A stretch of 26,813 bases of DNA from a virus. The notes under the pieces were generated by a model. It ran no database searches, was not told where the DNA came from, and was given only the letters and a program-made list of their open reading frames with translations. The stretch lies in UHGV virus genome UHGV-0083306; one strand, given 5' to 3'. Positions 1 to 26,813 of the stretch are shown piece after piece. Position 1 is the first letter of the stretch. Every line of letters starts with the position of its first letter. Both the position numbers and the translations under genes were made by a program.

Positions 1-49
1 TTTCAAGGTCTTTTGCTAATTGGTTAGCCATGCTTAATGCTCCGATAGG

Positions 50-943
50 TTATTTTTTTGCCTTTTTAGCGGCGAAATACGGCGTCCAGTCACCAGTTTC
101 CAGCGCCTTGGCTTTCAATTTGACGAGGTTGTTGATTACTGCGCCGTTGCTCCCCTTAACTGTCGGGGTTGTGGCTGCCGTGGTTTTTGCTTTTGGCATG
201 ATTCTGGCCTTCGATTCGATACGTTCCAGCAGACGACCAATTGCTACGGGGTTGGTAGCTTCTGCCAGTTGCTTGCGCAGTTCATCGTTGCGACCGAGTG
301 CCAGAACAACGATTTCCGGCTTCTCTGACTCAAACAGGATCGCGTTTTGTGTCTCGATGGGGATTTCCTCGAGTACGGCCTGCTCAGCTTCCTGATAGCC
401 AGGAACTTTGAGAGCCTTAACACGTTGCTGATATTTGGATAATCGCTCTTGATAGGCAGCCTGAAGCTCCTGCTCCTTCTGCTTGCGAGCCATCTCCTGT
501 TGCTGGTACTTGCCGTTATCCTCTGCCCACTTAGCCATGCGTTGCTGGTAGATTTCTTCATCGAAACCGATGTCCTCATCATCCAGTTTTGGCATTCGCG
601 GTGGTTGAGTGATTACCGGCTGCTGCTCGACGGGTTTCTGAGACTGACGCATCAGCTCTTTCAGCTCACGGTCTTTCTCTTTAATCGTCTTGCGCAGGTG
701 TTTTACCAGTCCATGCTCTGCGCCATCTTCGCTGGTTGGCGAATCCAGCTTTTCGTCACCAAAGTAGAATTCCTGTTCTGATTCGTCGTCATCAGTTTCA
801 GTAGCTTCCTCTGCATCATTGCCGGAGGACTCACTGCCATCTTCTGTTTCGACTTCTTCAGCCAGTTCGACATCATCAGGAATCTGCTCTGACGCGTCGG
901 TTTCGATTTCAACTTCTGGTGTGTTTTCTGCCATCTGGTCCAT
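50..943 (-). CDS. putative scaffolding protein (P22 gp8 position)
   Basis: 297-aa ORF immediately downstream of the portal gene; acidic N-terminus, coiled-coil-like middle, basic C-terminus (…AAKKAKK). Call is by position in the P22 order 3-2-1-8, not strong sequence recall. Confidence 0.5.
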   Translation of the reverse strand: MDQMAENTPEVEIETDASEQIPDDVELAEEVETEDGSESSGNDAEEATETDDDESEQEFYFGDEKLDSPTSEDGAEHGLVKHLRKTIKEKDRELKELMRQSQKPVEQQPVITQPPRMPKLDDEDIGFDEEIYQQRMAKWAEDNGKYQQQEMARKQKEQELQAAYQERLSKYQQRVKALKVPGYQEAEQAVLEEIPIETQNAILFESEKPEIVVLALGRNDELRKQLAEATNPVAIGRLLERIESKARIMPKAKTTAATTPTVKGSNGAVINNLVKLKAKALETGDWTPYFAAKKAKK

Positions 944-1033
944 TTGTTACCCCTGTTTACTCGATGTTCAGCCCATCGGAAGGCAATAGGGTGCCAGGCC
1001 TCATAAAGACAGCCATTGCACGTTATGGGTTAA

Positions 1034-3235
1034 TTACTGCTGTGGTTGTTGCTGAGTTGATTTTTGCAGGATGCTGCTGATGTCCATGCGCTGCGCATGG
1101 CCCTGTGCCTGACTTTTCAGGACAAGCTCCGCATCAGCACGGGCATTGTCTCCTTGCTGTTGCTGGAACTGTCCGAGCAGTTTCAGAGCCTCGCGGATAT
1201 CAGATTTCTGCTGGCTATCGGCAGATGCGAGGATTTTCACAACATTTGCCGCTGCAACCTGAGCATCAGTCTGTGCCTGGAATGCTTTAACCTGAATGGC
1301 TGCCTGTTCGTTCTGCGCTTTCTGCAATTCAGCCTGACCAGCAAGAAGCTGACCTTGCGCAGCAACCATAGCCGGATCCGGCTGACTGGCCTGTTGTTGT
1401 TTCGCCTGCTCAACCATCTGCTGTTCTTCTGGTGTTCTCGGCTTAATAACGCCAGACAGAAGCAACTGATTGCGGTTGTATTCTTTAAGGTCGTCCATCC
1501 CTTCGCCGTCCATATTGTCGAGAATCATCGACGATACAAGGTCATGCTTCGGCGTTCCTGGCGGGATAAGTGCCAGCATGGAAAGCAACGACTTAACCGT
1601 TGCATCACGGCGAGTAGCGAACGACTGACCGACATCGACAGTCACTTCATAGTTACCCTGCGAAAGGTCGTTAAGCGCGATAACCTTCCCTGTCTGACGG
1701 TCAACCACTTCACCAGTCATCAGCGCCACGTCATCGCTGCCATCCTCATTAACGATGCGCATTGGCGTATCGCTGCCATAGACTTCACGAGCCATAGAAA
1801 GCCACACGACGCCAGCACGGCGCATGGATTTAGCCATGTTGTCCATGTAGATATAGGACTGCGTGTCCATCCGGTTAAAGATGCTATCAACGGTATCGGT
1901 AGCGACGTTGCTCGGCATGTTCTCAAGCTGCGACGCACCTGTAATTTGCTGAATAGCCGTTCCGGTGTACTGCAATAGCCCGGCAAGAGCAGGAGGCATT
2001 TGTGTCGGAGGTGTCCAGCCAGCAACCTGAGCCTCTGAAATGACCGTTCCGTTTTTGTCCTTCTTGCTGGTCATGGGAAGAACTGCAGGTCTTTTCTTAT
2101 TCCTCTCTGCCCAGTGATTCATTAATGGACCGGGAATGAAATCAACATCCACGATAGGAATGCCATCACCGCCAGCCTGAGTAGCATTATCTGCAATCAT
2201 GGAAACCATCAGGTTCTCAAGACGCTGTGCATCCATCGCTTTTGCTGCGTGGCCTTCGATTCGCTCCTGATTATCAACAAATGAACGACGCCCATATACC
2301 GGGATGAGAGGAATATGTTCGCCCGGAATACGCTTCGGTTCTTCCAGCCATTCAGCGCCAGACAGAAGACCGCAATAAACTCGGCGTTTCTTCACCGTTC
2401 GCTCGCCAATCAGTTCGAATGCACCATCGGTCAGCTCGTCGACAATATCTTTGATTTGCTCTTCATCATAGATTGCCGTTTCTCCGCTGACAGGGTTACG
2501 CCATGCTGTGAGCTTCACCTTCTCTATGCGGACTTCGTAGTAGCGTCCAACATAGATGGCATCTGGCGTTGACCAGTCATATTGAGTGCCAGTGTCATCA
2601 CGAGAAAGGCTTGCCGCGATGGAATCAGGGTATTCAGCCTCGAACGCTTTAGGCGTCATGGAGAACATTTCCATAGCCCACATAGCATCAGAACGGTCAT
2701 ATTGCTTGCTGTCCTGATCGAAGAAGACGCATGTCGCTGGGTCGTAAACAGGAAGAAGGCTGATGCGTCGCTGCTCGTTACTCGGATCCATTTCATCTTC
2801 GTAATCGGCACACATGCGGAAACAACCGAATCCGCCCGTTACAGCATCATCAAATGCGTTATCACACGCTTCGCCACCGGATGTTTCCTGATAGTCAGCG
2901 CGGAATTTGCCGTTCATCTTTTCGGCTAACGCTTCCGATGCCTTATCGTCCTTCGGCCTGAATTTAACGCTGATGCGATTCTGTCGATACTCGCCAATGA
3001 TGCGATCACATTCACGGGCAATCTTATTCAATTCAAAACGCGGATAATGCTCGAACCTGCCTTCATCAAATGAGTAACCAGCGTTTGTGCTGCCTTCCCA
3101 CTGTGCGCCGGACACCCGGACGAAACGTTGAGCCTCAATAATCTGCTCACGCATATCCTGCGTTGCTGACCAGGCATTATCAAAGTTGCACAGCACCTTG
3201 CGATGCCAGTCAGTCATCTTTCTATCATCAGCCAT
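1034..3235 (-). CDS. portal protein (P22 gp1-like)
   Basis: ~733-aa ORF; C-terminal region (PEEQQ…DPAMV…GQAEL.KAQN…RMDI..ILQ) resembles the P22 portal barrel. Start taken at MADDRK (3235), which overlaps the terminase stop by 1 nt; the ORF track begins at 3250. Confidence 0.8.
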   Translation of the reverse strand: MADDRKMTDWHRKVLCNFDNAWSATQDMREQIIEAQRFVRVSGAQWEGSTNAGYSFDEGRFEHYPRFELNKIARECDRIIGEYRQNRISVKFRPKDDKASEALAEKMNGKFRADYQETSGGEACDNAFDDAVTGGFGCFRMCADYEDEMDPSNEQRRISLLPVYDPATCVFFDQDSKQYDRSDAMWAMEMFSMTPKAFEAEYPDSIAASLSRDDTGTQYDWSTPDAIYVGRYYEVRIEKVKLTAWRNPVSGETAIYDEEQIKDIVDELTDGAFELIGERTVKKRRVYCGLLSGAEWLEEPKRIPGEHIPLIPVYGRRSFVDNQERIEGHAAKAMDAQRLENLMVSMIADNATQAGGDGIPIVDVDFIPGPLMNHWAERNKKRPAVLPMTSKKDKNGTVISEAQVAGWTPPTQMPPALAGLLQYTGTAIQQITGASQLENMPSNVATDTVDSIFNRMDTQSYIYMDNMAKSMRRAGVVWLSMAREVYGSDTPMRIVNEDGSDDVALMTGEVVDRQTGKVIALNDLSQGNYEVTVDVGQSFATRRDATVKSLLSMLALIPPGTPKHDLVSSMILDNMDGEGMDDLKEYNRNQLLLSGVIKPRTPEEQQMVEQAKQQQASQPDPAMVAAQGQLLAGQAELQKAQNEQAAIQVKAFQAQTDAQVAAANVVKILASADSQQKSDIREALKLLGQFQQQQGDNARADAELVLKSQAQGHAQRMDISSILQKSTQQQPQQ

Positions 3236-4731
3236 CATCCAACTCCGCAAGGTATGTTGTAGCTTGAGTAATCAATCTCTTTAGGATCTTTGATGTCTCG
3301 CATCTGTATTGCAAAACGCCTCATCATGTAGCCATAGCGAACAGCAGAAAGGATGTCGTCATTTAGCTTGACGATCTTCCCGTTCTCATCGCGGTGATAC
3401 AGGCGAAACTCTTCAAAGAATGGCTCGCAGGTGTTAAATACCTTGAAACGACCGTCGAGCATCATGTCGCGTATCTCTGCTATCCCGGGTTCGACCGCAT
3501 TACCTCCATCAGGCCATGTTGCATGATCTGGCAACATATCGAACCCAGCGTCGGCGTATTGTTCCTTGAGCTGAGCGCCGCCTCCCTTTTCGTGCTGATG
3601 CCCGTCATGAGGCCAAGCCGTAGGGGTGTTTTTGCTCCATGCTTTAACAGCACTCCATGCCTCTGTCGCCTTCTTCTGTTTGGCCTTCCAGACGCGAGAA
3701 AGATAAATCACGTCCTCGTCTTTATCCCACCAAAGCTGGATGTGTGCCTGTGGGTGATCCCATCCGAAGTCCATTGCATTGATGACGTAGAAGTGATCAG
3801 GACACTCGAACGGCTGACACTTAATAGTCTCTTCCGGTATCTGGAAGATTCGACCACTACCCATCGTAGGAATACCGCGAGCACGCGCCTCTCTCTCATG
3901 CTCAGGATAGGATGCGATGATTTGCTCTTTCTGCTCGTCGGTATAGTGCTCAGCGTCATAGATGGTCATGTTGACCACTTTCTGCGACTTGCTGGGATTC
4001 TTCAGGAACTTGGTAACAACGTCAGACATCCCCATCAGCGGGGTAAACGTCAGAATTGAGAATTGCCCGTATTTGTTGGTACGGGTAAGACCTTCGCCAT
4101 AAATGCTGTATGGTGGCTCTTCGTCAAACCACACGCCGTGGATTGTGTCACCCTGCCAGCGAGCGCGGCCTTGCGAGTATGGTTTGAAGTAGCAGATTGA
4201 AATGCCATCTTCAACGCCATCAGTCGTGTGATGCTTAACCAGAAGATGATCAACAAGGTTCGGAAAGAAAGGAGACTTCTTCCAGCTAATGATGTCCTCT
4301 TTCGGTATTGAACCGTAGCCCGGCTCATCATTCTCTTCAATACGACCGCACAGGATGCGTTGAGTCGTTTTGGTTACCGTCTCGTTTGTCTCGCCGCCAA
4401 TCCAGAAGACAACAGGCTCATAGAAACGCTTACCTTTCCACTCACCGCCATATTTACCATCAGCAGGATAGCCTTTTGTGCCCGGATAACGCCCGGTAAG
4501 GTGAAACGCGACTTCAGCAGCACCAGTAAATGACTTACCAAGCTGGTTACCAGCCATAAAACAGCGCTCTGGATAGTCATGTCCGGCGTCGATGAACTCA
4601 CGCTGTTTGCTGTATGGCGTAAATTCATATAGCAGGTGTGTGTTCCGGTAGTTCTCTTCTTCTTCGAGTAGCTCGAGCAACTCGATTTGCTCTTCGTCGC
4701 TCAGGTTATCAAGAATCGCGTCCAGTTCCAC
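3235..4731 (-). CDS. terminase large subunit (P22 gp2-like)
   Basis: 498-aa ORF; N-terminus [29 protein letters not shown] and overall length match remembered P22 gp2; position between small terminase and portal. Confidence 0.88.
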
Positions 4732-5197
4732 GGTTGAATAGCTCCTTGATACGAGAGCGCCGCTTATCGCGATCTCCCTTATCAGGTGTCACGTCTTCAA
4801 CTTGCGACTGCTCTTTGAGGCCCAAATCACGGGCGATGATGTTAGCGTTGAGAAGGTCAGCGGCTGCGCCAGAGAATTTCTGGTCGTAGATGATGTCTTC
4901 CGCTCGTGATGTGACGTCAGAAAAACCTTCCATTGACCGGAAGGTTCCCCATGTTTGCCTGGTGATATCAAGGAAGGTACACAATCCTGAAATAGTCATG
5001 GCTCGCATCTTAGGGACATTAGCCTTAATTATTTCTCCCTGATATGAAAATACCTTACCCTCCCATAGCGGGTTATCATCAGCCCACTCGAAGTATTCAC
5101 AACAAGCAGCCCACAGCGCCTCAGGCGATTCGAATTTAGGATTTCGCCCATGACTACTGCGGGCCTCCCAAAATCGGTTGCCCTTTGGTGCTGCCAT
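4709..5197 (-). CDS. terminase small subunit (P22 gp3-like)
   Basis: 162-aa ORF starting [40 protein letters not shown], matching remembered P22 gp3; overlaps the start of the large subunit. Confidence 0.85.
4905..4930 (-). other. candidate pac site inside the small-terminase gene
   Basis: Coding-strand GAAGGTTTTTCTGACGTCACATCACG at codons 90-98, resembling the P22 pac sequence, which lies mid-gene 3 in P22. Confidence 0.4.
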
Positions 5198-5276
5198 ATT
5201 GATTATTTCCCTTCTGCTTGCTTATCCCATTCATCGCGGAATTTGGATGGGTTGTCGAAACCTTGAGTTGCCATGT

Positions 5277-5519
5277 TTATGCTCCGGTAGTGAACAGGTC
5301 TAACGCTTCCTTCGATTTACGCACCGCTTCGATAGTGCGGGTCGTGATATCTGAATTAGCGCCGCCTGACTGGAAGTGAATTTTGAATAGCTCAAGCTTC
5401 AGCTCGTCAGTGCCAATGAACTGAAATGCTTCTTCTGCGGCTGCGTTCTGGTTCATGACCAGCTTGTAAATCTCTAACTGGAATTTCTGTTCTTCAGTCA
5501 TGGGAATAATCTCTGCCAT
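5277..5519 (-). CDS. hypothetical protein (80 aa) upstream of small terminase
   Basis: ORF with an SD-like ACGGAG upstream; sits where P22 has a small ORF between lysis genes and gene 3. Confidence 0.5.
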   Translation of the reverse strand: MAEIIPMTEEQKFQLEIYKLVMNQNAAAEEAFQFIGTDELKLELFKIHFQSGGANSDITTRTIEAVRKSKEALDLFTTGA

Positions 5520-5814
5520 TGTTGGCTCCGTTTATCCGTTAAAAGGGATATCAGTTAAGTTATCCCGTGTAGGGTATAAGCCATTGTCGAGACCACTCAT
5601 TGAATGGTCTCTGCAATAACCGATGTCTTTCCATCAGTCCGCCACCACAAAGAATCTTTTTTGCCATCAGGCAGGAGGTTCATCTTTCAGTGGCTGCCAG
5701 TGTTATTTCCCCACTTTCTGGCTTGGGTTGTTTCGCTGTACTGCCGTTAATTAGTGACCAGAAATTAACTCCGGTTTCATTATCAAGCCCACCCGTAGAT
5801 GGGCTTTGTAATGG

Positions 5815-6072
5815 CTACTTCGCTTTTGCTTCCGCTCGCTTACGCCGGCGCTCTTCTTTCCTCTCGGCTTTTGCCATGTCCATGAATGCCTGCATGATCG
5901 AGTTCCGCATCATGTAGCTAACAAAGTGATGATTGACACAGCCGTTGAGGCGCAGCTGCTCGCCAAACTCATCCACCGAGGCCAATGCTTCCATCATGCC
6001 CTTCTCGCCTTTCATGAACTCTGAGAAGTCGCGCCCCGCTCTGGAGGCGCATTCAATGACACGATCACTCAT
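5815..6072 (-). CDS. hypothetical protein (85 aa), basic C-terminus
   Basis: ORF whose ATG overlaps the stop of the upstream KilA-N gene (ATGA), suggesting translational coupling. Confidence 0.45.
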   Translation of the reverse strand: MSDRVIECASRAGRDFSEFMKGEKGMMEALASVDEFGEQLRLNGCVNHHFVSYMMRNSIMQAFMDMAKAERKEERRRKRAEAKAK

Positions 6073-6566
6073 CCCGGAAGCCCGGGGATCGTAATCTGCA
6101 GCTGGTTAGCCAGGGAGTTAATCTCAGCGACCAACACTGGCTTCGTATAGCGCCATGCTGCCAGCCCTTGTCCGCAGAAGCTCGCCATGTCTTTCTTCTG
6201 GTCAAACTCATGACATTTCATGTTGAGCTGCGCACTTAAGCTGTTGCGATGCTGAAGTTCTCCGGTGAAGTAGTCATCGAGGACTTTATAGGCCGCGTAC
6301 TTGAACCCGGGGTTTAACCAAGCCGCATAATCGTAAGCAACAAACTTCCCGCCATATGTTCCACCGTGTACACCGCGCTCAGTAAAAACCACAGATTCGT
6401 GGTTTTTCTCCAGCTCGGCTAAGAACTCTTTGGTCTGCTTGTTTCGCAGGTAGTGGTAAGGCGATTCAGATTCACTTTTACCACTGGCTTTCCACATATC
6501 AGTGAGGCAGATCATGCCATCTTCACCGATACGAATTGGTTGATTGAAGAGGGTTAATGATTTCAT
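6069..6566 (-). CDS. KilA-N domain protein
   Basis: 165-aa ORF with a KilA-N-like N-terminal motif (…GMICLTDMWKASGK…); common in lambdoid prophages. Confidence 0.6.
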   Translation of the reverse strand: MKSLTLFNQPIRIGEDGMICLTDMWKASGKSESESPYHYLRNKQTKEFLAELEKNHESVVFTERGVHGGTYGGKFVAYDYAAWLNPGFKYAAYKVLDDYFTGELQHRNSLSAQLNMKCHEFDQKKDMASFCGQGLAAWRYTKPVLVAEINSLANQLQITIPGLPG

Positions 6567-6704
6567 AGCGTGTACCTACTCTTTGAAATGAACCTTTGCC
6601 GCACAGGAAACCAGCCCACCGAGGCTCGCCAGCACTAACTGGTATCCTCAAAGGCCCATTCCAAAGGGGCAGGTTCGGTGTAAAAAACATGCGTTGCGGT
6701 ACGC

Positions 6705-6740
6705 ATTTATTGGAAAAAGCCCCGCATCGCGAGGCTCATT
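6705..6740 (-). terminator. possible intrinsic terminator downstream of Rz
   Basis: Minus-strand hairpin (GAGCCTCGC GAT GCGGGGCTT) followed by TTTTCC; a palindrome TGCGTTGCGGTACGCA lies beside it. Confidence 0.35.
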
Positions 6741-6767
6741 AAATGGACTTTGTGATTTGCAAAAAAA

Positions 6768-7205
6768 TTATTTCAGGCATTGCGTCCTGATGTACTCCTG
6801 CAGGTAGTTAACCTGCGCGGTTATCCTGTCGATTCCACTTCGTAGACGGTAATAATTGAGTTCAGCATCTGCTGTAAGTCTTGGGCTTTCTCCATCGCCC
6901 ATGCTGCTGGCTCCGGTCGTTGACTTTGCACAGGTGGCGGCGACTTGCATGCGCTTACGACCAGCAGAAACATCAGCACGGAGACTTTCGATAGTCGCGT
7001 TAGCATCAGCAAGCTCCTTTGTATATCTGGCGTCGAGTTCTGCTACATTGCGTTGACGTTTCTGCATGTCAGCGATAATGAATGCGGCCTTATCGCGCTG
7101 TTCTTTATAGGTAATGGCGTTATCACGGTAATGATTAACCGCCCATGACAGGCAGACGATGATGCAGATAACCAGAGCAGAGATAATCGCGGTTACTCTG
7201 CTCAT
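6768..7205 (-). CDS. Rz: Rz-like i-spanin
   Basis: 145-aa ORF; N-terminus [34 protein letters not shown] matches lambda Rz, the C-terminal half diverges; overlaps the R stop. Confidence 0.85.
6821..7012 (-). CDS. Rz1: Rz1-like o-spanin lipoprotein, embedded in Rz
   Basis: 63-aa ORF in the +1 frame inside Rz; signal peptide with lipobox LVVSAC, proline-rich mature region ([13 protein letters not shown]). Confidence 0.7.
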
Positions 7206-7678
7206 ACCTCAATCTCTCTGACCGCTCCGCCAGCCTCTTTGAATTTTGCAATCAGGCTGTCAGCCTTATGCTCGAACTGGCCATAACCAGCACCCGGCAG
7301 TGAAGCCCAGATATTGCTGCAACGGTCGATTGCCTGACGGATATCACCGCGATCAATCATCGGTAAAGCGCCACGCTCTTTAATCTGCTGCAATGCCACA
7401 GCGTCCTGGCTTTTCGGAGAGAAGTCTTTCAGGCCAAGCTGCTTGCGGTAGGCATCCCACCAACGGGAAAGAAGCTGGTAACGTCCGGCGGCTGTTGATT
7501 TGAGTTTGGGGTTTAGCGTGACAAGTTTGCGAGGGTGATCGGAGTAATCAGTGAATAGCTCTCCGCCAACAATGACGTCATAACCATGATTTCTGGTTTT
7601 CTGACGTCCGTTATCAGTTCCCTCTGACCACGCCAGCATATCGAGGAACGCCTTACGTTGATTATTGATTTCCACCAT
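7202..7678 (-). CDS. R: endolysin, lambda R-type lytic transglycosylase
   Basis: 158-aa [42 protein letters not shown]… matching lambda R. Confidence 0.9.
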
Positions 7679-7985
7679 CTTCTACTCCGGCTTTTTTAGC
7701 AGCGAAGCGTTTGATAAGCGAACCTATCGAGTCAGTACCGATGTAGCCGATGAACACGCTCGTTATATAAGCGAGATTGCTACTTAGTCCTGCGAAGTCG
7801 AGAAGGTCACGAATGAACCAGGCGATAATGGCGCACATCGTTGCGTCGATTACTGTTTTTGTAAACGCACCGCCATTATATCTGCCGCGAAGGTACGCCA
7901 TTGCAAACGCAAGGATTGCCCCGATGCCTTGTTCCTTTGCCGCAAGAATGGCGGCTAACAGGTCATGTTTTTCTGGCATCTTCAT
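7662..7985 (-). CDS. S: holin, lambda S-type
   Basis: 107-aa [46 protein letters not shown]… matching lambda S, including the Met1-Lys2-Met3 dual start. Confidence 0.9.
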
Positions 7986-8384
7986 GTCTTACCCCCAATA
8001 AGGGGATTTGCTCTATTTAATTAGGAATAAGGTCGATTACTGATAGAACAAATCCAGGCTACTGTGTTTAGTAATCAGATTTGTTCGTGACCGATATGCA
8101 CGGGCAAAACGGCAGGAGGTTGTTAGCGCAACCTCCTGCCACCCGCGTTCACGAAGGTCATGTGTAGAAGGCCGCAGCGTAACTATCACTGATGAATTCA
8201 GGATAGCCAGTGGCTACGGCTCAGTTTGGGTCGTGCTGTTGCTGGGCGGCGATGACGCCTGTACGCATTTGGTGATCCGGTTCTGCTTCCGGTATTCGCT
8301 TAATTCAGCACAACGGAAAGAGCACTGGCTAACCAGGCTCGCCGACTCTTCACGATTATCGACTCAATGCTCTTACCTGTTGTG

Positions 8385-8452
8385 CAGATATAAAAAATCC
8401 CGAAACCGTTATGCAGGCTCTAACTATTACCTGCGAACTGTTTCGGGATTGC
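8385..8452 (-). terminator. tR'-like intrinsic terminator (end of the 6S-type late leader)
   Basis: Minus-strand AATCCCGAAAC…GGTTTCGGGATTTTTTAT hairpin plus U-run, matching the remembered lambda tR'. Confidence 0.7.
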
Positions 8453-8580
8453 ATTTTGCAGACCTCTCTGCCTGCGATGGTTGGAGTTCCAGACGATACG
8501 TCGAAGTGACCAACTAGGCGGAATCGGTAGTAAGCGCCGCCTCTTTTCATCTCACTACCACAACGAGCGAATTAACCCAT

Positions 8581-9072
8581 CTATCCCATACTGGAGAATT
8601 CACCATGATATTTTATCCTGGCATTTTCCATTGCCTTTCTAGCCTCCTCGATATCGTCAAAACACCCTACATGAATCCTTTTACCATTGACTCTAATTCT
8701 TCCAACCCACTTGTTTGCAGCAGAATTAAAAGTCACCCCCTTCACACCAGATGAATTGTTTTTCCTCATCTTGCTGTTCCATGAGTTTTGAGTGTTAGTA
8801 ACAACACGAAGATTGGCTATCCGGTTATCAGACCTATCACCATTAATATGGTCAATCACATCGGTTGGCCAATCATTGTAAACCATCAGCCATGCAATTC
8901 TATGGACATATAGCCGCATTCCATAAAGTTTTACCTGCAGATATCCATTGGTTTTATAGCCAACAACAGCGCCATAGATAAATCTAGAGGACCGAGGTGG
9001 ATTCTTCCATGTAAGAATTCCAGTATCTGGATTGTAATTAAAAAGTCTCAATGCATCTTCACGTTTTAACAT
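8581..9072 (-). CDS. HNH endonuclease with AP2 domain (homing-endonuclease-like), inserted in the late leader
   Basis: 163-aa ORF with HNH motif DVIDHINGDRSDNRIANLRVVTNTQN and AP2-like C-terminus (SGVKGVTF…KWVGRIRVNGKRIHVGCFDDIEEA); visibly AT-rich; lies between pR' and tR'. Confidence 0.8.
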   Translation of the reverse strand: MLKREDALRLFNYNPDTGILTWKNPPRSSRFIYGAVVGYKTNGYLQVKLYGMRLYVHRIAWLMVYNDWPTDVIDHINGDRSDNRIANLRVVTNTQNSWNSKMRKNNSSGVKGVTFNSAANKWVGRIRVNGKRIHVGCFDDIEEARKAMENARIKYHGEFSSMG

Positions 9073-9272
9073 AGGCGAACCACATAGATATTAGAGCCTG
9101 CTGACATAGAAATATCACCACGAGAGAAGTCGCCAAAAGCGATATTTCTCAGGCTCTATTCCTATGTGCTCTCGAGTTTATGATGCGCATGTCAGTGCGC
9201 TTAGAACTTAAAGATGAGGTGGGTAAAAGCTTAAAGAATGTGAACGGATATAAATCTGCCATTCTTGGGTCA

Positions 9273-9300
9273 AATTTACCCAATTTTATTCAATAAGTCA
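9273..9300 (-). promoter_or_regulatory. pR' late promoter with qut-type initial transcribed region
   Basis: Minus strand: -35 TTGACT (9295-9300), 16-bp spacer, -10 TAAATT (9273-9278), just downstream of the Q stop; AAGAAT -10-like pause element follows. Confidence 0.6.
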
Positions 9301-9343
9301 ATATCATGCCGTTAATATGTTGCCATCCGTGGCAATCATGCTG

Positions 9344-9967
9344 CTAACGTGTGACCGCATTCAAAATGTTGTCTGCGATTGACTCTTCTTTGTGGCATTG
9401 CACCACCAGAGCGTCATACAGCGGCTTAACAGTGCGTGACCAGGTGGGTTGGGTAAGGTTTGGGATTAGCATCGTCACAGCGCGATATGCTGCGCTTGCT
9501 GGCATCCTTGAATAGCCGACGCCTTTGCATCTTCCGCACTCTTTCTCGACAACTCTCCCCCACAGCTCTGTTTTGGCAATATCAACCGCACGGCCTGTAC
9601 CGTGGCAATCTCTGCATCTTGCCCCCGGCGTCGCGGCACTACGGCAATAATCCGCATAAGCGAATGTTGCGAGCACTTGCAGTACCTTTGCCTTAGTATT
9701 TCCTTCAAGCTTTGCCACACCACGGTATTTCCCCGATACCTTGTGTGCAAATTGCATCAGATAGTTGATAGCCTTTTGTTTGTCGTTCTGGCTGAGTTCG
9801 TGCTTACCGCAGAATGCAGCCATACCGAATCCGGCTTGTGATTGCGCCATCCCCATAGCAGCCATCACATCAGTACCGGAAAGAGAGTCAGAAGCCGTGG
9901 CCCGTGGTGAGTCGCTCATCATCGGGCTTTTTGGCGAATGAAATTTAGCTACGCTTTCGAGTCTCAT
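9344..9967 (-). CDS. Q: late antiterminator Q (lambda-type)
   Basis: 207-aa ORF MRLESVAKFHSPKSPMMSDSPRATASDSLSGTDV… with the zinc-finger cysteines (CRDCHGTG…CGRCKG); matches lambda Q. Confidence 0.9.
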   Translation of the reverse strand: MRLESVAKFHSPKSPMMSDSPRATASDSLSGTDVMAAMGMAQSQAGFGMAAFCGKHELSQNDKQKAINYLMQFAHKVSGKYRGVAKLEGNTKAKVLQVLATFAYADYCRSAATPGARCRDCHGTGRAVDIAKTELWGRVVEKECGRCKGVGYSRMPASAAYRAVTMLIPNLTQPTWSRTVKPLYDALVVQCHKEESIADNILNAVTR

Positions 9968-10152
9968 GGCCTTCCCCTTTTTCCCTGTTTGACCATCAGG
10001 ACGCCGTTAACTATTACGTGACGCTCGCCTTTACTGTCTCGGTTGTACTTGAGCACTGTTCCTCTTGCGCAGGAAAGCATCCTTGCCACTTCGGTCTGAT
10101 TGCCTCGTGTCTGGATAAGAAGCTCTGGTATCGTTTGAATTGTGGCGTTCAT
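9964..10152 (-). CDS. ninH: NinH-like protein
   Basis: 62-aa ORF …GNQTEVARMLSCARGTVLKY… similar to lambda NinH (GNQTEVARRLKCSRGTVRKY); directly upstream of Q. Confidence 0.6.
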   Translation of the reverse strand: MNATIQTIPELLIQTRGNQTEVARMLSCARGTVLKYNRDSKGERHVIVNGVLMVKQGKRGRP

Positions 10153-10511
10153 ACGTTCTCCAGTTCGGTGATTTTTATTCCAAGCCGTCCGCCTGGTACT
10201 TTCACACCACGAATTACGCGAATGTCATCGAATTGCTCGTCGTCTTCCGCAAATCCGGCGTGGATAAGGGAGTCGAGTAAACCTTTCAGGATGTTATCGA
10301 GGTCGCGGCGGCGGGAGTCTGGAACGTCTGCGATGACTTTGATGCGGAGTCTTGATTTGGTGAAAATGTCTAACTTGAGTTGGCGGATGATTTGCTGAAC
10401 GTCTTTTCGGTATTTCTGGCCTTTATCGCTGATGTAGTATTGGCTTCCCCGTCTTCGCCAGTAGGTGTTCACCGACGGCGGGTAAGGAAGCACAAACTGA
10501 TATTCGTTCAT
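10149..10511 (-). CDS. rusA: Holliday-junction resolvase RusA
   Basis: 120-aa ORF with RusA motifs (…DVPDSRRRDLDNILKGLLDSLIHAGF…GGRLGIKITEL). Confidence 0.85.
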   Translation of the reverse strand: MNEYQFVLPYPPSVNTYWRRRGSQYYISDKGQKYRKDVQQIIRQLKLDIFTKSRLRIKVIADVPDSRRRDLDNILKGLLDSLIHAGFAEDDEQFDDIRVIRGVKVPGGRLGIKITELENV

Positions 10512-10798
10512 GGCTTAATCTTCCCCTCCTTCAGCAGGATCGCCTGCGTCCTGATCACGCCTTCGAGGTGATAAAGTCTGGCGTCTTTGTTGTCGAGATT
10601 ATGGGTGCGTCGGTCGATCTCCGCGTGGCAGTCACTACAAGCCCATGCACCGATCAGGTCGTCAGGCTTCATTCCCGTTCCGCAAATTCCAGCCATCCGG
10701 TAATGCGCCAGAACTGTAGTTTCAGGATTGCCATTGCATACGCCGTAAATACGTACCTGGCATTCTCTGCCACGTGCTTCTTTGCGTAGATTAGCCAT
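10508..10798 (-). CDS. YbcO-like protein (DUF1364, putative nuclease)
   Basis: 96-aa ORF MANLRKEARGRECQVRIYGVCNGNPETTVLAH…CSDCHAEIDRRTH, similar to E. coli prophage YbcO. Confidence 0.6.
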   Translation of the reverse strand: MANLRKEARGRECQVRIYGVCNGNPETTVLAHYRMAGICGTGMKPDDLIGAWACSDCHAEIDRRTHNLDNKDARLYHLEGVIRTQAILLKEGKIKP

Positions 10799-11003
10799 TT
10801 ACCTTCCCTCGCAATTGAAGAATTGACTGAAGGTCTTTTTTAATAAATATGCGAGTGCGAATTGAGCAGTAGTTTTCCTTCATTCTGGCGTAGTAATAGT
10901 CCTTTCTTTGCTTAAGTTTGTTGGCATCCGCTGTCATCCAGTCTTTTACAGCAAACTTAATTAACCAGCGGTAACAGAGATACCATTTCAGGTAATCACT
11001 CAT
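10791..11003 (-). CDS. hypothetical protein (70 aa), AT-rich
   Basis: ORF whose start overlaps the NinF stop; no recognisable motif. Confidence 0.4.
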   Translation of the reverse strand: MSDYLKWYLCYRWLIKFAVKDWMTADANKLKQRKDYYYARMKENYCSIRTRIFIKKDLQSILQLRGKVNG

Positions 11004-11166
11004 CGTCTTCTTCCTCGTACATTGAGCTATTCGGATCGCTCATCAGTTCTGCGCAGCAGTGCTCACACACGTGAACTTCCAGCACATGCAGCTTCTGACC
11101 GCAGTTAGCGCACGTTAAAGCTCGCTCGACGCTTTCTTGTTCGTAACTTCGATTTGGGTCAATCAC
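10996..11166 (-). CDS. ninF: NinF-like protein
   Basis: 56-aa ORF (GTG start) [47 protein letters not shown]…; below the 60-aa cutoff of the ORF track; SD GAGG upstream. Confidence 0.6.
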
Positions 11167-11345
11167 CTTGTTTTCCTCGCACGTTCTCTAAGCCACCGGA
11201 TATCCCACAGGTGAGCCGTGTAGTTGAAGGTTTTTACGTCAGATTCTTTTGGGATTGGCTTGCGTTTATTTCTGGAGCGTTTCGTTGGAAGGTATTTGCA
11301 GTTTTCACAGATGATGTCGGTGAAACTTCGTCGCTGTCTCGCCAT
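11163..11345 (-). CDS. ninE: NinE-like protein
   Basis: 60-aa [55 protein letters not shown]…; strong SD AGGAGG upstream. Confidence 0.55.
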
Positions 11346-11481
11346 ACGTCCTCCTTTTCCTGCGGTAGTGGTAAAACTCCTGTTGGTGTTCTTTCACACC
11401 GGAGACACCATCGATTCCAGTAAGGTTAATTTGGTCTGAAGCGGTTATCTTCTTTGCATTCACCGCACCGATCACATCGCA

Positions 11482-11903
11482 TCATGCAGCCCGATCTCCC
11501 CATCTCGCTTTCCACTCCAGAGCCAGTCGCGCTTCGTCTGACCACTTAACGCCACGCTCTGTACCGAATGCCTGTATAAGCTCTAATAACTCCGCAAATT
11601 CGCTTACACGCATCCTGCTGGTTGACTGGCCTATTACCACAAGCCATTCCCGGCAAGGTTAGGAACAACGTCCTGCTGCTTTAATGCTGCGGTAAACACA
11701 CACTTCCAGCTTTCTGCATCCAGCCAGCGACCATGCCATTCAACCTGACGAGAGACGTCACCAAGGCAAGCCCAAAGCTTTCGATTCTGGTCTAAGCTGC
11801 GGTTGCGCTGCTTAAACTCGACAATGATGTCTAAATCGCATGTCCTAAGATACTGAATGGCGTTATATCTTATAGATTCATTAGTAAGGTGTATTTGACA
11901 CAT
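11482..11903 (-). pseudogene. ninB: ninB (orf) 3' portion, frameshifted
   Basis: 11903-11634 encodes NinB-like …QRNRSLDQNRKLWACLGDVSRQVEWHGRWLDAESWKCVFTAALKQQDVVPNLAGNG then stops; the rest ([52 protein letters not shown]) continues in the -1 frame from 11640 to a stop at 11482-11484. Confidence 0.65.
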
Positions 11904-11909
11904 TTCATT

Positions 11910-12497
11910 TTAATACCTCGCAAATTCGCCGAAACATTCATCCGCTTTATTTGCATATACTTTATGAGCTTCCTTTGGGTCATCGTAAAACCCAAGATTA
12001 ACTTTCCTCTTGTTGATTACGATTTGCGCCCTCCATTTTCTTGATTTCTTATCCCATGAAACGCCTTTATATCCTGATTTGTTATTTGCCTTTTTGTTTA
12101 CGTTTTGGATGTTTTGAGATCGAGTTGCCAATCTAAGATTTGCTATACGATTGTCATCCCTAACGAGATTTATGTGGTCGATATCACTTTTTGGTAGACT
12201 GCCATTCATATAGAGCCACGCCAGCCTGTGTGCCTTATAAAGTTTTCCATCGACTTTTATTACCCAGTAGCCTTCGCTACTCTTATGCCCTGCGATATCC
12301 CCAGCATTCATTCTCTGGCATTTCTTTACTTTCCATGTGAATTTCCCTGTTAACTCATCGTAGAGAAGGACTTCTTTAAGTCTCTGCTGAGTTATTTGAT
12401 TGATTGGTTTGGTTGGGTCTGGAAGAATTTGCTGTATCGCGTGAATAACGTTTTGCTGATGAATGGGGCTTCTTAGTTCAAACGTTAGTTTCCTCAT
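11910..12497 (-). CDS. HNH-AP2 endonuclease fused in-frame to the first ~33 codons of ninB
   Basis: 195-aa ORF: residues 1-33 MRKLTFELRSPIHQQNVIHAIQQILPDPTKPI match the NinB N-terminus; the rest carries HNH (DIDHINLVRDDNRIANLRLATRSQN) and AP2 (SGYKGVSWDKKSRKWRAQIVINKRKVNLGFYDDPKEA); paralog of the 8581-9072 gene. Confidence 0.75.
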   Translation of the reverse strand: MRKLTFELRSPIHQQNVIHAIQQILPDPTKPINQITQQRLKEVLLYDELTGKFTWKVKKCQRMNAGDIAGHKSSEGYWVIKVDGKLYKAHRLAWLYMNGSLPKSDIDHINLVRDDNRIANLRLATRSQNIQNVNKKANNKSGYKGVSWDKKSRKWRAQIVINKRKVNLGFYDDPKEAHKVYANKADECFGEFARY

Positions 12498-12732
12498 TGC
12501 TCACCTTCTGCACGCATGGATTAATTAACGCCAAAATAGCTTCTGGTTTCTCAATAACATCGAACCGCTCACCACTTGCCATTCTTACAATCGTAATCCC
12601 GGCCTCAAATAGGGTTTCGATGTTGTCAGAGTTAACGTACAAGGGCTCATATGCACTTCTGGTGCTTTCTATCACGCCTGTGCTTGGTGGCTGATAGATG
12701 CTGCATTGCATGGTTAATTTTATAAATGGCAT
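12478..12732 (-). CDS. hypothetical nin-region protein (84 aa)
   Basis: ORF with strong SD GAAGGAG upstream of its ATG. Confidence 0.5.
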   Translation of the reverse strand: MPFIKLTMQCSIYQPPSTGVIESTRSAYEPLYVNSDNIETLFEAGITIVRMASGERFDVIEKPEAILALINPCVQKVSNEETNV

Positions 12733-12736
12733 ATAC

Positions 12737-13012
12737 TCACTCCTTCACTTTGACTCCAGCAGCGCGGATGTTTTCCTCATAAGCATCCATTGCATCACCG
12801 AAGCCATTGGAATAATCAACAGTAAACCCTTTGGCTAATGCTTCTCTGCTGTCGATAAACTTTGGCGCGGTTATTTCAATAGCTGCGCGAGATGCCTGCC
12901 ATGCCCTCCATGCCATTTCCGTTGATGAATAAACATACCCGCAATCACCATATGCAAGGCTTAAATTTTGCTTTTTCGCGAACTCCAAAAACTGCTTTCT
13001 TGATTCGTCCAT
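12737..13012 (-). CDS. hypothetical nin-region protein (91 aa)
   Basis: Start taken at internal ATG (MDESRKQFLEF…) adjacent to the upstream gene stop; the ORF track extends to 13036 from a GTG. Confidence 0.45.
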   Translation of the reverse strand: MDESRKQFLEFAKKQNLSLAYGDCGYVYSSTEMAWRAWQASRAAIEITAPKFIDSREALAKGFTVDYSNGFGDAMDAYEENIRAAGVKVKE

Positions 13013-13013
13013 A

Positions 13014-13229
13014 TCAATCCCCGTTAGTCGTTTCACTCACGAATCTGACAAAACCAGCCATGTTAATTTGCATGAGTTTTTTCAATACTTTGTCTCGTCG
13101 GCTACGTTTTGGTTTTGGCCTGTGGTTGAATCTTTCACAAACTGGAAGGCTTGATGATTTCCAGTACCTATTACGCCTTGCTCCATCTTCCGCCATATCG
13201 GCATGAATAAGGTCTGCGAGTGTGCTCAT
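13014..13229 (-). CDS. hypothetical protein (71 aa), basic
   Basis: ORF with SD GGAGAGG before the ATG at 13229. Confidence 0.45.
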   Translation of the reverse strand: MSTLADLIHADMAEDGARRNRYWKSSSLPVCERFNHRPKPKRSRRDKVLKKLMQINMAGFVRFVSETTNGD

Positions 13230-13243
13230 ATTCACCTCTCCAG

Positions 13244-13426
13244 TTACATTGGTTTTGTAATGTTGCTAGTCATCTTACGAATAAAAAGATGCGTACGTAG
13301 CTTTGCTTCCCACATGTAAATCTCCTCAAGGCGAGATAAATCTACGAATACCGGACCTTTGTAATCTGGTCTTGATGCCCTTATGTATGAGCTAATAGTT
13401 TGTGCATCTTGCTCGTCAAGATTCAT
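13244..13426 (-). CDS. hypothetical protein (60 aa)
   Basis: Start at MNLDEQ with SD GGAGAGGGAAG; lies just downstream of the terminator that follows the primase-helicase gene. Confidence 0.4.
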   Translation of the reverse strand: MNLDEQDAQTISSYIRASRPDYKGPVFVDLSRLEEIYMWEAKLRTHLFIRKMTSNITKPM

Positions 13427-13441
13427 GACTTCCCTCTCCCC

Positions 13442-13474
13442 CAAATAAAAAGGCCTGCGATTACCAGCAGGCCT
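13442..13474 (-). terminator. intrinsic terminator after the primase-helicase gene (tR2-like position)
   Basis: Minus-strand hairpin AGGCCTGCTGGTAATCGCAGGCCT followed by TTTTTATTT. Confidence 0.55.
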
Positions 13475-13503
13475 GTTATTAGCTCAGTGATGTAGATGGT
13501 CAT

Positions 13504-15384
13504 TTAATACTCCGTCACGTTTTCCTGTCGCCACGCCTCGTCATATTCCGATTTCGGCATATTGGCGATGTAGCTATATGGCGATCCTGATTCAAGTTGC
13601 AGGAACTGGTGCGATTGCTCGTCAAGGAACAACGGGACACCACCTTCCCAACCTTCGCCGTTACGTTGCTTTTCAAGCATCAAAACAGATGCCGGAGATG
13701 CCAGTAGCTGTTCGTCCTTCTCTGACATCCTTTCACCACTCTGAACTCTCTGTAACGCTCTCTCGCGAGCCTTGTTACGCCAGATGATAAAAAGGTTGTC
13801 TGTCAGGTCTGTTATCGCTCCAGAGCCTTTTACGTCCATTTTACCGGTTGGTTTTTCTTCGCTGTCTCCTTTTCTGGAGTGAGTAACGAGAATGACGTGG
13901 GAGTTTGTTTTGTTTTTGAAGTCACAAATCGAGTCAACAAATGCTTTCTGCCCGTTATAGTCATCGTCACCTATGCCGCATTTCATCAGGCTGTCGATGA
14001 TGAATAACTGGATGCCGTATCGGCGGCGAGCGTAGTCGAATATTTCGATCAGCCTGTCGGCTTTCGCCGTTCCGGTCAGGCCAAACACCCAGAGTCTTTC
14101 GTCATAAAATTTAAATGCAGAGTCAATTTCCAGCACTGGCGGCATCTTGCAGCACGTTGCCTGACGGGTAAGTCGCTTAAGGAGAATACCAGGCTTCAGC
14201 TCAAGTGACGCGATGCACGTCTTCACACCCTGACGCATTGCCTCAAGTGCCATATGCCCGACAACCTCCGTTTTTCCGTGACCGTTCACACCATTGACCA
14301 GCGTCAACTCTGCCTCACGGAACTGGAATTTATCTGCCAGAGATTCCCACGGTGGATTAAACAGATACTGCTGCTTGCCGTAGAAAGCGTTGATAGTGTC
14401 CTGGTAAAACTCTCGCGCGCTGTAGAGTTCTTCAGGGTCGAAGTAGGATGCCGTGCCGATGTACTGCCAGATTTCATCCTCGGTAACACCGTTCATCAGG
14501 CATTCGTTGATGTCTTTGTACGGCAGAGTAACAAGACGGCAACGATGTTCACCGAGTCGGCTTGCGATTTCCCTTGCGGCTTCACGACCAACATCATCAA
14601 CGTCCATCGAGATGAATATTTCCTCAAACCTGTCGAGGTTGTGATACTCAAACTCAATCCACTGTTGCTTAGCGCCTTTTCCTCCACCAAACGGCACGGA
14701 TAACGCCGAGATGCCGTATTGCGCATAGCTCATACAATCAATTTCGCCTTCGCAAAGCACAACCGCCCTCACGCCAGCGTCCAGAGCCTGCCATCCGAAC
14801 AGACAAGGTTCACAATCACCTTCTGCCATAATGACTTTCTTCCCGTCCGGGCGCTCAGTGCTGATTCGCTTGACCTGCAACAACTCACCATCGCGTTTGT
14901 ACGGAAGCACCAGTGCATCAAGTTCTCGTTCTCCATTCCACACCTTGCCGCTGACAACCTCGTAGCGCTTTACGACTTCTGGCGATATGCCACGCGATTG
15001 CAGGTACTCAAGATGGGATTCTGTTCTGGTAACGTAGCGGGCTATTTTCTTGCGATCAGGTCTGGAGAATTTCTTCTCACGTTTGGCATCGAAATGGTGA
15101 TCGTCATCCTTGATACCGAGAAATGCTTTCGCTTCCTGCATAGCCTGATGCAGGTTAATTCCACGACATTCCATCCACAAATCAAGCATGTCACCGCCGT
15201 CTCCCTCAGCGAAATCAGCCCATTTTTTCTTGCCGCTAAGATTGACCTTAAGGCTGTTTCCCTTGTCACCGTTGACGTTACCGGCAACCCACTCATGCCC
15301 CTCTTTCTTGCCGTTTGGCAACAGGTGCGGAGCCACCCTGTCAACCTGCGCCCAAAGCAGGTCGCTGAGTTCACTTGGCCTCAT
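13504..15384 (-). CDS. bifunctional DNA primase / replicative helicase
   Basis: 626-aa ORF: TOPRIM-like motif (VVLCEGEIDCMSYAQYG), then Walker A (NGVNGHGKT) and Walker B-like (LFIIDSLMKCG) of a DnaB/RecA-fold helicase. Confidence 0.8.
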   Translation of the reverse strand: MRPSELSDLLWAQVDRVAPHLLPNGKKEGHEWVAGNVNGDKGNSLKVNLSGKKKWADFAEGDGGDMLDLWMECRGINLHQAMQEAKAFLGIKDDDHHFDAKREKKFSRPDRKKIARYVTRTESHLEYLQSRGISPEVVKRYEVVSGKVWNGERELDALVLPYKRDGELLQVKRISTERPDGKKVIMAEGDCEPCLFGWQALDAGVRAVVLCEGEIDCMSYAQYGISALSVPFGGGKGAKQQWIEFEYHNLDRFEEIFISMDVDDVGREAAREIASRLGEHRCRLVTLPYKDINECLMNGVTEDEIWQYIGTASYFDPEELYSAREFYQDTINAFYGKQQYLFNPPWESLADKFQFREAELTLVNGVNGHGKTEVVGHMALEAMRQGVKTCIASLELKPGILLKRLTRQATCCKMPPVLEIDSAFKFYDERLWVFGLTGTAKADRLIEIFDYARRRYGIQLFIIDSLMKCGIGDDDYNGQKAFVDSICDFKNKTNSHVILVTHSRKGDSEEKPTGKMDVKGSGAITDLTDNLFIIWRNKARERALQRVQSGERMSEKDEQLLASPASVLMLEKQRNGEGWEGGVPLFLDEQSHQFLQLESGSPYSYIANMPKSEYDEAWRQENVTEY

Positions 15385-15491
15385 GATTCCCTCAGATTGA
15401 GATTTTTAAACCAGAAATCGACAAACGAAATACTTAACCAGCCGTGGTTATAACCAGCGACCAGTAGCGATTTGATTTTTGATTTCATGGT

Positions 15492-16352
15492 TCACCTGTC
15501 GAAAAACACGTAGCCAGTTTTCGATACGGTGATTGCGGATGATGGTTTGGATTGTGGTTGAATAGTTTCTGGCTTCTCGTCGTTCCAGCGTTGACCGTTC
15601 AGGTAGCTCGATGGTAACAACCTGTCGAATCCGAACTGCTTACCATTCCTGCATGCGATGTCTTCTGCCAGCATCGTGGCAAACTCGCTTGCCGTACCCC
15701 TGGTAGTTTTACGCCATTCCCTGAACTGTGTTCTGAATGCCGAAGCTGCGTTTTTCTTCCCGGCTTTCCGCATGCCTGCACACCAGAATATTTCCTCGAA
15801 TGCCTTGTCGGTTTCTTCGTGACGGTCATGTGATTTTTCACACTCCGTCCGAACACTTTCGGACATAGTGTTTTTATTATTTCTTTTTTCTTTTGTAATA
15901 GTTTCTTTTGTGTGTCCCTGTTTTGGTGACAGCGCTGTCACCGTTTTGGTGACACTTTTTGTCACCAATGCAGTGACATTATCACCAGAGTAGTGACACC
16001 CTTCGATTTGCCATTCTTCGATGTTCTTGTTAGGACCGATTTGCTGGCCTTCGCGAAGGATAACCTTCATCGCGATAAGCTCATTCTTGGCCTTGTTTAC
16101 CTTCTGTCTTGGCAGCCTGGTAATTTGAGCTAACTGACTATCAGAGATGCGATCCATCTTTTTACCGTAGCCGTATGTTTTACGGCATATGGCGTGGGCA
16201 ACCTTGCTCTGATTTTTCGTTAAATCTGCGCCGATAAGCTCTTCATACAGGGCATTTGCAAGACGGGTATAACCATCTTCAACTTCTGCCACACGACGCT
16301 CCACAGGCCGTTGTGAAGGCCTTAAATGTGTTACGGTTGCAAGATTACTCAT
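15492..16352 (-). CDS. replication initiator, lambda O-like
   Basis: 286-aa ORF; N-terminal domain ([56 protein letters not shown]…GPNKNIEEW) resembles lambda O; low-complexity linker encoded by the iteron block. Confidence 0.8.
15868..16001. repeat. candidate replication origin: iterons plus AT-rich tract inside the O-like gene
   Basis: Four GGTGACA/TGTCACC repeat units spaced ~20-24 bp (15921-16001), followed in the O coding direction by an AT-rich tract (15868-15915); same layout as lambda ori. Confidence 0.55.
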
Positions 16353-16491
16353 GACCTTTCTCCTTCTGCATCAGCTTCACTTTTTCCAACTCAGCCCGGA
16401 ATCGACCAGGCTGCTTGAAGCTGGACAGGAAGCGATCACGTAGTATGTGTTTGTGAATTTTGTCCTGGTAAGGACTGAGTGGTTTTGTCAT
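16345..16491 (-). CDS. small basic ORF (48 aa) coupled to O
   Basis: [48 protein letters not shown]; strong SD GAGGAGG; start overlaps the upstream stop (TAATG) and the end overlaps the O start. Below the ORF-track cutoff. Confidence 0.35.
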
Positions 16492-16895
16492 TAAGCCTCC
16501 TCTACTTCGTAATCAGCGAAGTAACCAGTAGACATTTTTAAAAACCTTGATTCGGTGACTGTGTAAGCCTTCCTTCCTTTCCTCTCCTTGCCTTCAGGCT
16601 CTATGAGGTGGCACGAATAAATGATTCTGCGCTGCCAGTTGCCTGGCATTTCCACCACTGCCAGAACCTCAAGAATTCTCTTTCCTTCAGCATCAGCGGT
16701 GTAAAAACACTGATCACCATAACCACAATCGGCTGGCTCATAATTTTTGTGACAACCGCCAATCCAGCGCTCATCGGTATGCACGTTGCCGTCATAAGAC
16801 TGATAATCTGTGCATACGAAGATAAATGGATATACGGTTTCGAACTTGTCACCGGCCTTTATGCCGGTGTTTACTTGCTTGGTTTGTCCTGGCAT
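16491..16895 (-). CDS. hypothetical protein (134 aa) between cII and O
   Basis: Start at MPGQTKQ with SD AGGAG 5 nt upstream; the longer track ORF overlaps cII in another frame. Cys/His-rich (…[18 protein letters not shown]…CHLIEPEG); no family recognised. Confidence 0.5.
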
Positions 16896-16929
16896 AATTA
16901 CTCCTGTTACTTGGCGTAACACAGTGTGC

Positions 16930-17208
16930 TTAAGCGTCCAGACTGCTACCAACAGCTGGGCGTTTTTCTTTTGTGAGAATCGATGCCACCTGCTGAGCAA
17001 GTCTCGCCATCTCATCATCAACAACTCCCCATTCAAGAACAGCCAGAAGCATGGCCATCTTTGGGATAAAGCTGTCTTTCCATCGCGAAATTTGCGATTC
17101 ATTAATCCCTAACGCGTCGGCAACCTTTCGCTGACCACGTACAGCAATTCGATTCAGGATGTTGCTTGTAATTGCATTCGCTTTCTTGCGAGTACTTGTA
17201 AGTTGCAT
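16930..17208 (-). CDS. cII: transcriptional activator CII
   Basis: 92-aa ORF; …VADALGINESQISRWKDSFIPKMAMLLAVLEWGVVDDEMARLAQQVASILTKEKRPA closely matches lambda CII; upstream leader matches the lambda cII leader. Confidence 0.85.
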   Translation of the reverse strand: MQLTSTRKKANAITSNILNRIAVRGQRKVADALGINESQISRWKDSFIPKMAMLLAVLEWGVVDDEMARLAQQVASILTKEKRPAVGSSLDA

Positions 17209-17287
17209 ATGTAAGTATTTCCTTAGATAACAATTGATTGAATGTATGCAAATAAATGCATACACCATAGGTGTGGTTTAATTTGAT

Positions 17288-17319
17288 GCCCTTTTTCAGG
17301 GCTGGAATGTGTAAGAGCG
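17288..17319 (-). promoter_or_regulatory. nutR (boxA and boxB)
   Basis: Minus strand reads CGCTCTTACACATTCCAGCCCTGAAAAAGGGC, i.e. lambda boxA plus the nutR boxB hairpin, between cro and cII. Confidence 0.8.
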
Positions 17320-17327
17320 TTGATAAC

Positions 17328-17558
17328 TTAAGCAGCCATTAATTCAGGCCAGATGCTTTCCCAATCAACCGGATGAAGGTCTTTGCGAGTCACTTCACCA
17401 TTGCTGAACTTCTCAATCAGAACACAAAGTGCTGCGCCCAATTCATGATTACGGCTAAGTGCTTTCCTCAAATAGCCGATAGAAGTTCCGCACTTGGTGG
17501 CAAATTCTCTCTGCTCTTCCAGTGAAAGGGAGTTCAGATACAAGCGGAGTTCTTCCAT
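17328..17558 (-). CDS. cro: Cro-like repressor (HTH)
   Basis: 76-aa ORF divergent from the repressor gene, with an HTH-like segment (EEQREFATKCGTSIGYLRKA); not lambda Cro in sequence. Confidence 0.65.
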   Translation of the reverse strand: MEELRLYLNSLSLEEQREFATKCGTSIGYLRKALSRNHELGAALCVLIEKFSNGEVTRKDLHPVDWESIWPELMAA

Positions 17559-17590
17559 TTGCTATCTCCTTCCCGTTGTTGAATAAGGTG

Positions 17591-17660
17591 AGTTTACCTG
17601 CAGGTAAAAAACAAATCAATACCCACAGGTTATTTACCGATAGGTAATCAAAGATAGAAT
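17591..17660. promoter_or_regulatory. right operator/promoter region: OR1-OR3, pR, pRM
   Basis: Operators TTACCTGCAGGTAA (17594-17607), ATACCCACAGGTTA (17619-17632), TTACCGATAGGTAA (17634-17647). pR on minus: -35 TTGATT 17614-17619, -10 TAAACT 17591-17596. pRM on plus: -10 TAGAAT 17655-17660, 6 nt before the cI ATG. Confidence 0.55.
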
Positions 17661-17666
17661 TAAATC

Positions 17667-18353
17667 ATGGATAAATACGAACAAAGACGACTAAGGCTGA
17701 TAGAGATAAGAGACCGATTCTGTAATGGAAAGGCCTCAGAGTTGGCTCGTCGAATAGAAAGGGAACCATCATACGTTTCCAGAATGCTGTATCCGGAAGG
17801 AAAAAGCGGAAAAAAACGCATTGCTGACGATATGATGGAACTAATTGAAAAATCTTTTAATCTCCCACGCGGATGGATGGACATGCTTGCAGATAGCAAA
17901 GTTGGATCTGCAGACCATCTTGAGTTTGCGGGTAACGTTCGTGCGGGTTTTGTTCCGGTAATTGGTGAAGCCGTTTTGGGAGTTGATGGCTCAGTGGATA
18001 TGATTGAATTCAGATCCGGTTGGTTAAGCATCTACAGTGGCGATAAAGATGCTTACGGTCTGAAGGTTAAGGGTGACAGCATGTGGCCAAGGATTCAGTC
18101 AGGAGAATATGTTGTTATTGAACCAAATACGCCAGTACATCCAGGTGATGAAGTCTTTGTAAGGACCAAAGATGGTCATAACATGATAAAGATCATGAAC
18201 AAAACAAGAGACGGAGACTATCAGTTTAGTAGTATAAACAGCGATCACCGTCCAATCACTCTTCCTGTTGAAGAAGTTGATAAAATGCATTTTGTTTCAG
18301 CTATTGTGAAACACACTAGGTACGTAGACCAGGACGATCTGCCAAAATTTTGA
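17667..18353 (+). CDS. cI: CI-like repressor (HTH + S24 LexA-type autopeptidase)
   Basis: 228-aa ORF; N-terminal HTH (ASELARRIEREPSYVSRML), Ala-Gly in the linker (EFAGNV), C-terminal S24 motifs (KVKGDSMWPRI, …MIKIMNK). Immunity specificity is not lambda's. Confidence 0.85.
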   Translation: MDKYEQRRLRLIEIRDRFCNGKASELARRIEREPSYVSRMLYPEGKSGKKRIADDMMELIEKSFNLPRGWMDMLADSKVGSADHLEFAGNVRAGFVPVIGEAVLGVDGSVDMIEFRSGWLSIYSGDKDAYGLKVKGDSMWPRIQSGEYVVIEPNTPVHPGDEVFVRTKDGHNMIKIMNKTRDGDYQFSSINSDHRPITLPVEEVDKMHFVSAIVKHTRYVDQDDLPKF

Positions 18354-18367
18354 GGATAAAGCAGCAA

Positions 18368-18664
18368 ATGTTTATACCAGGTATAGTGGTCGCTGTTGTA
18401 ATCATCTGCTTCATATGGGCAAAGTTATCTCCTGTAAGCTCTAAGCATACAGCTGAACTCATGAAGAAGAAGCATCTTATACATGAGGCAGAAACGATAA
18501 TTAAGAAGTTCAAAGGCATGTCATATGACGACATGTCATCAGATCAGATTGCTATGTATAAATGCGCCATTGAGCGTCTTGACTACTTAAACGGACTCAA
18601 ACCCAAACACACCCCGGTAGAATCAAAATTGCCGCAATGGCCAAGCAATCCAAATAGCTTCTGA
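18368..18664 (+). CDS. small membrane-anchored protein downstream of cI (rex position)
   Basis: 98 aa from ATG 18368 (SD GAGGA); N-terminal hydrophobic helix (MFIPGIVVAVVIICFIWA); same strand as cI and followed by a terminator. Confidence 0.5.
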   Translation: MFIPGIVVAVVIICFIWAKLSPVSSKHTAELMKKKHLIHEAETIIKKFKGMSYDDMSSDQIAMYKCAIERLDYLNGLKPKHTPVESKLPQWPSNPNSF

Positions 18665-18675
18665 CATCTCCTTTC

Positions 18676-18697
18676 AGCCCGCAAAGCGGGCTTTTTT
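18676..18697 (+). terminator. intrinsic terminator ending the cI operon
   Basis: AGCCCGC AAA GCGGGCT followed by TTTTT. Confidence 0.65.
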
Positions 18698-18717
18698 ATA
18701 TCAATCCAAAAAATTAA

Positions 18718-18802
18718 TTACCTGAAAATTCAAACAGGTAAACTCTCACACCAATTTTATTTACCTGCAGGTATAGACAACAGTTTTACCTGTAGGTATA
18801 TT
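18718..18802 (+). promoter_or_regulatory. left operator/promoter region: OL sites and pL
   Basis: TTACCTGCAGGTAT (18761-18774) and TTACCTGTAGGTAT (18786-18799), plus a wider inverted repeat TTACCTG-N10-CAGGTAA (18718-18741). pL: -35 TAGACA 18774-18779, 17-bp spacer, -10 TATATT 18797-18802; transcript then lambda-like (ATCAGCAGGACGCAC…). Confidence 0.55.
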
Positions 18803-18842
18803 TTAAGCCATCAGCAGGACGCACTAACCACCATGAAGGTGA

Positions 18843-18873
18843 GGCTCTTAAAAATTTAGCCCTGAAGAAGGGC
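18843..18873 (+). promoter_or_regulatory. nutL (boxA-like and boxB)
   Basis: GGCTCTTAAAAATTTAGCCCTGAAGAAGGGC: boxA with one mismatch, then the lambda nutL boxB hairpin GCCCTGAAGAAGGGC. Confidence 0.8.
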
Positions 18874-19141
18874 AGCATTCAAAGCAGAAGGCTTTGGGGT
18901 GTGGTGAAGCCAGCTAGTCACTGGCAAGTGCTTACCTACTGTTGAGCGGTGAAGCGCTCCCAACGCTAGCAATAGCGTGGACGAGATGGGGAGCCGCGGG
19001 CGATAAGGCCGCCATAACGCGCACGTTGTCGCATGGAAAAATCACTGGGGTGCCGGTTATACCCCTCCGAATGAGACTCAACAAGCTGGAGCTAGACTAC
19101 CAGCCACCACACCACCAAAGCTAACTGACAGGAGAATCCAG

Positions 19142-19474
19142 ATGGATGCACAAACACGCCGCCGCGAACGTCGCGCAGAGAAACAGGCTCAATGGAAAGC
19201 AGCAAATCCCCTGTTAGTTGGGGTAAGCGCCAAGCCAGACACCCGCAAAATTCTCTCGCTGACTCGAAAGCCTAAATCACGCGTAGAAAGCGCTCTGAAC
19301 CCGATTGATTTAACGGTGCTGGCTGAGTATCGGGAAGAGATGGAAAAACGCGCTGAAGCTGTTGAGCGCAAGAATCATCGCACATGGTACAGCAAGCCAC
19401 GCAGTGAAATGGGGGTGACTTGTGTTGGTCGCCAGAAAATGAAATTAGGCAGTAAGCTACTGTATGAGGGGTGA
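19142..19474 (+). CDS. N: antiterminator N (lambda-type arginine-rich motif)
   Basis: 110-aa ORF; MDAQTRRRERRAEKQAQWKAANPLLVGVSAKP… matches the lambda N N-terminus; C-terminus diverges. Confidence 0.85.
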   Translation: MDAQTRRRERRAEKQAQWKAANPLLVGVSAKPDTRKILSLTRKPKSRVESALNPIDLTVLAEYREEMEKRAEAVERKNHRTWYSKPRSEMGVTCVGRQKMKLGSKLLYEG

Positions 19475-19477
19475 GAT

Positions 19478-19666
19478 ATGCATAAATGTCAGTTCTGTGG
19501 ATACATGTTTGAATCAAATGAAATGCAACGTATTTCGTTAAACCTTATCGGTAGGCCATACAACATTTGCCTAGGATGTAGCGAGAAATACAAAAACAAA
19601 GACATGTGGGACGACAATAAAAACGATATCGACTGGAATAAAGTGCCATGTATTGATGATAGTTAA
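19478..19666 (+). CDS. small zinc-ribbon protein (62 aa)
   Basis: Two CxxC pairs (CQFCG…CLGCS); good SD GAGGGGTGAG; immediately after N. Confidence 0.5.
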   Translation: MHKCQFCGYMFESNEMQRISLNLIGRPYNICLGCSEKYKNKDMWDDNKNDIDWNKVPCIDDS

Positions 19667-19676
19667 AAATAATTAT

Positions 19677-19728
19677 GCCGCATAGTCGGCCTTCTTTTGG
19701 CATAAACAACAGAATAAACACTGCACTG
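19677..19728 (+). repeat. direct repeat copy 1 (hairpin + GGCATAAACAACAGAATAAACAC)
   Basis: About 52 bp nearly identical to 19915-19969; begins with a short GCCG…CGGC hairpin and a T-run. Confidence 0.6.
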
Positions 19729-19746
19729 AATTATTTGAGGTGAAAT

Positions 19747-19914
19747 ATGGAAATTGAAATACCAGACAGCTTCGACCCTGAATGGCAAGCAATGATGCTT
19801 CGCCAGTTAGCTGGGAACATTGAGGCACTTAAAAATCGAGAAGATGAACCTGACGAACTACTTATCGACTGCGAGGAAATTATCGAATCTCTTCGCGAAT
19901 ATTCAGGATTTTAA
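19747..19914 (+). CDS. small acidic ORF (55 aa) flanked by the direct repeats
   Basis: MEIEIPDSFDPEWQAMMLRQLAGNIEALKNREDEPDELLIDCEEIIESLREYSGF; SD GAGGTGA 7 nt upstream; below the ORF-track cutoff. Confidence 0.4.
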   Translation: MEIEIPDSFDPEWQAMMLRQLAGNIEALKNREDEPDELLIDCEEIIESLREYSGF

Positions 19915-19969
19915 GGCCGAATAGTCGGCCTTTATTTTTGGCATAAACAACAGAATAAACACAGCACTG
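19915..19969 (+). repeat. direct repeat copy 2, with terminator-like hairpin
   Basis: GGCCGA ATAG TCGGCC + TTTATTTTTGG, then GCATAAACAACAGAATAAACACAGCACTG; an 8-bp inverted repeat (TGTATTCA…TGAATACA) follows at 19970-19995. Confidence 0.6.
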
Positions 19970-20058
19970 TGTATTCATTCCAACGAGTGAATACACGGAG
20001 CAATGTCGCTCGTAACTAAACAGGAGCCGACTTGTTCTGATTATTGGAAATCTTCTTT

Positions 20059-20084
20059 GCCCTCCGATGTGAGGGCCTTTTTAT
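20059..20084 (+). terminator. intrinsic terminator within the early-left operon
   Basis: GCCCTC CGATGT GAGGGC followed by CTTTTTAT. Confidence 0.6.
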
Positions 20085-20148
20085 ATGCATATCAATAACG
20101 CTTCACTTGAGGCGTTTTCGTTATGCAATCAAACAGAAGGAGCATCCT

Positions 20149-20319
20149 ATGCAACAGTTCGCTATTGCAGGGGCGGCATCGGTTCGCCCTTTCAACCCGA
20201 TTTTATCGGTACAGCATTCACGAAAAAATATTTTAACCGGAGCAGACTTTAAACAACCAAGAATGAAAAGTTTGCTCGAAAAGCTTTGGGATATTTTGAA
20301 ACAACAAGGCCGTCCATGA
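20149..20319 (+). CDS. cIII: CIII-like protein (putative FtsH inhibitor)
   Basis: 56 aa from ATG 20149 (SD AAGGAG, 6-nt spacing): MQQFAIAGAASV…KSLLEKLWDILKQQGRP, resembling lambda CIII (MQYAIAG…ESLLERI…LIDILNQPG). Confidence 0.5.
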   Translation: MQQFAIAGAASVRPFNPILSVQHSRKNILTGADFKQPRMKSLLEKLWDILKQQGRP

Positions 20320-20394
20320 GTTTTACAGATAACTGGTCAGACGAAGAATTCATTCGTCAGATGAAAGAATTAATCGGTAACGAAGGAGATATTC

Positions 20395-20583
20395 ATGTCA
20401 CTTGCAACCACAGTGAAGGAGAGCAAGTTACAGAGGCGCATGTACACGCAGCAGGCGTTAATGTATCGCCAGAAGGGAGATCGTGAAGGTGTTCGCGTAT
20501 TTTTAAATGCGGCAAAGACTGAAGTATTAAATCAGCGTTATTTCCTTGGGCCATGTCCATTCTTAGAACAAACATATGAGTAA
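20395..20583 (+). CDS. small protein coupled to erf (Arf/Kil position)
   Basis: 62-aa ORF with strong SD AAGGAGAT; its 3' end overlaps the erf start by 8 nt. Confidence 0.45.
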   Translation: MSLATTVKESKLQRRMYTQQALMYRQKGDREGVRVFLNAAKTEVLNQRYFLGPCPFLEQTYE

Positions 20584-21181
20584 AGAATTTTACGCAAGAC
20601 TGGCAGCTATTCAGGAGAATCTGAACGCGCCAAAGAATCAGTACAACTCATTCGGTAAATATAAATACAGAAGCTGCGAAGACATTCTTGAAGGCGTTAA
20701 GCCGTTACTGAATGGTCTGTTTTTATCAATCAGCGATGAAGTTGTGTTGATTGGTGATCGGTATTACGTGAAAGCCACGGCAACTATTACTGATGGCGAA
20801 AACAGTCATACGGCAACCGCTCTTGCACGAGAGGAAGAAAGCAAGAAAGGAATGGATTCTGCACAAGTTACGGGAGCTACAAGCTCTTATGCACGCAAGT
20901 ATTGCCTCAATGGTTTGTTCGGCATTGATGATGCGAAAGATGCAGATACAGACGAGCATAAACATCAGCAGAACGCAGTAGCAAAGCAATCAAAACCATC
21001 ACCTACACCTGAACAGGTTCTAAAAGCATTCACTGACGCAGCAATGCAGAAAAACACCGTGGAAGAGCTTAAACAGGCGTTCGCCAAAGCGTGGAAGATG
21101 CTCGAAGGCACACCGGAGCAGCACAAAGCGCAGGACGTTTACAACATCAGACGAGACGAATTAGAAGGAGCGGCTGCTTAA
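20576..21181 (+). CDS. erf: Erf single-strand annealing recombinase (P22 Erf-like)
   Basis: 201-aa ORF; MSKEFYARLAAIQENLNAPKNQYNSFGKYKYRSCEDILEGVKPLL… matches remembered P22 Erf. Confidence 0.85.
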   Translation: MSKEFYARLAAIQENLNAPKNQYNSFGKYKYRSCEDILEGVKPLLNGLFLSISDEVVLIGDRYYVKATATITDGENSHTATALAREEESKKGMDSAQVTGATSSYARKYCLNGLFGIDDAKDADTDEHKHQQNAVAKQSKPSPTPEQVLKAFTDAAMQKNTVEELKQAFAKAWKMLEGTPEQHKAQDVYNIRRDELEGAAA

Positions 21182-21564
21182 TGGCACATTCGATTACTGT
21201 AAGACTAAACAAGCCCGCAAGAGAGTTTCAGGCCGGGGAAAATATCGGATTCAACATCCGTGCTGGCGTTCAGTATTACGATCGCCAGACAAAAAAGAAA
21301 GAATGGACAAACTACAGCGCCGTTGTATTTGCCAAGCCGGGAGCGCAAGCGGATTACTACCGTAGCGTTCTGGATGAAGGAGGCATTGTGGAAATTACCG
21401 GAGAAAACATCAGGGTTGATGTTTATCAGGGGCAAAATGGTCAATCAATCACTCTTGAATTACTGAATGCAAAGATTGGATTTGCAGCTTCAGGAAATGG
21501 CCCGCAGCAGCAAAGTAGTAACCAGCAGAACACTCCTGTATACGACGATTCCATCCCATTCTGA
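21181..21564 (+). CDS. SSB-like protein with C-terminal DDSIPF tail
   Basis: 127 aa from ATG 21181 (SD AGGAG; overlaps erf stop TAATG); Gly/Gln-rich linker ending …YDDSIPF, like the SSB acidic tip DDDIPF. Confidence 0.6.
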   Translation: MAHSITVRLNKPAREFQAGENIGFNIRAGVQYYDRQTKKKEWTNYSAVVFAKPGAQADYYRSVLDEGGIVEITGENIRVDVYQGQNGQSITLELLNAKIGFAASGNGPQQQSSNQQNTPVYDDSIPF

Positions 21565-21587
21565 TTCAGAAAAATAAGGATTTAATC

Positions 21588-21884
21588 ATGCCAGCGCCTC
21601 AGTATGGTGCGGATGACCCGCGCCGCTGTTCCGGCAATTCCGTATCGGAGGTGCTGGATAAATTCAGAAAAAACTACGACCTGATAATGTCGCTACCGCA
21701 GGAAACGAAAGAGGAAAAGGAATTTCGCCATTGTATATGGCTTGCAGAGAAAGAAGAACGAGAGCGAATTTACCAGACATCAATCCGACCATTCCGTAAA
21801 GCCACATATACCCACTTCCCTGAATATATCGACCCGCGCCTGCGTAATTACCGCTCACGCTATGGCGCTATCAGTAATGACTGA
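21588..21884 (+). CDS. hypothetical protein (98 aa), possible Abc2-like anti-RecBCD
   Basis: Size and position after erf/ssb fit P22 Abc2; not confirmed by sequence recall. Confidence 0.35.
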
Positions 21885-21894
21885 GGAATTTACC

Positions 21895-22062
21895 ATGAGA
21901 GGACTTGCATACAATCCCGGCATTCTTCCGGCAGAAATGATTATTCGCCAACGCGTAAAGCCAATGCCATCGAGAGAGGAATTGCTTAAGAGAAATAGTT
22001 TCGGTTCTGTTAATGACAACAAATATCTGAATGCGATGTGGCGCAAAGGAGGCAACCAGTGA
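21895..22062 (+). CDS. small hypothetical protein (55 aa)
   Basis: ATG 21895 preceded by SD GAGGAA; in frame with the longer track ORF 21742-22062, which overlaps the upstream gene. Confidence 0.35.
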
Positions 22063-22670
22063 GCAAGATTGACTATCAGGTACTGCGTGAGGCAGCAGTA
22101 GCAATTGAAACAGTAGCAACGCCTCAAAAATTGCTGGCATTTCGTATGAAAGTAACACCTCAGGTTGTGCTGGCTCTACTGGATGAACGAGATGCATTAA
22201 ATGAACGCCTAGCCGAACTGGAGGCTGATTTAGCAGGGCTGGCCGAAGACCACCAGAAAGCGACTGAGTCAATTAAGCAGGCTGATGCAGCTGTTAAGTT
22301 GGCACACGAGAAGTTTTCGGCGCTGGCGGCGGAGAATGCGATGTTGAAGCAACGGACACAGCAACTTATCGACATCATTAGTAATACTGACAATGACTAC
22401 TGCATGTGTGGTTCTGCTATGAAAGACCACGTGCACAGCGGATGTGGTTATCCTACTGGCATGTTCGATTATTACTACAACCAGTGGCTGGAGTCAGATA
22501 ACAAAACCCCAGCCACCGATGCTTTTCTGGCTGAAGTGCGGGCGCAGGGTGTGGATTCAGCGATTAACACAGTCATTGCGATGATGAACCATCAGCATCC
22601 TGTCACATCGAAGGCAATCGACATAATGCGCGTCCATGCCTACCAAATTCGCAAAGGAGTGCAGTCATGA
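22059..22670 (+). CDS. Ead/Ea22-like protein, paralog 1 (Cys/His-rich C-terminus)
   Basis: GTG start with SD AAAGGAGG; N-terminus [14 protein letters not shown]… and coiled coil ([18 protein letters not shown]) shared with 22936-23472; C-terminus …[18 protein letters not shown]…. Confidence 0.55.
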
Positions 22671-22939
22671 GAAAATCATACATCGTTATTCAGCAGTACT
22701 GGTGGTGCAACGAGAAAGGCCATGGAGTTGAATACACGACAGACGGCGTTGACTTCGATAAGCGCGATAAGGCAATCAAGCATGGTCTGAAAACACAAGG
22801 TAGTGATGATTTCAACATCGGCGTTATCGAAGGCGGTAAGCTTGTTTCCTTCGACTGGATGAATGAGCCAGTGGGTGAAAGTGCAGAGACACTTGCTGAA
22901 ATTGCAGAAGCCATCGGTTACGAAGGAACCGCCCAATGA
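22667..22939 (+). CDS. hypothetical protein (90 aa)
   Basis: ORF coupled by ATGA overlap at both ends. Confidence 0.5.
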   Translation: MRKSYIVIQQYWWCNEKGHGVEYTTDGVDFDKRDKAIKHGLKTQGSDDFNIGVIEGGKLVSFDWMNEPVGESAETLAEIAEAIGYEGTAQ

Positions 22940-23472
22940 GCAACATCGACAAACAGGCGCTGCGTGAAATCGCAGCGGCAGCAGTTGGCGCACATGAGCG
23001 CCTTAGTGTTATGCCGCCTGATGACATTTTCGATATCTCACTGGCAGAAGGAACTCAGCTTGATGCAGATATCACTGCCTTGAACGCGCTGAACTCCGCA
23101 GCAAACCCCACTACCGTGCTGGCGATGCTGGATGAGTTGGAAGCCGCAGAGAAGCGCATAGCAGAACTGGAGGGGGGCGCATTCAATCCCGCAATTCTTG
23201 ATGTGGTAGCAGAACGCCAGCGGCAACAGTCGGTTGAAGGATGGACTCCTGAACATGACAACGCATATCAAAATAGCGAATTAGCAGATGCAGCGGCTTG
23301 TTACGCAATTCATGCGCACAACCAAGGTTTCTCCACTCCAGCACATTGGCCGTGGTCTCCTGACTGGTGGAAGCAATCAGGAGCACGCCGCGACTTAGTA
23401 AAAGCTGGCGCTCTTATTCTGGCTGAAATCGAACGCATAGACCGCGCCGCTGGCATCGGTAAGGGGGAGTGA
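22936..23472 (+). CDS. Ead/Ea22-like protein, paralog 2 (possible DUF550-type C-terminus)
   Basis: N-terminus MSNIDKQALREIAAAAV… and VLAMLDELEAAEKRIAELE parallel 22059-22670; distinct C-terminus (EGWTPEHDNAYQNSELADAAACYAIHAHN…WPWSPDWWK). Confidence 0.55.
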   Translation: MSNIDKQALREIAAAAVGAHERLSVMPPDDIFDISLAEGTQLDADITALNALNSAANPTTVLAMLDELEAAEKRIAELEGGAFNPAILDVVAERQRQQSVEGWTPEHDNAYQNSELADAAACYAIHAHNQGFSTPAHWPWSPDWWKQSGARRDLVKAGALILAEIERIDRAAGIGKGE

Positions 23473-23903
23473 TGCTTCAACATCAAATGCAGCCAACATT
23501 TAACACCTGCATGGCTACCTGCGTTGCAATGGTTGCCGGTCAACCTGTCGATGAGGTAGTGGAACGCTGGCATCAGAAATTCCACGACAAAACAGACTGG
23601 CTCGACGACGCGCTGGATTATTACAAAATCCCGTATTTTTACGGAAGCCAGCGCAAGGCCGAATTGCTTTACGGGTTTATTTACTTCCTGACCGTTCCGT
23701 CACTGAACATCAAAGGCGGCCTGCATCAGATTCTGATGTCGTTAACGGCAGAACGCGGCATAGAAGTATTTGACCCGGCAATGGGTCGGCCAGGATCAAA
23801 ATATTACGTTTGGGGTGAAGCGCAGAACGATGATCAATTCGGCGTTATCTCCTGGTGCGTCGATTTATCGGTTCCGGTAGTGCAACAGAAAGGTGAGGAC
23901 TAA
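23469..23903 (+). CDS. hypothetical protein (144 aa), possible cysteine-peptidase-like fold
   Basis: N-terminal Q…NTC…TC…G motif, later His (GGLHQILMS); weak resemblance to C39-type peptidases; speculative. Confidence 0.4.
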   Translation: MMLQHQMQPTFNTCMATCVAMVAGQPVDEVVERWHQKFHDKTDWLDDALDYYKIPYFYGSQRKAELLYGFIYFLTVPSLNIKGGLHQILMSLTAERGIEVFDPAMGRPGSKYYVWGEAQNDDQFGVISWCVDLSVPVVQQKGED

Positions 23904-23906
23904 CCC

Positions 23907-24758
23907 ATGAGCACTATTACCAAAGAACGTATTGAATTGTTCATTAAAAATCCGCTTGAAAACGGGCTTACCCGTGGTGAACAAATGGAACTGGCACGGA
24001 TTGCGCTGGCATCGCTCGAAGCGGAGCCGGTGGCGTGGTTGCTGTCAGGAGGCGGGGAAAAAAACAACGTCAGCTTCGATAGTGGCAATGCTTATGCCGA
24101 CCCGCTGCGAGAAGTAACGCCGCTTTACGCCTCCCCGCCAGCGCCGGTATCTGTGCCTGATTTGAAACCAGTTGGCTTTTTATTCGTGTCCGATGATGGC
24201 TCAGTTGCTTATTCTCCTGCTGGCTGGCCCATGAAAGGATTTAATCTAATCGGTCCGATTTACGGTGATGTGAACGCCTGCCGCGCCGCCATGCTTCAGT
24301 CCGATGGTACCCTCACCAATGAAGGTACCATGCAGTTGTCCGGTAATTCCGAACAAATCGAACCCGTAAGTAATCGTGATGAGTTGCCGTTGGACTATCT
24401 GCAAGGTCACAAAGACGGCCTTGAATGGGCGGCGCAACTGGCAGAGGCCAATCATCCGCAAACAGGTGACTGGTTATACGACGACCCAATCGATCTTGCC
24501 AGGGCGATTCGCAAAGGTCCGGATATGCCTACTGTTCAGGCTGGCAACTCTCCGGTAACTCCGGATGGTTGGATTCCGGTAAGCAAAAGGATGCCGGAGC
24601 CTTATGAATACGTTCTTGTAACTGATGGTTTTGATGGCTGTGAGGTTATGCGTGTTAATACAGATGGCTACTGGGGGCCGACAAAGAGTTTATATCCAGG
24701 TGGTATTACCCACTGGATGCCACTACCGGAACCACCGCAGGAGGTTAACCGTGGCTAA
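23907..24758 (+). CDS. DUF551 domain protein
   Basis: 283-aa ORF ending …DGFDGCEVMRVNTDGYWGPTKSLYPGGITHWMPLPEPP, a C-terminal signature recalled from DUF551 prophage proteins. Confidence 0.55.
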   Translation: MSTITKERIELFIKNPLENGLTRGEQMELARIALASLEAEPVAWLLSGGGEKNNVSFDSGNAYADPLREVTPLYASPPAPVSVPDLKPVGFLFVSDDGSVAYSPAGWPMKGFNLIGPIYGDVNACRAAMLQSDGTLTNEGTMQLSGNSEQIEPVSNRDELPLDYLQGHKDGLEWAAQLAEANHPQTGDWLYDDPIDLARAIRKGPDMPTVQAGNSPVTPDGWIPVSKRMPEPYEYVLVTDGFDGCEVMRVNTDGYWGPTKSLYPGGITHWMPLPEPPQEVNRG

Positions 24759-25035
24759 CCTGCAACTAGCCGTTAAAGGTGAATACTTCGATGCCATCAT
24801 TCGCGGAGAGAAAACGGAAGAGTATCGCCTGTGTAATGACTACTGGAATAAGCGAATTATGTTCAGGGAGTATGACCGCCTGATTATCACAAAGGGATAT
24901 CCGAAGCGCGACGATTCCAGCCGCAGAATTGATGTTCCGTATGACGGATATGAAATCAAGACAATCACACATCCGCACTTCGGCGATAAACCGGTAAAGG
25001 TGTTCGCGATAAAGGTGAATATCGGCAATGAATAA
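24751..25035 (+). CDS. small protein (94 aa), possibly ASCH/PUA-like
   Basis: GTG start with SD AGGAGG; …LAVKGEYFDAIIRGEKTEEYR… resembles the N-terminal ASCH motif; weak. Confidence 0.4.
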   Translation: MANLQLAVKGEYFDAIIRGEKTEEYRLCNDYWNKRIMFREYDRLIITKGYPKRDDSSRRIDVPYDGYEIKTITHPHFGDKPVKVFAIKVNIGNE

Positions 25036-25094
25036 CAATCCTCGAACTCGCGGGGATTTCTTTTATCTGAACTCGCTACGGCGGGTTTTGTTTT

Positions 25095-25406
25095 ATGGAG
25101 ATGATTATGGTCTGTTCAACATTCAACCCTCTAACGTTACAGAAATACCAGCCAGACCCTGAAGATTTATGCTCACTGTGTGGCGGAAATCATGGAAAAG
25201 CCGCCATGATCGAATGTAAGGACAAAATCCACATATGCCTTAATTGCGTTGATGTCCTCGTTGATATCAAAAATGAAAGAGAAGATAAAAAGCGTAGCGA
25301 GGCTATTCGCGCCTTAGATTCATGGATGCGAGATGGGTATAGTGCTGCGCAAATTTATGACTTAGCAATATCAAAAGGCGAAATACCAGGAGTGCGTATC
25401 GAATAA
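25095..25406 (+). CDS. hypothetical zinc-ribbon protein (Ea8.5 position)
   Basis: 103-aa ORF with CSLCGG…CLNC; immediately upstream of xis. Confidence 0.5.
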   Translation: MEMIMVCSTFNPLTLQKYQPDPEDLCSLCGGNHGKAAMIECKDKIHICLNCVDVLVDIKNEREDKKRSEAIRALDSWMRDGYSAAQIYDLAISKGEIPGVRIE

Positions 25407-25447
25407 GACGTAACCAATATTCGATTTGAAGAACTGAAAGAACACCA

Positions 25448-25470
25448 AGCCGCCTGATGGCGGTTTTTTC
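25448..25470 (+). terminator. intrinsic terminator upstream of xis
   Basis: CCGCC TGAT GGCGG followed by TTTTTTC. Confidence 0.55.
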
Positions 25471-25496
25471 TTGCGTGTAATTGCGGAGACTTTGCG

Positions 25497-25715
25497 ATGT
25501 ACTTGACACTTCAGGAGTGGAACGCACGCCAGCGACGCCCAAGAAGCCTTGAAACAGTTCGTCGATGGGTACGCGAGTGCAGGATATTCCCTCCTCCGGT
25601 TAAGGATGGAAGAGAGTATCTGTTCCACGAATCAGCGGTAAAGGTTGACTTAAATCGACCAGTAACAGGTAGCCTTTTGAAGAGGATCAGAAATGGGAAG
25701 AAGGCGAAGTCATGA
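25497..25715 (+). CDS. xis: excisionase Xis (lambda)
   Basis: 72-aa ORF MYLTLQEWNARQRRPRSLETVRRWVRECRIFPPPVKDGREYLFHESAVKVDLNRPVTG… matches lambda Xis; overlaps int. Confidence 0.92.
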   Translation: MYLTLQEWNARQRRPRSLETVRRWVRECRIFPPPVKDGREYLFHESAVKVDLNRPVTGSLLKRIRNGKKAKS

Positions 25716-26763
25716 GCGCCGGGATTTACCCCCTAACCTTTATATAAGAAACAATGGATATTACTGCTACAGGGACCCAAGGACGGGTAAAGAGTTTGGA
25801 TTAGGCAGAGACAGGAGGATAGCAATTACTGAAGCAATACAGGCAAACATTGAGTTATTTTCAGGACACAAACACAAGCCTCTGACAGCGAGAATCAACA
25901 GTGATAATTCTGTTACGTTACATTCATGGCTTGATCGCTACGAAAAAATCCTCGCCAGCAGAGGAATCAAGCAGAAGACACTCATAAATTACATGAGCAA
26001 AATTAAAGCAATAAGGAGGGGTCTGCCTGATGCTCCACTTGAAGACATCACCACAAAAGAAATTGCGGCAATGCTCAATGGATACATAGACGAGGGCAAG
26101 GCGGCATCAGCCAAGTTAATCAGATCAACACTGAGCGATGCATTCCGAGAGGCAATAGCTGAAGGCCATATAACAACAAACCCGGTCGCTGCCACTCGCG
26201 CAGCAAAATCAGAGGTAAGGAGATCAAGGCTTACGGCTGACGAATACCTGAAAATTTATCAAGCAGCAGAATCATCACCATGTTGGCTCAGACTTGCAAT
26301 GGAACTGGCTGTTGTTACCGGGCAGCGAGTTGGTGATTTATGCGAAATGAAGTGGTCTGATATCGTAGATGGATATCTTTATGTCGAGCAAAGCAAAACG
26401 GGCGTAAAAATTGCCATACCTACAACATTGCATGTTGATGCTCTCGGGATATCAATGAAGGAAACACTTGATAAATGCAAAGAGATTCTTGGCGGAGAAA
26501 CCATAATTGCATCTACTCGTCGTGAACCGCTTTCATCCGGCACAGTATCAAGGTATTTTATGCGCGCACGAAAAGCATCAGGTCTTTCCTTCGAAGGGGA
26601 TCCGCCTACCTTTCACGAGTTGCGCAGTTTGTCTGCAAGACTCTATGAGAAGCAGATAAGCGATAAGTTTGCTCAACATCTTCTCGGGCATAAGTCGGAC
26701 ACCATGGCATCACAGTATCGTGATGACAGAGGCAGGGAGTGGGACAAAATTGAAATCAAATAA
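25693..26763 (+). CDS. int: integrase (lambda Int, tyrosine recombinase)
   Basis: 356-aa ORF MGRRRSHERRDLPPNLYIRNNGYYCYRDPRTGKEFGLGRDRR… matching lambda Int throughout. Confidence 0.95.
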   Translation: MGRRRSHERRDLPPNLYIRNNGYYCYRDPRTGKEFGLGRDRRIAITEAIQANIELFSGHKHKPLTARINSDNSVTLHSWLDRYEKILASRGIKQKTLINYMSKIKAIRRGLPDAPLEDITTKEIAAMLNGYIDEGKAASAKLIRSTLSDAFREAIAEGHITTNPVAATRAAKSEVRRSRLTADEYLKIYQAAESSPCWLRLAMELAVVTGQRVGDLCEMKWSDIVDGYLYVEQSKTGVKIAIPTTLHVDALGISMKETLDKCKEILGGETIIASTRREPLSSGTVSRYFMRARKASGLSFEGDPPTFHELRSLSARLYEKQISDKFAQHLLGHKSDTMASQYRDDRGREWDKIEIK

Positions 26764-26813
26764 TGATTTTATTTTGACTGATAGTGACCTGTTCGTTGCA
26801 ACAAATTGATAAG
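26760..26813. mobile_element. attP P' arm (arm-type Int sites and IHF H'-like site); core lies beyond the window
   Basis: Just after the int stop: ATAGTGACCT (26781-26790), ATTTTGACTG (26771-26780) and TAATGATTTT (26761-26770) are reverse complements of arm-type sites; ACAAATTGATAAG fits the IHF consensus. Confidence 0.6.

Follow-up and report, generated by a model that had tools for sequence, protein, structure and literature searches.

Shared heads and unrelated C-termini in two mosaic Ead/Ea22-like proteins encoded beside a phage recombination module

Little studied so far, the region of lambdoid phages that extends from the recombination genes to xis/int is a hotspot whose first anti-defence members are just emerging. 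Full-length Ea22 proteins of lambda and P27 are tetramers and their CTDs are dimers (PMC10834534). Deletion of ea22 leads to faster induction and less lysogeny (PMC7093339, PMC10834534), and the +GE motif of the Ea22 proteins was noted as unexplained (PMC7093339). Oad2, which is Gp27 of HK446, binds the P2 nuclease OLD directly and rescues OLD toxicity, a HK75 homolog that is 54% identical to Oad2 does not inhibit OLD, and relatives of Oad2 can be fused to EaD/Ea22 proteins (bioRxiv 10.64898/2026.07.10.737580). Both the mosaicism of Ea22 and fusions of EaE with Ead are known from the literature, and the two proteins described here, A and B, add members to them.

The window is a 26,813-nt stretch of a virus genome (UHGV-0083306), in which the genes for A and B are placed between the recombination genes and xis/int. 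The features of this region are as follows.

20316..22062, + strand: upstream recombination module
20316-20486, + strand: Gp33 homolog
20576-21181, + strand: erf
21181-21564, + strand: gp31/SSB-like gene
21588-21884, + strand: abc2
21895-22062, + strand: DUF2737 gene
22046..22052, + strand: SD of A (AAGGAGG), inside the RKGG codons that end the DUF2737 gene upstream and 6 nt before the GTG start of A at 22059
22059-22670, + strand: protein A, 203 aa, an Ead/Ea22 head joined to an EaE/Oad2-type body
22667-22939, + strand: intervening 90-aa ORF (orf90, phrog_26897), with stop/start codon overlaps on both sides
22936-23472, + strand: protein B, ATG start, 178 aa, an EaD-type head, a short coil and a conserved four-helix C-terminal domain
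23907-24758: third gene, carrying DUF551 (the V2-type Ea22 CTD), which is found on neither A nor B

The genes run in one direction as a block, with stop codons that overlap the next start codons. A scan of the + strand from 20500 to 25037 gave no strong terminator-like site (at least 6 stem pairs), and one weak 5-pair match at 22987, within B. orf90 is predicted to be translationally coupled both to A and to B; in mEp213, its counterpart is placed after both Ea22-like genes instead of between them. The Gp33 homolog of the window matches HK446 Gp33 at 53 of 56 residues. We regard A and B as members of a hyper-mosaic Ead/Ea22-EaE accessory set, which a lambdoid E. coli prophage carries in its PL (early-left) operon.

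Both proteins exceed the gathering score (27 bits) of the Pfam family PF13935 (Ead_Ea22), A with 40.8 bits (E=4e-10, residues 2-89) and B with 68.3 bits (E=1e-18, residues 2-79). In BLASTP, residues 1-56 of A align with residues 1-80 of B at 34% identity across a 24-residue gap. With an E-value of 1e-6 the N-terminal similarity is significant, which together with the Pfam scores bears out the common N-terminal module and coiled-coil block proposed in the preliminary description. The likeness is confined to two blocks, and no direct DNA repeat in 21500-25100 is longer than these two. Repeat 1 (22046-22103 versus 22923-22980) contains the SD, the start codon and MSxIDxQxLRE, and repeat 2 (22167-22224 versus 23116-23173) encodes VLAxLDE...AELE; both have 71% identity over 58 nt. 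BLASTP finds no similarity between the C-terminal parts of A and B. The earlier picture of tandem paralogs with swapped C-terminal domains has to be refined. The paralogy is supported by BLASTP, Pfam and the repeats, and the C-termini are indeed unrelated, but the genes are not strictly adjacent, with the 90-aa ORF lying between them, and the C-terminal two thirds of A are the body of the EaE/Oad2 family rather than one swapped domain. The coil of B spans about 21 residues between P58 and G80, and A has a Pro-free stretch of about 75 residues with a single Gly (G60). These coiled-coil calls are based on the length of Pro/Gly-free helix, Pfam coiled-coil matches and the literature; heptad periodicity, computed with a crude script, was uninformative.

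Protein A consists of five parts, all on the + strand.

22059..22160: aa 1-34, Ead/Ea22 head
22161..22382: aa 35-108, long Pro-free predicted helix, including the conserved coil core common to EaE/Oad2
22383..22505: aa 109-149, Cys/His cassette
22506..22553: aa 150-165, invariant junction, which is a mosaic boundary
22554..22670: aa 166-203, variable tail, a predicted helical hairpin ending in IRKGVQS

Judged by its sequence, A is chimeric: an Ead/Ea22 head is joined to a body of the P22 EaE/HK446 Oad2 type that has a Cys/His insert. It matches HK446 Oad2 (BLASTP E=2e-10, 28% identity overall) and P22 EaE (E=2e-8), and shares PHROGs 368, 492, 614 and 14548 with this group (E-values for A, 3e-48 for phrog_368 and 3e-28 for phrog_614), whereas B has no match to the EaE/Oad2 family. 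A has the coil core (AKCAALAAENAxLK type), the invariant junction and the QxRKG C-terminus that form invariant alignment columns in the family. In a comparison that also included HK75, the gene order of abc2, DUF2737 and then the EaE/Oad2 slot was the same in the window, HK446 and P22. A thus occupies the slot where HK446 encodes Oad2, right after abc2 and DUF2737 and downstream of the Gp33/Erf/Gp31/Abc2 module, which includes the homolog of the OLD trigger Gp33. Different from Oad2, A lacks the head MKQMxLIEMDGFLKGKCIPRDLKVNE... and has an Ead head; it also lacks the middle and tail cassettes of Oad2, and carries the Cys/His middle cassette and a different tail instead.

An anti-defence role for A is suggested, indirectly, by the homology of its body to the OLD inhibitor Oad2 and by the common slot. 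The target of A is probably not that of Oad2, because the variable cassettes differ. An alignment of Oad2 with HK75 gp28 places their differences mainly in the middle and tail cassettes, and A is unlikely to hit P2 OLD through the interface used by Oad2, because even the HK75 homolog, at 54% identity to Oad2, does not inhibit OLD. A direct equivalence of A and Oad2 was rejected, given that both variable cassettes differ and that this closer homolog is inactive. Only the scaffold, that is the coil core, the junction and the tail end, is common to A and Oad2, which we counted against the anti-defence proposal.

The C-terminal part of A is rich in Cys and His, as first described, with C115, C117, H124, H126 and C129. 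All of these except H126 are kept among the displayed homologs that carry the cassette, which reads as a possible CCHC zinc knuckle from its motif. The AF2 model has a pLDDT below 50 in this cassette, and its sole confident element in the C-terminal part is the tail, a generic helical hairpin (pLDDT about 88-92). No domain of Pfam, NCBIfam or PADLOC matches the C-terminal part of A or that of B, and the isolated cassette has no match in NCBIfam. The PADLOC catalogue gives no significant match for A and none for B; for A, it returns weak matches in the coil region (LmuB and DruC, E of at least 7e-4). The low scores of A with LmuB, DruC, SMC and spanin all fall in the coil and were taken as coiled-coil noise. 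A phmmer search of all PDB chains (E<=1) gave nothing relevant for A or for B.

Protein B is divided into the following parts, again on the + strand.

22936..23109: aa 1-58, Ead head (MSNIDKQALRE...) and variable spacer
23110..23172: aa 59-79, short coil, TTVLAMLDELEAAEKRIAELE
23173..23460: aa 80-175, conserved helical domain
23461..23472: terminal K-G-E and stop (AAGGGGGAGTGA), also the SD and overlapping start region of orf144

B matches phrog_19550 (8e-73). Its residues 1-11 are identical to those of P22 EaD, which has the same head-coil-CTD layout and also ends in KGE. The CTD of EaD has the tail ...QDGAFRDGL..GQTDDQSGF..., whereas B has the conserved four-helix domain instead, and mEp213 gp34 bridges the two proteins with the head of B and an EaD-type CTD. 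In B, the codons of the terminal K-G-E also form the SD of orf144, and in A the codons for the terminal IRKGVQS hold the SD for orf90. This suggests that the +GE end of Ea22 proteins may be the ribosome-binding-site codons of the next, translationally coupled gene. The motifs noted earlier in the C-terminus of B, E101-G-W-T-P-E-H-D108 and W138-P-W140, prove to be invariant or nearly so across homologs. Invariant residues are E93, R94, R96, Q97, G102, W103, D108, Y123, W138-P-W140, K146, R151 and the LVKAGALILAEIERIDR helix.

AF2 models the C-terminal domain of B as four helices (pLDDT 90). It is present in more than 15,000 clusters (50% identity), from phages of Enterobacteria, Pseudomonas, Rhodobacter, Burkholderia, Acinetobacter and cyanobacteria. 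Among 33 diverse members, a Pfam scan gave no match even at E<=10 and no recurrent family, and a profile built from 33 sequences found nothing among the PDB sequences; orf144 gave nothing meaningful in the PDB sequences either. The gene contexts of the domain in other phages contain no consistent functional neighbours; location in early accessory regions is the sole pattern, and in one case the neighbour is an HD phosphohydrolase. In three structural searches, the best neighbours came from the all-alpha NTP pyrophosphohydrolase superfamily (to which MazG, DCTPP1/RS21-C6, AF0060 and phage MazZ/DUF550 belong), weakly and with scores below significance. As modelled, the domain of B is a small four-helix bundle like these enzymes; it has many conserved acidic residues, and like DUF550 it can stand N-terminal to DUF551 (P0355). 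In contrast, there is no sequence or profile similarity, and the canonical ExxE...ExxD metal motif is not conserved: the MazG-type ExxD position corresponds to D118 in B, and the aspartate of ELAD varies across homologs. The long WPW-containing loop has no obvious counterpart in these enzymes.

Domain shuffling, which the preliminary description had inferred from the pair itself, is found in mEp213, where both heads carry other tails. gp35 of mEp213 is nearly identical to A up to residue 163 and has an unrelated tail thereafter, the homology ending at 22546. gp34 is 98.6% identical to B over aa 1-69 (one substitution, M64L) and continues with a P22-EaD-type C-terminus; here the homology stops at 23141 (aa 69), after LDELE. 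The junction of A at 22504-22548 (45 nt) is 95.6% identical to HK446 oad2 between unrelated flanks. The domain of B is combined with 139 different N-terminal heads among 245 carriers, and the body of A with 22 among 97 carriers. As far as the alignments tell, exchange takes place at no fewer than four conserved junctions, heads being swapped as freely as tails: the SD with MSxIDxQxLRE at the start, LDELE / AAENAxLK in the coil, the motif at aa 150-165 of A, and the R/K-G tails.

What, then, does the common N-terminus stand for? It might mainly be a linker for recombination and translation initiation (a "boundary sequence") that is conserved as DNA, in which case A and B would not be functionally related paralogs. 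The restriction of their similarity to two 58-nt blocks, the first including the SD and the start codon, agrees with this, as do the first 11 codons of B, identical to those of P22 EaD ahead of a different remainder, and the R/K-G-E gene ends, which SD sequences account for. In HK446, moreover, the same start segment persists downstream of oad2 as a non-coding remnant with 97.6% identity. We nevertheless find such an explanation improbable: the Ead_Ea22 profile scores well over its threshold on each protein and covers 78-88 residues, lambda Ea22 keeps the second block (P..VLxLLDE...AELE) at the protein level, and the N-terminal and coil part is required for Ea22 function and tetramerisation (PMC10834534). 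It is far less probable still that A is a fusion to an HNH (homing) endonuclease, as NCBI labels several cassette-carrying homologs. Many homologs of A are named "hNH endonuclease" at source, Oad2-HNH fusions are mentioned in the OLD preprint (bioRxiv 10.64898/2026.07.10.737580), and the cassette does contain Cys and His residues. However, A has no match to an HNH or any other nuclease model in Pfam and NCBIfam (E<=0.1), nor have the cassette and the homolog P0142 in NCBIfam (E<=1). The cassette, of about 40 aa, has the pattern C-x-C-x6-H-x4-C without the canonical H-N-H arrangement, and its low-confidence AF2 model shows no beta-beta-alpha fold. The label was rejected for want of an HNH profile match.

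A more serious competitor, though in our judgement still rather unlikely, is that A and B are not anti-defence proteins and regulate the lysis-lysogeny decision like the pro-lysogenic Ea22 of lambda and the Stx phages, their variable C-termini tuning interactions with host stress or regulatory factors. Both are bona fide members of PF13935, the first 45 residues of A align with lambda Ea22 (BLASTP E=8e-6, N-terminus only), and the position of A and B, flanked by the recombination genes and xis/int, is that of ea22 in lambda; the loss of lysogeny on deletion of ea22 marks it as pro-lysogenic (PMC7093339, PMC10834534). Yet what A and B have in common with lambda Ea22 is limited to the head and the beginning of the coil, the BLASTP alignment of B being likewise restricted to the N-terminus. 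PDB sequence searches matched no solved chain to either C-terminus and gave no link to the alpha/beta CTD of lambda Ea22, whose entry was unconfirmed in the copy searched. Lambda Ea22 itself has no known molecular mechanism or partner, and the body of A belongs to the EaE/Oad2 family, which has one demonstrated anti-defence member. The sole published phenotype of the Ea22 family is pro-lysogenic rather than anti-defence, and we counted this against the anti-defence proposal. The two readings are not mutually exclusive, because OLD also blocks lysogenisation.

Returning to the anti-defence reading, we propose, with moderate confidence in the explanation as a whole, that A and B are each a string of short modules, namely an N-terminal head, a coiled coil and at least one variable cargo cassette. 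By analogy with the tetrameric Ea22 of lambda and P27 (PMC10834534), the coil most likely oligomerises both proteins. Homologous recombination between phages at the short, highly conserved junctions would reshuffle the cassettes, and the R/K-G tails would double as the ribosome-binding site of the next gene. Our best guess is that A acts on an immune protein of the host or of a prophage, which it would bind and inhibit. This target is probably a guard against the RecBCD-manipulating recombination module that is encoded directly upstream, and the Cys/His cassette and the helical-hairpin tail would confer the specificity. In B, the head and coil would present the four-helix domain in multiple copies, and that domain may diverge from the all-alpha NTP pyrophosphohydrolases and, like them, act on a nucleotide by binding or hydrolysis. 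The strongest form of this proposal, in which a very large phage family of B domains would perhaps comprise divergent all-alpha NTP pyrophosphohydrolases acting on a nucleotide as Ead-coil oligomers, and A would be an Oad2-class member of new specificity, seems to us quite improbable, slightly more so than the linker explanation. If it were true, the oligomeric B domain would hydrolyse or sequester a nucleotide (an immune signal or a component of the dNTP pool) and so aid early infection, and A would inhibit another ABC-ATPase/TOPRIM or RecBCD-guarding immune system via its zinc-knuckle cassette.

The overall picture of mosaic phage accessory genes is unchanged by A and B. The analysis provides a residue-level map of their modules and recombination junctions, nominates the Cys/His and tail cassettes of A as candidate specificity determinants for another immune target, and flags the domain of B as very abundant and strongly conserved in phages while lacking annotation. 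Compared with the Ea22 proteins of lambda and the Stx phages, B has a much shorter coil but the same K/R-G-E C-terminus. Those proteins and A and B have in common the MSxIxxQxLRE head and the P..VLxLLDE start of the coil (Dydecka 2020, PMC7093339; Goddard 2024, PMC10834534), the succession of head, coiled coil and variable CTD, the early PL-operon site between the recombination genes and xis/int, and the presence of several variants in one genome.

The preliminary description presented proteins A (22059-22670) and B (22936-23472) as tandem Ead/Ea22-like paralogs with a common N-terminal module and coiled coil but unrelated C-termini, apparently produced by domain shuffling. This observation is confirmed, and its interpretation is supported with refinements. 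Both proteins match Pfam Ead_Ea22 (40.8 bits for A and 68.3 bits for B, against a gathering score of 27), and BLASTP aligns residues 1–56 of A with residues 1–80 of B at E=1e-6. The similarity consists of two blocks; at 58 nt and 71% identity apiece, they are also the longest direct repeats in the DNA of the region. Block 1 spans the Shine-Dalgarno sequence (SD), the start codon and MSxIDxQxLRE, and block 2 spans VLAxLDE...AELE; outside them, BLASTP finds no relationship. The Cys/His cluster of A (C115, C117, H124, H126 and C129, with H126 varying) and the EGWTPEHD...WPW motif of B are both real and conserved among homologs. Both genes are present as described, but they are not strictly tandem, since a 90-aa ORF intervenes. 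We are highly confident that this structural and evolutionary description of A and B is correct.

The window is from an E. coli prophage or phage, lambdoid and HK97/HK022/P22-mosaic, whose nearest phage records are mEp213, mEp043 and Bas106. Beyond about 19 kb, the + strand carries the early-left operon, and the genes concerned are as follows.

20316-20486, +, Gp33 homolog, 56 aa
20576-21181, +, erf
21181-21564, +, gp31 homolog, SSB-like
21588-21884, +, abc2
21895-22062, +, DUF2737 ORF
22059-22670, +, protein A, 203 aa, GTG start
22667-22939, +, 90-aa ORF between A and B
22936-23472, +, protein B, 178 aa
23469-23903, +, 144-aa ORF, phrog_4049
23907-24758, +, 283-aa protein, C-terminal DUF551 (E=2.6e-12)
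25693-26763, integrase, 3' of the gene for the 283-aa DUF551 protein

Stops and starts overlap between the operon genes (ATGA, GTGA, TGATG), and a scan of the + strand at about 20500-25037 found no strong terminator-like site (stem of at least 6 pairs), the sole listed match being a weak one of 5 pairs at 22987 within B. Co-transcription and translational coupling of these genes are therefore judged most likely from the sequence. The 144-aa ORF has an N-terminal segment, NTCMATCVAM, that looks conserved; it has no match in Pfam, NCBIfam, PADLOC or PDB sequences, and phrog_4049 carries no functional annotation.

Where these genes end in K/R-G-E or R-K-G, the tail codons double as the SD of the overlapping gene that follows (for example AAAGGAGG, AAAGGAG, TAAGGGGGA and AAAGGTGAGGA). 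Consecutive genes whose final codons hold such an SD end in RKGGNQ (22040-22062), RKGVQS (22650-22670), YEGTAQ (22920-22939), GKGE (23455-23472) and QKGED (23885-23903). Ea22 proteins carry a conserved C-terminal '+GE' tripeptide whose significance was called unexplained (PMC7093339). The coincidence offers a simple explanation, namely that '+GE' is probably a by-product of the downstream gene's SD.

Residues ~47 to 203 of A belong to the EaE family, as found by comparison with translated P22 eaE (BLASTP E=2e-8) and HK446 gp27 (E=2e-10). Alignment of eight sequences (A4) resolved six modules.

Module 1, head: Ead-type in A and mEp213 gp35; MKQMxLIEMDGFLKG-type in HK446 Gp27, HK75 gp28 and many others
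Module 2, coil core: AKCAALAAENAxLK, conserved
Module 3, middle cassette: variable; Cys/His cassette in A
Module 4, junction motif: invariant in A4
Module 5, tail: variable
Module 6, end: QxRKG, conserved

In an AF2 model of A residues 101–203, the Cys/His cassette has pLDDT below 50 and the tail is a confident helical hairpin. The pattern C-x-C-x6-H-x4-C is retained in the cassette-bearing homologs shown, H126 being variable, and this motif by itself suggests that the cassette may be a small zinc knuckle. Many NCBI entries with an EaE/Oad2 head and the cassette (P0135, P0138, P0142, P0144 and others) are named 'hNH endonuclease'. HNH models match neither A in Pfam or NCBIfam nor the isolated cassette or P0142 in NCBIfam; the endonuclease identity is thus a name without HMM support, and looks like a propagated mis-annotation.

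B begins with the start of P22 EaD (11/11 residues identical); a spacer and a short coil (~21 residues) then lead to a C-terminal domain of 96 residues. In 33 sequences of this domain, clustered at <72% pairwise identity and 54–72% identical to that of B, 22 columns are invariant, including E93, R94, R96, Q97, G102, W103, D108, Y123, WPW138-140, K146 and R151. The domain is very widespread: at E<=1e-3 it is found in 15,168 representative clusters, and at E<=1e-10 in 8,652. It may stand alone, close a long protein or occupy the N-terminus, and its carriers include phages of Pseudomonas, Rhodobacter, Burkholderia, Acinetobacter, Hafnia and Microcystis. In E. coli the version with an Ead head is common, one 181-aa cluster being present on 935 contigs. 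No model of the domain exists in Pfam, NCBIfam or PADLOC, no PDB relative was found by sequence or profile, and all matching PHROGs have no annotated function. An NTP-pyrophosphohydrolase-like role seems rather unlikely. In one 338-aa homolog (P0355), a B-type helical domain is fused N-terminal to DUF551. In Hafnia phage yong2 (2955-3827) a B-type domain ends a 290-aa protein, the gene lying directly 3' of YfdQ-family and HD-phosphohydrolase genes, a place that in CPS-53-type gene order is taken by yfdS, a DUF551 gene.

The exchange of modules can be followed in mEp213, whose gp35 and gp34 carry the heads of A and B with other tails and so document the shuffling directly. Through residue 163, gp35 and A are almost the same protein; their tails are unrelated, the DNA identity (96%) ending at 22546, the end of the conserved junction motif. 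gp34 is 98.6% identical to B over residues 1–69 (one substitution), the DNA identity (98.6%) ending at 23141 (LDELE), after which a C-terminus of P22-EaD type follows. Homologs of the C-terminal region of A combine the Cys/His cassette and junction with at least 10 different tails and many heads. Among the retrieved sequences, 97 carriers of the A body have 22 N-terminal head clusters and 245 carriers of the B domain have 139. Among 5,426 complete E. coli genomes, 1,952 have pieces of 21895-23903; a single genome can hold as many as 7 such places, and 204 of the places are on plasmids. Strain ABWA45 alone has >=80% of the stretch. The junction DNA (22504-22548, 45 nt) is 95.6% identical to HK446 with unrelated flanks. 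Between oad2 (gp27) and xis, HK446 also retains, as non-coding DNA, what is left of an Ead-type gene start (7468-7508). It matches the gene starts of A and B at 95–98% identity, which suggests that this conserved gene-start junction was the site of a deletion or a recombination.

HK446 Gp27 is Oad2, which binds P2 OLD, an ABC-ATPase/TOPRIM tRNase, and stops its toxicity and defence; it is akin to P22 EaE and at times fused to EaD/Ea22 proteins, and its HK75 homolog, 54% identical, is inactive (July 2026 preprint, bioRxiv 10.64898/2026.07.10.737580). In A4, HK75 gp28 and Oad2 have a common head and coil and different middle and tail cassettes, from which we infer that these cassettes set specificity. 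Gp33 reportedly triggers P2 OLD, an abortive-infection nuclease (bioRxiv 10.64898/2026.07.10.737580), and probably manipulates RecBCD. The window's Gp33 homolog (20316-20486) matches HK446 Gp33 at 53 of 56 residues and comes first in a Gp33/Erf/Gp31/Abc2 module that resembles the modules of HK446 and HK75. In an Oad2-type locus, A thus fills the slot of Oad2, with an Ead head and with cassettes that differ from those of Oad2. We infer the functions of A and B; A is best read as a putative paralogous binder whose target would differ from that of Oad2, and an anti-defence role for it is possible, if somewhat doubtful.

For Ea22, the three-part plan, mosaic C-termini, several variants per genome, a DUF551-bearing variant, the tetrameric state and a pro-lysogenic phenotype are published (PMC7093339, PMC10834534). 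Lambda Ea22 has only the head and coil start in common with A and B, whose C-termini matched no solved chain in PDB sequence searches of a copy from which the lambda Ea22 C-terminal domain entry is possibly absent. The 283-aa protein is a third modular protein, with a non-Ead head and, like the V2 variant of Stx-phage Ea22, a C-terminal DUF551; its ELARIALASLEA segment reappears in the heads of some B-domain carriers. EaE-Ead fusions are already mentioned in the OLD preprint (bioRxiv 10.64898/2026.07.10.737580). Given these fusions and the published Ea22 mosaicism, the mosaicism of A and B was observed correctly and belongs to a known kind, to which the present analysis adds the module map, the tie to Oad2 and the abundant unannotated domain of B.
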